Source: Fimbriimonadales bacterium (GTDB lineage: Bacteria > Armatimonadota > Fimbriimonadia > Fimbriimonadales > ATM1). From it: DNA of 64,000 nt. Position 1 is the stretch's first letter; each line of letters begins with the position of its first letter. Below, piece after piece: positions 1 to 64,000 of the stretch. The stretch spans positions 96,001-160,000 of the forward strand of contig JBGTLG010000016.1 in assembly GCA_041744215.1 (NCBI GenBank). The letters are read 5' to 3'. A model generated the notes under the pieces. That model ran no database searches and was not told the DNA's origin. It saw only the letters and a program-made list of their open reading frames with translations. Both the position numbers and the translations under genes were made by a program.

Positions 1-126
1 GAAGATGACGTTTTTCGGCCGGGCGGTTTTCCGTGAGATCGCTCTTAGCGGTGAAGAGAGGCCCAATGTCAGGCCTGCCGCGGCGAGTCCTCCAGCTCCG
101 ATGATCTCTCTACGGGTGAGCTTCAT
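1..126 (-). CDS. 5' part of a Tat-exported alkaline phosphatase/sulfatase-superfamily protein (runs off window)
   Basis: Manual translation from ATG at 126: MKLTRREIIGAGGLAAAGLTLGLSSPLRAISRKTARPKNVIF; twin-arginine signal followed by the PKNVIF start of an AlkP-type core. Confidence 0.55.
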   Translation of the reverse strand, partial: MKLTRREIIGAGGLAAAGLTLGLSSPLRAISRKTARPKNVIF

Positions 127-161
127 GTTTCGAGGCTACCCTGACTAACATTATGGGATGA

Positions 162-332
162 TTAATCGGCCGGTTCCTCTTTCGCGTCCTTTTTGCGGCG
201 CCTCCGCACTGCTTCGCGGAGGAGGTACTCGAGCTGTCCGTTGACGCTCCGGAATTCCTCCTCCGCCATTCTTCGGATCTCTTCATAGAGCTCCGGAGAC
301 AGCCTTAGGAGCACCGGTTTCTTTTCGGGCAT
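162..332 (-). CDS. Arc-family ribbon-helix-helix DNA-binding protein (56 aa; below ORF-track cutoff)
   Basis: Manual translation [48 protein letters not shown]; Arc-like LRL...RSVN pattern; ATG immediately follows the SPFH stop. Confidence 0.85.
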
Positions 333-1211
333 TTAGCCGTAGAGTGTCCCTGTGTTTAGAACGGGTTGAGCTGCGTGTTCACTGCAAAGCACAACCATCA
401 GATTCGAGACCATCGCGGCCTTGCGTTCTTCGTCGAGTTTGATCACGCCTTCTTTCTCCATTCTTTCGAGAGCCATCTCGACCATTCCGACTGCGCCATC
501 CACAATTCTGGTTCTCGCAGATATCACGGCGGCTGCCTGCTGTCTTCGAAGCATCACGCTGGCGATTTCCGGTGCGTAGGCAAGGTGCGACAATCGAGCC
601 TCTATGATTCGGACACCCGCGAGTTTCAGTCTCTCTTGCAACTCCGTTTGCAAGTGCTCGCTGACCTCTTCGGTGTTGCGTCGCAAGCTGAGTGAATCAT
701 CTTCGGCATCGTATGGGTATGAGCCAGCCGAGTGTCGGACTGCCGACTCACTTTGCATCGCGACGTAGTCTTCGTAGTTGTCGACTTCGAATGACGCGTC
801 ATAGGTGTCAACGACTTGCCAGACAATGATCGCAGCGATCTCAATGGGATTCCCGACGAGGTCATTCACCTTCAGCTGTTCGCCATTTAGGCTTCGCGCC
901 CTGAGTGAAACGCCTCGCTTCGTCATGAACGGGTTAGTGAAGTGCCAACCCGATTTCTTGACCGTGCCTTTGTAGTTTCCAAACAGGAGCAACACCTTGC
1001 TGCCATTCGGTTCCACGATGAAGTACCCGCCGAACATGATGGAAGCGACTAGGAGGACGATCATCGACCAGGTCATCTTCCACCCATCGATTGAGTCTTC
1101 CCCGCCCCGGACCGCTTCCCAAAACAGCCAGCCGCAAAGCACCCAGAGACCGCAATGGGCCAAGAACATGAGCAGTCCCGGGGCCACCCGGATCGTTTTT
1201 TCGTGTTTCAT
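333..1211 (-). CDS. SPFH/band 7 domain membrane protein
   Basis: Two N-terminal TM helices; LKVND..GNPIEIAA, LSHLAYAPEIASVMLRRQQA, GAVGMVEMAL; SD AGGAG upstream. Confidence 0.9.
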   Translation of the reverse strand: MKHEKTIRVAPGLLMFLAHCGLWVLCGWLFWEAVRGGEDSIDGWKMTWSMIVLLVASIMFGGYFIVEPNGSKVLLLFGNYKGTVKKSGWHFTNPFMTKRGVSLRARSLNGEQLKVNDLVGNPIEIAAIIVWQVVDTYDASFEVDNYEDYVAMQSESAVRHSAGSYPYDAEDDSLSLRRNTEEVSEHLQTELQERLKLAGVRIIEARLSHLAYAPEIASVMLRRQQAAAVISARTRIVDGAVGMVEMALERMEKEGVIKLDEERKAAMVSNLMVVLCSEHAAQPVLNTGTLYG

Positions 1212-1222
1212 TCAATCTCCTC

Positions 1223-1252
1223 TTATATCAGACTGATATCATTACGATACCA
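1223..1252. promoter_or_regulatory. Candidate RHH operator: three 8-bp TGATATCA-like boxes at 11-bp spacing
   Basis: TTATATCA (1223), TGATATCA (1234), CGATACCA (1245), just upstream of the SPFH-Arc operon. Confidence 0.55.
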
Positions 1253-1333
1253 CATCAACATCGGTTGCGGACTTCGGCACACTTTCAAGCAGGATTGCGG
1301 GGTGTAAAGGAAGAAACTGAACCGCCAACGCCC

Positions 1334-3682
1334 ATGCTCACCTCCACTCTCGCAACCATCGCACTCATAGCCCCTCTGGTCCAGGATGCACCGCCGCGGA
1401 CACCAACCCAACAGCGCGGACCGAGGCCGTACGAAGAAGTCGTGACGAAGGATGCCCTGAGCCAGCCGGGGGTCTTTAAGATTCATCAGATAGGAGACCG
1501 CTGGCTCTGGGAGATTCCGTCTGCGGAGCTTGGAAAGGACTTCCTGCTAACCGTGGAGGTGAAGCAGACACCTGCGGGCGGTTACGGCGGCACGTCTGCG
1601 GGAGACCGGGTAGTTCGGTGGGAGCGACGTGACGACAAGATCCTTCTTCGTGTGATTAACTACTCGATCCGCTCAGCGACCGATGGGGCGATACGCATCG
1701 GAGTTGACGCCGCTAATGTCCCTCCGATTGCTCAGGTCTTCGACGTGCAAGCGAACGGACCTAACGAATCTGCTGTCATTGATGTTTCGCGCTACTTCGT
1801 TTCGGATCCGGCGGAGTTCGCAGTTCGACAGACTCTGGGTGTCGGCAATCTCGACGCGAACCGTTCGTTCATCGACCGGATGAAGACGTTTCCCACAAAC
1901 GTCAATGTTCAGTCCACCCTCACGTTCACGCAGGGACAGGCGCCAGCTACCCCGCAAGGCTTCGGCGGGCGTGGCGCCTCCCTACCCAGCAATACAGCAG
2001 TCGTGCTTTACAGCATGGTTCGGCTGCCTGACGAGCCTATGATGGGGAGATTGTTCGACGGTCGCGTCGGCTATTTCAGCATTCGATTTCGTGACTACGG
2101 CACCGATGAACATCGCGCAGCAGATCGAAGGTTCATCACGCGGTATCGATTGGAGAAGAAAGACCCTGGCGCCACTCTCTCGGAACCCGTTAAACCAATC
2201 ACCTATTACATGAGCCGAGAGATTCCGGAAAAGTGGCGTCCGTACGTGAAGAAGGGCGTCGAGGATTGGCAGGTCGCCTATGAACAGGCTGGATTTCGGA
2301 ACGCGATCATTTGCGTCGAAGCACCTGACGATCCCGATTGGGATCCGGAAGACGCGCGGTTCTCGGTGATTCGATGGGCGCCCTCCCAAACAGAGAATGC
2401 GATGGGGCCGCACGTGAACGACCCCCGAAGCGGCGAAATCATCTCTGCCCACATCATCATGTGGCACAACATCCTGAATCTGCTAACAAAATGGTACTTC
2501 GCGCAGGCTTCGGCAGTAGATCCGCAGGCACAGAGCCTTCCCTTTCCTGATGAGCTTATGGGTGAGCTAGTTCGTTATGTTGTCGCACACGAGGTTGGCC
2601 ACACGCTTGGATTGCAGCACAACTTCAAAGCTTCGTCGTCCTATTCGATCGCCCAACTCCGAAGCAAAGAGTTCACCGAGAAGTATGGTAACGAAGCGAG
2701 CATCATGGATTATGGTCGTTTCAATTACGTAGCGCAGCCAGGCGATGGTGCACGGCTGATCCCGATGATAGGACCTTACGACAAGTTTGCGATCGAATGG
2801 GGCTATAAGCCGATTCCTGACGCAAGCAACCCGGCGGATGAGAAGCGAGCTCTTGATGAGATGGCTGCGCGGCAAGTTAACGATCCGATGCTTCGGTTTG
2901 GTGGTGGGCCGGATGATCCAAGCTCGCAAACTGAGGACTTGGGGGATGATCCGATCGAGGCAACGCGCCTCGGAATTTTGAATCTTGAGCGAACAATGGG
3001 ATTCCTCATTTCTGCCACTACGAAGTTCGGTGAAGACTACACCGACCTAAACGAACAGCACAACAACATCTGGGGTCAGTACCGATTGATGATTGGTCAC
3101 GTTACAACTCTTGTGGGCGGGTCTGTAATGATCAACTGGCATGCTGGACGTGGTGGTGCCGTTTACAACCCGGTGCCGCGTGAGAGGCAAAAGGCGGCAG
3201 TTCAGTTTCTAATCGAAAGGTGTTTCAATATTCCCCAGGGCTTGATCCGCCCAGACGTTGCGCAACTCCTCCAGCCGAGCGGCGTAGCCGACCGAGTGCT
3301 TCAGTCGCAGACCTTCGCGCTAAGCCGCCTGTTGCAATCGGCGCGGCTAAGTCGAATGATCGAGTGGGAAGCGACGCTCAGCTCGGGGGTGTATCCGGTG
3401 GCAGAGTTGTACTCTGACTTGCGTGCCGGAATCTGGACGGAACTGTCTCAAGCGGAACCTACGGTCGACATGTTCAGGAGGAACCTGCAGCGAGCTCACG
3501 TGCTGGCGTTGACAGCGAAACTAGCGGAGACTGGGAGTCATGTGCGTGCGATAAGTTTTGCCGAACTGCGGCATCTGCTGGGAATGATCATTGGCGCATC
3601 TCCGCGAGTTATCGACTCCCCTACTCGGATCCATCTTCTCGACATGGCACGATTGATCGAAGAGTCGCTGACGATTCGTTAA
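1334..3682 (+). CDS. Secreted zinc-dependent metalloprotease (EcxA-like, DUF5117/DUF4953 type)
   Basis: Signal peptide; HEVGHTLGLQH zinc motif; SIMDY Met-turn; DPRSGEII motif; start placed at MLTSTLA. Confidence 0.85.
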   Translation: MLTSTLATIALIAPLVQDAPPRTPTQQRGPRPYEEVVTKDALSQPGVFKIHQIGDRWLWEIPSAELGKDFLLTVEVKQTPAGGYGGTSAGDRVVRWERRDDKILLRVINYSIRSATDGAIRIGVDAANVPPIAQVFDVQANGPNESAVIDVSRYFVSDPAEFAVRQTLGVGNLDANRSFIDRMKTFPTNVNVQSTLTFTQGQAPATPQGFGGRGASLPSNTAVVLYSMVRLPDEPMMGRLFDGRVGYFSIRFRDYGTDEHRAADRRFITRYRLEKKDPGATLSEPVKPITYYMSREIPEKWRPYVKKGVEDWQVAYEQAGFRNAIICVEAPDDPDWDPEDARFSVIRWAPSQTENAMGPHVNDPRSGEIISAHIIMWHNILNLLTKWYFAQASAVDPQAQSLPFPDELMGELVRYVVAHEVGHTLGLQHNFKASSSYSIAQLRSKEFTEKYGNEASIMDYGRFNYVAQPGDGARLIPMIGPYDKFAIEWGYKPIPDASNPADEKRALDEMAARQVNDPMLRFGGGPDDPSSQTEDLGDDPIEATRLGILNLERTMGFLISATTKFGEDYTDLNEQHNNIWGQYRLMIGHVTTLVGGSVMINWHAGRGGAVYNPVPRERQKAAVQFLIERCFNIPQGLIRPDVAQLLQPSGVADRVLQSQTFALSRLLQSARLSRMIEWEATLSSGVYPVAELYSDLRAGIWTELSQAEPTVDMFRRNLQRAHVLALTAKLAETGSHVRAISFAELRHLLGMIIGASPRVIDSPTRIHLLDMARLIEESLTIR

Positions 3683-3722
3683 CAAGCAGGGGCTCTGGGG
3701 GCTCGTGTCGAACTCCAAGAGC

Positions 3723-4595
3723 ATGCCCCATCTTGGATTTGTTGGCCTAGGAGTTATGGGTTCGCCGATGGCGGGCCACCTTCTTCGCGCAGGTCACGCT
3801 GTCGTTGTTTGGAATCGAAGTCCGTCACGAGCCGAGCCACTTGTCAAGCTCGGCGCTTCGGTCGCTTCCTCGCCGAGTGAACTGATCGCTTCCTGTGGCG
3901 TTGTTTTCTTGTGCGTTTCGCGCACCGAAGATGTTGAAGCGGTCATCGAGCAGCTTCTTGGCGCAGCAAAGCCCAACACGACGTTTGTCGACCACTCGAC
4001 AATCAGCCCAGCGGCGGCGAAAGCGATCGCTGCCCGACTGGAAGGACTTGGACATCGTTTCATCGATGCGCCTGTAACAGGTGGGGAGAAGGGAGCGATT
4101 GAGGGGACTCTCACCGTCTTTTGCGGCGGACGAAAAGACGACTTTGAGTTTGTCAGGCCCATGCTGGAAGCCTACGGAAAAAACGTTCGGCTCGTTGGCG
4201 ATCACGGATGCGGACAATTGATGAAGATGGCAAATCAAATCTCCGTTGCGTTGTCCGTGCTGGCAATGTCTGAATGTCTCGTCTTCGCCGAGAAAGCAGG
4301 ATTAGACATCGGCGAGTGTATCGAACTAATCGGCTCGGGAGCTGGAGGCAGTTGGTCTATGACGAACTACGCGCCGAAAGTGATTGCACGTGATTGGACT
4401 CCCGGCTTCGCGGTCTCACTTCAACAAAAAGATCTTCGGTACGCGCTTGATGCGGCGCGCGATGTAGGCGCATCGCTGCCTGGTACCGCGTTGGTGCATC
4501 AGCTGTTTGCTGCGCTCGAGAACTCGGGCAGAGGAGGCGATGCGACGCCCGCACTCTTCGAGATTATAGAAGGGCTGTCCGGTGGACAGACCTAG
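3723..4595 (+). CDS. NAD(P)-dependent beta-hydroxyacid dehydrogenase (3-hydroxyisobutyrate DH/GarR family)
   Basis: GFVGLGVMGSPMA, FIDAPVTGG, catalytic K in KMANQ, KDL motif. Confidence 0.9.
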   Translation: MPHLGFVGLGVMGSPMAGHLLRAGHAVVVWNRSPSRAEPLVKLGASVASSPSELIASCGVVFLCVSRTEDVEAVIEQLLGAAKPNTTFVDHSTISPAAAKAIAARLEGLGHRFIDAPVTGGEKGAIEGTLTVFCGGRKDDFEFVRPMLEAYGKNVRLVGDHGCGQLMKMANQISVALSVLAMSECLVFAEKAGLDIGECIELIGSGAGGSWSMTNYAPKVIARDWTPGFAVSLQQKDLRYALDAARDVGASLPGTALVHQLFAALENSGRGGDATPALFEIIEGLSGGQT

Positions 4596-6090
4596 CGGGT
4601 TAGCTGTCGAAATGCGCAACATCACCAAGCGCTTCGGCTCGGTGATCGCGAACGACGGGGTCGACTTGTCTGTTGCGAAGGGGACAATCCATGGCATCGT
4701 CGGCGAGAACGGCGCAGGTAAGTCGACACTTATGCGAATCCTGTATGGAATGTATCGTGCAGATGTTGGTGAAGTGATTGTCGATGGGGTTCACCGAGTT
4801 TTTCGTACACCTCAAGAAGCAATCTCAGCCGGTGTCGGCATGGTTAGTCAGCATTACTCGATCATCCCGGAGCTCTCCTGCATCGACAACTTGATCCTGG
4901 GTTTCGAAGGCGGTCCGATCCTTGATCGCACAACAGCAATCGAGAGGGCAACGAAACTGGCATCCTCGCTGGGCTTCGCATTCGACTGGTTCGCTGAAGC
5001 AAGATCGCTGAGCCCAGCTGCAGCACAAAAACTTGAAATCACGAAGCTGCTCTGGAGAAGTGCAAGCATTCTGATTCTGGATGAACCCACAGCGATGCTT
5101 TCTCCTGATGATGGCGACAGGCTCTTCCGCAACTTGCTTCAGCTCGCTGATTCTGGCAGGACTGTCTTGCTTGTTACGCATCGTCTGGCAGAGGTTATGG
5201 AGTACTGCACTCGCGTCACTGTGCTGCGAAACGGAAAGTTAGTTGCCGAAACGGAAGTCACCTCAATCAGTTCTCATGAACTTGCCAGTTTGATGGTAGG
5301 AGATGAACAGGTGGATGAGTACACGTCGCCCGCGCGAGTCGGTCGAATCTGTCTATCGCTCAGTGATTTTTCGGCCGATGGCGACCGCAGCAACTTGGCC
5401 GTCAATCAAGCATCGTTGGATCTGCGTGAGGGCGAAGTGGTGGGTTTTGCAGGAGTTGATGGAAACGGACAAAAGGAGCTCGTCGAAGCACTACTCGGCA
5501 TTCGATCTTTTCGAGGAGCCGCAAACCTGCTCGGCAGACCTTTGGGTCAGCTGTCGACGGCAGAGCGGCTCGCCGGAGGTACTGCGGTCGTGCCCGAAGA
5601 TCGCCATGCGCAAGGCGTGATCGATGATTGGCCGATCGCGGATAACGCGATTCTTGGGTTGCATCGTTTGAAACCAGTCTCGACGGGTTGGGTGATCGAT
5701 CAATCCGCGAAGAGTGCCGCGATAAGCGAAATCGTCACTCGATTCAACACAAAGATCTCAACACTGAATGCACCAATCAGCAGCTTAAGTGGTGGAAACC
5801 AGCAGAGGTTTGTCGTGGCAAGGTCGCTGCAAAGCGAGCCGAAGCTCTTGATCGCATTCCAACCAACGCGGGGCTTGGACATACGCGGGTCGATCGACGT
5901 TTACCGTGAGATACGCCGTCGTTGTCAATTGGGAATGTGTGCGATCGTTGTTTCGTTCGACCTCGATGAACTGATCGAGCATTGCGACCGCATCCTCGTA
6001 ATGTTTGATGGCCGAATCTCGGAGCCGCCTCCGGGCGCAACGACGGATCGGCATGCGATTGGAAGGATGATGGTGGGCTTGTCACCGTGA
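4582..6090 (+). CDS. ABC transporter ATP-binding protein, nucleoside/sugar CUT2 type (two ABC domains)
   Basis: GENGAGKSTL, ILDEPTAML, LSGGNQQR, QPTRGLD. Confidence 0.9.
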   Translation: MDRPSGLAVEMRNITKRFGSVIANDGVDLSVAKGTIHGIVGENGAGKSTLMRILYGMYRADVGEVIVDGVHRVFRTPQEAISAGVGMVSQHYSIIPELSCIDNLILGFEGGPILDRTTAIERATKLASSLGFAFDWFAEARSLSPAAAQKLEITKLLWRSASILILDEPTAMLSPDDGDRLFRNLLQLADSGRTVLLVTHRLAEVMEYCTRVTVLRNGKLVAETEVTSISSHELASLMVGDEQVDEYTSPARVGRICLSLSDFSADGDRSNLAVNQASLDLREGEVVGFAGVDGNGQKELVEALLGIRSFRGAANLLGRPLGQLSTAERLAGGTAVVPEDRHAQGVIDDWPIADNAILGLHRLKPVSTGWVIDQSAKSAAISEIVTRFNTKISTLNAPISSLSGGNQQRFVVARSLQSEPKLLIAFQPTRGLDIRGSIDVYREIRRRCQLGMCAIVVSFDLDELIEHCDRILVMFDGRISEPPPGATTDRHAIGRMMVGLSP

Positions 6091-7115
6091 CCCGCTTTGC
6101 GCTCGTTGTCTCTGCGTGTCTCGGACTCCTTGCAATACTTCTCAATTTGGCGGGCGCATCCGGCGTCGACGTGACGAGAAGTTTTGCCGAAGGTGTCAGC
6201 GGCTACAGTTTCGACAGGTCTGAATTTGTTGGCTTTGGACCCATTTCCGAGATATTGCGGCGTATGGCGCCCCTTGTGATAACCGGCTTGGCAGTCTTTA
6301 TCGCTCTCCAAGCTGGACTGTTCAACATAGGGGCCGAGGGACAGCTGAAGGTCGGAGGACTCGCAGCGGTTTCGGTCGCCCTATACAGCGGCACGCCAGG
6401 GCCAGCGGGGATAGTGTTCGCACTTCTCGCAGGAAGCCTGGCGGGGATGCTTTGGGCGATACCCGCTGGTGCGATCAAGACTTGGCGCGGAGGCCATGAA
6501 GTCATCACGACCATCATGCTGAACAACATCGCCGTGCACTTCGCCACCTTTCTTATCGCGGGCCCACTTCGCAAGCCTGGTTCGGCGGAACCTGCTACCG
6601 ACTATGTGTCTGATTCGCTGCGGATGCTGCCGATCGGGGATTCTGGCCGCACCATTACTGTGTATCCGTCACTGGTTGTCGGGATTGTGCTTTGTGCGGC
6701 AGCGACGTGGTGGCTCTACAGGACGCCGACGGGATTTGAATTGCGGGCGAGCGGTGCGAACCCGATCGCCTCGCTGTTCGCTGGCATCAGCGTAAGGAAG
6801 TTTGCATTTTGGAGCATGGCCGCAAGCGGAGGGATCGCCGGTTTGGCAGGTGGATTGCATCTGCTCGGTCAAGAAGGTCGCTTTGCCGACGGCTTTTCCC
6901 CCGGTTTCGGATTCGACAGTCTTGGCGTCGCACTCTTAGCAGGCAGATCGCCACTTGGGATCGTCCCAGCTGCGATGCTCTTCGCGGCGATCGATCAGGG
7001 GGCGTTACGCGCGCAGGTTGCTACGGGACTGCCGAAAGAGATCAGCTCGGTGATGCAGGGACTGGTGATCTTGGTGGTCGCGATCCTGCGCTACCGAAGG
7101 AGCTACGCACAATGA
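6087..7115 (+). CDS. ABC transporter permease (nucleoside type)
   Basis: GLFNIGAEGQ, HEVITTIMLN, GFELRASGANP; multiple TM helices; overlaps ATPase stop. Confidence 0.9.
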   Translation: MTRFALVVSACLGLLAILLNLAGASGVDVTRSFAEGVSGYSFDRSEFVGFGPISEILRRMAPLVITGLAVFIALQAGLFNIGAEGQLKVGGLAAVSVALYSGTPGPAGIVFALLAGSLAGMLWAIPAGAIKTWRGGHEVITTIMLNNIAVHFATFLIAGPLRKPGSAEPATDYVSDSLRMLPIGDSGRTITVYPSLVVGIVLCAAATWWLYRTPTGFELRASGANPIASLFAGISVRKFAFWSMAASGGIAGLAGGLHLLGQEGRFADGFSPGFGFDSLGVALLAGRSPLGIVPAAMLFAAIDQGALRAQVATGLPKEISSVMQGLVILVVAILRYRRSYAQ

Positions 7116-7963
7116 ACGAGTTTGTCGATCTTGTGCTTGCAACAGCGCGACTAGGAGGTCCACTAGCGCTCGCCGCGATGGGCGGCCTCCTTTCTGAACG
7201 AAGTGGAGTCGTCAACATTGCGCTCGAAGGAGCAATGCTCGCTTCGGCCTGCGCCTGCGGAATGGTGAGCGCGTCAACCGGAAATCCAATACTGGGAGTT
7301 GGCGCAGGCGTTATCGCGGGCGTACTCGTATGCATGCTGCATGCGTTGGCTGTGCTGGGATTCCGCATCGATCACATCGTCAGCGGAATTGCTGCGAACG
7401 CCGTCGCGTTTGGTGTTACTGGCTTTGCAATCAAGGTTGCGAGCCAGCGGGGAGTGGAGCAACACTTCTCGCCGCTGCCACAGTTCACTTTCATTGCTAC
7501 AGCGGTGCTTCTGCCTGTGATGATCGCATATGGTTTGCAAGTCACTCGTGCCGGACTGAGGCTCAACGCCGTTGGAAACGACGATCGCAAATCTGCTGAA
7601 ATGGGAGTTGATCCGATTCGGGTACGGCTCTTTGCTTTGATCGGTTGTGGACTATTGACGGGGCTGGCGGGAGCAATGCTGGTGTCACAGCCACAACAGT
7701 TCACAGCAAACATGACAGCAGGCAAAGGCTTCATCGCGCTTGCTGCACTGATACTTGGTGGATGGCGACCGATTCCCGCCATGCTTGCGGCATTCGCGTT
7801 CGGACTATTCGACGCACTGCAAATCCGCCTTCAAGGCACGCCGATTCTCGGCGTGCAGTTGCCTTCGCAATTTTGGGCATCGCTTCCATACGCTCTGACC
7901 CTGATTGCGTTGGCCGGTCTGCTCGGCAAGTCAAAGCCGCCAGCAGCCCTTGGCCGCAGATGA
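7112..7963 (+). CDS. ABC transporter permease (nucleoside type)
   Basis: SERSGVVNIALEG, GKGFIALAAL, LPYALT, PAALG; ATGA overlap at 7112. Confidence 0.9.
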   Translation: MNEFVDLVLATARLGGPLALAAMGGLLSERSGVVNIALEGAMLASACACGMVSASTGNPILGVGAGVIAGVLVCMLHALAVLGFRIDHIVSGIAANAVAFGVTGFAIKVASQRGVEQHFSPLPQFTFIATAVLLPVMIAYGLQVTRAGLRLNAVGNDDRKSAEMGVDPIRVRLFALIGCGLLTGLAGAMLVSQPQQFTANMTAGKGFIALAALILGGWRPIPAMLAAFAFGLFDALQIRLQGTPILGVQLPSQFWASLPYALTLIALAGLLGKSKPPAALGRR

Positions 7964-7966
7964 TGG

Positions 7967-8353
7967 CTACGCACCTGCGACAGCTATGGCTTCAATCTCG
8001 ACCAGCGCATCCTTTGGCAGTCGCGACACCTCGACCGTCGACCGTGCCGGCGGCTCCGAGCCCACCATTTCGCTGTAGATGTCGTTGACTCTGCCAAAGT
8101 CATTGAGATCCTTGAGAAAGATGGTCGTTTTGACGATGTTCGCGCCCGACATTCCCGCGGAATCAAGAAGCGCGAAAATGTTGAGGAGCGTCTGACGGGT
8201 CTGGGACTCAATGTCGATACCCGCCATGCTGCCGTCCGAGCGCATGCCTATTTGGCCGCTCATGAAGAACAGCTTTCCGTGGACGAACACCCCGTGGCTG
8301 TAGGGTCCGATCGGGGCCGGTATACGACTCGTGTTATGTATGTGGCGTTCCAT
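7967..8353 (-). CDS. ridA: RidA/YjgF family reactive-intermediate deaminase
   Basis: PAPIGPYSHG, SGQIG, KTTIFL, PPARSTVEVSRLPKDALVEIEAIA. Confidence 0.9.
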   Translation of the reverse strand: MERHIHNTSRIPAPIGPYSHGVFVHGKLFFMSGQIGMRSDGSMAGIDIESQTRQTLLNIFALLDSAGMSGANIVKTTIFLKDLNDFGRVNDIYSEMVGSEPPARSTVEVSRLPKDALVEIEAIAVAGA

Positions 8354-8444
8354 GTAATCATTCCTCTCCAGAGATACTGAATCCCCTCCATTGTACAGGC
8401 GAAATCCGAAAATCGCACCGGACTCCTGACGGTAAACTCGCTTT

Positions 8445-9002
8445 GTGTTCAAAAATTCTGACGTTTCGAAGGTCAGAGAGGCCCAGGACTTGTTCCTCCA
8501 GGAATGGGGGCGGATGAGCAGCAGCTGGGGAATCAACCGGACGATGGCTCAGATCCACGCTCTGCTGTTTGTTACCGGCGAGCCGCACACCATGGACGAG
8601 ATCTGCGGGCGTCTGCATATCAGCCGGGGTAACGCGAGCATGAACCTAAGGGGTCTCATGGACTGGGGAGTGATCAGGCGGTTTAGGAAGGCTGGCGAGA
8701 GACATGACACGTACGTTAGCGACACCGAGGCCCTCACAATGGTCGCACGCGTGCTCAGGGAACGAAAGCGCCGCGAACTAGACCCGACCGTCGACGCGTT
8801 GCAGTCTTGCCTTCAGATGCTTCCTGACTCGGGCGCGGCTACGTTTCGATCACGGGTGACCGGCCTACTCGAGGTGTTTGAGATGCTCGACATAGTCTTC
8901 AAGTACGCGTTACAGACGGACGAGCGACTTGGGGAGATTGTTAAGCACAGAAAAGACATCGCGACACTGCTTGAAAACGTTCAGCCCATCGCAGAATCCT
9001 AA
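8445..9002 (+). CDS. GbsR/MarR-family transcriptional regulator
   Basis: WGRMSSSWGINRTMAQIHALL, ISRGNASMNLRGLMDWG, RKRRELDP. Confidence 0.85.
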   Translation: MFKNSDVSKVREAQDLFLQEWGRMSSSWGINRTMAQIHALLFVTGEPHTMDEICGRLHISRGNASMNLRGLMDWGVIRRFRKAGERHDTYVSDTEALTMVARVLRERKRRELDPTVDALQSCLQMLPDSGAATFRSRVTGLLEVFEMLDIVFKYALQTDERLGEIVKHRKDIATLLENVQPIAES

Positions 9003-9047
9003 ACTGAATCGTCTCGCCAGAGCTTTGTTGGGCGTACAATAAGTGTT

Positions 9048-9380
9048 GTGAGTTACTCCGCGCGCTCAAGAATCCTTAGCCGGCTGGCAGCAGCGATCGT
9101 GTGCCTACTCTTTGCTGCGCTCTTGGGCATTCGGCTTCCAGTTCTTTCGTTGGTCCTTGCCATTGCTGCGATCAGTTTTGGCTATCAGGCGTTCAAAGAA
9201 TGGCGGCCGAGGAGTGACCCTTACGATCTCAAACTGCTTCAGGTAATCCATGAGGAAGAGGAACTGCGAAGTGTTCGCGTCCCCGACGAGACAGGAGACA
9301 ATGTCCTTTGTCCAAGGTGCGGTGAGGTTTACACGAGCGCTTTGCCAATGTGTCCCACTTGCCGGCACACCTGCAACTAA
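9048..9380 (+). CDS. Small membrane protein with C-terminal zinc ribbon
   Basis: Two TM helices; CPRC...CPTC; -10 box TACAAT 7 nt before GTG. Confidence 0.7.
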   Translation: MSYSARSRILSRLAAAIVCLLFAALLGIRLPVLSLVLAIAAISFGYQAFKEWRPRSDPYDLKLLQVIHEEEELRSVRVPDETGDNVLCPRCGEVYTSALPMCPTCRHTCN

Positions 9381-9955
9381 CTGCCGCCGATCCACTCAAG
9401 CGCGGCCGATAGCCTACCATCAAAATGTTGTTCCTGGCGCACAATGCCGATCCCGCTTTGGAACCAAGTTCGTAGTTCGAGTTTTGAATCGCGAAACGTC
9501 AAAGTGATAACTGAGAGCAAACAGTCGCGTTCTGCGCCAGCGAGATTGATCCTGTCTCGTTTTTGCGATCCTGTCGCTTGCGCAGCCGCATGTGCGCCTC
9601 GGCTCGATGTGCGGCCCTTCCATTGCCACGTGGCTTCGATTTCATTCGGTTTGAGTATCGCGATCGGCGGCTCAAACCTCATTGCCGAGAAATCAGATAC
9701 GAGGAGCTGACCGCCCGACCATGCCATTCGACTTTCGCCGCTGTTGCCTTCAATCTTCCATCCAGTTGTCAGGCCGACCCGCACTCGCTCGATGACGCGA
9801 AGCCGCGCTACCGAACTTCCAGCGGGTGTGGAAACGAGGTACTTCCACTCCCTGTTCTCCTCTAGCGGGAAGTATGCATCGCCAGAGCCACATCCAAAAC
9901 AAAGCGCGAGGAGGCCGGTTAGGATACTTCCTCGCGCATTGCTGGGCCGTTTCAT
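9377..9955 (-). CDS. Hypothetical lipoprotein
   Basis: Lipobox-like LALCFGC, YFPL..W.Y, C-terminal TWFQSGIGIVRQE beta-rich pattern. Confidence 0.7.
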   Translation of the reverse strand: MKRPSNARGSILTGLLALCFGCGSGDAYFPLEENREWKYLVSTPAGSSVARLRVIERVRVGLTTGWKIEGNSGESRMAWSGGQLLVSDFSAMRFEPPIAILKPNEIEATWQWKGRTSSRGAHAAAQATGSQKRDRINLAGAERDCLLSVITLTFRDSKLELRTWFQSGIGIVRQEQHFDGRLSAALEWIGGS

Positions 9956-9973
9956 GTGGCCTTACTTCTGACT

Positions 9974-10483
9974 TTACTTGGCGGGTGTTTCCGCTGACGA
10001 CTCTCCCGCCTCAGGCGCGGATCGCGGCGCAGGCCGTGGAGCCTCGCGATCGTACTGACGATCAAACCTGCGCGGCGGTCGTCCTTCTCCTCGATAGCCT
10101 CTTTCAGGGTGAGCAATCTCAAGCGACACAAAAGGCATGAGCGCCATTTCCCGCGCGCGGCGGATCGCCCTCGAGATCATTCGCTGCTGCTTGGCGGTGT
10201 TCCCCGTTTGTCGCGAGCCAACGATTTTTCCTTGCTCATTGATGAAGCGCTTGAGGAGTCCCGTGTCTTTGTAGTCGACGGACTCGATCTTGTTGAGGGT
10301 TAGGAAGCTGACCTTCCGGCGGCGCTTTGGCCTTGGTCTGCCCTCCTTGCCATAGGGAGATGCTCCCCTGTCGTCATGCGGCGCTGCGCCCGTTCGAGGC
10401 TTGTACTCTCGTGCGGGACCCTCGGGTTTCGGCGCGGCGGGCGCCTTGTCCGCCTGCGCTGGAGTGGTCTGTTCTTCGCTCAT
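9974..10483 (-). CDS. rpsR: 30S ribosomal protein S18 with N- and C-terminal extensions, Cys-free (zinc-independent) form
   Basis: [48 protein letters not shown]; start at MSEEQ. Confidence 0.92.
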
Positions 10484-10536
10484 AGTGATATTGTCGCCGG
10501 TTCCCGGCGGACGGTGATTATGGCACGGAAGGCATC

Positions 10537-11811
10537 TCAGGGGAAGATTCCGCGGGTGATCGTTGCGTCCGCGACTCTCTTGACCCCAATAATGTACGCG
10601 GCTGTACGCATGTTCGTCTTGTGCTGAAGCATCGATTGCAAAACGTTGTGGAAGCTGTTGCGCATGAGTCTCTCGAGTTTGTTGTTTACCTCGTTCTCTT
10701 CCCAGAAAAACGCTTGCAGATCCTGCACCCACTCGAAGTAGCTGACAATGACTCCTCCAGCGTTTGCAAGAATGTCGGGAACAACCATGACGTTTCTGTC
10801 ACTCAACATATCATCCGCTTCGGGTGTGGTCGGGCCGTTTGCTCCTTCGACAATCAACCTCGCTCGAATCTTCTCAGCGTTTCCTGTATGGATTTGCTCC
10901 GCGGTAGCAGCAGGAATCAAGACATCACAATCAAGTTCGAGGAGTTCGGAATTCGAAACGTACTCGCAATCGCTAAACTCACGAATACCGCCTTCGCGAT
11001 GGGAATATCGTTGAGTCAGGGTTTGAATCGGCAAGCCATTTGCGTTGTATATGCCACCGGCTGCGTCGGAGACCGCGACTACTTTCGCACCAGCTTCTTC
11101 AGCGAGTCTCGCCGCGATGCTGCCGACATTGCCAAATCCTTGCACGATAACGCGAGATCCTGCCAAATTGAATCCTAAGAACTTGCACGCCTCGTGTGCT
11201 GCGACGATGCATCCGCGACCTGTAGCTTCGACACGGCCAAGCGAACCGCCCAGCGGAACGGGCTTACCAGTTACGACGCCTGTGGCAGTCGAGCCCATTT
11301 GCATGGAGTATGTGTCCATGAACCACGCCATTACTTGAGCGTTCGTACCCATGTCGGGTGCAGGGATGTCCGTACTCGGACCGACGATGACACTAATCTC
11401 CGAAGCAAACCGCCGTGTTAGTTTTTCAAGTTCGCGCTTGCTTAGTCTTTTGATATCGACTTTGACCGCGCCTTTCGCTCCGCCATAGGGGATATCAGCT
11501 ACGGCGCACTTCCACGTCATCCACATCGCGAGCGCAGTGGTCTCGTCAAGATCCACGTCCGGGTGGTATCGGATCCCGCCCTTTGTCGGCCCGCGGCTGA
11601 GATTATGTTGGACGCGATACCCCTCGTAGACTTCGACGTGACCGTTGTCCATTACAACTGGGAAGTTGACGATAAGCTGTCTCTTGGGGGTTGCGAGGAC
11701 TCTGTGAAGTCCCTCGTCAAGATCGAGGTATCTGGCCGCTACAGCTAGCTGCTGCTTGGCCATTTCGAGGATGGTAGGTTGCTCTGCAGTATGCGTTGGC
11801 GATGCGGCCAT
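10537..11811 (-). CDS. gdhA: Glutamate dehydrogenase (Glu/Leu/Phe/Val DH family)
   Basis: [45 protein letters not shown]. Confidence 0.93.
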
Positions 11812-11833
11812 TCAAATCTCCTGACGCCCGATG

Positions 11834-12325
11834 TCAGACCCGAGCGGCGGTGCCTGCAACCCGCTGGTACAGCAGGTGGATCGGGATCGCGATTACTCCG
11901 TTGTATATCGCGGCACCTATTGTATCTGCTACGTGAGCCCCAATGCCCGGCAATGTGTCGATAAACGGTATGACGAACAGGTAGACGGCCCCCGATAGCA
12001 GGGTGCAGAGGAAAGCAACGATCGAGAGGTTGAAGGGACCTTTGTCGAGGTAGGAGGCCGAGATTCTCGCTCCAACGATGCAGGCGACCATTCGGCTGAT
12101 GGTGAAGGCGGCCATCGCCTGATTGAGTATCGCGCCCGTGAAGAGTCCGGCGGCGAACCCCGTGGCTGCGGCTGCGTCTTGGGAGCGCTCTAGCGACAGC
12201 ACGATTGCCACGACCAACAAGAAGTCTGGCACGCCCCATCCGATCGCTATGCGGTGGGCTACGGCCTGTTGGAGCGCTCCTGCCGCGACAAGCCAAACGA
12301 GGGTAGACAGCACCGCCCGCATCAT
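11834..12325 (-). CDS. mreD: Rod shape-determining protein MreD
   Basis: PDFLLV motif, GFAAGL, hydrophobic; follows mreC. Confidence 0.8.
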   Translation of the reverse strand: MMRAVLSTLVWLVAAGALQQAVAHRIAIGWGVPDFLLVVAIVLSLERSQDAAAATGFAAGLFTGAILNQAMAAFTISRMVACIVGARISASYLDKGPFNLSIVAFLCTLLSGAVYLFVIPFIDTLPGIGAHVADTIGAAIYNGVIAIPIHLLYQRVAGTAARV

Positions 12326-13110
12326 TTCGACAGCACCACCACTTCTCTGAGAGCCGTGGCTTGGAAGAACGGCTGAACGATAGCTTTCCGCACTCCGAAG
12401 TCTCGGTCAAGCCAGACACTCGAAACGATGCCAATCCGGAGCGCTGCCGGATAGATGGCAGAAACGCCGGATGTCAACAGGAGGTCGTTTGATTTGACTT
12501 CTGCTTCCTCGACGAACACTTCCAGAAGCAGGGTTGCAGTTCCATTGCCCCTGACGATGCCGAGGGCTTCTGTCGAACCTCCGCCGACGCTTGCCCCGAC
12601 ACTCGAGTTTGGATGTGTGAGCAGGTTGACGTACGAAGAGCGCGGACTCACCTCAACAACTTGGCCTACGAGCCCCTGTGGCACGAGCACGGGATCGCCA
12701 GGTGCCACACCTGATTGCGAGCCAACGTTTAGCAGCACGCGTTGGTTTTGAAAGTCGAGACCAATTACTCGCGCTATCACGTTCTTCCGGTCTTTCTGCA
12801 CAGGCATCTTCAGTAGCGATTGTAAGCGCGTGTTCTTCTCTCGCTCTTCTTTTAGTAACGATTCGAGCGAGTACACCCGCGCTGCATCGGCCTGCAATCT
12901 GAGGATCTCGCGCTTGAGCGATGGCGCGCGTGTTATGCCCCCAATGAAGTCACCTGTCCAGTCAAGAGTTGCCGCTATGGGTGTCTGGACAACTTGAACA
13001 AGCCCCTTAGCGGAACGCGTGACAATGTCCATTCCACCGGACGCCTTAGCACGGGATTGCATGACGTTAAGGACAACGGCAAGCAAGACCAGCATTGCCG
13101 GAACGATCAA
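12322..13110 (-). CDS. mreC: Rod shape-determining protein MreC
   Basis: TM plus coiled coil (EKNTRLQSLL), ARVIG, GLVGQV, LLTSGVSAIYP; start approximate. Confidence 0.88.
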   Translation of the reverse strand: MIVPAMLVLLAVVLNVMQSRAKASGGMDIVTRSAKGLVQVVQTPIAATLDWTGDFIGGITRAPSLKREILRLQADAARVYSLESLLKEEREKNTRLQSLLKMPVQKDRKNVIARVIGLDFQNQRVLLNVGSQSGVAPGDPVLVPQGLVGQVVEVSPRSSYVNLLTHPNSSVGASVGGGSTEALGIVRGNGTATLLLEVFVEEAEVKSNDLLLTSGVSAIYPAALRIGIVSSVWLDRDFGVRKAIVQPFFQATALREVVVLSK

Positions 13111-13124
13111 ACTAGCTCTTCGCT

Positions 13125-14192
13125 CTAATCCTTGTATGCCTGTACCAAGACCTTTCTAAGCTGAGGGTTTCGTTGGATTTCTTGCATGACGCGTCCCGTC
13201 CCGATCACGACGCAGCTCAGAGGGTCGTGCGCGATCACGACGGGGATGCCGGTTTCGTCCGCGATAAGTCGATCAAGTCCGCGCAGCAGCGCGCCGCCGC
13301 CAGCAAGAACGATGCCACGGTGAATGATGTCAGCCGCAAGCTCAGGAGGCGTGGACTCTAGTGTCAACTTGACCGCCTCAACAATAGAGTTGAGTTGATC
13401 TTGAATGGCGATTCGCACATCCTCACTTGAGAGGATTGCGCTTCGCGGAAGACCGGTGATCAAGTCGCGGCCACGAACTTCGACTGTCAATTCTTCTTCG
13501 ATCGGATACGCAGAGCCAACCTCGATTTTTGCGCGCTCCGCGCTGCGCTCACCGATGTACAGGTTATATGCCCTTCTTACGTAGTTGAGGATTGCAGCGT
13601 CGATTGCGTCTCCTGCGACGCGCACAGACCGCGAGTTAACAATTCCTGCGAGAGAGATGATTGCTACTTCGGTTGTTCCGCCGCCTATGTCAACGACCAT
13701 CGAACCCGTCGGTTCGACGACGGGCAATCCGGCTCCGATTGCCGCCGCCATTGGTTCTTCGATGACGAATGCCTGCGCGGCACCCGCACGCCGACACGCT
13801 TCGATTACTGCACGTTGTTCAACTTCTGTGACGCCGCTGGGCACTCCGACAACAACACGGTGGAAAGCGAACTTACGTTTTTGCGATTTTCCAATGAAGT
13901 AGCGGAGCATCGCTTGCGTTTGGTCGTAGTCCGCGATAACACCGTCCTTGAGCGGACGGATGGCGGAAATCGACGCGGGGGTTCTCCCGAGCATTCGCTG
14001 GGCGTCTTCGCCCACCGCTAAAACGGTTCCGGTTTCGTTGTCAACGGCGACGACACTCGGCTCACGAAGTACGATGCCCCTTTCTTCCGCGTACACGAGC
14101 GTGTTTGCGGTTCCGAGGTCGATCCCGAGGTCCTCTCGCAGCCCCTCCCAGAACAGGGCTTTGAGCTTCGCTACTGCAGATGCGAGAGTCAC
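13125..14192 (-). CDS. mreB: Actin-like rod shape protein MreB
   Basis: [44 protein letters not shown]. Confidence 0.96.
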
Positions 14193-14455
14193 TCCTCTTC
14201 CGGCCCCACATCGCCGCTTGCGAGTCGCTTTGCTAAGGTTTCTTGGGAGATTGCGCTAAGAATCACTTGCTGGCCTTGAGTGAAGATGACGCACTTTGTC
14301 CTTCGACCTTGCGTGGCGTCGATCAGCTTGTCCGAGTTTCGAAGCCCCTGAATCAAACGGCGAACTGGCGCCGAATCACTGCTGATGAGGGCTGTAATCT
14401 GGCTGGTCGCCACATAGTTATAGAATCCGACATTGATAACCGGCGGCATCGGCAT
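14189..14455 (-). CDS. remA: RemA/DUF370 family regulator
   Basis: [38 protein letters not shown]. Confidence 0.85.
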
Positions 14456-14539
14456 CTGTTTGAAATCCTCCCAAAATCGGCGAAAAGCCTTGTTTTTCTC
14501 CGATTATGGCACGGGCGTCGATGCGAGTGACGCTCCCTT

Positions 14540-15763
14540 TTACCTGCCGAATCGCTTTCGAGTGACGATGCTACCCCTCGTTGACAGCGCAAGGGGATCC
14601 CCACGGACTTCCAGGAGACTCGCCCCCTGATAGTAGGCACCCAAGATTTCTTGATACGTTTGTCCGGCTTTTGCTCTGCCGATTGCGCCGTACTGGCACA
14701 TCCCGACCCCGTGACCCCATCCGCGGCCCGCAAACTGCCAGCCATTGGGCACGCGGCCAACGTTGAACCACGTACTTCGCAATCGATCAATTCCCAGAAT
14801 CCACCGCAGGTCGTTTGCCTTGATGGCCGCTTCCCCGTGAGTTCCGATGATCCGGACCGTCGCCGCTCGTCCGGTAGTCGTCTTCTGAGCGATCTCCACG
14901 TCGACGACGCTTCCGAGACTATATCCACCGGCACGGAGGAGTGCCTCAAACTCAGCCGAGGTGTAGTCTGCAGTCCATGCCATGTACCGAGAGCCTTCGG
15001 CATAGGGCCTCCCGCTAGGGTCGACGTCTGCAAAGCTCGTCAAGTAGGGGACTGGCGAGCCGCCCCAAACCTCGTGGCAGTTCTCTGTCTGTCCACCACT
15101 AATCGCACCGTAGATGGCGTTGACCACAGCCCCGCCATACACCAGAACCTGCCCTCGCGTCGCCTGAACAGCTGCAGTTGACCGCGGATCTTCCTTTTCG
15201 GTGCCGAAGTAAGCCTGAGTTCGAACGGTGTCGTCAACGTCATAGGGCTGGTCTTTGAAGTGGCCTATCTTTCGAACGGTGTAGGATCTCGCTGCAACTG
15301 CCTGAGCTTTCATGGCCTCGGGCGGTGAGGAGGGAGAAATCTCACAAGGGAGGACGCCCTGGAGATAGTCCTCCAGAGGAATCTCGTTCACGGCAGCAAG
15401 ATTGCCACCCAAGTTCGATAGGTGCAACCATCCTCGATAACGACGATTCTGCTTAGCTCCGCTGAGCCTCAGGACAGAAGTTTCGGCGGCGAAGTAGACC
15501 GCTGGGATTGTGGCGCCAGCAACCCGAATCTCGCCCGATCCGGCCGCGGTTACTGTAACCACCGAACGCGGCTGATAGACGCCGAGTCGTTGGTGCGTCT
15601 GTCCGTGATATGCAGCGAATTGAGATTCGGAGCTAATCGTGAATCGGTCGGAGGCGCCATGGCTGACCAATCCGACCCGGACGACGTACATAGGCTGCGC
15701 CGCCGCGAACTGGAGAAGGCCCGTCGCTAGAACGGCACCGACGGCAAATCGAAGAACTCTCAT
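14540..15763 (-). CDS. SpoIID/LytB domain peptidoglycan lytic transglycosylase
   Basis: YRG, LEDYLQGVLPCE, AMKAQAVAARSY, GWGHGVGMCQYGA. Confidence 0.9.
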   Translation of the reverse strand: MRVLRFAVGAVLATGLLQFAAAQPMYVVRVGLVSHGASDRFTISSESQFAAYHGQTHQRLGVYQPRSVVTVTAAGSGEIRVAGATIPAVYFAAETSVLRLSGAKQNRRYRGWLHLSNLGGNLAAVNEIPLEDYLQGVLPCEISPSSPPEAMKAQAVAARSYTVRKIGHFKDQPYDVDDTVRTQAYFGTEKEDPRSTAAVQATRGQVLVYGGAVVNAIYGAISGGQTENCHEVWGGSPVPYLTSFADVDPSGRPYAEGSRYMAWTADYTSAEFEALLRAGGYSLGSVVDVEIAQKTTTGRAATVRIIGTHGEAAIKANDLRWILGIDRLRSTWFNVGRVPNGWQFAGRGWGHGVGMCQYGAIGRAKAGQTYQEILGAYYQGASLLEVRGDPLALSTRGSIVTRKRFGR

Positions 15764-15830
15764 AAGACTGACCCGACAGCGCGCGCGGGAATCACCCTAC
15801 ACGAAACTATCGGCGCGAACCGCAGAGACC

Positions 15831-16148
15831 TTAGCCGCCGCCTGACAGACCCATCGCCATCGGGCCCTCGCGACCTGCGGATGGGCCGCCGCCGCCACCA
15901 CCGCCGACTGCTCCACCGCCGATCAGTTGTCCTCCGGCCCCCGAAGCCGCTTCTTCGGGCTCGCCTTTTGTCTCGATGAGCCTTGGGGTGACTGCTTGCG
16001 CATTGAGTGCTGCGCGCACCGGCTCCTCGGGGACCGGAGCCGGGATCGGCTCCTTCCTCATGAAGAAGAAGATTCCGACAGCTATGAGACCGACGACGGC
16101 CGCTCCGACGATCACAGGCAGGTCATTGCTACTTTCTGGTTGGGCCAT
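15831..16148 (-). CDS. Hypothetical single-pass membrane protein with Gly-rich tail
   Basis: TM helix, Pro-rich linker, GGGGGG tail; SD GGGAG. Confidence 0.65.
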   Translation of the reverse strand: MAQPESSNDLPVIVGAAVVGLIAVGIFFFMRKEPIPAPVPEEPVRAALNAQAVTPRLIETKGEPEEAASGAGGQLIGGGAVGGGGGGGPSAGREGPMAMGLSGGG

Positions 16149-16314
16149 AGATTTTCTCCCTTAGCTCGAGGTTACCCAGTCTAAGACGGATTCAGATCGT
16201 TAAGTGTCACACAGGAACGGTCCAGTTTGCAAGGCCTGCGCGGTCTGCGCGCTCCTGGCGGTGGACTTTGCCACGAGATTTTGATCTTCTAGCAGCGCGT
16301 ATTGATCAGGGAGA

Positions 16315-17859
16315 TTAGTGGCGGAAGTGACGTACGCCAGTCAACACCATAGTGAGGCCAAGGGCATCTGCCGCGGCTATAACCTCCGCATCCTTCTTTG
16401 AGCCGCCGGGCTGGACAATAGCAGCGATGCCCGCGGCTGCCGCAGTCTCTATGCTGTCTGCGAACGGGAAAAATGCGTCGCTCGCCAACACGGCTCCTTT
16501 GGCGTCCGAGCCGGCCTGCTCCAGAGCCAAGCGCACAGACTGCACTCTGTTCATCTGACCCGCTCCTGCTCCAAGCATTCCACCCGGTCCACCGACCACG
16601 ATTGCGTTGGACTTTACGTGCTTCGCAACGACCCACATCGCCTTCAGAGCTGCCGTCTGCTCCGCAGTCGGCTGGACCGTCGTAACAATGCGCCACTCGG
16701 TGGGATCGTCAACATCAGCGTCCTGTATCAATGCTCCGCCGCGCAGTCCGCGCACTGATCGGTAGGGTCCGGACGTCACGGCTCCGGCGACAAGGATGCG
16801 CACGTCTTGCCCCCAACCCGCGCGCGAGCGAAAAGCCTCTAGCGCTTCATCCGTGATAGATGCGCACAAGACGACCTCAAAGTAGTTGCCCTTAGCGATC
16901 ATCGCTTCAGCGAGTTCTAGGTCGAGTTCTCCAGCGACAGCGACGATTCCTCCGAAAGCTGAGATCGAGTCGGTGTCGCGCGCACGTGTGAATGCGTCAA
17001 CAAGTGACGCACTCCAGGCGGCGCCACACGGATTCCCATGCTTCACAATAACCAGGGGACGCAAACGCTCCGGGAATGATCTCTGAAGGTCGCAAACCAA
17101 TTCCCACGCAGCTTCCACGTCGAGAATGTTGTTGTACGAGAGCTCTTTGCCCCAAATCTGCTCTGCGCCGACCACGCCACTCTTCTCGAATGGCTGCACG
17201 GCAAGCAGCGCGCGCTGATGCGGGTTCTCACCATATCGCAGCGACGACTTCACGCGATAACCTAGAGTGATCGTACTCTCGGAAGACGTGGGACGTTCAC
17301 GACTCAGGTACTCGGCAATCATCGAATCATAGAAAGCAGTGTGGGCAAACGCCTTTGCTCGCAGATCCTCTCGCAGCTCGTCCCCGTTTGAATCGATCGC
17401 ATTGAGAACTGCATCGTAGTCTGATGGATCCACAACCACGAATACGCGTTCCGCGTTCTTTGCTGCTGCGCGAATCATTGCGGGCCCACCGATGTCAATG
17501 TTCTCGATCACTTCGCTACGTGGTGCGCCTCGACGCACTGTATCTTCGAATGGATAGAGATTAACCGCAAGGATTTCGATAGGGCGGATGCCGAGTTGTT
17601 CCATCTCTTCGCTGTGCCGCGGGATCTCAGGAACTCCCAGTAATCCCCCATGTACCTTAGGATGCAAGGTTTTGACACGACCGTCGAGAATTTCTGGGAA
17701 ACCGGTGTAGTAACTGACACCTGTAACGGTGACCCCGTTTTCCTCAAGGTGTTTCGCCGTATTGCCGGTGCTAATGATCACGAATCCTCGGTCGGTCAGC
17801 CCGCGCGCAAACTCAACAACGCCACTCTTGTCAGTGACCGAAATCAATGCGTACTTCAT
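16315..17859 (-). CDS. purH: Bifunctional AICAR transformylase/IMP cyclohydrolase
   Basis: ALISVTDKSG, GRVKTLHP, IDIGGP, LRYGENPHQ, KHGNPCG, ASDAFFPF, RHFRH. Confidence 0.97.
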   Translation of the reverse strand: MKYALISVTDKSGVVEFARGLTDRGFVIISTGNTAKHLEENGVTVTGVSYYTGFPEILDGRVKTLHPKVHGGLLGVPEIPRHSEEMEQLGIRPIEILAVNLYPFEDTVRRGAPRSEVIENIDIGGPAMIRAAAKNAERVFVVVDPSDYDAVLNAIDSNGDELREDLRAKAFAHTAFYDSMIAEYLSRERPTSSESTITLGYRVKSSLRYGENPHQRALLAVQPFEKSGVVGAEQIWGKELSYNNILDVEAAWELVCDLQRSFPERLRPLVIVKHGNPCGAAWSASLVDAFTRARDTDSISAFGGIVAVAGELDLELAEAMIAKGNYFEVVLCASITDEALEAFRSRAGWGQDVRILVAGAVTSGPYRSVRGLRGGALIQDADVDDPTEWRIVTTVQPTAEQTAALKAMWVVAKHVKSNAIVVGGPGGMLGAGAGQMNRVQSVRLALEQAGSDAKGAVLASDAFFPFADSIETAAAAGIAAIVQPGGSKKDAEVIAAADALGLTMVLTGVRHFRH

Positions 17860-18389
17860 GTCGATTCCTTCTGAATGCGCGCGAGAATGCGCTCAAGATA
17901 CACGACCTGTTTGCTCAGCGGGACTTTCGAAAAGGGCGGTACGTGTACGAACCCTGACCGCACATCAGGCCATCTCGTCGCAACCCGAAAGTAAAGGTAG
18001 TTGCACAAGAAGCCGCCCGCGTTTCGAGAAGGTTTCCACGACTGTGTCGCATGGTTCCACCCTTCGAAGAGCAATCCAGCAACAGCGTCGGGCGCATCGG
18101 GGTCAATCATATCTGGGCCGTAAGCGACGCCCTCGACGTCGGGTTTGGAGCTGATAACGTTGCGCGCGATCCTTTCAACTCGAAGTTTGTTAGAACGCCC
18201 CGCGACGCCGAGCATCAGCACCCGATCAACGCCCGCGCGAGGCCGCGATGCGAACTTATCTGCTGCCGCGAACGATACTGGCAGGACGACCACGCCATTC
18301 CCGAGGACCTCGCGAGCAAGGACTTGGCTGGGGTTCTCTTTGAATCTGCCGAATGGCCCGAATGCCGTGACAAGCAGTCGGCCCATCAC
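17856..18389 (-). CDS. pcp: Pyroglutamyl-peptidase I
   Basis: LVTAFGPF..NPS, catalytic E (RVER), C (AGGFLCN), H (FVHVP). Confidence 0.85.
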   Translation of the reverse strand: MMGRLLVTAFGPFGRFKENPSQVLAREVLGNGVVVLPVSFAAADKFASRPRAGVDRVLMLGVAGRSNKLRVERIARNVISSKPDVEGVAYGPDMIDPDAPDAVAGLLFEGWNHATQSWKPSRNAGGFLCNYLYFRVATRWPDVRSGFVHVPPFSKVPLSKQVVYLERILARIQKEST

Positions 18390-19942
18390 CCTACTTGATC
18401 GCCTCGCTCACCGGGCGCAACGCCGACCGGCTGTTTAACTTTGATCGTGACCTTTCCGGTTACGGGCCGGTTGTCATCATCGAAAACCGTCAGCGTGAAC
18501 GTGACTGTTTGTCGGGGGAAGATTGTTGCAGTTCCTTTCTGAATGTCGAAGTCGTTGACGGACGGCTCAATCTGAGCACGCGCGACGTTGGAGATAGACC
18601 ATTCGAGGGTAACTGGCGTGTCCGGTTCAATCTCACGATCGCCGAGTGGTTCGCCAAGGATCGTTGCCCGGAACATCGAAATCTGAGCTTTGCTGATTGC
18701 TTCTACGGTAAGTGGAGCAGATCTTTGCGCCGCTTGACCAGACTTGTTGAACACCATCAGGGTGACGTCGAACCTCCCCTCATTCGGCGCGGTGAACTTG
18801 AACGTGTCGATGTTCAGCGGAAGCGTAAAATTGAACGGCTGCAAAATGATGCGATCTGCGTGCTGCACTTTGTAAGTGACGGTGACGGTGGCCCCAGGGA
18901 CTACTTTGGCGGGCGATACGCTCAGCGCGTCGATGACTGGCAACGGCTCTTGTTCTGGAATGCGCGCAATCACTTCAAGCGGTTTGTATTGTGCGCTCCT
19001 CCGGTTGTCATCATTGTAAGCGGTGATGCTAAATGAAATTGTCGCATCTACAGGAACTTCGATTTCTCCAGTTGGCGGCGCAGAAAACGTTCTCCCATCG
19101 CTAGCTTCGATTTCGACCCGCGTCGCATGTTCCGTTTCCCACGCGAGTTTGACCGACTCTCCCGACAGGAGTTCGTATTTGTGCGCATGGAACGACTTGA
19201 TGTATGGATCTTGTGGGCGATTCAGATACCAGATTGTGCCGAGCATTATGAGAATAAGAAAGATCGCGAGAAAGCCTGGCGATACAGTTGCTTTTCTATC
19301 AATCTGGGCTTGCGCGTTGCTGGAGACATGTGGATTGTCGACTCCTCTCGCAGATACTGTGAAGCCGAACAGTCGAGGCGTTCCGATGAGAGGAAAGTGA
19401 GAAGGCTGTACCGCAAGGCGAACTTGCTTTTGTTGTCCTGGCGCGAGTGCTACGCGCTCTTGGGCGAACTGATACGTGCAGCCGTCTTCTGGATCGTCGG
19501 CGAAGAGCTGGAGATTAAGTTCTTCGTTGCCGAGATTGATTGCTGTTACGGTGTAAGGGGCTTGCTTTGAGAAAGCGCTTGCGCTCTCCCGACGCGGCTC
19601 GACTTCGATGCTTACCAAACTGAAAGGCTCAATCTCCAGGACGCCTTGCGCCTCTTCGGCTTGACCAGTTTCAAGAGAACGTACCTTGATTAGGAAAGGG
19701 TAACTCCCCGCCTTGCTTTCCGCAGACCTCGGGGGTTTGATCAGCGCCTTCTGCTGCTTTTCCTCCCCAGGCCCCAGCGTGAACGAAGCGACGGGTATAG
19801 CGACCCACTCCGCATCGAGACCTTCAATCTCGATCTCGTATCGATCGGCGGCCTCGCCGGTGTTAGTGATCGACACGACCAGCGTAGCGGCATTGCCGGG
19901 CTCAACGTGCAGGACATCCTTGGACAGGCTAACCTCGAACAT
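18386..19942 (-). CDS. Membrane-anchored multi-Ig-domain protein (COG1470-like N-terminus)
   Basis: Two N-terminal beta-sandwich repeats (ITNTG..DRY; INLGN), central TM helix, three C-terminal Ig-like repeats (LxW...FTLT). Confidence 0.75.
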   Translation of the reverse strand: MFEVSLSKDVLHVEPGNAATLVVSITNTGEAADRYEIEIEGLDAEWVAIPVASFTLGPGEEKQQKALIKPPRSAESKAGSYPFLIKVRSLETGQAEEAQGVLEIEPFSLVSIEVEPRRESASAFSKQAPYTVTAINLGNEELNLQLFADDPEDGCTYQFAQERVALAPGQQKQVRLAVQPSHFPLIGTPRLFGFTVSARGVDNPHVSSNAQAQIDRKATVSPGFLAIFLILIMLGTIWYLNRPQDPYIKSFHAHKYELLSGESVKLAWETEHATRVEIEASDGRTFSAPPTGEIEVPVDATISFSITAYNDDNRRSAQYKPLEVIARIPEQEPLPVIDALSVSPAKVVPGATVTVTYKVQHADRIILQPFNFTLPLNIDTFKFTAPNEGRFDVTLMVFNKSGQAAQRSAPLTVEAISKAQISMFRATILGEPLGDREIEPDTPVTLEWSISNVARAQIEPSVNDFDIQKGTATIFPRQTVTFTLTVFDDDNRPVTGKVTIKVKQPVGVAPGERGDQVG

Positions 19943-20037
19943 CTGACGAGATTATAACCGGGCGGCCGATAGCTCCCGCTTTCGAGACGGAGATCGAAGA
20001 TTTTCGCTCAAACTTCCCGCCTGTCAATCAGGGCAGT

Positions 20038-20613
20038 TCAGATGGCGCACCCAAGCTCAACAATTTTGGGCGCACCAGCGAAATCGACCTTTGGGGGATC
20101 GACCTTGAGGTAGGAGGAGATCACGCCTACTGATTCTCGCAGGAATCCCTCAGAGTAGCCCGTCCAGGCTTTCGACACTTTGCCATCTGGAGCGATCAGG
20201 ACGGCAGACGGCGAGTTGGTGATCTTGTAGGCATCAATGACTTCGTAATCTGGATCGCAAACTATAGGAAATGCCAGTTTGTGCGCCTTGTTCCACTCGA
20301 GGAACCCTCTTTTGTCGTCGCTAACGATTCCTACCACCGTCACAGCTCCCGGCTTGAAGGCCTTGCTGATCCGGTCGTAATACTTGGTTGCTTCGTTGGC
20401 GACAGGACAGGTGGTGCTAATGAAGTAGAGATACACAGGCCCCTTTTTGAGCGCTTCGTTGAGTTCAAATCGGGTTAGGTCAACTGCTGGCGCGTTAACA
20501 GCCGGAGCGGCTCTCCCAACAAGACTGTTCTGCCCGAGTGCGGCAAGCGCGGCGACGGTCATCGATGCACCAAGGAGAAGGAGCGCGGCGAGGGTAGCGA
20601 GTTTGGTTGGCAT
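20038..20613 (-). CDS. Exported peroxiredoxin-like/AhpC-TSA thioredoxin-fold protein
   Basis: Signal peptide, GRAAP, KGPVYLYF..TCPV, FPIVCD, C-terminal GCAI. Confidence 0.8.
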   Translation of the reverse strand: MPTKLATLAALLLLGASMTVAALAALGQNSLVGRAAPAVNAPAVDLTRFELNEALKKGPVYLYFISTTCPVANEATKYYDRISKAFKPGAVTVVGIVSDDKRGFLEWNKAHKLAFPIVCDPDYEVIDAYKITNSPSAVLIAPDGKVSKAWTGYSEGFLRESVGVISSYLKVDPPKVDFAGAPKIVELGCAI

Positions 20614-20672
20614 TGCTAAGGTTGATTATACGGCTGAAGAGGGCGAATGGCTCCGAGGTAGATTGACGGCCC

Positions 20673-21662
20673 ATGCGAATCGGCATCATCGGCGCGGGCA
20701 TTTCTGGTTTGGCTGCGGCTCAGAGACTGAAGCCCGCAGGTCACGAGCCCGTCGTCTTCGAGGCTGCGGCCACAGTCGGTGGTCGCGCTGCAACAGAAGA
20801 AGTAGCTGGCTGCATCGTTGACACCGGACTCCAGGCATACACGCCCAGAGGGATGTCGATCGAGCAGGCGATTCTCCATGACTTCCCTTCGCCTGACCTG
20901 ACGCGGATTGAGAAGCCGATTTACATCTTATCGCACGGTAGGCCAGGACCGGGCGCGCCTGAGAAGGTCGCGGTCCCTCGGTTCACTTACCGGACAGGGG
21001 CGAGAACTTTCCCTGCGCTCCTATCGGACGGGGTAGAGGTTCGCCTCAACTCGCCTGTGGAGGGCCTCACAAAAGAAGGCGGACTGTACCAGGTGGATGG
21101 GGAGTCGTTTGACGGGCTTATTCTCACACCGCCGCTTGGAGAGGTAGGCAGACTCCTGGGAACCTTGGGGAAATCGCGAAACACGGGGAACGCCAGTTAC
21201 CGACCGTGCTTGTCAGTGGTGCTGGTTTACGAGGAGGAGCTTCCTCCCGTGCCTTACTCTGCATTGCTCTCTGACGATCGGATGTCTCCTGTGCTGTGGT
21301 TGGGTTTGGAAACGGAGAAAAGCACTGGTCGCGCCCCGGTTGGATGGACGGTGCTCGTAGCGCAGTTGGGGCCGTTGTATAGCAGACAGCATCTGGAGAG
21401 TAGCGAGCAGTCGATCGTTCCCGTCGCGACGAGCCTCGCCGCCCGACTCTTTGGGCCCAGGTTCGCGGCTCCTGCGGCTACTTACGTTCGCCGTTGGGTC
21501 GAATCACAGCCTGAGCGCGTTGCGCTATTCGGCAGCGTAAACCCAGGCAAAGAATTGGTAGTGGTTGCTGGGGATGGAACCCTGGCCGGCCGCGCTGAGA
21601 GCGCATACGAGTCTGGCATGATGGCTGCGGACAGGTTGATCGAAGCCGCAAACCCCGTGTGA
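20673..21662 (+). CDS. Renalase-family NAD/FAD-dependent oxidoreductase
   Basis: IIGAGISGL, GGRAAT, DTGLQAYT, RRW..SQP, AGD...ESAYESG. Confidence 0.85.
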   Translation: MRIGIIGAGISGLAAAQRLKPAGHEPVVFEAAATVGGRAATEEVAGCIVDTGLQAYTPRGMSIEQAILHDFPSPDLTRIEKPIYILSHGRPGPGAPEKVAVPRFTYRTGARTFPALLSDGVEVRLNSPVEGLTKEGGLYQVDGESFDGLILTPPLGEVGRLLGTLGKSRNTGNASYRPCLSVVLVYEEELPPVPYSALLSDDRMSPVLWLGLETEKSTGRAPVGWTVLVAQLGPLYSRQHLESSEQSIVPVATSLAARLFGPRFAAPAATYVRRWVESQPERVALFGSVNPGKELVVVAGDGTLAGRAESAYESGMMAADRLIEAANPV

Positions 21663-21692
21663 GAACGCCTCGGTGGGGTCCGCGCGTCTAAA

Positions 21693-23276
21693 ATGATTGA
21701 CGTGCTTCTCCTCACCCTAACACTTGCGGTCCAACAGGCCGTGGGCCCACATCTGCCTGCTCGAACTGAACCTCAGATTCACGCCCTCAACGCGGAGATT
21801 CAGAGCCAACTCGCCTCCGGACAGTTTACGGAGGCGCGAGAAGTAATGGCGCGATGGCCCGGAGCGACCTTCACGTATGAGGTTGCCTATGAGCGCGGAG
21901 GAGAGCTGCCACCTAGCGCCCAGGGCGCAGGGGAAGAAGCGGCATCCGTCTGGTCGGAGGCAACAAACGGTCGGGTAAAGATCACAGAAGGATCGAAGGC
22001 GGCAGTCCGCATCGAGTTCATTGACCGCGCTCTTCCGGGAGACCCGCCTCCTGGCTGGAACGAGTCTCAAGTTGTCGCGAGAGTGCCGCTCTCGTTCGGC
22101 GAGCCTCCGCGGCCGATGCCGAGACGCTCCGTCGTTGTGGCGGTCGCTAAAGCCTTTGGCGTCGCAATGGGCCACGCGCCCTTGTCGCGGCACGGCTGGC
22201 TGATGGGAATTGATGATCGTATAGACATGGTCGCGCCGATTGGGCCAACTCCCACTGAGTTGGCGACGATCGGGAGGCTGCTTGACGTGCGTGATGAACT
22301 TGAGAAGGCCGTTGACGGGCGAATTCGGCTCACGCCAGGCATGCCAAAGCTTGTGATTGAGCCGTCAGACGTCAATCTGGGAATCGTTGACGAGGGAGCG
22401 AAACCGCGGGCCACGATCGTTCTCCGGAACGACGGCAACGCACCGATTGAGTTTGCCGTTGACGCCTCATGCAGGTGCCTGTTCCTGCAGTCGATTGCAC
22501 CCTTAGGACCGGGAGAGGTCCGTGTGATTGAGCCCGGCGCGGACACGAGCGGCTTTATGGGGAAGCACGCAAAAGAATTCCTCATTCACTCGAGCGACCC
22601 GGCTAAGCCGACTCAGTCGATTGTTTTGCGTTTCGAATCGGTGCCTGAGTACCGGGTGGTTCCCGATGCGCTTCAGCGCATCCACCTGCCTGACGACGGA
22701 CCTGGCGCGTTCGAAATCATTGTCTACTCGTTCCCGGGCAAGCCACTCAATGTGATTTCGGCGACTGCTAACCTGCCAGCGGTCACGACGCAGGTCACTC
22801 CTTTCACTGGCGAGGTCGTTGACCCTGCATTCTCGAAGGAACCAGAGCGGCGTACTGGCTACAAGGTTCGCATTGCGTTCGATCCATCGTTCCCAAGCGG
22901 GACTGCGTTTGTGAACCTGACGATCACTACAGACAGCCATCGGCGTCCCAGTCACTCGATTGTCCTGCAAACTCACAAAGGAATCGCGGCGGCACCGTCG
23001 AGCGTGTACTTTGGCGGAATCGCAGGTGACGAGAAGACCCAACGATCCATACGGATCTCTCACCCTACAGCGCGATTCAAAATCCTGGAGGCGACAACTG
23101 AAGGCGGCCCGTTCTCCATTTCTACACAGGCTGACGACTCTGACGGATTCGGGTACCGAGTCACGGTCACCTACAATGGAGGCGCGAAGGGACCGCTAGT
23201 CGGGCGAGTCATTCTGCGCACCGACCATCCGAAGTATCCGGAGATTGCTGTGCCTATCGCGGGACACACGAGATGA
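21693..23276 (+). CDS. Exported DUF1573-domain protein with degenerate matrixin-like N-terminal domain
   Basis: LRNDGNAPI..ASCRCL DUF1573 pattern and further Ig-like repeats; start may be GTG 21702. Confidence 0.7.
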   Translation: MIDVLLLTLTLAVQQAVGPHLPARTEPQIHALNAEIQSQLASGQFTEAREVMARWPGATFTYEVAYERGGELPPSAQGAGEEAASVWSEATNGRVKITEGSKAAVRIEFIDRALPGDPPPGWNESQVVARVPLSFGEPPRPMPRRSVVVAVAKAFGVAMGHAPLSRHGWLMGIDDRIDMVAPIGPTPTELATIGRLLDVRDELEKAVDGRIRLTPGMPKLVIEPSDVNLGIVDEGAKPRATIVLRNDGNAPIEFAVDASCRCLFLQSIAPLGPGEVRVIEPGADTSGFMGKHAKEFLIHSSDPAKPTQSIVLRFESVPEYRVVPDALQRIHLPDDGPGAFEIIVYSFPGKPLNVISATANLPAVTTQVTPFTGEVVDPAFSKEPERRTGYKVRIAFDPSFPSGTAFVNLTITTDSHRRPSHSIVLQTHKGIAAAPSSVYFGGIAGDEKTQRSIRISHPTARFKILEATTEGGPFSISTQADDSDGFGYRVTVTYNGGAKGPLVGRVILRTDHPKYPEIAVPIAGHTR

Positions 23277-24508
23277 GGTTTGTTTTCCCGGGTGCGTGTG
23301 CTTCGATCGCGCTCCTTGGGTTTGCAGCACAACCGCCAGAAGAACCTGAGCTTCGACTGATTTTCACTGGCGATATCCGTGGTTATCTCTCTCCTTGCGG
23401 CTGCGCCAAGCCACAGATCGGAGGAGTCCTCCGCTTGGCAGGTGTGGTTCGTGCGTTGCAAAAGCAGCCAAACGCTCACTACGTTGATTTAGGAAACTGG
23501 ACGGAGTCGCGCGGACGGCAGGACGAACTCAAAGCAGACTCGCTTGCTGAGGTGTTTGCTTCGTTACGACCTGCCGTCCTCAATGTAGGACCTCTGGATG
23601 TGATTCGAGGAAGAGACGCGTTGCGCGTGCACCGAGAAGCGACTGAGCATCGGCTGAGCTCTGCGAACTTCGTGTTTCTTGATGAGCCTAATGAGCAAGA
23701 TGCCTTTGGCCAGAGGGGGCTAACAACCCTGGGGCTGATGCCTGACGCAGACGCTCTGCGGATGGGTGGTCTGCGTGCACCCGCAAGGGAAGTACTCGAC
23801 CGACACCGATCGAACCGCTCGGCAGTCGCTCTGTTCGCAGGTCCGCTGGATGAGGCGCGTTCGCTCGTAGAGCAGACCGACTTCAGCGGGTTGGTTGTCT
23901 TTTCTCAGAAGGGCGACCCAATCCGGGAGCCTGTGGAAGCCGGAAGGGCGACGCTTGTCACGGTTGGGGACAAGGGGCGCTTCGTGGGCTATATCGAGTT
24001 CAAACGGGGCGAGTGGCACAACTTCCGGCTGATCTCGTTGGGCCCGGAACACTCTGACGATGCAGCAGCTCACCGTGCATACCATGCCTATCTCCAGCGT
24101 GTTACGGCAGAGCGGCTGATCGACACGCTACCCAGGTCTGAGGGTGGCGATTTTGTTGGGTCGGCGAGCTGCGCCCCATGCCATACGCGCGAGTATGAGC
24201 TTTGGCGAGAGACCACCCATGCCTCGGCACTCAAAACACTGGAGGACACCGGAAACGATCGAGACCCCGAATGCGTTGGGTGCCATGTCGTTGGCCTCGC
24301 CTTCACCAGCGGATTTCGGGATCGGTTTTCAACGCCGGGATTAGCCGATGTCGGCTGTGAGAGCTGCCATGGCGCAGGCGGAGACCACGTCACGCGACCC
24401 TACGAGCTTTACGGGAAAGCTGGGGAGGCGTCTTGTCTGCCCTGCCACAACTCGGATCATTCGCCCGAATTTGAGTTCAAGTCCTATTGGGAGCGGATCA
24501 AGCACTAA
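23273..24508 (+). CDS. UshA-like (5'-nucleotidase fold) / tetraheme cytochrome c fusion
   Basis: IFTGDIRGYLSPCGC..GG; four CxxCH motifs: CAPCH, CVGCH, CESCH, CLPCH; ATGA overlap with upstream gene. Confidence 0.85.
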   Translation: MRFVFPGACASIALLGFAAQPPEEPELRLIFTGDIRGYLSPCGCAKPQIGGVLRLAGVVRALQKQPNAHYVDLGNWTESRGRQDELKADSLAEVFASLRPAVLNVGPLDVIRGRDALRVHREATEHRLSSANFVFLDEPNEQDAFGQRGLTTLGLMPDADALRMGGLRAPAREVLDRHRSNRSAVALFAGPLDEARSLVEQTDFSGLVVFSQKGDPIREPVEAGRATLVTVGDKGRFVGYIEFKRGEWHNFRLISLGPEHSDDAAAHRAYHAYLQRVTAERLIDTLPRSEGGDFVGSASCAPCHTREYELWRETTHASALKTLEDTGNDRDPECVGCHVVGLAFTSGFRDRFSTPGLADVGCESCHGAGGDHVTRPYELYGKAGEASCLPCHNSDHSPEFEFKSYWERIKH

Positions 24509-24512
24509 GGGC

Positions 24513-25256
24513 TTATCTGCGGGCGCCGACGAGGTTGGTCACCCACGATCCTTGAAGCTTGGATGTGTTGACGCCGCCGCCGCTGCGGCTCGCGTGGATA
24601 AAGATTCCGTCCCCGACGTACAGCCCTGTGTGCGTGATTCTTTGCCGCGCGCGGTCGGTGAAGTACAACCGATCGCCAGGCCGCAGATCAGCAAGGTTCG
24701 AGACCACCTGGCCGACGTGGTACTGCTCGGCAGCGGTCCTCGGCATCGAGACCCCCACCATCTTGTAAAGCTGCTGGACTAATCCGCTGCAGTCAATTCC
24801 TCGGCTAAGGTTGTTTCCGCCAAACACATAGGGAGTCCCCACGTAGTTGAATGCTTCGCGAACGCACCAGACACGCCAGTCACCACCAGGAAGCACCCGC
24901 GAGTTGGCTCCCCGACTTTGAAGGTTCGAGGTATCAACCCGAGGGGCTGCCTGCTCCGGCTGTTTGAGGCTGACTTCGTACGGCAGCCGGGTGACGGCGG
25001 CGGACTGAACGTAGCCATTCGAGCCATCGGCCATGACGATGCAAATCCACTTTTCGTCCATGCTGCGCATTGCGACATACGTGTCCTTTTGCGCGCGGTA
25101 TAGGACTCTGGAGTTGGTGGCCGGTTTCTGGTAAATCGGCGCTTCTTGGTTCAATTGACCAAGCTTGCCGATGGCGGCTCGCTCGCCCTCCTGGGCGAAG
25201 GCCCCTATGGAGGCGAGAAGAAGACTCGCGGCGATCAGTGTTCGAACCAGTTTCAT
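24513..25256 (-). CDS. SH3-like + NlpC/P60 cell-wall peptidase
   Basis: GTPYVFGG, IDCSGLV, MPRTAAEQY, HTGLY, FIHAS. Confidence 0.92.
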   Translation of the reverse strand: MKLVRTLIAASLLLASIGAFAQEGERAAIGKLGQLNQEAPIYQKPATNSRVLYRAQKDTYVAMRSMDEKWICIVMADGSNGYVQSAAVTRLPYEVSLKQPEQAAPRVDTSNLQSRGANSRVLPGGDWRVWCVREAFNYVGTPYVFGGNNLSRGIDCSGLVQQLYKMVGVSMPRTAAEQYHVGQVVSNLADLRPGDRLYFTDRARQRITHTGLYVGDGIFIHASRSGGGVNTSKLQGSWVTNLVGARR

Positions 25257-25384
25257 AGGCGGGTTCGGGCGAATTATGCCACAGCTTGGCTTGTTGGACG
25301 CCCAAGAGTAATGTCGGCTTTTGGGAGTAGAACGTTCAGGGCGACCGGGGCCCAGATATCAAAAACCGCCCAAAAGCAGCGCGT

Positions 25385-25399
25385 TGGCAGAAGAATTGC
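25385..25399 (+). promoter_or_regulatory. Candidate sigma54 (-24/-12) promoter for the PEP-CTERM gene
   Basis: TGGCAG-AAGAA-TTGC (GG-N10-GC), 75 nt upstream of ATG. Confidence 0.55.
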
Positions 25400-25473
25400 C
25401 AACTAAACCCGTCGACATGGCCACGATAGCGACAACCTCGCTCCGATTCGAAAAGCAACAGGAAACCTCAACA

Positions 25474-26145
25474 ATGAACCTCTGGAAACCCTCAGCCGCA
25501 GCCCTCATCGGGGCAGTCTTCGTTTCGGGCGCGCCGGCGGCCGTACTCATCGACCAGTCCCCATTTGACAACTTCGGGTTCTACTCGGACGGCGTCGCTG
25601 GACAGTTTTACGACCAACGCATGGCGGACGACTTCACGCTCGGAATAGGGGCAGAGGTCACGAAGATCGTTTGGTGGGGCAGCTCCGAGAACTTCTTTGG
25701 CCCCGCGGGGCTCGACAACTTCAGCGACTGGGTCATCCGGATCTACGAGGACAGCGCAGGCGCAGTGGGCAGCGAAGTGTTCGGAGCGACATACAGCAAG
25801 GCGAGCACGAACCCAGTTTTCACCGGATCGCTCTCCGAATCCGACGGCGAAATCTATCGCCAGGAGGCGAGCCTCTCGCTCAACCTGGACGCAGGGACGT
25901 ATTGGGTGTCGATCGGCACGATCAACGTCGTTGCAGATGACGACGCCTGGGCATGGCACGCCGCGACGGGCGTATACAACGATCGGATCGCTGGAGAGCT
26001 TGAGTTCGGAGCCGGCTACGCGACGTTTGAGGGCCTCGGCGACCTTGCGTTCCAGATCGAGGGGAACCCGGTGCCGGAGCCCGCAACCCTGCTCGCTCTC
26101 GGAGTCAGCCTCGCCGCCCTGGCGGCCCGCCGCCGGCGGAAGTAG
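25474..26145 (+). CDS. PEP-CTERM sorting-domain surface protein
   Basis: Signal peptide; MADDF; C-terminal VPEPATLLALGVSLAALAARRRRK. Confidence 0.92.
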   Translation: MNLWKPSAAALIGAVFVSGAPAAVLIDQSPFDNFGFYSDGVAGQFYDQRMADDFTLGIGAEVTKIVWWGSSENFFGPAGLDNFSDWVIRIYEDSAGAVGSEVFGATYSKASTNPVFTGSLSESDGEIYRQEASLSLNLDAGTYWVSIGTINVVADDDAWAWHAATGVYNDRIAGELEFGAGYATFEGLGDLAFQIEGNPVPEPATLLALGVSLAALAARRRRK

Positions 26146-26247
26146 GCCGTTCCGAAGATAGCCGCAGGCGAATCAGCCCCGAACTGTGCTCGGTTTCCTC
26201 TCCGCGCCAGGAGCGGATTCGACTGTAAAGCGAGGCTCTACGACCGA

Positions 26248-26373
26248 CCAGGAGAGTTCTACCGCTGATCCGGAAAGTTCTCCAGCTCACCTGTAGAAGT
26301 ATCCCGATGACCTGGAGAGTTCTCCAGCTCACCCGTAGAAGTATCCCGATGACCTGTAGAACTCTGCCGCCGA
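26248..26373. repeat. Tandem array of six degenerate 21-bp units (42-bp higher-order repeat)
   Basis: ccaggagagttctaccgctga / tccggaaagttctccagctca / cctgtagaagtatcccgatga / cctggagagttctccagctca / cccgtagaagtatcccgatga / cctgtagaactctgccgccga. Confidence 0.85.
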
Positions 26374-26449
26374 GCCGGAGGGGTTGCCCCGGCGGCAGCG
26401 TGCCCGGGTCGAGGCAGGAATCGCCAGCCCGGGCGGCGAACAGCGCTCC

Positions 26450-27496
26450 ATGATCTCGAGGCGAACACTCCTCGCGGCGGCCGCCGCGCTCCCAATCGTC
26501 GGCCGAGCGACACGCGCCATCCCCTCGTCCAGCCCGCCCATCGCCATCTCCAGCGCGAACGGGCTTGGCGCAACCCGCAAGGCCGTTGAGCTTATGGCGG
26601 ACGGGAAGGACACGGTGGAGGCGGCAGTCGAAGGCGTCGCGCTGGTTGAGGACGATCCGAACGACACAAGTGTGGGCTACGGCGGCCTTCCAAACGAGCA
26701 CGGTGTCGTTCAGCTCGACGCCAGCGTGATGCACGGGCCGACGATGCGCGCGGGTGCCGTCGGTTGTTTGGAAGGGGTCAAGAATCCGTCGCGCGTTGCG
26801 AAGCAAGTGATGGAACGCACAGATCATGTTTTGTTGGTGGGAGCGGGCGCGCTGGCATTTGCGAAGGCGATGGGTTTCCAAGAGGAGAACCTTTTGACAG
26901 AGCGCGCTCGAAGAGCTTGGCTGCGTTGGAAGACGACACTTTCGGACCAAGACGACTGGCTGTCTGATGAAGAGATTCGCATTGACTTCGATTCCATCGA
27001 ACCGCGACATGCTGACGCGATGGGGCACCGACCAACGGGGACAATCAGCTGTCTTGCATTGAATGCCCAACGCGAGATTAGCGGTTGCACAACGACGAGC
27101 GGACTCGCTTACAAACTGCCGGGTCGCGTGGGTGATTCACCGATCATCGGCGCAGGTCTGTATGTCGATGGCGAAGTCGGAGGCTGTGGTTCCACCGGCA
27201 GAGGTGAGGCCGTTTTGCAGTCATGTGGATCGCGCACTGTCGTCGAAAACATGAAGCGCGGGCTGTCGCCCGCCGATGCAATTCTCGATGTTCTCAAGCG
27301 AATCTGCGACCAAACGAAGTCACCAAGACTATTGAATCGACCGGGAAGGCCGAACTTCGATGTGAACTTCTACGCGCTGCGCGTCGATGGCGCATTCGCA
27401 GGCGGGAGAATCTATCGCGGCGGAAGATTTGCGGTGAATGACGGCGGCGAATCGAGATTGACCGACTCGGTTTACTTGTACGAAAACGCGCAGTAG
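26450..27496 (+). CDS. Tat-exported N(4)-(beta-N-acetylglucosaminyl)-L-asparaginase (type 2 asparaginase, Ntn hydrolase)
   Basis: SRRTLL Tat signal; SVGYGGLP, QLDASVM, GTIS autoproteolysis site, GRVGDSPIIGAG, STGRGE. Confidence 0.9.
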   Translation: MISRRTLLAAAAALPIVGRATRAIPSSSPPIAISSANGLGATRKAVELMADGKDTVEAAVEGVALVEDDPNDTSVGYGGLPNEHGVVQLDASVMHGPTMRAGAVGCLEGVKNPSRVAKQVMERTDHVLLVGAGALAFAKAMGFQEENLLTERARRAWLRWKTTLSDQDDWLSDEEIRIDFDSIEPRHADAMGHRPTGTISCLALNAQREISGCTTTSGLAYKLPGRVGDSPIIGAGLYVDGEVGGCGSTGRGEAVLQSCGSRTVVENMKRGLSPADAILDVLKRICDQTKSPRLLNRPGRPNFDVNFYALRVDGAFAGGRIYRGGRFAVNDGGESRLTDSVYLYENAQ

Positions 27497-27500
27497 TTTG

Positions 27501-28250
27501 CTACTGACCCTGGTTCAGGCGCTTTTCCAACTCTTCCAGTTGCGCGTCAACTGAATCACCAGTTATCTGCACTTCCGTTGTCGGTTCCGATGCGAGACCG
27601 AGTCTCTTTTCGAGCGCTTGCAACTCTTCTTCTGCGGCCATGTCCATCGCGGTGTCTTCCATCTTCATGATCTTGCCTGTGATGGAGGCCTGCATCATTT
27701 CGTTTCTCGCCGCTGCTTCGGAGCGCACCTCTCGAATCTTTTCCGCTGCGCTTTCGAATGTGCCGAACTGAGCTTCGGTCGTGAATCCCTCGAGCGCTTT
27801 GTTGATGCTCGATTCGATTTGGGCTTGCTTGTATTGCGCCTTCATCGCGAGCGCTTCAGCGGTCTTCTTGCGAACTTCTTCTTCCTGGCGTCGGATGGCG
27901 AGTTTGACGACTTCAACTGTCTCATTGGCCTGGCCAAGCGACCCGCGCAGACTTTCGAGCGTGGTCAGGTAGTTGGCTCGCTCTCGGAGGAACTGCCGTG
28001 CGAGGTCTCGATTTCCTTGCTTGAGGGCTGCGGCGGCTTGGTTCTCGAGTTGGGCTGTTTTGCGCTCGTGGTCATCGACCATCGCTTGCAGGTTGTTTCG
28101 CTGGGTGATGGCCTGGACAGCCTTTTCCTTGTTTTGCTGCAGGGTCTCTTGCATATCCCTGCGCGCCTGATCCAGCATGATGTCCGGATCCTCGAGTTTG
28201 TTCATCCAGCGGTTGAAGATGGCGCGAAGCCAGTTAAAAAAGCGTCCCAT
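27501..28250 (-). CDS. pspA: PspA/IM30 (Vipp1) family protein
   Basis: MGRFFNWLRAIF amphipathic helix, KLEDPDIMLDQA, ALKQGNRDLAR, coiled coil. Confidence 0.88.
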   Translation of the reverse strand: MGRFFNWLRAIFNRWMNKLEDPDIMLDQARRDMQETLQQNKEKAVQAITQRNNLQAMVDDHERKTAQLENQAAAALKQGNRDLARQFLRERANYLTTLESLRGSLGQANETVEVVKLAIRRQEEEVRKKTAEALAMKAQYKQAQIESSINKALEGFTTEAQFGTFESAAEKIREVRSEAAARNEMMQASITGKIMKMEDTAMDMAAEEELQALEKRLGLASEPTTEVQITGDSVDAQLEELEKRLNQGQ

Positions 28251-28371
28251 GCGTTCTCCCGGTCGTCGGTGGCGGCATTATACTACCGTCGGCTCATGAA
28301 GCGGGGTTTCGGGGTGGGCCAGGGTTTGAGACAGACGTCTGGCGATCCGGCGGCGGGCGGTAGAATCGGGC

Positions 28372-29247
28372 GTGAAGTTTACGGCCGCAGCGGTCCAGAT
28401 CGCGCCGATCAAGGCGGACGTGTCGGCGAATCTATCGCGTATCGTGCAGGCTGTGGACCGATGCGTTGGGGAAGGCGCTGACCTGGCGGTTTTTCCGGAG
28501 ACCGCTTTGACCGGTTACTTTTTGGAGGGCGGCGTAGTCGACGCGGCCGTCTCTGCGCTGGAGTTGGCGACGATGCTCGACGTGTCCTACAAGCCCGGCC
28601 GACCCATCGATGTGGTCCTCGGTTTTTACGAGCGCGCTGACGGCAACGTTTACAATTCCGCGGCCCATCTCTTTGGCACCTCGGACGGCTGGGAGATCGC
28701 GCATGTGCACCGAAAGTTCTTCTTGCCTACCTATGGAGTGTTCGACGAGGAGCGCTTTGTCGCACGCGGACGTGACATCAGCGCCTACGACACACGCTTT
28801 GGTCGGTTCTCAATGTTGATTTGCGAAGACGTGTGGCATTCGGTTTCTGCGACCATCGCCGCGCTGAAAGGCGCGCAAGTGATCTGCGCGGTCTCGGCAT
28901 CTCCAGCTCGCGGTTTTGGCGGCGACACATTCGACAATTTGGATCACTATCGCCGCCTGCTGCGAGCCATCGCCGAAGAGCATGGCGTTTGGGTATTGAA
29001 TTCGATGCTTGTCGGCTTCGAAGGCGGAAAAGGTTTTTCTGGTGGGAGCATGTTCGTGTCGCCGAGTGGTCGAATAGCAGCGGAGGGTCCGGAACTTGAG
29101 GAGCACTTTTTGGTTTCTGAAGTTGACCTTGACGAAGTTGGCGTCGCCCGACAACGCTTTCCTTCGCTTGCAGATCTGAAGAGCGTTCTTGAAGATGTCG
29201 TCCGCGAGTTTGACGAGGTTAATCGCGAAGAATGCCAGCAGAGATAA
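28372..29247 (+). CDS. Nitrilase-family carbon-nitrogen hydrolase; probable glutaminase subunit of NAD synthetase
   Basis: Triad E (FPETALTGY), K (HRKFFLPTYGVFDEERF), C (ICEDVW); SASP; overlaps nadE. Confidence 0.88.
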   Translation: MKFTAAAVQIAPIKADVSANLSRIVQAVDRCVGEGADLAVFPETALTGYFLEGGVVDAAVSALELATMLDVSYKPGRPIDVVLGFYERADGNVYNSAAHLFGTSDGWEIAHVHRKFFLPTYGVFDEERFVARGRDISAYDTRFGRFSMLICEDVWHSVSATIAALKGAQVICAVSASPARGFGGDTFDNLDHYRRLLRAIAEEHGVWVLNSMLVGFEGGKGFSGGSMFVSPSGRIAAEGPELEEHFLVSEVDLDEVGVARQRFPSLADLKSVLEDVVREFDEVNREECQQR

Positions 29248-30107
29248 GTTCTTTGCCAGTATACAAAGGCGGCTCGTTTGATCCGAGCTGCGACACCGCG
29301 CTGCAGCTCAACGTTTTTCTCGTCACCGACTTTCTTGTGAAGTTCCTTCGCGATGAGTGCATTCGCCGCCGCGGCATGGAGCGCGCCGTCTTGGGGTTAT
29401 CGGGAGGTGTGGACTCTGCCGTCGCCACTTACCTTTGTACGAAGGCGTTTGGGCCCAAAAACGTGCACGTGTTTCGGATGCCGTACAAACTGAGCTCCGT
29501 CGAAAGTTTGACTCATGCACAACTGGTGATCGACGATCTGGGAATCGAATCGCGTACTGTCGATATCACAGAAATGGCCGATGGCTATCTACAATTCGAG
29601 CCGGATGCGACTTCGACGCGGATTGGGAACGTTTGCGCACGATGCAGAATGATTGTGCTGTTTGATCAAAGCGCGAAGGTGGGAGGATTACCGATAGGGA
29701 CCGGGAACAAGACTGAGCGCATGTTCGGATACTACACATGGCATGCGGACGACGCGCCGCCGATCAATCCGCTTGGCGATCTTTACAAGATGCAAGTGAA
29801 TCAACTCGCGCGCCATCTTGGTGTTCCTAGTGCGATCATCGACAAGCCGCCGACCGCAGACTTGGTGAAGGGTCAAACGGATGAAGGAGACTTCGGCATC
29901 TCGTATCAAAAAGCAGATCGCATTTTGGCGCTCCTGTTGAGCGGATATGCGCCTGCAAAACTTGTCGAGTTAGGCTTTGACAAGGATGAAGTCGCGATTG
30001 TGGTTAAGAGAGTGGATTCAACGCATTGGAAACGCCGCCTGCCGACGGTCGCGATGATATCGAACAGCGCGATCGGCGAGTTTTACTTGCGGCCAGTGGA
30101 TTATTGA
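29232..30107 (+). CDS. nadE: NAD+ synthetase (synthetase subunit)
   Basis: GLSGGVDSAV, GNVCARCRM, GTGNKTE, PLGDLYK, KPPTADL..GQTDE, HWKR. Confidence 0.95.
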   Translation: MPAEISSLPVYKGGSFDPSCDTALQLNVFLVTDFLVKFLRDECIRRRGMERAVLGLSGGVDSAVATYLCTKAFGPKNVHVFRMPYKLSSVESLTHAQLVIDDLGIESRTVDITEMADGYLQFEPDATSTRIGNVCARCRMIVLFDQSAKVGGLPIGTGNKTERMFGYYTWHADDAPPINPLGDLYKMQVNQLARHLGVPSAIIDKPPTADLVKGQTDEGDFGISYQKADRILALLLSGYAPAKLVELGFDKDEVAIVVKRVDSTHWKRRLPTVAMISNSAIGEFYLRPVDY

Positions 30108-30129
30108 CCGGCTGGTACAATCGCGCACC

Positions 30130-32214
30130 ATGCCCCACCTAGTTCTGGAGATTGGTTGCGAAGAGTTACCGGCGCACTCTGTTAGGCGAGCCGTCGAATC
30201 GCTTGCTGCGTCCGTAGCCGACGGCTTGCGCGATGCAAAGGTGCTTGGCGATGAGTTTGAGTTGAAGACGGCTTGCACGCCCAGAAGGTTGATTGTGGGG
30301 ATCGATGGCGTTCTTGTCAAGAGGGAATCTGAAACGATTTCGAAACGCGGTCCATCGAAGACTGCTGCCTACGACGCAGATGGAAATGCGACGAAGGCGC
30401 TTGAGGGATTTTGCAAGTCCGTAGGCACTTCGGTCGAGAGCGTGACGGTCGAAGGCGATTACATTTGGGCCGCGCAAGTAACGCAAGAGCAACCGACTCG
30501 CGAGTTACTCCCTGCAATTTTGATTCAGGCTATTCAGTCGATACCTTTCGACAAGACGATGCGATGGGGTACAGGGCGTATGCGTTTTGCTCGACCGATA
30601 CGCTGGATTCTCGCTGTTTTTGATCGAAGCGTCGTCTCCTTCCAAGTTGAGTCGGTTGCGAGTGGAAGCCAATCGCAAGGGCACCGGTTCCTGTGCCCTG
30701 GCGGATTCGAGGCTAATTCGTTCGGCGAGTTGCTCGACGGACTACGAGAGCGATTTGTCGAGGCTGACCCTCTGAAGCGGGAGGCTTTGATTCGAAGGGA
30801 AGCCGCGGAGAGATCTTCACGCAGAGCGGTACTGACTGATTCCCTGGTCGACGAGAACGTCTTTCTCACGGAATGGCCCAGAGCGATCGAAGGCTCGTTT
30901 CGTGAGGAGTTTCTTTCTCTTCCCCGCACGGTTCTTGTTACTGCGATGGCGAAGCATGAAAGGTTCTTCCCGATCGAGGATGACGGTGGTGAGATCACAA
31001 ATCGTTTCATCAGCATCATGAATGCTGGGGACGAGGGTGTCGTGCGGCGCGGCAACGAATGGGTTTTGAACGCAAGATTCAATGACGCGCTGTTCTTCTT
31101 TGAAGAGGACTCGCGCACAAAGTTGGAGGAGTTCTTAGAAAAGACATCGCGGATTCTGTTCCAGGAGAAGCTGGGTTCTGTCCGTCAGCGGGCGGATCGA
31201 ATTGCATCGCTCTCGAAAGCGATCGCGGAACACGCGCGGCTATCGAATGAGCAAGTCGAAAGGTGCTTTGAAGCCGGGAGGCTGTGCAAGGCCGATTTAA
31301 GCACTGGTCTCGTGTCAGAACTGCCCGCCTTACAGGGGCAGATTGGTGGCGAGTATGCACGAAGAGAAAACTATCCAGATGCGGTTTACGAGGGAATTGC
31401 CGCCCATTACGATCCCAATCTGTCGCCAACTTCTGCGGGTGAGATCGTGGCGCTGGTGGTGATGTGCGCGGATCAAGCCGACCGGCTCGCCGGCTATCTG
31501 GGAGTTGGTGAGACCCCAAAGGGGAGCAGCGATCCCTTCGCTCTTCGCAGAGCTGCAACGATGCTCGTTCAGGCTCAGCTTGGGTGGCACGCACCCACGG
31601 GATCCATTCATGACTGGATTGAATCCGCGGCGGAACTGCTTCGAGAACAAGGCAGTTCGATCGACGATAACGCTGCCATCCTTGAACGCTTCGACGCGAT
31701 TCTCGAAGGACGATATGAGGCGCTACTTGGTGAGATTCGATATGATGCGCGCGATGCAGTGTGGGCAGCCAACCATCGGCAGCCCTCGCGTCAGTTCCTT
31801 GAGCGCGCTAGGGCAGTAGCCGAGTTATCGTCGGAAGTCGCGTTTGTTCGCACGGCCAGACGTCCGATCAACATCGTGTCTGCGGCGGCGTCCAAGGCGA
31901 TCCCATTCGATCCTGAGAAGCGGTTAGGCGATGTGGATCGTTCTTTGTTCGATCACGAAGCCGAACATAGCTTGCTGGCAGCAGCACTGGCAGTCGCTCC
32001 GAAAGTTGATTCCCTTGCAGAATCTGGGAACTACGACCCTATGGCATCCACACTCAGAGAACTTTCTTCCCCGATTGATACGTACTTTGACTCAGTGATG
32101 GTCATGTCCGAGGACGAATCAAAACGACGGAACCGACTCGAGATGCTTTCTGGAGTCGCACGGTTGTTCCTTCATCTCGGGGACTTCAGCAAGATCGTCA
32201 TCGAAGGAGAATAG
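30130..32214 (+). CDS. glyS: Glycine-tRNA ligase beta subunit
   Basis: LEIGCEELP, TPRRL, MRWG..FARPIRW, ARFNDA, KADL, GSSDPFALRR, RRNRL. Confidence 0.95.
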   Translation: MPHLVLEIGCEELPAHSVRRAVESLAASVADGLRDAKVLGDEFELKTACTPRRLIVGIDGVLVKRESETISKRGPSKTAAYDADGNATKALEGFCKSVGTSVESVTVEGDYIWAAQVTQEQPTRELLPAILIQAIQSIPFDKTMRWGTGRMRFARPIRWILAVFDRSVVSFQVESVASGSQSQGHRFLCPGGFEANSFGELLDGLRERFVEADPLKREALIRREAAERSSRRAVLTDSLVDENVFLTEWPRAIEGSFREEFLSLPRTVLVTAMAKHERFFPIEDDGGEITNRFISIMNAGDEGVVRRGNEWVLNARFNDALFFFEEDSRTKLEEFLEKTSRILFQEKLGSVRQRADRIASLSKAIAEHARLSNEQVERCFEAGRLCKADLSTGLVSELPALQGQIGGEYARRENYPDAVYEGIAAHYDPNLSPTSAGEIVALVVMCADQADRLAGYLGVGETPKGSSDPFALRRAATMLVQAQLGWHAPTGSIHDWIESAAELLREQGSSIDDNAAILERFDAILEGRYEALLGEIRYDARDAVWAANHRQPSRQFLERARAVAELSSEVAFVRTARRPINIVSAAASKAIPFDPEKRLGDVDRSLFDHEAEHSLLAAALAVAPKVDSLAESGNYDPMASTLRELSSPIDTYFDSVMVMSEDESKRRNRLEMLSGVARLFLHLGDFSKIVIEGE

Positions 32215-32215
32215 G

Positions 32216-33097
32216 ATGCTCGCAACTCTGCTTTTTGCCGCGCAACTCACGGATCCGTACATGCTTCCGATTCCGAATACTCGCACCGTGGAAGTGCAAC
32301 TCGGCAAGATCACAAGAACATCGGACGGAAAGCGGGTGGGCATTCCGGAGATCGTCTCTGCCTCGGAGGGCAAGTATTGGATTTATCTCGGAGAGACGCA
32401 TGATAATCCCGATGCGCACATACTTCAGGCCGACATTGTTCGCGCACTCGTAAAAGGGGAGAGGACCGTCGTGGTGGGGATGGAGATGTATCAACGGTCA
32501 GTTCAGAGTGTGCTCTTTGAGTGGAGCGAGGGAAAACTTAGCGAGGAAGAGTTCGTCGAGAAATCGCAATGGAAGACGCAATGGGGATTCGATTACTCGC
32601 TTTATAAACCAGTTTTCGATGTCATCAAAGAGAAGAAGTTGCCGTTAGTCGGTCTCAACGTGCCGCGAGATTGGGTGCGTACTGCGAGTCGCGAAGGTTT
32701 CGACGCGTTACCTGAAGAGGCGAAGAAGCAACTTCCTGAGATGGACATGTCGAACAAGGATCATCGCAAAGTGTTCGACGCGCTAATGGGTGGGCATCCC
32801 GGGAGCAGCGCGGACGGCTTTTACCGCGGTCAAGTTTTGTGGGATGAAGCCATGGCTGACTCAGCGTTGCGCTATTTATTGTCGCGTGTTACAGATGACA
32901 AAGTGCTCTTTGCAGTTGTCGCGGGCAACGGGCACGTCATGTATTCACAAGGAATCAACTGGCGCGTCAAAAAACGCACCGGCGAATCCGGCATCACGGT
33001 TGTGCCCATAGAAATGTCAGCTGATTCACCAACAAGGCTGGTGACGGCCGGGTTGGCAGACTTTGTAGTCGGCGTTCCGGCCGTCGTTAGAAACTAA
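32216..33097 (+). CDS. ChaN-family (heme-uptake/Tiki superfamily) protein
   Basis: YLGETHDNP, GMEM, WGFDYSLYKPVF, QVLWDEAMA, AGNGHV. Confidence 0.85.
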   Translation: MLATLLFAAQLTDPYMLPIPNTRTVEVQLGKITRTSDGKRVGIPEIVSASEGKYWIYLGETHDNPDAHILQADIVRALVKGERTVVVGMEMYQRSVQSVLFEWSEGKLSEEEFVEKSQWKTQWGFDYSLYKPVFDVIKEKKLPLVGLNVPRDWVRTASREGFDALPEEAKKQLPEMDMSNKDHRKVFDALMGGHPGSSADGFYRGQVLWDEAMADSALRYLLSRVTDDKVLFAVVAGNGHVMYSQGINWRVKKRTGESGITVVPIEMSADSPTRLVTAGLADFVVGVPAVVRN

Positions 33098-33471
33098 CTC
33101 TGACTCGAGGACTTATACAGCGAGATTGCTGCTCCCTGCGGGTCTTGAATCACGCAGATGCGCCCGACCTCCGGGATGTCGAACGCAGGCATGAGGATCT
33201 TCCCGCCGAGCGCTACCGCCTTGGCCGCTGTAGCATCCACGTCGTCAACGCCGACATAGATCATCCAGTGCGGGGGCACGCCTTCCCACTGAGGTCCCTC
33301 CATCGGCTGGATGCCGCCGAAAGTCTCATCCCCGTGCTTGAACATGGCGTACGGGCTTCCTTGGCCCATGTCCCACTCTTCAACCCCCCAGCCGAGAAGC
33401 TCCGTATAGAACTTTCGGCTGCCTGCCGCGTCCGGCGTGTTTACCTCGAACCAAACGAATGGTGATGGCAT
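33094..33471 (-). CDS. VOC/glyoxalase family protein
   Basis: FVWFEV, FYTELLGW, PPHWMIY, DIPEVGR, DPQGA. Confidence 0.9.
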   Translation of the reverse strand: MPSPFVWFEVNTPDAAGSRKFYTELLGWGVEEWDMGQGSPYAMFKHGDETFGGIQPMEGPQWEGVPPHWMIYVGVDDVDATAAKAVALGGKILMPAFDIPEVGRICVIQDPQGAAISLYKSSSQS

Positions 33472-33570
33472 TGCTTCTTCTCCTTCAACAAGTTTCCCGC
33501 GTATGCGGAGTAGACATATGTATACCCTATCTCCACATTGCGATCTTGTAGGAGTTTAGGCAAATGTGGC

Positions 33571-33599
33571 TTGACAACCGGTCGCCACAGTGCCATAAT
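33571..33599 (+). promoter_or_regulatory. Housekeeping sigma promoter of groESL
   Basis: TTGACA (33571) - 17 bp - CATAAT (33594) with extended TG. Confidence 0.85.
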
Positions 33600-33625
33600 T
33601 GGCACTCAAGCAACGAGAGTGCTAA
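33599..33625 (+). promoter_or_regulatory. CIRCE element (HrcA operator)
   Basis: TTGGCACTC-N9-GAGTGCTAA, one mismatch to the TTAGCACTC-N9-GAGTGCTAA consensus. Confidence 0.93.
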
Positions 33626-33689
33626 CGCTCCCAGCAGAGGAGCGCCAGGCTCCGTTCCAGAGATTCAATCAAGGAGGTTTGGAAAAACC

Positions 33690-35626
<1,937 letters not shown>

Positions 35627-35646
35627 ACGTCGACAGATCGTGACTC

Positions 35647-35688
35647 GAACGGATAGGTCGGAGGCGGCCTATCCGTTCTTCCTTTGTT
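35647..35688 (+). terminator. Intrinsic terminator after groEL
   Basis: GAACGGATAGGTCG-gagg-CGGCCTATCCGTTC stem followed by ttcctttgtt. Confidence 0.8.
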
Positions 35689-35754
35689 ACTCCTGTTAGG
35701 ATTGACACCTTTTAGCGGCGTGCAATCGTTGGCAGGGAGGTAAATTCGGCAATC

Positions 35755-36582
35755 ATGCGTTGGAAAGGCCGGAGACAGAGCGACAACGTCGAGGATCGGA
35801 GAGGTGCTGGCCCTATAATCGCGGGCGGAGGCATCGTAACCGCAATCATCGCCTTCGCCGTGTACCTGCTTGGTGGGGACCCCGCAGCGCTCACGGACCT
35901 GACTCAGGGCCAGACCGGGGAACGGCCAGGGCCAGGCATAGATGACGAGGGCAGGGAGTTCGTGAGCGTCGTCCTGGCCGATACCGAGGTGGTTTGGACC
36001 GAGCTTTTTCAGAAAATGGGTCGCCGGTATGAAAAGCCAAAATTGGTTCTGTTCAGCGGTCGTGTTCAGTCTGCCTGCGGCTTTGCTTCCGACGCGACGG
36101 GTCCGTTTTATTGTCCTCCAGACAAAAGCGTTTACATTGACCTTTCATTCTTCGATATGCTCCAGTCACGATTTGGCGCCCCGGGAGAGTTTGCGCGCGC
36201 GTATGTCATCGCCCATGAGGTCGGTCATCACATCCAGAATTTGGTTGGAACGATGGATCAAGTCCAAGCGCAGAGGCAGCGAGTCTCGAAGACAGAATAC
36301 AACCAGTTGTCGGTGCGTCTCGAACTTCAGGCCGACTACTATGCAGGCGTCTGGGCGCACCACGCTCGTGACTTAGCATCGCTCACCGAGCAAGACATTC
36401 GCGATGCAATGAAAGCCGCAAACGCAATCGGTGATGATTCGCTTCAAAAGGAAGCGCAAGGTTATGTCGTGCCCGACTCGTTCACTCACGGATCCTCCGA
36501 GCAACGCGTACGTTGGTTTATGAGCGGTTACAAGTCTGGCGACCCTACAGAGGGTGACACGTTTTCTGCGCGGAGCCTCTAG
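35755..36582 (+). CDS. YpfJ-family neutral zinc metallopeptidase
   Basis: MRWKGRRQSDNVEDRRG, GPFYCP, AHEVGHHIQ, ELQAD, SFTHGSS. Confidence 0.92.
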   Translation: MRWKGRRQSDNVEDRRGAGPIIAGGGIVTAIIAFAVYLLGGDPAALTDLTQGQTGERPGPGIDDEGREFVSVVLADTEVVWTELFQKMGRRYEKPKLVLFSGRVQSACGFASDATGPFYCPPDKSVYIDLSFFDMLQSRFGAPGEFARAYVIAHEVGHHIQNLVGTMDQVQAQRQRVSKTEYNQLSVRLELQADYYAGVWAHHARDLASLTEQDIRDAMKAANAIGDDSLQKEAQGYVVPDSFTHGSSEQRVRWFMSGYKSGDPTEGDTFSARSL

Positions 36583-36760
36583 TTTCGCCGTCGATTGCGC
36601 CATTGCTTTATCAGATTTTTTCGGTTGTTGCTGCGCAGTTGGCATCGGCGTCAGAGTTGATAGCTAGCGTAAATCCTTTAGAAGTCTGACCTCTGACTGC
36701 TTCCGCTGGAAGCCGCACGAGTTACCCTCTACAATAGTCGCAACTGGCTATAATGGCTGC

Positions 36761-38803
36761 ATGCTCGCGGTTCTGTTGGCGGTTGTCACGGCCGGGCAGG
36801 AGGATGTGCTTGCCGGGGACATTCGGCTGGATCACCCCCTTTCACTGCACTGCGAAGTCGTCGGCGTGCGAAATGTGCTTGCCGAGATCGGAAAGCAGGC
36901 CGAAGTGAAACTTCAGGTCGAACCCGCCCTTGCAGAAGACCTGATGGTTCTTTTCACCAAGGATCGCTCCGCAAGAGAGATCATGGCGCGAATTGCAGAG
37001 CACTTCGATTGGACGTGGAAGCGGAGCGAGGATGGCTACACCCTTTACAGAACCGACGAGCAGAGAGTTGAGGAGAGCCGTGCACTAAGAGAGCAGATTC
37101 TTGAGCCGTATCAATCACTTCGGAAGAGAGCAACAGAGTTGCTTGAATCCACAGAAGATAGTGAGAAGATAATGCGAAAGCTAAGTGGTATCTACGATCA
37201 AGTCAGCGAGTTAGTTCAATTAGGAGACCACGAATCAGCGCATGTCCTCACACGTCAGGCAATGCAATTGGAAATGTCGCTCGATCCGTTAGGGCAAGTG
37301 GCGCTCGGTGCAATTGCGAGTTTGACAGACGAACAGTGTCTCGAATTGGACGATAGAAAGCGAGTGGTCTTCGCAACCGATCCGACGCGAGCGCAAATCG
37401 CACTGCACGAGAAGGCAATTGGGATTGCGAAAACTACTCTTGCGACAGCTACCAGTAGTATGTACGTAGAGGGCGAGCTTATGAAGGTCGTCGGTGAGCC
37501 GACGCGTGTACGAATCATTCTGTCTGCACGCCCTGACATGATGCTATCCGCAAATGTCAGCCTATACGAAGGAAACCGCCATTTGCATTCGACATCTTAT
37601 AGCTACCCCTTAGTAGGTGCCGACGAATCTCCTCCGAAGCGGCAGCAGCGCGACCTCCCAAGTGTTCTAACTGCGCGAGTTGAATTGTCCGATGAAATGC
37701 ACGCGCTGTTAGTCAGCGTTCCGAACTTTGAAGCTTCGCCCGACTGGCTCGTCGCAATGCGAAGGTCTCAAACGACACTGGGATCACGCGTAGATCCAAG
37801 TTGGCCGAATGGCCTATTCGCGAGAGAGTTTGTCAAACTGACCGACTTGTCGTACATCGGGACTGTCTACGACCTTGACCATTCCGAGCGGGTGTTCCAA
37901 CTCTCACAGATCACACCTGCAGCACTGCTTGACAGGTGGTGCGTTCCCGACAAGGAGTGGACCTACACCGACGGTTGGATCAAGGTGAAACACAAGAAAT
38001 CGGCGCTGGGGCGCTTCTCTACGGTTCCAAGATCGCGCTATTTTGAGTGGCGCGATAGGACGCTGCGACAAGCAGGGATGACCCTTGATCAATTCGCGGA
38101 GATTTGTGCCAGCATGAACGATAAACAACTGTCCAACTCGATCATGATGCGGGTCTTTGGAACCGGATTCGACTCTTATCGGGGAACGCAAACCTTCTAT
38201 TGCGGTCGACTATGGCAGACTCTCTCTCCGGCGCAGAAACGGATTGTGTCAGTTGGCGTTGGCGTGCCTGTTGCGACGATGACCGAGCACCAGCGCCATT
38301 TGTACGCAGAAGTTTTACTCCGTGGGAATCGCAACTCTGGAACAACCTCCAGTATGGATCCGCTTGAGCAACAGATCACCGAATGGCGAAAAGAAGTTGC
38401 CCACCCGAACGACATACACAGTGCGACCAGTGCAGTCGAAATCACCGATATTTTGCCGCTTGTGCACGAAGGAAGGGCGACTCTGAACGTTCGGATTGAG
38501 CGGATTGATGCGCTATTGATGCAGCATCGTGCGGGAACGTTTCTGACGAAGCTGGATGCGATCGCTCACAGGATCGCGGCAGAAGTCGAATTCGATCCAG
38601 AAGAGCAGTTCAAACCCGTCATGTTTGACGTTGCTCTTTTCACGCTTGAACCGCTGCCCGGGTTACGTCGGGGATCGGAGGTTCGATGCTACTCAACCGA
38701 GCCCAACTCGGAATTCGTTGCGTACAGCAAGCTGCCTTCGCACATTCGTGAAAGAGCTCAACAGATCGCGCAAACGATCCGAGAGCGCGCAGGTGGTGGC
38801 TAA
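36761..38803 (+). CDS. Large exported hypothetical protein with N-terminal secretin-N/STN-like segment
   Basis: 680-aa ORF, short signal, D.RLD..LSL...VL.EI....V.L pattern; TATAAT 6 nt before ATG. Confidence 0.65.
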   Translation: MLAVLLAVVTAGQEDVLAGDIRLDHPLSLHCEVVGVRNVLAEIGKQAEVKLQVEPALAEDLMVLFTKDRSAREIMARIAEHFDWTWKRSEDGYTLYRTDEQRVEESRALREQILEPYQSLRKRATELLESTEDSEKIMRKLSGIYDQVSELVQLGDHESAHVLTRQAMQLEMSLDPLGQVALGAIASLTDEQCLELDDRKRVVFATDPTRAQIALHEKAIGIAKTTLATATSSMYVEGELMKVVGEPTRVRIILSARPDMMLSANVSLYEGNRHLHSTSYSYPLVGADESPPKRQQRDLPSVLTARVELSDEMHALLVSVPNFEASPDWLVAMRRSQTTLGSRVDPSWPNGLFAREFVKLTDLSYIGTVYDLDHSERVFQLSQITPAALLDRWCVPDKEWTYTDGWIKVKHKKSALGRFSTVPRSRYFEWRDRTLRQAGMTLDQFAEICASMNDKQLSNSIMMRVFGTGFDSYRGTQTFYCGRLWQTLSPAQKRIVSVGVGVPVATMTEHQRHLYAEVLLRGNRNSGTTSSMDPLEQQITEWRKEVAHPNDIHSATSAVEITDILPLVHEGRATLNVRIERIDALLMQHRAGTFLTKLDAIAHRIAAEVEFDPEEQFKPVMFDVALFTLEPLPGLRRGSEVRCYSTEPNSEFVAYSKLPSHIRERAQQIAQTIRERAGGG

Positions 38804-39198
38804 CGATCCGTCAATTCGATGTAGTGACGATCAGGGTCCTCGACAAAGTACGATCTCCTGCCCGTTCCAAACTCGATCGGACCCTTAACGGGAACTCCCG
38901 ACAACCCCAGCGCGCCGGCGACTTTGTCAAGGTCCGCGCCATCCACCCGAAAGGCAACGTGGTAGACGGAGCCATTCGGCCCCCCGTGCTCGGCGAGGTA
39001 CTCAGCTGCCAAATCTGTGCCCGGATCATTGGGGTTGAAAAGGACAAGCAGAAAATCTCCCGACTTCAAGAATACGTGCTTGCCCGGCTCGTGCGACTGG
39101 ACTGAGAACCCGAGACGGTCGCAGTACCACTGCATAGAGAGTTCAACGTCTTCAACCCAAAGGGCAAGTTCGGAGATTGACTTGATGAATCCTGGCAT
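38800..39198 (-). CDS. VOC/glyoxalase family protein
   Basis: ELALWVEDVE, YHVAF, SYFVEDPDRHYIEL. Confidence 0.85.
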   Translation of the reverse strand: MPGFIKSISELALWVEDVELSMQWYCDRLGFSVQSHEPGKHVFLKSGDFLLVLFNPNDPGTDLAAEYLAEHGGPNGSVYHVAFRVDGADLDKVAGALGLSGVPVKGPIEFGTGRRSYFVEDPDRHYIELTDR

Positions 39199-39222
39199 CT
39201 CGCGTAATGTACCGCCAGAAGG

Positions 39223-39798
39223 CTAAGGATCGTATCCCAATCTCTCCAGGAGACCCGCTTTCACGCTGGGCCATTCTTGACTGGTGATACTGAACATCAC
39301 TGTGTCTCGGACGTACCCGTCTGGCATGATGATGTGGTTTCGCAACACTCCTTCGAGTTTAAGTCCTAACTTTTTCATCGCTGCCTGGCTTCGCTCGTTT
39401 CGCAAATCCGTTTTCAGTTGCACCCGTATTGCGCCTAAAACCTCGAAGGCGTGGCGGAGCATGAGGCATTTCATCTCGGGGTTGACGTGAGTCCCCCTTG
39501 CCCTCTCAGTGAGCCATGTGTGCCCGATTTCAAGGCCCCGATGCTCTTCGCGAAAATCGAAAAACGAGGAACTGCCGAGGAAGTCGCCTTCCGCTGACAC
39601 GACCGCGAACGCCGTGCGATCTGGGGGAATCGCTTGTATGAACGCTCGGACTCCCGCTCGTGTGAACTCGTGAGGAGCATCCTGGATGTACCGAAATGTC
39701 TCAGCATCGACAGCACTCAGGAATTGGGTAGCGTGCCCCTCTTCGAGCGGCTCGAGGCGGAGCGTTCGGCCAAGCAGAGTCACGGGAGTTACCCACAC
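39223..39798 (-). CDS. GNAT N-acetyltransferase (RimJ/RimL type)
   Basis: LEIGHTW, LRHAFE, RVQLKTDLRNERSQAA, EGVLRNH. Confidence 0.9.
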   Translation of the reverse strand: MWVTPVTLLGRTLRLEPLEEGHATQFLSAVDAETFRYIQDAPHEFTRAGVRAFIQAIPPDRTAFAVVSAEGDFLGSSSFFDFREEHRGLEIGHTWLTERARGTHVNPEMKCLMLRHAFEVLGAIRVQLKTDLRNERSQAAMKKLGLKLEGVLRNHIIMPDGYVRDTVMFSITSQEWPSVKAGLLERLGYDP

Positions 39799-39858
39799 CC
39801 CCGCAGTTTATCCACCGAGACTAAGCGTCGCGCCATGGAATACCGAAGATTACGTCGG

Positions 39859-40167
39859 ATGACTCACATTCTTGAACAGCCGATCCTTGGCCTGGAGCAA
39901 GCTTTCCCCGAGCGCCTCTGGCTCCTGGCGCACCCGAGCACCGGGCGCTACGGCTGCTTCTGTCACAACGGAGTGCACGGCCTCGCTTGCTTCAGTTCCG
40001 AAGTGGCTGCGATTAGGTTCGGGGAGTGGATTGACCTCGTTGGCATGACGACGGAGGAAGCGAGCTTCGATGAAGCACGCGAAATAGCGAAATCTCGGCC
40101 TCTTCCTGTTGTCTCGTTAATGCTTCTCGACCGGCTGGATGAGCCTGTTGTGCATTTCGTGCGTTGA
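39859..40167 (+). CDS. Hypothetical protein
   Basis: Fills the gap between two minus-strand genes; globular composition; start uncertain (39835 or 39859). Confidence 0.6.
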   Translation: MTHILEQPILGLEQAFPERLWLLAHPSTGRYGCFCHNGVHGLACFSSEVAAIRFGEWIDLVGMTTEEASFDEAREIAKSRPLPVVSLMLLDRLDEPVVHFVR

Positions 40168-40184
40168 CGCGCTGAGTTCTCGCA

Positions 40185-41378
40185 TCAAGCCATCAACTTC
40201 CAGATTTCGTTCTGTGGACTTCCAATCCAGTCACACCCGTCGGCAGTTACAGCCACCATTTCCTCCAACCCAAGGTAGCCACGATCTTTCAAGGTCACAC
40301 CGAGCTCAAGTGTATAGACCTCACTCTCTTCGACGACACCGTACGGCGTGTTGCCGTAGCGTTCCCACCTAGGACCCAGAATCGTCCCTCCGTCGTGGGC
40401 GACTCGCCCGACTTGATGGCCGACAGCGTGTAGATACTCGTCATACTCGCTGGCCACGATTGACTTTCGCGCGGCATCGTCCACCATCCAACCTTCAACA
40501 CCTGGCTTGAGTGCTGCCTTCGCTGCAAGGATTGCACTTTTGACTGCGGTAAATGCTCGTACAACGTCGTCGGGTGGTTCCTCCCCCGCAGTTACGTACC
40601 AAGAGCGCTGTATGTCAGAGCAGTAGCCTTCCCTCTCCACCCCGAGATCTATGTGAAAGATGTGGCCAGGCTCGATTGTAATGGCGTCGCTTGGAATGCC
40701 GTGACCTATCATCGAGCTCGGCCCGGAGTTTACGATCGGGTTTCCGTGGCGGTCCCATGCGAAACCCAGATTTCGTTCCCGCATCATGGTATGGATTAGA
40801 TCGTAAACATGCTTTTCGCTTTGTCCGGATCGGACGATCGCTTGTACTGTATTGAATATCTCGGCGGTGTCTAAAACTGCTGCGCGGATCTTGGCCAACT
40901 CTGTTTCCGACTTTCTTCCTCTGAGGCGGCGAACGATACTCTCTGCGCTTACGCACGAGGAGGTAAACCGCGTGCCGTCGAGCATTTTTTGCAACAGCAG
41001 GAACATGCCGTGCGTGAGGCCATCGGACTTGACGTCGTTCTCTGAGAAGTTGACGGCGATGCTTTCGCCGGGAGCGATGTTGTTTTCAAGAACGCCGAGC
41101 AACGGATCCTTGATGCTTTGCACATAGGGAATCACTTCATCCCAGTCCCCACTCGCCTTCAGCGGGTCCGCGTCGTAGTTGCCGACGACCGCGATCGTCT
41201 TGCCCGATTTCGTGACAATAAGCGCACTTTGCCACGTCAGCCCGCCTTTGTAGAGCAACGGGAGGACGGGGTCTGCGCCTTCGATTGTTTCGCGGACGAA
41301 GGTGAGCCAAGCACCGACTCCTTCTTCTGCGACCAAGCTCTTGGCTTGGCTTAGCTTCTCAGACTGAATGGACTTCAT
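40185..41378 (-). CDS. M24-family Xaa-Pro aminopeptidase
   Basis: HIDLG, GYCSDIQR, HAVGHQVG..HD, TLELG, LEEMV. Confidence 0.9.
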   Translation of the reverse strand: MKSIQSEKLSQAKSLVAEEGVGAWLTFVRETIEGADPVLPLLYKGGLTWQSALIVTKSGKTIAVVGNYDADPLKASGDWDEVIPYVQSIKDPLLGVLENNIAPGESIAVNFSENDVKSDGLTHGMFLLLQKMLDGTRFTSSCVSAESIVRRLRGRKSETELAKIRAAVLDTAEIFNTVQAIVRSGQSEKHVYDLIHTMMRERNLGFAWDRHGNPIVNSGPSSMIGHGIPSDAITIEPGHIFHIDLGVEREGYCSDIQRSWYVTAGEEPPDDVVRAFTAVKSAILAAKAALKPGVEGWMVDDAARKSIVASEYDEYLHAVGHQVGRVAHDGGTILGPRWERYGNTPYGVVEESEVYTLELGVTLKDRGYLGLEEMVAVTADGCDWIGSPQNEIWKLMA

Positions 41379-41395
41379 AGGGTTGAATGCTCAGA

Positions 41396-41749
41396 ATGGC
41401 TATCAAAGTTACGGAGACTATCTACTATTGCACGGACCTAGACCGCGCGTGTGCGTTCTACGCTGCGCTCGGGTGGAAGCTAGTAGAAAAGCAGGCTTGG
41501 GGTTGGGCTGCCTTCGAGATCGACGGGAGAGCGCGTTTGGGCTTGCTTAGGACGCATGATCCGGAGATCCCGCGACCCCGCGTGGGAATTCAAACCAGCG
41601 ACATCGCTGCTGAAGTGGCAAATCTCAGATCGCTCGGAGTCGATGTGGACGAACTGCAAGGAGATGCAGTTGGCATTCGCGCCGTCAACTTCCGTGACCC
41701 GGACGGAAATGAGGTCTTTCTTTGGGACGACGGCAGCGGGAAGCTTTAG
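41396..41749 (+). CDS. VOC/glyoxalase family protein
   Basis: [21 protein letters not shown]. Confidence 0.8.
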
Positions 41750-41768
41750 CACCCGTATACTGGTAAGC

Positions 41769-43460
41769 ATGCGGACAGCCTCTACGCCGATAGATGAAGT
41801 CCTGAGCTCCCAAGGGCCCATTTTGGTTCGTGCTCCGACGGGTGTTCAAAAGTCCTGCCAAGGGTGGGTACAGGAGGCCGCGCTCAGGATGTTGCTCAAT
41901 AACCTCGATCCAGATGTTGCGGAGCGGCCTCTCGACCTGGTTGTATATGGCGGGATCGGAAAAGCGGTGAGGAATTGGGCTTGTATGAAAGCAACGGTTG
42001 ACGCGCTCCTCAAGCTGAGCGACGAAGAAACTCTGTTGATGCAGAGCGGAAAGCCTGTCGGCGTGTTGCCCTCCCACCGAAACGCCCCTCGAGTCTTGAT
42101 TGCGAATTCGAATCTTGTCCCGAAGTGGGCGACTTGGGAGGTTTTCCGAGAACTTGACAAAAAGGGATTGATGATGTTCGGGCAGATGACAGCGGGTTCG
42201 TGGATTTACATTGGGAGCCAAGGAATCTTGCAGGGCACCTACGAAACTTTTGCGTCTCTTGCAAAGCAGCGGTTTGGCGGCTCACTGGCTGGTCGATTGG
42301 TGGTGACCGCCGGGCTCGGCGGGATGGGCGGCGCGCAACCACTTGCTGTGACGATGAATGGCGGTGTTGCCCTTTGTATTGAAATCGATCCCACACGGAT
42401 CCAGCGTCGGATTGAGACCCGCTACCTCGATGCGTCTGCTGATAATCTTGATGTTGCGCTCGATATGTGCCGATCAGCCATTTCGGAGCGGCGCGCGTTT
42501 AGCGTCGGACTCTGCGCGAATGCAGCCGACGTGATTCCGGAACTCGTTGCGCGGGAGGCGACACCTGATGTACTTACCGATCAAACGAGCGCACACGACG
42601 TATTGAACGGTTATGTGCCGAATGGAATCTCGCTCGAATTCGCGAAGCGTTTAAGGAACGAGGATCCCACGCGATACCTGGAAGAGGCGCATCGATCGAT
42701 TTGCGAGCACGTCTGTGCGATGCTCACGCTTCAGCAGCGAGGCGCGGAGACATTCGATTATGGAAACAACATCCGACAGGTCGCCTTCGACCATGGCGTA
42801 GCTGATGCCTTTGACTTTCCGGGATTCGTGCCTGCGTACATCCGCCCCCTGTTCTGCGAGGGAAAGGGCCCGTTCCGGTGGGCTGCGCTCTCCGGCGATC
42901 CGAACGACATCTACGCGATCGACGAGTCGATACTTGCGAATTTCGCGGAAGACGAGCCGCTCTGCCGCTGGATTCGAATGGCTCGGGAGAAGATCGCTTT
43001 CCAGGGGCTTCCGGCGAGAATTTGCTGGCTCGGACTTGGGGACAGAGAGCGATTAGGGCTCATTATCAACGACCTCGTTGCTAGCGGCCGGGTATCCGCG
43101 CCGATTGTGATTGGTCGAGATCACCTGGACACCGGCTCCGTCGCATCACCGAATCGTGAAACTGAATCCATGCAGGATGGGAGCGATGCCATTAGCGACT
43201 GGGTTTTTCTCAATGCGCTTATCAACGCAGTAAACGGTGCCTCGTGGGTATCTGTCCATCACGGCGGCGGCGTTGGGATGGGCTTTTCGCAACATGCTGG
43301 AATGGTGATTGTCGCGGACGGCACACCGGAGGCTAAGTCGCGACTGCAACGCGTGCTGCATTCTGATCCAGCCCTGGGGGTGCTGCGGCACGCCGATGCC
43401 GGCTACGACCTTGCTGTGAAAACAGCAAAAGTCAAGGGCCTGTTGAGGCCCTTGACTTAG
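41769..43460 (+). CDS. hutU: Urocanate hydratase
   Basis: [52 protein letters not shown]. Confidence 0.97.
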
Positions 43461-43870
43461 CGCTTCAGATAGATCATCGCGGCGTCAGGGAAACATTCCT
43501 TCCCGTCTTCCTGCACTACCCAGGCGACAATGTAATAGTAGCCGATGGATAGCGTGTTGAGGCCGGTGACAACGCCTTGCAAGGGCGTTTTGTCGTCCAT
43601 CTCGCCACGAACGCTCGAAGGCATCGGCCCTCCAGACAGTCCCGAGTATGGGCGTACCTCAACTCGGATGCGCTGTTTGCCGGCGAGCTTTCCAGATTTT
43701 TTGGAAATCGTGAAAGGCACCGCTTCGTGACGAGTGTATTCGTTTCCTTGAACGACCACCGTGATTGGCACGAACTGCTCAGTCGGCTGATCTTTCTCAC
43801 GTACAGCCGTCTTCATTTTCTTCGCACCTACTTTAGAAACCTCAGGCGCCGTCTTGGTGGGACGGCCCAC
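43457..43870 (-). CDS. Hypothetical protein, basic N-terminus plus beta-rich domain; partner of the histone-like gene
   Basis: GTG 8 nt after histone-like gene stop with GGGGAG SD; 137 aa. Confidence 0.7.
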
Positions 43871-43878
43871 GACTTCGA

Positions 43879-44532
43879 CTACTCCCCCATGGGAGCTGCG
43901 TTCGATGCGGGCGCTGCCGCCTTTTTGCGCCGACCGCCGGCTCTCTTCCTTGGCGCGGCTGCTTTCCGCGCTGTCGCGCGTTTCACCGCGGGTTTTCTCC
44001 CCGCTGTTCGCTTCGCGCCCGCCTTTTTTGCCGCTGGCTTGCGCGTTGTGCGCTTAGCTGCGGCTTTTCGCGTCGTTGCTCGCTTGGCAGTCTTCTTTCT
44101 GGCAGTCCGCTTTGCAGTTGTCTTACGGGCCGTCGTTTTCCTTGCGCCAGTCTTCTTGGCAGTTCGCTTAGCTGTCTTCTTTCTGGCGGTTCGCTTTGCA
44201 GTTGTCTTACGGGCCGTCGTCTTCCTTGCGCCAGCCTTCTTAGCCGTTCGCTTAGCTGTCTTCTTTCTGGCGGTCCGCTTTGCAGTTGTCTTACGGGCCG
44301 TCGTTTTCCTTGCGCCAGTCTTCTTGGCAGTTCGCTTCGCGCCGGCCTTTCTTGTCGTTCGCTTCGCGGTTGTCTTTCTGGCTGTCGCTTTCTTGGCGCC
44401 AGCTTTTCGAGTTGTTCGCTTAGCTGTTGTCTTTTTTGCTGCAGCTCTTGGAGCCGCCGCTTTTCGAGTTCGTTTCCGAGTCGTCTTGGCCTTTTTGGCT
44501 GCCGACGTTTTTCGGGTTGATGCTTTTCGCAT
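43879..44532 (-). CDS. Histone H1-like (HctB/BpH1-like) K/R/A/T-rich nucleoid protein
   Basis: 217 aa almost entirely K/R/A/T/G with a single acidic residue; SD GGAGG before ATG; internal repeats. Confidence 0.85.
   Translation of the reverse strand: MRKASTRKTSAAKKAKTTRKRTRKAAAPRAAAKKTTAKRTTRKAGAKKATARKTTAKRTTRKAGAKRTAKKTGARKTTARKTTAKRTARKKTAKRTAKKAGARKTTARKTTAKRTARKKTAKRTAKKTGARKTTARKTTAKRTARKKTAKRATTRKAAAKRTTRKPAAKKAGAKRTAGRKPAVKRATARKAAAPRKRAGGRRKKAAAPASNAAPMGE
44080..44337. repeat. Three 84-bp (28-aa) tandem repeats inside the histone-like gene
   Basis: tcttacgggccgtcgt recurs at 44121, 44205, 44289; peptide AKRTAKK(T/A)GARKTTARKTTAKRTARKKT. Confidence 0.9.
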
Positions 44533-45196
44533 TTGCTACCTCCGCTTAGTGGGCATTGGGTCCGGCCATATGACCGCCCAATTCCCTGACGAGTGAAATC
44601 TCATCTTTGATTCCACTTCTATCATGTTTTTGATAATCGGCTTTTTGCACGATCTCTCCAATTGTGACGCTAAACGATGCAGTGTTGTCGCACAAACGAG
44701 GGTCCGAGGCAGCGCGAACGCCTGCTAAATCCAGTTTACGAGCTAGATGCGCAAACTCCAAGATACGCGTTTTGTTTTATGAACAAACGTGAACGAAGAT
44801 CCACTCACTACAGCAACTTCGGTCTGTTTGCTAACTCATCATTACATCTCGTATACAAGTCAGTACACTCGTTTGCATGCTAGATCGATGCTACTTACAA
44901 CCAAGCGTCGCCTCACACGAATTGCGCTCCACTGACACTCCACGGGTTTGCTCACGCGAGGTTCACGATCAATCGAAGATGATGAGTTTCGATTTCCTGT
45001 ACTGAAAAACTACTACAACCCGCGAAGCAAACGTATACAGTACTAAAAAGTGACCTGCCCAGCGACACTCTGGAAAAGCCTGGTCGCCTCCCGAGCCACC
45101 CAGAAACCAAAAAGAAACCGCCGAACGGAAAACCCGGTCGACGGAGAAAAAGCAAGATTGCCTTCCGATAATTTATCCGAATCTTAGGAAAACGCC

Positions 45197-45216
45197 AACT
45201 AGTATTAATACCAGTT
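45197..45216. promoter_or_regulatory. Candidate operator palindrome upstream of hutI
   Basis: AACTAGTATT-AATACCAGTT, 20-bp inverted repeat with one mismatch. Confidence 0.45.
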
Positions 45217-45243
45217 CTTGATCCTGACGGCCACGGTGCCAGA

Positions 45244-46470
45244 ATGGACCCGGTGAATTCCTTCGTACTCGCCCCGATCGGTGAACTCCATCTGCCGCCA
45301 GACGCGCACCCAACAAAAGGGGCTTTGATGCGCCAGACGAGTCGGCTCGCAAAGGCAGGCGTTGTTGTGGAAGGGGGCATCGTCAGCTTCGTCGGCAGCG
45401 CGGCAGGCGCGATCAGTCACGCTCCACGCTTGGATCGGATTGACCTCGGCAAGTTCCTCGTGACCCCGGGCCTTATTGACTGTCACACACACCTCTCGTG
45501 GGCGGGCAATCGGGCAGATGAGTTCGTACGGAGGAGCCTCGGCGAAACCTACGAGCAAATCGCGGCGGCAGGCGGAGGGATCCTGGCTTCTGCGAGGGCG
45601 ATGGAAGCAATCGCGATCGAGGAGTTGACCGCTTCGATCGTCGCTCGTTGCGACTTACTGGCTGATCTGGGCACTACGACGATCGAATCAAAGTGCAGTT
45701 ATGGCCTTACGCCTGAGGCCTCGCTCAAAGAACTCCGAGCAATTCAAGATGCAGCGGCGCAGGCGGATCAGACAGTCGTAACCACTTACATGGGAGCACA
45801 TGCGATTCCCTCGGGCGAGACTCGCGAGCAGTTCATAAAGACGCTACTCGAAACTATGATTCCAGCCGCATCCAAGACGTCAAGATTCAACGATGTCTTT
45901 TGTGAAGAGGGAGCGTTCGACGTTGAGGAATCGCGCACGATCTTGGAAGCTGGCATTCGACACGGAATGCGGCCGAAGATCCATTCGGATGAGTTCAACG
46001 CCCTGGGTGGCACTGAAATGGCAGTCTCGCTCGGTGCTGTGAGTTGCGATCATCTGCTTCAAGTTACAGAGAGCGGTATCAGGGCATTGGCGTCGGGAAA
46101 CTCCGTTGCCGTAACATTGCCAGGTACTGCGCTTTACCTTGACAAACAGTACGCGGATGCGAGGAGGCTTATAGATTCGGGTTGCGCGGTCGCTCTTGGC
46201 AGCGATTTCAATCCGGGATCTTGTCAAATCCCATCAATGGCATTTGCAATGGGACTCGCGGTTTCCAAGATGGGGATGACGCCAGAGGAGGCACTAACCG
46301 CGGCGACGGTGAACGCAGCTGCCGCTATTGATGAGCCATCCGGTACTCTCTCAATCGGAGAACGCGCAGACATCTGCGTTTGGCCGTGTTCTCATCTAGA
46401 AGAGATGATTTACGAGTTTGCATTCATACGTCCGCAGATGGTGTTTGTCGCGGGAGAACGGGTTGTTTGA
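45244..46470 (+). CDS. hutI: Imidazolonepropionase
   Basis: PGLIDCHTH, GGGIL, GTTTIESKCSYGL, DVFCE, KIHSDE, SDFNPGS; start may be GTG 45253. Confidence 0.93.
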   Translation: MDPVNSFVLAPIGELHLPPDAHPTKGALMRQTSRLAKAGVVVEGGIVSFVGSAAGAISHAPRLDRIDLGKFLVTPGLIDCHTHLSWAGNRADEFVRRSLGETYEQIAAAGGGILASARAMEAIAIEELTASIVARCDLLADLGTTTIESKCSYGLTPEASLKELRAIQDAAAQADQTVVTTYMGAHAIPSGETREQFIKTLLETMIPAASKTSRFNDVFCEEGAFDVEESRTILEAGIRHGMRPKIHSDEFNALGGTEMAVSLGAVSCDHLLQVTESGIRALASGNSVAVTLPGTALYLDKQYADARRLIDSGCAVALGSDFNPGSCQIPSMAFAMGLAVSKMGMTPEEALTAATVNAAAAIDEPSGTLSIGERADICVWPCSHLEEMIYEFAFIRPQMVFVAGERVV

Positions 46471-47620
46471 CCGCGTGATTTGCATCGTCCTCGATGGGTG
46501 CGGCGCGGGACCAGCCCCGGACGCAGCAGACTTTGGCGACGTAGGTGACAACGAGGGCAATACGCTATACAACACCTGGAATGCGGTTGGGGGCATCGAA
46601 GCACCGTTGTTGTGGAGGATGGGTTTCTTCGCCGCTGGGGGGATATCTCCGGAAGGGAGACCCCCGATAGAGGCGAGATGGGGCCGACTCCAAGAACTGA
46701 GCATCGGGAAGGACACGATGACAGGACACTGGGAGATGATGGGCATTCATGTGGAACATCCATTGCCGACTTACCCCAACGGATTTCCGATACCAGTCAT
46801 TAAAGAGTTTGAGCAGGGGATTGGCAGGCAGACGATAGGCAATGTTTCGGAGAGTGGCACAGAAATCATCGCACGGCTGGGCGCGATGCATATGGAATCG
46901 GGTTGTCCTATCGTCTACACGAGCGCCGACAGCGTGTTTCAGATTGCCTCTCACGAGGAGATCATCCCGATCGAAGAACAGTATGAGATATGCCAGGTCG
47001 CCCGGAGCATTCTCGTCGAACCGCACGATGTCGGTCGGGTGATCGCGCGTCCATTCGTGGGCAGCCCCGAGCTCGGCTTCACTCGGACCGAGAACCGCAA
47101 GGATTTTCCTCTTGCGCCGCCGCGAAACCTTGTTGATGAAATCGCTGATGTATACAGCCCTGTATTCGGTATCGGCGTAGTGTCAGAAGTTTTTGCAGGA
47201 CGCGGGTTTCGCGACGTACCTCGAACGCAGTCGAATTCCGAGCACTATAAAATGCTGCTCGAAGCGCTCAATTCTGAAGAAAAGTTTTTTTTCGCAAATT
47301 TCGAAGATTTCGACATGCTTTATGGGCATCGCAATGATCCGGAAGGCTTTGCGAGGTGTCTCGAAGAGTTCGACGGGTACCTTGCGGGGATCATTGCGCG
47401 ACTCCGAGAGGCGGATTTATTGATCTTGACCGCAGACCACGGTAACGATCCGACTACCCCAAGCACGGATCACTCGCGTGAGTATGTGCCGGTTAGCGTT
47501 TGGCACCTCGGATTGGAGTCCGGCCGCGCGCTTGGTGACAACGCGGGATTATGGTGCGTCGGTGCGACGGTAGCGAAGGCGCTTGGCATCCCGTTTGACA
47601 AGGGCGTACCGCTGATCTAA
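46463..47620 (+). CDS. deoB: Phosphopentomutase
   Basis: IVLDGCG, GKDTMTGHWE, YTSADSVFQIA, RVIARPF, DFDMLYGHRND, ADHGNDP, DHSRE. Confidence 0.95.
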   Translation: MFDRVICIVLDGCGAGPAPDAADFGDVGDNEGNTLYNTWNAVGGIEAPLLWRMGFFAAGGISPEGRPPIEARWGRLQELSIGKDTMTGHWEMMGIHVEHPLPTYPNGFPIPVIKEFEQGIGRQTIGNVSESGTEIIARLGAMHMESGCPIVYTSADSVFQIASHEEIIPIEEQYEICQVARSILVEPHDVGRVIARPFVGSPELGFTRTENRKDFPLAPPRNLVDEIADVYSPVFGIGVVSEVFAGRGFRDVPRTQSNSEHYKMLLEALNSEEKFFFANFEDFDMLYGHRNDPEGFARCLEEFDGYLAGIIARLREADLLILTADHGNDPTTPSTDHSREYVPVSVWHLGLESGRALGDNAGLWCVGATVAKALGIPFDKGVPLI

Positions 47621-47673
47621 CCCAGCAATGATATCGGCCCGTATTCTTCCCTGACGTGGAATGAAACCGGAGC

Positions 47674-49062
47674 ATGAAGAATCGGCTGAGCCAATCGCAG
47701 AGAGTCGACCAGCGCACAAGTTTGCGTGTCGATCCAAAGCTCGTGGTGGCCAGCCGTGTACTTGAGCTCCAGCAATTTGAGCTTGAGCAGCTCGTAGAAC
47801 AAGAGCTGAATGACAACCCGGCGCTTGAACGGCTCGAAGAAGAGCCGGATGAACTCGATGAGCGCAAACTCGTAAGAGAACTCGCACGTCGACCCGAACG
47901 CCCGGAAACAGAGGAGCCGGAACACTACTCCGCCAGGGAGTACGGTTCCGACGACGACGTCGACTGGATCGACTACCTGGCGGCTCCGGTTTCATTGCGT
48001 GATCATCTGTTGGCGCAGCTTCTTCCGACAGTCCCAAAAGAGCTTTGTGGCTTGGTCCACGAGGTGGTCGACTGCGTGAACAACGACGGCTATCTCGACC
48101 TACCGATCGAAGAGATCGCGCTGTTAACCGGTGCAAAGCTCGAGGAAGTCGAAGACGTTATCGAAAAGTTACAGGCTTGTGACCCAGTTGGAGTCGGCGC
48201 CCATAACCTACAAGAATGCCTCGAACTACAACTGCGCGAACAGGAAGACGACGTTGCGCGACTTGCTTACTCGATTGTCCGCCATCATTGGGAGGACTTG
48301 ATTGCAAGGCGCACAAATTCGATCACCAGAAGATATAGGGTTCACCCATCACTTGTCGACGAAGCGTTTGAAAGGATCACAACACTCACTCCACACCCAG
48401 GCGAAGCATTTCTTGCTACCTCGCCATCGTACCGCTTTGAAGAATCTACGTCGGTCGCTCCAGATCTGATCTTCCGTCGCGATGACAGCGGGCTCTATTT
48501 CGAAATTCGCGGCTGCGATCCAGGCGCCCTTGCCGTGGACGAGTGGTATCGGAAGCGGCACGAAGCAATGCGAAAGGAACTTACTCGCGCCTCCGAGGAT
48601 GAGAAGAAGCACGTGGGGGAGTTTGTTGGGCGAGCCACGCGCTTGATTCACGCGCTCCGGCAGCGCAGGGCTACGCTCCGAAAGATTGCTATGTTCCTGC
48701 TCGATGAACAGGCTGGCTTCATCGCTACAGGTTCGTATCGATTCTTGCAGTCGCTTACCCGAGTCGCTCTTGCACGCGGAGTTGGACTGCATGAGAGCAC
48801 CGTCAGCAGGGCAACGATGAACAAGTTCGTCCAACTTCCGAATGGGGAAGTAGTCTCGTTTGAAGTTTTCTTCAAGCCCCAGTTGCGCGTTCAAAAGTTG
48901 ATCGAAGAGATTCTTCAGTCAGAGAATCCGTCGGCGCCACTCTCGGACCGGGCGATCGCAGAGATGCTAAGGGAACGGGGCGTCGACATCGCTCGCCGTA
49001 CTGTAAACAAGTACCGAGAGCAGATTCGTCTGCTAAGCAGCCACCAGCGCCGGACGGCGTAG
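47674..49062 (+). CDS. rpoN: RNA polymerase sigma-54 factor
   Basis: NPALE, DPVGVGA..LQECL, LHESTVSRA, PLSD, RpoN box ARRTVNKYRE. Confidence 0.95.
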   Translation: MKNRLSQSQRVDQRTSLRVDPKLVVASRVLELQQFELEQLVEQELNDNPALERLEEEPDELDERKLVRELARRPERPETEEPEHYSAREYGSDDDVDWIDYLAAPVSLRDHLLAQLLPTVPKELCGLVHEVVDCVNNDGYLDLPIEEIALLTGAKLEEVEDVIEKLQACDPVGVGAHNLQECLELQLREQEDDVARLAYSIVRHHWEDLIARRTNSITRRYRVHPSLVDEAFERITTLTPHPGEAFLATSPSYRFEESTSVAPDLIFRRDDSGLYFEIRGCDPGALAVDEWYRKRHEAMRKELTRASEDEKKHVGEFVGRATRLIHALRQRRATLRKIAMFLLDEQAGFIATGSYRFLQSLTRVALARGVGLHESTVSRATMNKFVQLPNGEVVSFEVFFKPQLRVQKLIEEILQSENPSAPLSDRAIAEMLRERGVDIARRTVNKYREQIRLLSSHQRRTA

Positions 49063-49095
49063 GGATTCCCGGGAGGTACAATCTTTCCCTCCCCA

Positions 49096-50154
49096 ATGCT
49101 GCAAAAACTTCGCGACATCGAGGAGCGCTACGAACAGGTTCAGCGCGACCTCCAAGATCAGTCGATAACGGCGGACATTAAGAAGCTCGAATCCCTCGGA
49201 CGGCAAAATTCCGAGCTGGAGCCGTATGTCGTTGCGATCAGGAGGCACCGTAAGTTATCGGAGGACTTGTCCCAGGCAGAGGCGCTTTTAGGGGATTCCG
49301 AGATGAAGGAGTTGGCGCAGGCCGAGATTCCGGGGCTAAAAGAAGAGATGGAGCGGATCGAAGAGCAACTGCGAGTGATGCTCCTGCCGAAGGACCCCAA
49401 CGACGACAAAGACGTGATGATCGAGGTGCAACAGGGCGCGGGGGGCGAGGAGGCAGCGCTCTTTGCTGCGGATCTCTTTAGGATGTACATCCGGTATGCA
49501 GAGCGAAAGGGCTGGAAGTACGAGATTCTGAACTTAGAGGAGACAGGCATCGGCGGGATCAGCAGTGCGGAATTCATGATTCGCGGCCAGGGCGCTTTCA
49601 GCAAACTGAAGCATGAGAGCGGTGTTCACCGCGTTCAGCGCGTCCCAAAGACGGAATCAAGCGGTCGCGTTCATACGAGCGCAGCTTCAGTTGTCGTGCT
49701 TCCGGAGGCAGAGGGTATTGATATCGAAGTGCGCTCAGATGACCTAGAGATCGACACTTTTCGTTCGTCCGGCGCGGGTGGACAACACGTCAACAAGACC
49801 GAGTCCGCTGTACGTATCAAGCATAAGCCGTCCGGCATTGTCGTCGCCTGCCAAGACGAAAGGAGCCAGGTTCAAAATCGTGAGCGTGCTATGGGGATGC
49901 TCCGAACGAAGCTGTACGACCACATGCTGCAAGAGCAGGTTGCGAAGCAAAGCGCACATCGAAAGGCAAGCGTCGGATCCGGTGACAGAAGTGAGAAGAT
50001 TCGAACTTACAACTTTCCTCAAAGTCGGATAACCGACCATCGTATCGGCCTGAACGTGCACAACCTGAAGGAAGCGCTTGACGGAGACATCGAAGAGATT
50101 CTGGAAGCGCTAAGCCAACACGAGCAAGCCAAGAAACTTGCAGAGGCTGTCTAG
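49096..50154 (+). CDS. prfA: Peptide chain release factor 1
   Basis: [18 protein letters not shown] (PxT), [18 protein letters not shown]. Confidence 0.96.
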
Positions 50155-51599
50155 CCGCGAAGCAGCTGCAGCACCGATTGCGGCAACTGATTTGCCTGCG
50201 CAAGAACTGCCATTCCGCTCTGCTGAAGGATCTGGTACTTCGTGAGTTGTGTGATTTCTTCGGCTACATCTGCGTCGCGGATTTGGCTTGTGGTTGCGGT
50301 GAGATTTTCTCGCGCGACTGCTAGTGAGCGGACGTTGCTCTCCAAGAAGTCCTTTTGGAATGATCCGATTTCTCCTCGTGTGCGAGAAAGCTGAGCGATT
50401 GCATCATCGATTATCCGAATCGCATTATTGGCCCCTTGCACTGTAGTCACGTCTATTGTTGCGATGGATTCGCCACCGACTGCGCTCGTACCCAAAGCCG
50501 AGGAGAACATGCTCGGGATGCTCATCTGTGTCGCCTGATAAGCGCTTGGCCCGAATTGGATTTGCACCCCACCGGCTGTCAGCACGCCAACTTGCGTCGC
50601 ACCGGACATATTCAGGTTGCCGTCCTCCGTCATCATCACAGCATTGCCGAACAAATCTGTCAATCGAAGACCGCTATCGGTCGCGCCCCTCCCCCCGCTA
50701 AACTGCACTGTTTCAACTCCAACTGTTGTTGTTACACTGACATCTGCAATCGCGTTTGTTCCTGTGCTGCTTGAAGAAAATAAAGTGTGCAGTAGGTTGT
50801 TAGTATCGAACAACTGTATTGAGTGATTTGCGCCAAAGTTGGTTTGAACAAGCGTAACGCTGACAGGTCCTCCGCCTGTGATCATCGCGGTAACCCCATG
50901 GGAATTCGAGGATTGATTGATGCGCGAGACGAAATCTTGCAGTGAAGAGGTTCCGTCACTTAGAAACGTCACGCCGTTGATTGTGACCGAGCCAGTGGGC
51001 AAAAGGGCGCTGCCATTCGCATACGATTGCGCGCCAGCGATCGTCGCCCGAGTTGCTTGGGTCGTGAGGTCTACAGTGATTGCGCCGCTGACTATGGGGC
51101 TATTGTTGAAGGTTCCGCCAAAGTAGGCGCTTGCGACGTATTGGGGTGCGGTCACGCTCGCCTGCGCGCCAGCTGTGCCGTCAAGGAGCTTCTTTGTTCC
51201 AAACTGAGTATGGCTAGCGATGCGGTCAATTGAGGAGATAGTAGATCGGATTTGGTTTTGATTTGCAGTAAGGACATTGATGTCGACTACACCAACGTTC
51301 GCCGAGTGAACAGCAAGCGCACGCATCCCTTTCAACAGATCTTGAATCTCCTGGAGGGCTCCCTCGGCAGTCTTCGACATATTGATCGCATCCTGCGAGT
51401 TCCGAACTGCCTGATCTATGCTGTACGTTTGCGATCGAAGGTTTTCGCTAATGACTATGCCAGCTGGGTCGTGGTCGGCCGTACTAATGCGGAGGCCGGT
51501 GCTAAGCCGATTTATCGGCTTGCCGAGTTCCTCAGTAGTAGCGTTTAGGTTCCTTAGAGCGCGTATTGCCGCGAGGTTTGTGTTGATTCGCATGCTCAT
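50151..51599 (-). CDS. fliC: Flagellin
   Basis: [26 protein letters not shown]-terminal [35 protein letters not shown]. Confidence 0.93.
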
Positions 51600-51636
51600 C
51601 GATGTAGCCTTGGATGCCGCGGTTGCCCGATTGTCG

Positions 51637-51644
51637 TTATCGGC
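51637..51644 (-). promoter_or_regulatory. Candidate sigma28 -10 element for flagellin
   Basis: Exact GCCGATAA 38 nt upstream of the start; -35 TAAA not convincing. Confidence 0.5.
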
Positions 51645-51688
51645 CACTTCCGATTTTTCAGCAGGGCGGTCCTAGACCCTCCTTCCAA

Positions 51689-51907
51689 TTAGCGAGAACT
51701 CGCGACAGCGGTCGACTTCGATGGCCGAGCAAGCATGATCAGTTGCACGAGGGCGGAAACGTCGACGAGGATGTTGACGACGCTCGATAGTGCGGTCCCG
51801 GCGCCGAAGAGAGTAGCAACGAGGTCAAACTTCGCTGCACCAAAGAGGCCCCAGTTGAGGCCGCCGACGATCAGCAAGACTCTTGCGAGTGTGTCTAACA
51901 TTTTCAT
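51689..51907 (-). CDS. DUF378 (YuzA-like) small membrane protein
   Basis: LLIVGGLNWGL.G...FDLVA.LFG; SD AAGGAG. Confidence 0.88.
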   Translation of the reverse strand: MKMLDTLARVLLIVGGLNWGLFGAAKFDLVATLFGAGTALSSVVNILVDVSALVQLIMLARPSKSTAVASSR

Positions 51908-52131
51908 TGCTTTCTCCTTGAGCGGCTGTCATCAAGTCAGTGGACACCAATCCTAAAGAGCTTGTGGTCTACAATACGCAATGAGCGCAGTATATGTCCG
52001 ACAACTAAAATGAAATCCGATGTGGTTTCTGTACGCGGCTGTTCGGCCAGAGAGGAAAAGCATACTATGCAGGCCTTGTGGGCCTCGATACTCGTTCGTG
52101 GGGCGGGCGCACCGAGTGCTATCCTTCGCTC

Positions 52132-53589
52132 GTGATGAACCGAGTCAAGCTTGACGGTGGCCCGCTTTCGGTCGAGTCAGTGGCCCAAGTTTCGCTGGGT
52201 GCACAGGTGGACCTCGAACCAGACGCTCTTCTGCGAATGTCACGCTCCCGCGCTATCCTGGAGGACCTTGAGGCAACCGGTCAGCCCATTTACGGGGTGA
52301 ACACGGGATTTGGACCTCTGCGATCCGTCGTAATCTCAGCGGATGACCGAATCAAGCTACAAGAGAATTTAATCCGGTCCCACGCTGCTGGTGTCGGCGA
52401 ACCGTTGCCAAAACAGAGTGTTCGGGCGGCGATGGTCGTGCTCGCCGCATCGTTATTGCGGGGGCATAGCGGTGTGCCTCCCTCTGTCGTTACGTCGATT
52501 TGCGAACGACTCAACCGCGACGACATCCCGATTGTCCCGAGTCAAGGGTCGCTCGGGGCGAGTGGAGACCTAGCGCCACTGGCCCATATCGCAGAGGACC
52601 TGCTCAAAAGCGGAGAGTTGGAGTTAGCGAGCAAGGTGGGACTCTCGCTTATCAACGGGACGCATGTTCACACAGGGCTTGCTGCGCTGGCGGTTTTGGA
52701 GGCCGAAGGTCTCGCTGCGGCTGCCGACGTAGCCTGCGCAATGATGGTTGAGGCGCTGCTGTGCTCAGGCAAACCATTCGATGACGCTCTGCATGCGCTT
52801 CGCCCTCACAAGCACCAGGTGATCTCTGCGAGAAACATCTCGCGACTCGTTACGGGCAGCGAGATGATGGTGAGCCACGCAAACTGCGGCGAGGTACAAG
52901 ACGCCTATTCGGTGCGTTGCGCGCCGCAGGTGCATGGCGCTTCGAGGCAGGCCATCGCACATTTGCGCGAGATCGTTGAGATCGAGTTAGCGAGCGTGAC
53001 GGACAATCCGTTGGTGGTTGGTAACGAAGTTGTCTCTGCTGGGCACTTTCATGGCGAGCCTGTCGGTCTTGCCCTTGACTATCTGAAGATTGGTGTTGCG
53101 GAGCTTGCGTCAATCAGCGAAAGGCGTACCGAAAGAGCGCTGAACAAAGAGCTGAATCGGGGCCTGCCCGCATTCCTCGTGTCCTCCCCAGGACTAAACA
53201 ACGGGATGATGATTTGCCAGTACACGGCGGCTGCTTTGGTGAGCGAAAACAAGGTGCTTTCCCACCCATCGTGTGTGGACTCGATTCCTACCGGAGCGAA
53301 TCAGGAAGATCACGTGTCGATGGCGATGAATTCAGCATTGCACGCGCGTAGGATTCTAACAAACACCCGTCGGGTCATTGCTATCGAAATGCTAGTTGCG
53401 GCGCAAGCTCTGGATTGCCGTCGGGCGCTTCAACGCGAACGTCCGGGAGCGGGGGTTCAGGTGGCGTGGGATGAAGTCAGGCGGCAATCAGCACACGTTG
53501 CCGCTGATCGATCTTTGTCAGAAGACGTTGAGTCGCTTGACGTCGTTGCGATCGCGGCCGCCGCCTTTCGTGCGTTCGAGCAGATGTAG
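52132..53589 (+). CDS. hutH: Histidine ammonia-lyase
   Basis: YGVNTGFG, MIO-forming ASG (GASGDLAPLAH), INGT, QDAYSVRC.PQVHG, NQEDHVSM. Confidence 0.93.
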   Translation: MMNRVKLDGGPLSVESVAQVSLGAQVDLEPDALLRMSRSRAILEDLEATGQPIYGVNTGFGPLRSVVISADDRIKLQENLIRSHAAGVGEPLPKQSVRAAMVVLAASLLRGHSGVPPSVVTSICERLNRDDIPIVPSQGSLGASGDLAPLAHIAEDLLKSGELELASKVGLSLINGTHVHTGLAALAVLEAEGLAAAADVACAMMVEALLCSGKPFDDALHALRPHKHQVISARNISRLVTGSEMMVSHANCGEVQDAYSVRCAPQVHGASRQAIAHLREIVEIELASVTDNPLVVGNEVVSAGHFHGEPVGLALDYLKIGVAELASISERRTERALNKELNRGLPAFLVSSPGLNNGMMICQYTAAALVSENKVLSHPSCVDSIPTGANQEDHVSMAMNSALHARRILTNTRRVIAIEMLVAAQALDCRRALQRERPGAGVQVAWDEVRRQSAHVAADRSLSEDVESLDVVAIAAAAFRAFEQM

Positions 53590-53664
53590 TTCGCCTAAAC
53601 GTGGAACCCTGCGAAAAGGAAAGTTGTTCGTGTATTCTGGGCACCAGAGAGTAACCCCTTTAAT

Positions 53665-56280
53665 ATGAGATTCGACAAACTAACACTTAAGGCACAAGAC
53701 GCCGTTCAGAGCGCGCAACAAGTTGCTGAGCGATTCAAGAGCTCCAACGTTGAACCGGAACACTTGCTGCTTGCGCTGCTAGAGCAACAGGAAGGCATCG
53801 CGACACCGCTATTGGAGAAGGTCGGAGCGATTCCAGCGCTGATCCGTAAACAAGCAACGGAAGAACTGGAGCGCCAACCGAAAGTTGAGGGCGCAAGTGA
53901 TTACGGTAGCGCGCTGGGGCCACGGTTGAAGTCCGCGCTCGACGAAGCGTTTCGGATCGCCGAGGCAATGAAAGATGAGTACGTTTCCAGCGAGCACCTG
54001 CTGGTTGGACTTGCCACCGACACTCATGCTTTTGCTGGCCGGACACTTCGCGCAAATGGTGCAGACCGTGCCGCACTTGAGCGCGCAATTGATGACATTC
54101 GGGGAGGGCGGAGAGTTACCGATCAGTCACCAGAAGACAAGTACCAGGCTCTCGATAAGTATGGCAAGGATCTCACCGCTATGGCACGAGCGGCCAAGCT
54201 TGATCCAGTCATTGGCCGGGACGAGGAGATACGGCGCGTCATCCAAGTTCTCTCGCGGAGGACCAAAAACAATCCGGTTCTGATTGGTGAGCCTGGTGTC
54301 GGAAAAACGGCGATCGTAGAAGGCCTGGCTCAACGCGCCGTTGCGGGTGACGTTCCGGAGGGTCTGAAGGGAAAGAGCGTGATCGCGTTGGACCTTGGCG
54401 CGCTCGTTGCCGGCGCGAAGTTCAGGGGCGAATTCGAAGAACGGCTGAAAGCGGTGCTCGAAGAGATCAAGAACAGCGAAGGGGAAATTGTCTGTTTCAT
54501 CGACGAACTGCACAACCTCGTTGGAGCTGGGCGAGCCGAGGGGAGTATGGATGCGGCGAACATGCTCAAGCCTATGCTTGCCCGTGGCGAATTGAGGTGC
54601 ATAGGCGCGACGACGCTCGACGAGTATCGGAAGTATATCGAGAAGGACGCAGCACTTGAGAGAAGATTTCAACCGGTAATGGTCGCTCAGCCTTCTGTGC
54701 ACGACACCATTAGTATTCTGCGCGGACTGAAGGAGAAGTATGAGGTTCACCACGGAGTGCGGATCACCGATAGCGCAATCGTTGCCGCAGCCACGCTGAG
54801 CGACCGGTACATCACCGATCGCTTTCTGCCTGATAAAGCGATTGATTTGATCGACGAAGCAGCCAGCCGGCTGCGAATCGAGATTGATAGTGTTCCTACC
54901 GAAATCGACACGCTTGATCGCAGAATGAGGCAGCTTGAGATTGAGAAGCAGGCTTTGAAAAAAGAAGAAGACACCGCTAGCAAAGATCGCCTGCAAAGAA
55001 TCGATAAGGATCTTGCAGAACTCAGCGAAGAGCGAGGACGATTAGTCGCACATTGGCAACGAGAGAAAGAAAAGATCGCGTCGATACGCGAAAGCAAGGC
55101 AAAGTACGAAGACTTGCGGGCAGAGCTCGAGCAAGCGACCCGCGATGCCGACTTCGAGAAAGCCGCGAGGCTTCAGCACGGTGAAATGCCGTCAGTGAAG
55201 CGCGTACTGGAGACTCTAGAAGCTGAGTTGGATGAGCTCCAGCACGAGGCGAAGATGCTCAAAGAAGAAGTAGACGACGAAGACATCGCAGAAGTTGTAT
55301 CGAAGTGGACGGGCATCCCAGTTACTAAGTTGGTGGAGGGTGAGATGTCGAAGTTGCTGAGAATGGAGGACAGGCTTCACTTGCGGGTAGTTGGACAACA
55401 TGATGCGATCGTCTCGGTTGCGGACGCTGTGCGTCGATCGCGCTCTGGCATTGCGGATCCGAATCGACCCATAGGTAGCTTTTTGTTCCTGGGGCCCACC
55501 GGCGTCGGAAAAACTGAGCTTGCTCGAGCGCTAGCAGAGTTTCTGTTCGATGATGAACGCAATATGATCCGCATCGACATGAGCGAGTATCAGGAGAAGC
55601 ATACTGTCGCGCGGCTTATCGGCGCGCCCCCTGGGTACATCGGTTATGAAGAGGGAGGGCAGCTGACCGAGGCTGTTCGGCGCAAACCGTACAGCGTCGT
55701 ACTATTCGATGAGGTCGAAAAGGCACACCCAGAAGTTTTCAATGTACTTTTGCAAGTGCTTGATGACGGGCGATTGACTGACGGACAGGGTCGCACGGTC
55801 GATTTTAAGAACGTGGTTATGGTGATGACGAGCAACTTGGGCTCGCACGTTTTCAGTGAATATCCGCTGCCTACGGATGATGACCGAACCACAGCCCGTG
55901 ACAAGGTCTTGGAAATCGTCCGCGCGTACTTTCGGCCGGAGTTTCTCAATCGAATCGATGACATCGTCGTCTTTAGCCCGCTAAGCCCTGCTGAGATAAA
56001 GCAGATTGTAGAGATCCAGCTCGAAATCTTGATGAAGAGATTAGAAGACCGAAAGATTCAAGTCATCTTGACGGAAAGTGCAAAGAACGAACTTGCTATT
56101 GTCGGCTATGACCCCGCTTACGGCGCCCGGCCCCTCAAGAGGGCGATTCAAACGCACATCTTGAATCCTCTTGCGAAAGAGATTCTCTCTGGAAACATCC
56201 CGCAAGGATCCCAGGTCTCTGTTAGCTTTGCCGAGGGGCGGTTCACGTTTAGCGCAGAACGACCGCAAGTGGAAGCTTAG
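53665..56280 (+). CDS. clpB: ATP-dependent disaggregase ClpB
   Basis: Clp-N, GEPGVGKT, long M-domain coiled coil, [16 protein letters not shown]; no ClpP-binding IGF loop. Confidence 0.96.
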
Positions 56281-56282
56281 GC

Positions 56283-56936
56283 TTACGATTGTGGCCTGGC
56301 AACGACGGCATACTGCAAGTATCTCGCGTCTCGGAACGCGCCGAAAGTCAGGAATAGTGCTACTGACAACTTTGCACCAATCGCAGCGTTGATTCCTTCG
56401 ATACGCTCGATTTGGTAGTGAGAGGACTCAAACAGCCGTACTATGCTCTTTTTCGTGAAGTAGCGCAAGTGGGTTTTGTCAAAAACACCCGAATCGTCCC
56501 AAGGGAAATCTCGATTCCAGAGGATCTGCTTGAGCGCGCGGAAATAGCGTATGTTCGGTATCGACGCAACAACGACACCCTGCCTCGATAATAGGGGTCG
56601 TGCGAGTCTTAGCGCTTCGTCAGGCCATGCCAGATGTTCAAGTACGTCGTTGAAAATGATCGCATCGAAACGGCCGTGCGGTAACGAACGTAGTTGATCA
56701 ACGGCCTCACCCACCAACACCCGATCCAATCGCTTCTTCGCTTCGTTAGCCATGTCCGCATTGATTTCGATCCCCCAAACCTCTGCGCTACTGCTCTGTT
56801 TGATCATTTCTCCGAATCCACCTGCCCCGCATCCGACGTCGAGCGCACAGCCCAATGAATCCGGGAGAAACGGAATCATCTCATCGCGGAGTCCGCGAAA
56901 ATATGGGTCGATGTGTTCGAGGGATCCTGCGCTCAT
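56283..56936 (-). CDS. Class I SAM-dependent methyltransferase
   Basis: LDVGCGAG, FNDVLEHL, ASIPNIR, DKTHLRYFT. Confidence 0.88.
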   Translation of the reverse strand: MSAGSLEHIDPYFRGLRDEMIPFLPDSLGCALDVGCGAGGFGEMIKQSSSAEVWGIEINADMANEAKKRLDRVLVGEAVDQLRSLPHGRFDAIIFNDVLEHLAWPDEALRLARPLLSRQGVVVASIPNIRYFRALKQILWNRDFPWDDSGVFDKTHLRYFTKKSIVRLFESSHYQIERIEGINAAIGAKLSVALFLTFGAFRDARYLQYAVVARPQS

Positions 56937-56998
56937 CGTCGAATCATTATGATCCAGGGAACGCTTCAGAGGCATTCCTCGTTGAATCGATGCAAGAT

Positions 56999-57853
56999 AT
57001 GCCAGATCAGGGCTTTGATGATAGGCGGATATCCAGGAGGAAGCTTCTAAAGCGAGGCGCGTTCGCGGGTCTTGGTTTGGTTGGCATTGACGCATTCCTC
57101 ATCGAACCAAATTGGATAGCCCTTGAAAAGTTTGACGTGCGGATCAGTGGGCTTCCAAACGCATTTGATGGCTTTCGCATTGGACAGCTCACTGACATCC
57201 ATTGGCCTAGGAGAATCAGTCTCGAGTTTGTACGGAATGCTTGGAAGCTGCTCCGTGACCAGTTTCAGGCCGACGTTATCGTCATAACCGGCGACATCGT
57301 AGACGTTTATGCTGGCGACCTCAAGTCACTTTATCCACTCTTTGAGGGCATCGATGCAACATGTAATGTGTACGCGGTATTCGGCAATCACGACCACTAC
57401 TACGGAGCTAATGTTGTTAGAAGATTGCTGAAGGAAACTCCGATTAGATTGCTAGAAAACGAGAGAGTGCTTTTGGAGCGAGGTAATGCCGCGATTGCAC
57501 TTGGCGGGGTTGGCGATTATTGGGAAGGAATCGTCGACCTCCAGTCGACTTTTGGAGGTCTGCCAGGAGAAGTTCCAAGAGTTCTGCTTTCGCACAACCC
57601 GGATTTGGCAGAGGAATCGGTTTCGAATGTCCGAGTCGACCTGCAGTTGTCGGGACACACTCACGGCGGAGAAGTGCGCTTGCCTTTGCTTCCCCCGCTA
57701 TTCGCTCCGACGAAGTACAGAAAGTTTGTGAGCGGTTACGCCAAAGGAGCGCATCACGACGTCTTTGTATCGCGTGGAATATGCAGCCCGCGCGGCGCGC
57801 GACTCTTCTGCCGCCCTCAAGTTTGCGGCATCACACTCAAGGCCGCGCCATGA
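56999..57853 (+). CDS. Tat-exported metallophosphoesterase (YkuE/YaeI type)
   Basis: SRRKLL, LTDIH, TGD, GNHD, LSHNPD, SGHTHGG. Confidence 0.9.
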   Translation: MPDQGFDDRRISRRKLLKRGAFAGLGLVGIDAFLIEPNWIALEKFDVRISGLPNAFDGFRIGQLTDIHWPRRISLEFVRNAWKLLRDQFQADVIVITGDIVDVYAGDLKSLYPLFEGIDATCNVYAVFGNHDHYYGANVVRRLLKETPIRLLENERVLLERGNAAIALGGVGDYWEGIVDLQSTFGGLPGEVPRVLLSHNPDLAEESVSNVRVDLQLSGHTHGGEVRLPLLPPLFAPTKYRKFVSGYAKGAHHDVFVSRGICSPRGARLFCRPQVCGITLKAAP

Positions 57854-58762
57854 CTAGTTAGCGCCTTGTGATATCCATCTTTCGATCAGGTCGATTTGCT
57901 CTTGTGCAAGTTTCGATCCGCCTTGCGGCATTCGAGGGCCACTTGTCCACTTGATAGAACCAAGAAGCGAACTTGCTTCCGCGTTTCCAGGAACGATCGA
58001 GCGGCTTTGGAGCGCTGCATCCCGGGAAGTCAAAGTCAAGCCGCCGCTTGTTCCATGACAAGACGTGCACTTCGCGCTGAGTATTGGCGCAACGTCGGCC
58101 CACAATACTGGTCGCTCTCGTGGTTTTTCCAACTTCTCTGCTCCCACTGGCGGCAAGAACTTAAAAGTACCCTCGGCTATCGCATCGGAACCAGATGCGA
58201 ATGCAGTGGCGATAACCAAGATCTCGCCCGCCGAGGTTTTTGTAAGTCCTCCCTTTGCAACACCTGTCTTGGTATCGATGTAAAGGGTGAAGGTTTGGTC
58301 ACCTGGCATCGAGAAGCTGACCTCTTGAGTCGCAACCCCTCGGATCGTCCTCTTCGCTCCGAGTGCCAGGTTCTTGACGTCTCCAAACACATCAGGCACA
58401 AAAAAAGGCGACCACATCCAAACATCAGACTCTTTCATCCGTCTGTGTAATGCCTCCTCGACGACTTCGGACTCGGTATAGCTGTTGTCCGCGTTATCGT
58501 ACGCCCAGATTGTTGATCCGTCGCTAACCAGCACTCCTCCAGGACTCTCAATTCTGAGTCGCTTGTTTTTTGCGAGGTACACCTTGTGTTCGACGGCCGC
58601 AGCCGGAACTCGCTGCACCGAAAGGGTGATGGCTATTGCATCCGCCTCCCGCATCGCTTTTACATGGTTGTCCAAAAGCGACTTGGCGGTTGCCGTTTGG
58701 GGTTTTGGAAAGAGCGCAGCCGAGATCATCAGAGTGGCCGCGATTACCGAAATTCTAATCAT
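57854..58762 (-). CDS. LolA-like domain fused to a monoheme cytochrome c (planctomycete cytochrome C-like)
   Basis: Signal peptide; LRIE...VSDGSTIWAYD...Y, LYID, FKFLPP (LolA-like); VAPILSAKCTSCHG..PG....S.L..RMP..WISQGA; SD AGGAGG. Confidence 0.8.
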   Translation of the reverse strand: MIRISVIAATLMISAALFPKPQTATAKSLLDNHVKAMREADAIAITLSVQRVPAAAVEHKVYLAKNKRLRIESPGGVLVSDGSTIWAYDNADNSYTESEVVEEALHRRMKESDVWMWSPFFVPDVFGDVKNLALGAKRTIRGVATQEVSFSMPGDQTFTLYIDTKTGVAKGGLTKTSAGEILVIATAFASGSDAIAEGTFKFLPPVGAEKLEKPRERPVLWADVAPILSAKCTSCHGTSGGLTLTSRDAALQSRSIVPGNAEASSLLGSIKWTSGPRMPQGGSKLAQEQIDLIERWISQGAN

Positions 58763-58893
58763 GTTGCCTCCTGGGGTCCGAAGGTAGAACGGTTGGGAGG
58801 GCCGATCAGGTTCCACAATGTGGGCGGCGAGGCTGGCAGGTGGCTTGGATAAGTGCAACATCGGGCATTTGGATATAGAATACACTCCCTATC

Positions 58894-59595
58894 ATGCAGG
58901 TCCTCTTGATCGCAACCATCTTGCTCGCAAGTCCAGCGAGTGGTCCCCGGTCCGTAGTAGCGGCCGGGAGAGCGTGTACGGTCATCGACCTTCGGCTTGA
59001 TGACATTCGACTGGACATTGTCGTTGCAAACGGCTTTCCCAGCGGCGATGAAACATTCACGAGTATGGTTGTGCGCGCAAAGCCGCTTGCGGCTATAAAC
59101 GGCGCGTACTTCTCCACCGACACCAAGAAGCCGATCGGCGATATCGTAATCGGCGGACGAGTCCTGTTGCAGGGAAGGATGGGCACAGCCCTCGCTATAA
59201 GGAAGGATCGAACTGTGGACATCGTCCGCGTAAAGTTCCATCGGACGATGGACTGGAGCCAATACGAGACTGTGCTTGCTTGCGGGCCTGCCTTGCTGCT
59301 TGATGGCAAAGTCGATGTCGATCCGCAAGTCGAGGGGTTCACTGAAGCAAAGATCATGCAGAAACACGCCCGGATGGGCGTGGGCTACACGAAAGATAGG
59401 CGAATTTTGATGGTCCACGTCAAGGACGCAGTCACGTTTCCTGAGTTCGCCCAAGTCATGCTTCAGTTGGGATGTTACGAAGCGATGAACCTCGACGCAG
59501 GAGCCTCGCTGGCAATGTACTACGGTGGAAAGACATTGCAAGCTCCAGGGCGCAAACTAACAAACCTGCTGGTCGCGTATCGACGTAGCGGATAG
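58894..59595 (+). CDS. Phosphodiester glycosidase (NAGPA-like) family protein
   Basis: AAINGAYF, GPALL, HARMGVG, AMNLDAGAS. Confidence 0.85.
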   Translation: MQVLLIATILLASPASGPRSVVAAGRACTVIDLRLDDIRLDIVVANGFPSGDETFTSMVVRAKPLAAINGAYFSTDTKKPIGDIVIGGRVLLQGRMGTALAIRKDRTVDIVRVKFHRTMDWSQYETVLACGPALLLDGKVDVDPQVEGFTEAKIMQKHARMGVGYTKDRRILMVHVKDAVTFPEFAQVMLQLGCYEAMNLDAGASLAMYYGGKTLQAPGRKLTNLLVAYRRSG

Positions 59596-59730
59596 TGGGC
59601 CGTCGCAGAAAGCGGTCTGTCTAGATAACCCAGCAGGAAACCAAATGTTCGCTTTCTGCGTGTACTTCCAATCTGCGCTCAGAACGGACGGCGAGACCAA
59701 ATGTTTTTACGGATCCCAAACTCGACTTTC

Positions 59731-60654
59731 TTATGCAACCTTCGCCCAGGCCTCTTTGAGCGCAGCTTCGGACGCGAGCAGCGCAGTACGCTCGCCATCC
59801 GTGCAGGTGGGCTCAATCACGCGGTGCACTCCATTTTTGCCAACGACCGTCGGTAGCGAAAGACAAACATCCTTCATGCCCATTGCACCATCCTGCATCG
59901 ATGAGACCGGGAGCATGGTTTCGCTGTTCATAGCGATCGCCTCGACGACCACTTGGATGCTAACACCAACGGCCCAGCCTGCGCCGCCCTTCATGCTGAT
60001 GACTTCTGCGCCGCTCTTCTTCGTGCGATCGAAAATTGAGTCTCCAGCTTCTTGCGACCAACCAGGCAAGCTTGAAATGTGTGTACCGTTCACCGTCGCA
60101 CTGCTCCACATCGGAACCATTGAATCGCCATGCTCGCCAAGAATTGTAGCGTGCATATCCGTCGCTGCGACGTCAAAATGGTCTGCGAGCAGCGAACGGA
60201 ATCGGCACGTGTCTAAGACAGTGCCGAGCCCTAAGACCTGATTTGCCGGCAGCCCTGAATCCCGGACTGCAAGCTGCGTTAGGATATCAACGGGGTTGCT
60301 TACGACAAGCATCGTTGCATGCGGCGGCAACCCTGCCTGTTTGACATTCGTGACGATATCGTTGAATAACACGACATTGCGGTTCATCAGTTCAAGCCGG
60401 CTTTCATCTGGCTTTCTTCGAAGACCTGCTGTAACGACAACACAATCGCTGCCCGCGACTTTGTCGTAGCCGCCCGCATAGATCTTTTGCGGGCTCGTGA
60501 ACGCTGCTCCATGGAGAAGGTCCAAGGCTTCTCCCTTGGCCATATCCTCGTTCATATCAACGATAACGATCTCTTTAACGACTCCGCCCAATTGCAGGGC
60601 AAACGCGGCATTGGAGCCGACTCGGCCTCCGCCGCCAATGATGCTGACTTTCAT
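59731..60654 (-). CDS. mdh: LDH-like malate dehydrogenase (LDH/MDH superfamily)
   Basis: GGGRVG, TAGLRRKPDESR (Arg at specificity position), SNPVD, LDTCR, GEHGD. Confidence 0.75.
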   Translation of the reverse strand: MKVSIIGGGGRVGSNAAFALQLGGVVKEIVIVDMNEDMAKGEALDLLHGAAFTSPQKIYAGGYDKVAGSDCVVVTAGLRRKPDESRLELMNRNVVLFNDIVTNVKQAGLPPHATMLVVSNPVDILTQLAVRDSGLPANQVLGLGTVLDTCRFRSLLADHFDVAATDMHATILGEHGDSMVPMWSSATVNGTHISSLPGWSQEAGDSIFDRTKKSGAEVISMKGGAGWAVGVSIQVVVEAIAMNSETMLPVSSMQDGAMGMKDVCLSLPTVVGKNGVHRVIEPTCTDGERTALLASEAALKEAWAKVA

Positions 60655-60730
60655 GCGTGTGCGTACTCCTTTGTACTCCCGGGGGACGATGCGATTATGG
60701 CATGCTCGCCGGGTCGGCTATGATCGTAGA

Positions 60731-61237
60731 GTGGCAGAAAACGAGCCAGGTCGCAACTTCGGATTCCTCGACACTGACGAAGTACTCGAGAGGCCGAGTC
60801 GTCGCTCCGCATCCTTCGACCGGACTATCGGAGGCGGGTGCTTTGCCTTTACGGCTGCGAGCCTGGCGCAGTTCGCCGCGCTCGCGCTGCCGTTCGTTGC
60901 ATCCGACCGACTGTCCACCTATGACCACTTGTACCGTACCGCGGCAATTGGGGCAGCGCTCGCGCTAGTTGCAGGATTCTTGTTCACCCACTTCGCCCGC
61001 CTTGCGGGGCTCGCCGGAAGCATCTCTGGTCTGCTCCCGGCGGGCGTATTCGTGTATCTGTACCTGTGGCACGAGATAACGCAGGCCCCAGCCATTGAAG
61101 GATATGTTCCGCCGGAGTTTCCCGCCACAGTGGCATGGGCGGTGCCGTTGTCGGTAGCCTGCTCATCAGGCCTGCTCTGGGTGGGCTACTATTGGGTGCT
61201 GTGCCGAATGGAACCGATGAACGGTAGACAAACGTAG
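60731..61237 (+). CDS. Hypothetical four-TM membrane protein
   Basis: Four hydrophobic helices; TATGAT 6 nt before GTG. Confidence 0.65.
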   Translation: MAENEPGRNFGFLDTDEVLERPSRRSASFDRTIGGGCFAFTAASLAQFAALALPFVASDRLSTYDHLYRTAAIGAALALVAGFLFTHFARLAGLAGSISGLLPAGVFVYLYLWHEITQAPAIEGYVPPEFPATVAWAVPLSVACSSGLLWVGYYWVLCRMEPMNGRQT

Positions 61238-61294
61238 CCCCTAGTATGGCTTGCTTCCCAGCGGGCCGATTGTCAGTGTCGCAATCACCAAACT

Positions 61295-63019
61295 ATGAAA
61301 CGAACAGGTCTTATCCTTGCCGTAATTGTAGGCATCCTCGCCTTCTCACTCTGGTATCTGCTTCGCGGAAACATGGCCTCTCGTGAAGATGTCATCTATC
61401 GGACAGACACCGTCAAAAGAGGAGAGGCAACTATGTCGTTCGTCGCCACGGGACTCTTGCAGCCATTGACCACGGTCGACGTGAAGAGCAAAGCTGGCGG
61501 CGAGATCGTAACTCTGTCTGTAGAAGAAGGCGACGTCGTCAAGCAAGGCGACCTCATTGCGATCATTGATCCGCGAGACTCTCGAGCGGCATTTGATCAG
61601 TCCGCTGCGGATTTGAACTCAAACCTTGCCCGCCTCGATCAAAGTCGCTACAACTTGGAAATGGAGAAGGTGACCCGTCGGACCTCGGTTGAAAATGCCG
61701 AAGCCGCGCTCGCTACCGCACGCTTGCGGTTGCAGACTCTGGAAGCGCGAGCAACCGCTCAGCCGCGACTTACTGAAGCCGCGATCACCCAGGCTCGCTC
61801 CAACTACGAAGCAGCTTCCAAGGCATTGGAAACGATGCGGAATGTCACAGCGCCACTTACGCGAGCCCAAGCTCAAGGCGAACTCGATCGATCGCGAGCA
61901 GAGATGGAAGCTGCGGAAGCGAACCTTCGGAGACAAGAGGAACTCTTGGGAATGGGCTACGTGAGCCGGGCTTCTTATGAGCAAGCGAGAACTCAACGGG
62001 AATCGGCGGCTGCGGGCTTTCGCAATGCGCAGGTTCGCGCAAACCGTGTCGAAGACGATCTAAGATTGCAGATCGAATCTTTGCAGGCTCGCGAACGACA
62101 GGCAAAGGCGTCGCTCGACCAAACAGAAGCAAGTCGGTTCGAAGTCGGGGTGAGCCAGCGCGACCTAGAAGAAGCTAAGCAAACGATCAAAACTGCGCAA
62201 GCGAATCTTGAAACGGCTAAAGCAAACCTGCGGCAGGTCGACGTACGGCAGACAGAAATTCGGGCGCAACAAGCTGCGATCCTCCGCAGCAGAATTTCTC
62301 GTGACAATGCGCAAGTTCAGTTAGACAGCACGACTGTCGTGTCACCGAGAGACGGAGTCGTGACCGTGAAGTATCTTGAACAAGGAACCATCGTTCCTCC
62401 CGGGCTTAGCACATTCGCACAAGGTACAAGCATCGTCCAAATAGCTGATGTCTCGCGCATGTACGTCGAAGTGAATGTAGACGAAGCTGATGTTGCCAAA
62501 GTAAAGTTGGATCAGAACGTGCGTGTGACATTGGAGTCCGCACGCCGCACTCCCTTGAAGGGCAGAGTCTCACGAATCAACCCCGCTGCTGTGACCGCAA
62601 GCGGAGTGACGCAAGTCAAGGTGCGGGTCGAGATCGAACCTTCGGATGAAGTCAAGCTTATGCCGGGGCTCAACGCGAGCTGCGAGTTTGTTCTCACCGA
62701 GCGAACAAATGTGCTCACCGTGCCTTCTCAAGCGGTCATCCGAGAAGATGGTAAAGCATATGTGGAGGTGATGGTTGCCAAGAACAAGCCGCAAAGACGT
62801 GAGGTGAAGACCGGCGTACAAGGAAATGCGGTCGTGGAAATCCTTGAGGGATTGAATGAAGGCGACGAGATCGTCGTTAGCAAGATCGACATGAGGCAGG
62901 TTGAGGAGCAGCAGCGCCGCATGGACGAAGCCGCCCAACAGAGAAACCCATTCAGCGGGCCCGGCACAAGCAGTCCCGGCCAGCGAACAGGTGCTGGCGG
63001 AGGTGCAGGCGGTCGATGA
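61295..63019 (+). CDS. MacA-like efflux periplasmic adaptor (membrane fusion protein) with long coiled coil
   Basis: N-terminal TM, VEEGDVVKQGDLIA lipoyl half, SPRDGVV, VDEADV, LMPG, GLNEGDEIV. Confidence 0.9.
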   Translation: MKRTGLILAVIVGILAFSLWYLLRGNMASREDVIYRTDTVKRGEATMSFVATGLLQPLTTVDVKSKAGGEIVTLSVEEGDVVKQGDLIAIIDPRDSRAAFDQSAADLNSNLARLDQSRYNLEMEKVTRRTSVENAEAALATARLRLQTLEARATAQPRLTEAAITQARSNYEAASKALETMRNVTAPLTRAQAQGELDRSRAEMEAAEANLRRQEELLGMGYVSRASYEQARTQRESAAAGFRNAQVRANRVEDDLRLQIESLQARERQAKASLDQTEASRFEVGVSQRDLEEAKQTIKTAQANLETAKANLRQVDVRQTEIRAQQAAILRSRISRDNAQVQLDSTTVVSPRDGVVTVKYLEQGTIVPPGLSTFAQGTSIVQIADVSRMYVEVNVDEADVAKVKLDQNVRVTLESARRTPLKGRVSRINPAAVTASGVTQVKVRVEIEPSDEVKLMPGLNASCEFVLTERTNVLTVPSQAVIREDGKAYVEVMVAKNKPQRREVKTGVQGNAVVEILEGLNEGDEIVVSKIDMRQVEEQQRRMDEAAQQRNPFSGPGTSSPGQRTGAGGGAGGR

Positions 63020-64000
63020 CAATCCGAGACAGCGTTGCTTCAGCACTTGCGGCGATCACGGCAAACAAGCTAAGGTCATCGCTGACGACCCTTGGAGTTA
63101 TGATCGGTGTTGCTTCGGTCATTGCCATGATCGGAATCGCTGAGGGTACCAAGAAGCAGTCGCTCGAACGGCTGGAAGCGCTCGGAAGCAATCTCATCGT
63201 GGTCTTCCCTAATTGGGGGATGGGCGGTCGTAACACAGGGGCCCCAGATGAAGCGCAAACGCTCAAGCTTGACGACGTTGAAATGATTCGTCGCGCCGTC
63301 CCGACAGCGAGTCATGTCAGCGGCGAAGTTCGAACGCGAGTTCAAGTTAAGTACGGAAACAAAAACGAGCGCTCGCAGGTTACCGGTGGTTTGCCCGAAC
63401 TGCAGGAGATCCGAAACATCAAGTTGCAGGATGGACGATTCTTTACCGACGAAGAAAATGGAAACTCTGACCGAGTCGCTATTCTTGGCTTCGATATCTA
63501 CGACAGATTGTACGAAGGCGGGTCAGCAGTTGGGACTCGCATTCGAATCAACAATCAAGACTTTGAAGTAATCGGAGTTGCGATGTTCAAAGGTGGCACA
63601 GGCCAGGGGCCAATGAACCCTGACGACATGATCTACGTGCCAATCAAAACAGCTCTCGACCGACTGCAGAGAAGGCAAAGCTTGAGTTCGATCGCGGTGC
63701 GCGCTGCAGATAGTTCGATGATGCAGTTCACTCTCGATGAAGTGCAATCGACTCTTTCGACCGTGCGCCGAAGCGCGAGCGGCGAGGCATTGTTTCGCGC
63801 GTTCAACCAGGGTGAGTTGATTGAAACCGCTGAGGAACAATCCAGGATCCTAAGTCTACTGCTCGCCGGGGTTGCGAGCGTATCGCTGTTAGTCGGCGGC
63901 ATCGGCATTATGAACATTATGCTGGTAAGCGTGACGGAGCGAACTAAGGAAATCGGATTACGTAAGGCAATAGGCGCGACACAGGACGCCATCCTGAGTC
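63016..64000 (+). CDS. MacB/FtsX-type ABC permease (runs off window)
   Basis: Manual translation MTIRDSVASALAAITANKLRSSLTTLGVMIGVASVI...SLLVGGIGIMNIMLVSVTERTKEIGLRKAIGA. Confidence 0.92.
   Translation, partial: MTIRDSVASALAAITANKLRSSLTTLGVMIGVASVIAMIGIAEGTKKQSLERLEALGSNLIVVFPNWGMGGRNTGAPDEAQTLKLDDVEMIRRAVPTASHVSGEVRTRVQVKYGNKNERSQVTGGLPELQEIRNIKLQDGRFFTDEENGNSDRVAILGFDIYDRLYEGGSAVGTRIRINNQDFEVIGVAMFKGGTGQGPMNPDDMIYVPIKTALDRLQRRQSLSSIAVRAADSSMMQFTLDEVQSTLSTVRRSASGEALFRAFNQGELIETAEEQSRILSLLLAGVASVSLLVGGIGIMNIMLVSVTERTKEIGLRKAIGATQDAILS

Follow-up and report, generated by a model that had tools for sequence, protein, structure and literature searches.

A DUF1573-type protein and a UshA-like tetraheme cytochrome in Armatimonadota: a candidate heme-wired dithiol relay

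Two orphan selenoprotein families lie closest to the gene pair analysed here. One is NF041198, the COG0737 UshA-like CxU selenoprotein family of Zhang and Gladyshev 2008, and the other is DUF1573 (PF07610)/OS_HP2 (NF041425). Both UshA-like CxU and DUF1573/OS_HP2 UxC have stood since 2008 as rows in the tables of selenoprotein lists, and those rows assign no function. Two further groups of proteins share parts of the architecture, namely 5'-nucleotidases such as UshA and CD73, in which an N-terminal alpha/beta sandwich is followed by a C-terminal nucleotide-binding domain, and the heme proteins cytochrome c554, OcwA and MccA.

We studied a window of 64,000 nt from a Fimbriimonadales bacterium (Armatimonadota; GCA_041744215.1, contig JBGTLG010000016.1, positions 96,001-160,000, forward strand), within which two adjacent genes, ORF1 and ORF2, combine these elements. 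Like the NF041198 proteins, ORF2 joins a UshA-like N-terminal domain with a PCG-C/U motif to a C-terminal c554-like tetraheme domain, but it is shorter (411 aa against 519 model positions) and has lost more of the metal motifs than the selenocysteine (Sec) forms. It has the sandwich fold and the motif order of UshA and CD73, whereas six of its seven metal ligands are replaced and hemes stand in place of the nucleotide-binding domain. Its four CxxCH sites align with those of c554 on a similar heme scaffold; unlike in c554, OcwA and MccA, however, the heme module is fused to an apparently dead phosphoesterase domain and comes with neither a hydroxylamine oxidoreductase partner nor a three-helix bundle. 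ORF1, for its part, has a CxC where OS_HP2 selenoproteins carry UxC or UGC, and it adds to DUF1573/OS_HP2 a pseudo-metzincin domain and two Ig domains.

The gene pair and its neighbourhood

The features of the two-gene module are collected in Table 1. The original prediction described a coupled pair, overlapping at 23273, whose neighbourhood would be conserved; the ATGA is indeed there in the sequence, and a DUF1573 gene lies upstream of the cytochrome gene in Armatimonadota and Planctomycetota alike. Directly upstream placement was found at 35 of 71 evaluable genome loci and at 44 of 55 evaluable metagenome loci, and the paired loci span Armatimonadota, Brocadiales/Scalindua (anammox), Phycisphaerae and Pirellulales clades. 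In 13 of 18 Armatimonadota pairs (14 counting one further locus, L021) the genes share a 4-nt NTGA overlap, with homology starting at its codon. At E <= 1e-30, 2842 cluster representatives match, and a match is present in all sampled genomes of the window's order. A literature search found no published description of the DUF1573-tetraheme cytochrome pairing.

Table 1. Features of the two-gene module (21693..24508) and the adjacent upstream gene; positions are those of the window.
Feature	Residues	Position (nt)	Strand	Basis
Flavin amine-oxidase-like gene, 31 nt upstream of ORF1		20673..21662	+	ORF list, Pfam
ORF1, exported DUF1573-type partner protein	527 aa	21693..23276	+	ORF list, Pfam, AlphaFold2
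ORF1 short hydrophobic N-terminus, probable signal peptide or anchor	1-22	21693..21758	+	sequence reading
ORF1 pseudo-metzincin domain without HExxH zinc site	~30-204	21780..22304	+	VIA-align
ORF1 DUF1573/PapD-like (ASH, MSP) Ig domain	216-318	22338..22646	+	Pfam, VIA-align
ORF1 CRC of SCRC	C260/C262	22470..22478	+	sequence
ORF1 two more Ig-like beta-sandwich domains	319-527	22647..23273	+	model secondary structure, VIA-align
ATGA, ORF1 stop/ORF2 start overlap (translational coupling), reads gagATGAggt		23273..23276	+	sequence
ORF2, UshA-like PCGC tetraheme cytochrome	411 aa	23273..24508	+	ORF list, NF041198, AlphaFold2
ORF2 signal peptide, MRFVFPGACASIALLGFAA/QPP	1-19	23273..23329	+	sequence reading
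ORF2 degenerate metallophosphoesterase (5'-nucleotidase/SoxB-like) domain	25-262	23345..24058	+	Foldseek, hhalign
ORF2 PCGC, long loop following strand 1 of the fold	P41-C44	23393..23404	+	sequence
ORF2 interdomain linker helix	264-285	24062..24127	+	model helices 264-279, 282-285
ORF2 c554-type tetraheme domain	290-411	24140..24505	+	Pfam PF13435, phmmer
ORF2 four CxxCH sites	300-304, 334-338, 362-366, 388-392	24170-24184, 24272-24286, 24356-24370, 24434-24448	+	sequence

Not all relatives follow this arrangement. In a paralogous clade of cytochromes the gene upstream codes, in 16 of 17 cluster members, for a DUF4159 protein that has a GCCCCG motif, and a thioredoxin-HEAT protein was found downstream at 8 loci, with a CxxC at 6 of them. 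At 20 genome loci, one ambiguous case included and two in Armatimonadota among them, neither partner was seen. Two cytochromes that have only the c554 module in common with ORF2 are fused to a thioredoxin-like domain with CPHC. The flavin amine-oxidase-like gene before ORF1 may be co-transcribed with the pair, though it lies outside the conserved module; at other loci its place is taken by different genes, for a release factor or a glycosyltransferase among others. An AhpC/TSA-type redoxin that has a signal peptide is encoded two genes upstream, on the opposite strand.

Signal peptides had been expected on both proteins. On ORF2 the expectation holds well (MR, a hydrophobic core, FAA/Q), and export should follow also from the hemes, since covalent attachment of c-type hemes takes place outside the cytoplasm. 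On ORF1 it holds less well: the short hydrophobic N-terminus has no positive charge, and the model shows residues 3-11 as helical, at low pLDDT.

The tetraheme cytochrome

The AlphaFold2 model of ORF2 (mean pLDDT 90.7, pTM 0.88) has 5'-nucleotidases and SoxB as its top Foldseek matches, at E values from 5e-15 to 1e-11 and a TM of about 0.5 over the query; the E value is 5e-15 for 3ivd and about 1e-12 for the SoxB entries 4uwq and 2wdc. A profile alignment with the genome's own 5'-nucleotidase (hhalign probability 93.9) pairs IFTGDIRG with IHNNDVHA, VDLGN with LSGGD and NVGPLD with AVGNHE. The alignment to nucleotidases that had been made by eye, with GPLD in place of GNHE, is thus upheld by both methods. 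In Pfam, no Metallophos match was obtained in ORF2 at E <= 0.1 and no match to 5_nucleotid_C, residues 290-411 being the heme domain. Only one of the seven dimetal ligands (motifs D-x-H, GD, GNH[ED], H and GHxH) is kept, namely D34, which is itself not invariant across the family; the others are replaced by R36 (from H), N75 (D), P107 (N), L108 (H) and G190 (H), and GHxH by Q..G. Because the dimetal site is destroyed, ORF2 is unlikely to hydrolyse phosphoesters although the fold is intact, and judged by its residues the domain appears catalytically dead, as had been proposed.

What has been kept instead is a pair of cysteines. Once the eight heme cysteines and C9, which belongs to the signal peptide, are set aside, ORF2 contains just C42 and C44, the cysteines of the PCGC motif, which hhalign places in the loop after metal motif I. 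This motif is invariant in 41 of 41 ORF2 homologs, and C-x-[C/U] occupies the site at each of the 75 genome loci in which the N-terminal region is present; the conservation of a CxC in both proteins, which had been foreseen, extends to ORF1, where the pair C260/C262 is invariant in 22 of 22 homologs. Of the three results that would have told against the original prediction (homologs lying apart, a variable CxC, an N-domain with full nucleotidase metal ligands and activity), none was obtained. Moreover, an in-frame TGA stands at the second Cys of PCGC at seven other loci, as the original prediction had suggested might be found, and SelA was found in all four genomes tested. Catalytic redox residues typically show such Cys/Sec exchange. 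No DUF1573 gene adjoins the cytochrome gene at any of the 6 evaluable Sec-form loci, and no TGA was seen at the partner motif where the cytochrome is paired with DUF1573 (35 loci in genomes, 44 in metagenomes).

The anticipated kinship with selenoproteins is also apparent from the family models. NF041198, annotated as UshA-like (seleno)protein, is the best NCBIfam match of ORF2 (157.3 bits, E 5e-46, below the cut-off of 275), and residues 290-403 match model positions 401-519, within the c554-like tetraheme region of about 400-519. Two relatives exceed the cut-off, a DUF1573-paired one from Scalindua (283.1) and the Sec form L071 (292.6).

The heme domain itself is readily recognised: Cytochrome_C554 (PF13435) scores 56.2 bits against a cut-off of 20.8 over residues 300-367, and phmmer matches ORF2 to the c554 chain 1bvb (E 1.6e-10) and the OcwA chain 6i5b (E 5.8e-11). 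The four CxxCH sites are invariant in homologs. For four hemes, however, there are only three candidate distal histidines, the invariant H316, H372 and H411, of which H372 and H316 align with GDH and TAHA of c554. In c554, heme 2 is five-coordinate and the remaining hemes are bis-His.

Could the cysteines and hemes serve instead to handle soft metals or metalloids? CxC, CC, CCCC and PCG(C/U) would then chelate Cu(I), Hg(II), As(III) or species of Se or Te, and the hemes would reduce or oxidise the ion; in a variant, the Cys pair would hold the metal beside an open heme 2, in the manner of the sulfite reductase MccA, which has a Cu(I)-Cys2 site. CxC and vicinal CC are classic binders of such ions; MerA, with a CC at its C-terminus, and CCS, with a CXC, are examples. 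The shortage of spare histidines, a weak match of ORF2 to MccA (E 0.012) and the better-kept metal motifs of the Sec forms (DAGD, GEHD) speak for this reading, and the family tables of two selenoprotein surveys include several metal-handling proteins with Sec (PMC2398784, PMC9312934). On the other hand, metal-resistance or transport genes do not recur in the neighbourhoods examined, presence in every genome sampled from the order fits housekeeping better than a detoxification island, and dithiol exchange is what the CxxC of the thioredoxin partner suggests in the paralogous clade. In addition, PCGC paralogs without hemes exist (L071 +1), so the Cys pair does not depend on heme. On balance we consider metal handling unlikely.

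The partner and the predicted complex

ORF1 is the only DUF1573 protein of this genome. Its match to DUF1573 (PF07610) is marginal, at 27.6 bits against a cut-off of 26.1 over residues 218-311, while its relatives score 54-91 bits; HYDIN/VesB Ig matches the same residues at 31.9 bits (cut-off 25.5). The OS_HP2 (seleno)protein model NF041425 gives 21 bits, short of its cut-off of 100, although the CxC is present, and the best partner tested, from Scalindua, reaches 91.2 bits. In the AlphaFold2 model (mean pLDDT 92.1) the Ig domain superimposes on the HYDIN PapD-like domain 2ys4 (VIA-align Z 12.1, rmsd 2.1, 98 aligned), and the further Ig domains are aligned over 318-527 and 430-526. The domain preceding them resembles metzincins, namely snapalysin 4hx3 (Z 10.3, rmsd 3.1, 126 aligned), ADAM10 (Z 9.3) and MMP-9 (Z 9.2). 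We rejected ORF1 as a metzincin metalloprotease in spite of this fold likeness (Z 9-10), since the zinc motif HExxHxxGxxH is absent, the region reading VAKAFGVAMGH in ORF1 and NE..Y..G..LGLA in relatives. C260 and C262 are the only cysteines of ORF1, and the model puts them on a loop flanked by two short strands. At this spot the partner invariably has two neighbouring thiols, with CC in place of CxC in some clades; among the metagenome loci, 30 have CxC, 13 CC and 1 CxxC.

Our complex prediction, made with ORF2 residues 20-411, four hemes and ORF1 residues 214-527, gave ipSAE values of 0.00, 0.66 and 0.69 in three runs (median 0.66), against 0.01 for the best of three controls. In a calibration made without ligands and with other alignments, 116 of 157 solved complexes attained the ipSAE mark, as did 2 of 215 mismatched pairs. 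The pLDDT of the partner in the complex is at least 84; contact agreement between runs is low, at least 2%. The interface comprises 257-261, P435 and G441 of ORF1 and 79-82, 191-193 and 212-222 of ORF2, the last three being loops around the former metal site, so that the C260 loop is placed on the degenerate active-site face of ORF2, while most of the interface is supplied by the Ig domains at aa 319-527. R276, P287 and R288, in or near the ORF2 linker and invariant or nearly so, lie inside it. As a set, interface residues are no more conserved than the rest (Mann-Whitney p 0.76, 0.98), and since a solved SoxB-SoxYZ complex exists (4uwq), the high score could partly reflect likeness to that complex. 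We conclude from the modelling that ORF1 and ORF2 probably interact physically.

That the DUF1573 protein is a scaffold, as originally proposed, does not fit these results well. Its sole two cysteines are invariant and residues 257-261 fall in the predicted interface, so a mere scaffold is unlikely, and ORF1 looks like a redox partner or a substrate carrier. C42-C44 are not listed among the residues of ORF2 that touch the partner, which would suit a picture without any relay, in which the Cys pairs are structural or ligate heme and the Ig protein does no more than anchor or escort the cytochrome, PapD-like folds being often chaperones or adaptors. However, replacement by Sec and interchange among CxC, CC and CxxC are not expected of a structural disulfide, both pairs are modelled on loops rather than in cores, and each is the sole non-heme cysteine pair of its mature protein. 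We therefore find this picture very improbable.

A carrier role of the kind known from the Sox system is another alternative. There, too, an Ig-like carrier with a reactive Cys, a protein of the 5'-nucleotidase fold and c-type hemes are combined, and by analogy the Cys loop of ORF1 would bring a sulfur or selenium adduct (persulfide, thiosulfonate) into the SoxB-like crater for transfer or oxidation, with the hemes as electron sink, which would merge the roles of SoxYZ, SoxB and SoxAX. SoxB, including its complex with SoxYZ, is among the best Foldseek matches, relatives match the SoxB model weakly (L071 at 73 bits), the Ig-like partner is predicted to dock its putatively reactive Cys loop on the crater, and c-type hemes sit on the same chain as the SoxB-like fold. 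In the Sox system itself, by contrast, the hemes are not fused to the nucleotidase-fold chain. SoxB hydrolysis, moreover, needs a dimanganese site, which ORF2 lacks; the hosts are recorded as heterotrophic Armatimonadota and Planctomycetota rather than sulfur oxidisers; and other sox genes do not recur nearby. ORF2 as a SoxB thiosulfohydrolase was rejected, with no match to the SoxB model TIGR04486 at E <= 0.1, the ligands lost and the likeness one of fold only, and so was ORF1 as a SoxY carrier, which would have a C-terminal GGCGG swinging arm, whereas ORF1 ends in PIAGHTR with its cysteines at 260 and 262. A Sox-like carrier thus seems to us quite improbable.

A possible dithiol relay

The reading that we favour, and that we judge to be about evenly balanced between right and wrong, is that ORF1 and ORF2 form a two-subunit extracytoplasmic redox module, a periplasmic dithiol relay wired to hemes. 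In such a relay ORF2 would re-use the 5'-nucleotidase/SoxB fold, its dimetal site gone, as a docking platform; the loop after the first metal motif would now bear a reactive Cys pair (PCG-Sec in some relatives), and a c554-type four-heme wire would have replaced the nucleotide-binding domain. The three Ig-like domains of ORF1 would dock on ORF2 and hold the C260-x-C262 surface loop over the degenerate active-site crater. Hemes move one electron at a time while disulfides require two, and so two-electron thiol/disulfide or selenosulfide exchange between the partner pair and PCGC would have to be coupled to one-electron heme steps. The analysis itself establishes the domain anatomy, motif conservation, Sec in relatives, gene coupling across phyla and a complex prediction that outscores its controls; that the cysteines are redox-active and lie close to each other, that electrons reach the hemes, which way they would run and what the substrate would be are inferences.

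The thermodynamically natural direction would be oxidative, from the partner dithiol to PCGC, on to the hemes and finally to a high-potential periplasmic acceptor, so that the Ig protein would regain a CxC or CC disulfide that is strained and a strong oxidant. The reverse has also to be considered, in which a low-potential donor would feed electrons through the hemes and PCGC to the partner and thence to an envelope substrate such as a peroxide, sulfoxide or disulfide. Reductases and peroxidases often have Sec at catalytic positions, two of the c554 hemes are of low potential, and the redoxin near ORF1 would find a place in such a scheme. Nevertheless, electrons would have to move uphill to reach a CxC disulfide if ordinary periplasmic cytochromes c supplied them, and the redoxin neighbour is not kept at other loci; we give the reductive direction only a small chance.

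Against the dithiol relay itself we count that this genome has two VKOR homologs for disulfide formation, so that a general Dsb-like role would not be needed. The same side of the balance takes the complex run that scored 0.00 and the low contact agreement, the unremarkable conservation of the interface, the place of C42-C44 outside the listed contacts, the Sec-form loci that have no DUF1573 neighbour, the 20 genome loci with neither partner, and the mismatch between one-electron hemes and two-electron disulfides. The closest functional parallel to the relay is the mitochondrial one of Mia40 (CPC), Erv1 and cytochrome c, where likewise a CxC-type oxidant is regenerated via a c-type heme. The resemblance is one of function only: there is no homology and no flavin, the setting is the bacterial periplasm, and the hemes are covalently held in the re-oxidising subunit. 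Neither ORF1 nor ORF2 matches Mia40, Erv, DsbA or DsbB in Pfam or NCBIfam.

More generally, and here we are rather doubtful, PCG(C/U) tetraheme cytochromes could be the hub of a widespread, unrecognised envelope system of Armatimonadota and PVC bacteria, including anammox organisms, that makes or discharges strained vicinal disulfides (CxC, CC, CCCC), with dedicated partners that would be, for one clade, the DUF1573 Ig proteins and, for the other, DUF4159 and thioredoxin-HEAT proteins. If so, bacteria would have an equivalent of the Mia40-Erv1-cytochrome c relay that needs neither flavin nor quinone, and two orphan selenoprotein families would acquire a first function. For the present, the Cys forms of these two families come together as an operonic and probably interacting pair, which turns them into one testable hypothesis of a heme-wired dithiol relay. 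If this hypothesis is true, the direct coupling of c-type hemes to a pair of cysteines or selenocysteine on a recycled phosphoesterase scaffold would represent a new design for electron transfer between thiols and the respiratory chain, and in phyla that have been little studied it would matter for how proteins are folded oxidatively, how the envelope keeps its redox balance and how selenium is used.

The recurrence of a two-gene unit

Our analysis indicates that the association described in the original prediction is real and far beyond chance. ORF1, the DUF1573-type partner protein, and ORF2, the UshA-like tetraheme cytochrome, are both present as same-strand reading frames overlapping by ATGA, as described there, and G+C content is even over the region. 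A promoter and terminator scan gave counts not above those of shuffles, and intergenic signals between the two genes are absent. Pfam places a DUF1573/HYDIN-VesB Ig domain at residues 218-311 of ORF1 and a Cytochrome_C554 domain at residues 300-367 of ORF2. ORF1 has exactly two cysteines, C260 and C262; ORF2 has C42 and C44, a further one in its signal peptide (C9) and eight in four CxxCH sites. The suggested link to selenoprotein families is borne out at the level of family models: the best NCBIfam match of ORF2 is NF041198, the UshA-like (seleno)protein family (157.3 bits; cut-off 275), and ORF1 weakly matches NF041425, the DUF1573-type OS_HP2 (seleno)protein family (21 bits; cut-off 100).

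Features discussed in the text, with their locations (L-numbers denote compared loci)
Feature	Sequence	Coordinates	Strand	Length
ORF1, DUF1573-type partner	window	21693-23276	+	527 aa
ORF2, PCGC tetraheme cytochrome	window	23273-24508	+	411 aa
Protein with FixG_C/NPCBM-type Ig domains	window	18386-19942	-	518 aa
Exported AhpC/TSA-type redoxin	window	20038-20613	-	
Amine oxidase	window	20673-21662		
Stand-alone metallophosphoesterase	own genome, L003 (G000:C16)	1462-2178	-	238 aa
selA	own genome, G000:C16	82537-83817		
VWA-DUF4159-cytochrome row	L046	127-10724		
VWA-DUF4159-cytochrome row	L074	237-7332		
Protein with nine CxxCH	L056	4921-6933		
Protein with nine CxxCH	L061	4810-6999		
Tandem PCGU protein and PCGC paralog	L071	3043-5641		356 aa (paralog)

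We searched the ORFs of 80 genome loci with ORF1 and an HMM of the DUF1573 domain. Seven loci are cut by contig edges and two lack the N-domain; among the 71 evaluable loci a DUF1573 protein lies directly upstream in 35 (one with an intervening gene), a DUF4159 protein in 16 and other neighbours in 19, with one (L052) ambiguous. A second sample of 80 metagenome loci, ranked by likeness to Armatimonadota-type queries and hence enriched for this subfamily, left 55 evaluable after 25 at edges or partial, and 44 of these carry a DUF1573-type domain upstream. The pair thus recurs in both samples of this neighbourhood comparison, a check that the original prediction had proposed. The genes flanking it change from one lineage to the next: Armatimonadota have release factor and AAA genes there, Brocadiales have glycogen genes, and Pirellulales have Wzy_C/TPR and GT4 genes. 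The conserved unit is therefore the pair itself. The NTGA stop/start overlap of the window is found in 13 of 18 Armatimonadota pairs (14 counting L021); in two loci of this phylum, L006 and L018, the genes upstream of the cytochrome are unrelated. The window's genome encodes no DUF1573 protein besides ORF1, whose relatives numbered 3 by word-index search and 31 by phmmer on the fetched loci. An apparent fusion of the two genes, the 896-aa protein of L016, was rejected as evidence, its N-terminal half being an over-extended frame across a real DUF1573 gene that lies in another frame.

In the window, the redoxin and the 518-aa Ig protein lie upstream of the pair on the opposite strand and, together with the amine-oxidase gene, form a local redox/Ig-fold cluster. 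This cluster is not kept in the other loci, and a conserved role for the adjoining amine-oxidase, AhpC-type redoxin and NlpC/P60 genes was rejected for want of recurrence there.

The DUF4159 neighbourhoods belong to a paralogous clade. In a quick IQ-TREE analysis of 73 proteins, which left out three truncated loci (L033, L041, L051), two with the heme module only (L056, L061) and three whose ORFs are cut at TGA (L060, L065, L071), all 16 DUF4159-context genes fall in a single clade of 24 rows (SH-aLRT 95). Genes with a DUF1573 context account for 20 of the 22 rows of the Armatimonadota clade, the window included, and 7 of 7 in Brocadiales, and they likewise fill the Phycisphaerae and Pirellulales clades. 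The paralogous module runs from a VWA protein, through a protein of ~940 aa that matches no Pfam family, to DUF4159 and then the cytochrome, and in eight loci (seven with DUF4159 upstream, plus L054) a thioredoxin-plus-HEAT protein of ~1130 aa follows the cytochrome. The VWA-DUF4159-cytochrome row was seen in Planctomycetota and Verrucomicrobiota (L045-L083). In the portions of the literature searched, DUF4159 appeared only in the Pfam database paper. Five Armatimonadota homologs of ORF2 (P0021, P0027, P0032, P0034, P0041), each of 572 aa, have C-terminal HEAT repeats fused to the cytochrome, echoing the separate thioredoxin-HEAT protein. The Myxococcota/deltaproteobacterial proteins of L056 and L061 share only a c554-like module with ORF2 and carry an N-terminal thioredoxin-like domain with CPHC. 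Near the C-terminus of 16 of 17 DUF4159 cluster members is GCCCCG, and six of the eight thioredoxin-HEAT proteins have CxxC; given these motifs and the CPHC, the cytochrome repeatedly adjoins proteins, or is fused to domains, displaying close thiol pairs.

The cysteine pairs and exchange with selenocysteine

Across 41 ORF2 homologs of 34-63% identity there is no variation at G37, L39, P41, C42, G43, C44, P47, G50, G51 and R54 or at any of the four CxxCH sites, and 22 ORF1 homologs of 20-60% identity all keep C260 and C262. PCG followed by C or a stop occurs in 69 of the 80 genome loci, variants (PCEC, QCGC, SCGC, VCGC and twice PCNC) in six, while contig ends cut three at the motif region and L056 and L061 have only the heme module in common with ORF2; C-x-C/U is therefore present in 75 of the 75 loci that contain the region. 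On the partner side, 34 of 35 cluster members from the genome loci have one CxC, and the 44 metagenome partners have CxC (30), CC (13, for example SCCGV replacing SCGCT) or CxxC (1).

The original prediction proposed looking for TGA at the CxC position, and the second Cys of PCGC is indeed an in-frame TGA in seven loci: L060, L065 and L071 among the genomes, L145 and L157 among the metagenomes, and L169 and L170, two genomes from the window's own phylum. That the cysteines are purely structural would be hard to reconcile with this replacement and with the interchange of CxC, CC and CxxC, and we regard it as highly improbable. GC-rich hairpins ~20 nt past the TGA in L060, L065 and L071 were rejected as SECIS support, with z of -0.01 to -1.38, like shuffles, so that the Sec reading rests on codon position, conserved coding on either side and published family lists; tables in PMC2398784, PMC9312934 and PMC13188914 give UshA-like CxU and OS_HP2/DUF1573 UxC or UGC.

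In each of the four genomes searched for it, SelA scores above its cut-off. One of them is the window's genome, where selA (471 bits) lies ~12 kb before the window start, and its organism can probably make selenoproteins. The window pair nonetheless uses Cys in both motifs, despite selA in the genome. Within the close Armatimonadota-type subfamily Sec forms were sought without confirmation, the nearest metagenome loci all encoding Cys. Among the best 150 cluster representatives, twelve (P0182, P0184, P0190, P0197, P0207, P0211, P0218, P0220, P0229, P0239, P0249, P0261) begin at a Met four residues after CGC (M-[STA]-G-G...); judged by sequence, they look like gene calls truncated by a stop codon in frame before the Met, which may be a TGA for Sec, and a search for DNA matching them found none. 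In the Eisenbacteria genome of L071, the gene for the Sec-form PCGU tetraheme protein stands in tandem with a downstream one for a PCGC paralog that has only three cysteines and no heme sites.

Are the two selenoprotein families then partners? A DUF1573 neighbour was seen in none of the six evaluable Sec-form loci, and the statement therefore holds for Cys forms and at family level only. In a DUF1573-paired Scalindua gene (L029) the cytochrome passes the NF041198 cut-off with 283.1 bits, and its partner scores 91.2 against the NF041425 cut-off of 100.

When 1.84 billion cluster representatives were searched with a profile, 11372 proteins reached E <= 0.001, of which 6115 reached 1e-10 and 2842 reached 1e-30; among the weaker matches are cytochromes with only the heme module in common. 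In the phylum sample 52 of 121 genomes have a match at E <= 1e-20, about 25 of the 52 being full-length among the matches listed, and a match is present in each of the 10 further genomes sampled from the window's order.

A lost metal site and a predicted interface

The original prediction of a dead phosphoesterase fold joined to a tetraheme module proved right. The AlphaFold2 model of ORF2 (41-row alignment; mean pLDDT 90.7, pTM 0.88) resembles 5'-nucleotidases and SoxB over its N-terminal ~290 residues (Foldseek, TM ~0.5 over the query; 3ivd at E 5e-15, the SoxB entries 4uwq and 2wdc at ~1e-12), and hhalign against L002, a genuine 5'-nucleotidase of the same genome, gave a probability of 93.9. 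In the profile alignment to L002 the canonical ligands D-x-H, GD, GNHE, H and GHxH fall on D34 and R36, G74-N75, G106-P107-L108-D109, G190 and Q..G, respectively. D34 is the only survivor of seven metal ligands and is not invariant in the family; as read from this alignment, the hydrolase site is gone. PCGC falls in the loop directly after the first metal motif, which is long and of lower pLDDT in the model. Elsewhere in the genome, ~3.9 kb past the window end, the stand-alone metallophosphoesterase of L003 retains HTNDLHG, GD, GN.E and GGHSH and matches the middle of NF041198 with 59 bits.

The C-terminal domain aligns to cytochrome c554 (1bvb, E 1.6e-10) and nonaheme OcwA (6i5b, E 5.8e-11). 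Only three non-motif histidines, H316, H372 and H411, are invariant among the homologs, H372 and H316 falling on GDH and TAHA of c554, and by analogy to c554 ligation heme 2 (C334xxC337H338) would be without a distal histidine. This spare heme, like the CC and CCCC motifs, fits a role in the handling of metals or metalloids, one version of which is a heme-2/metal site resembling that of MccA. We consider such a role unlikely: metal genes do not recur nearby, the cytochrome has a match in every other sampled genome of the order, and a heme-less PCGC paralog exists (L071 +1).

ORF1, which has no match in the PDB by sequence, is modelled with a mean pLDDT of 92.1. Residues ~30-204 adopt a metzincin fold (snapalysin 4hx3, Z 10.3, rmsd 3.1, 126 aligned; ADAM10, Z 9.3; MMP-9, Z 9.2) and residues 216-318 a PapD-like/ASH Ig domain (HYDIN 2ys4, Z 12.1, rmsd 2.1, 98 aligned), followed by two further Ig-like domains up to residue 527. 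Because the zinc motif is missing (VAKAFGVAMGH here, NE..Y..G..LGLA in relatives), the N-terminal domain is a pseudo-protease.

We predicted a complex of ORF2 20-411 (41-row alignment), four hemes and ORF1 214-527 (22-row alignment). Three runs gave ipSAE of 0.00, 0.66 and 0.69 (median 0.66), against 0.01 for the best of three controls; in a calibration made without ligands and custom alignments, unlike our run, 116 of the 157 solved complexes and 2 of the 215 mismatched pairs attained this mark. Partner pLDDT was at least 84 and contact agreement among runs at least 2%. The predicted interface comprises residues 257-261 of ORF1, C260 included, with invariant P435 and G441, and residues 79-82 (beside invariant R82-Q83), 111, 191-193 and 212-222 of ORF2 with R276, P287 and R288 of its linker; C42-C44 are absent from the reported contact list, and the interface residues as a set show no conservation enrichment over the rest of the proteins. 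The loops that follow the metal-motif strands of a 5'-nucleotidase fold together make one crater. Since the listed ORF2 residues correspond to these metal-motif loops in the alignment to L002, we infer that the model places the C260 loop over the crater that would also house C42-C44.

The fold matches also suggest Sox-like carrier chemistry, and the solved SoxB-SoxYZ complex 4uwq could contribute to the passing score by likeness; sequence identity to SoxB is ~14%. The dimanganese site, the GGCGG arm and sox context are all absent, and Sox-like chemistry thus seems improbable.

The component families are already catalogued. In the parts of the literature consulted, the DUF1573 and UshA-like families are listed apart from each other, as rows of tables or, in a table of expression data, as a gene name; their pairing was not found in the non-subscription literature searched, nor was a combination of nucleotidase, multiheme cytochrome and selenocysteine. 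Novelty appears to lie in the coupling, in the predicted docking of both cysteine pairs on a dead nucleotidase crater, in the partner series of CxC, CC and CCCC, and in the division into two paralogous modules.

A possible thiol relay

How could these parts work together? A Cys/Sec-exchangeable pair sits where the hydrolase site of ORF2 was, a four-heme wire stands in for the nucleotide-binding domain, and ORF1, as a dedicated partner, would turn its own thiol pair towards the face that bears the first. The Ig-rich DUF1573 protein, originally taken for a scaffold, looks instead like a redox partner. The simplest mechanism would be dithiol/disulfide or selenosulfide exchange between C260/C262 and C42/C44, coupled to the hemes, a relay to which we give an even chance of being correct. 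One might speculate that the pseudo-metzincin cleft and PapD-like domain of ORF1 hold polypeptide substrates.

In which direction would electrons flow? The frequency of Sec in reductases and peroxidases speaks for a reductive course, from hemes to cysteine pairs, which would however be uphill starting from ordinary periplasmic cytochromes c and which we think rather improbable. The potential of a CGC disulfide is near -0.17 V and c554 heme potentials are ~ +0.05 to -0.28 V, making the course from thiols through hemes to a high-potential acceptor the easier one. Within the relay we therefore favour the oxidative direction.

As a replacement for the Dsb system the pair was rejected: DsbB was not found in the window's genome (93% complete), which has two VKOR homologs, so that the cell does not simply depend on the pair for forming disulfides. 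In the oxidative relay, ORF2 would serve to re-oxidise a CxC or CC partner that is itself a strong oxidant, by a logic comparable to that of Mia40-Erv1-cytochrome c.
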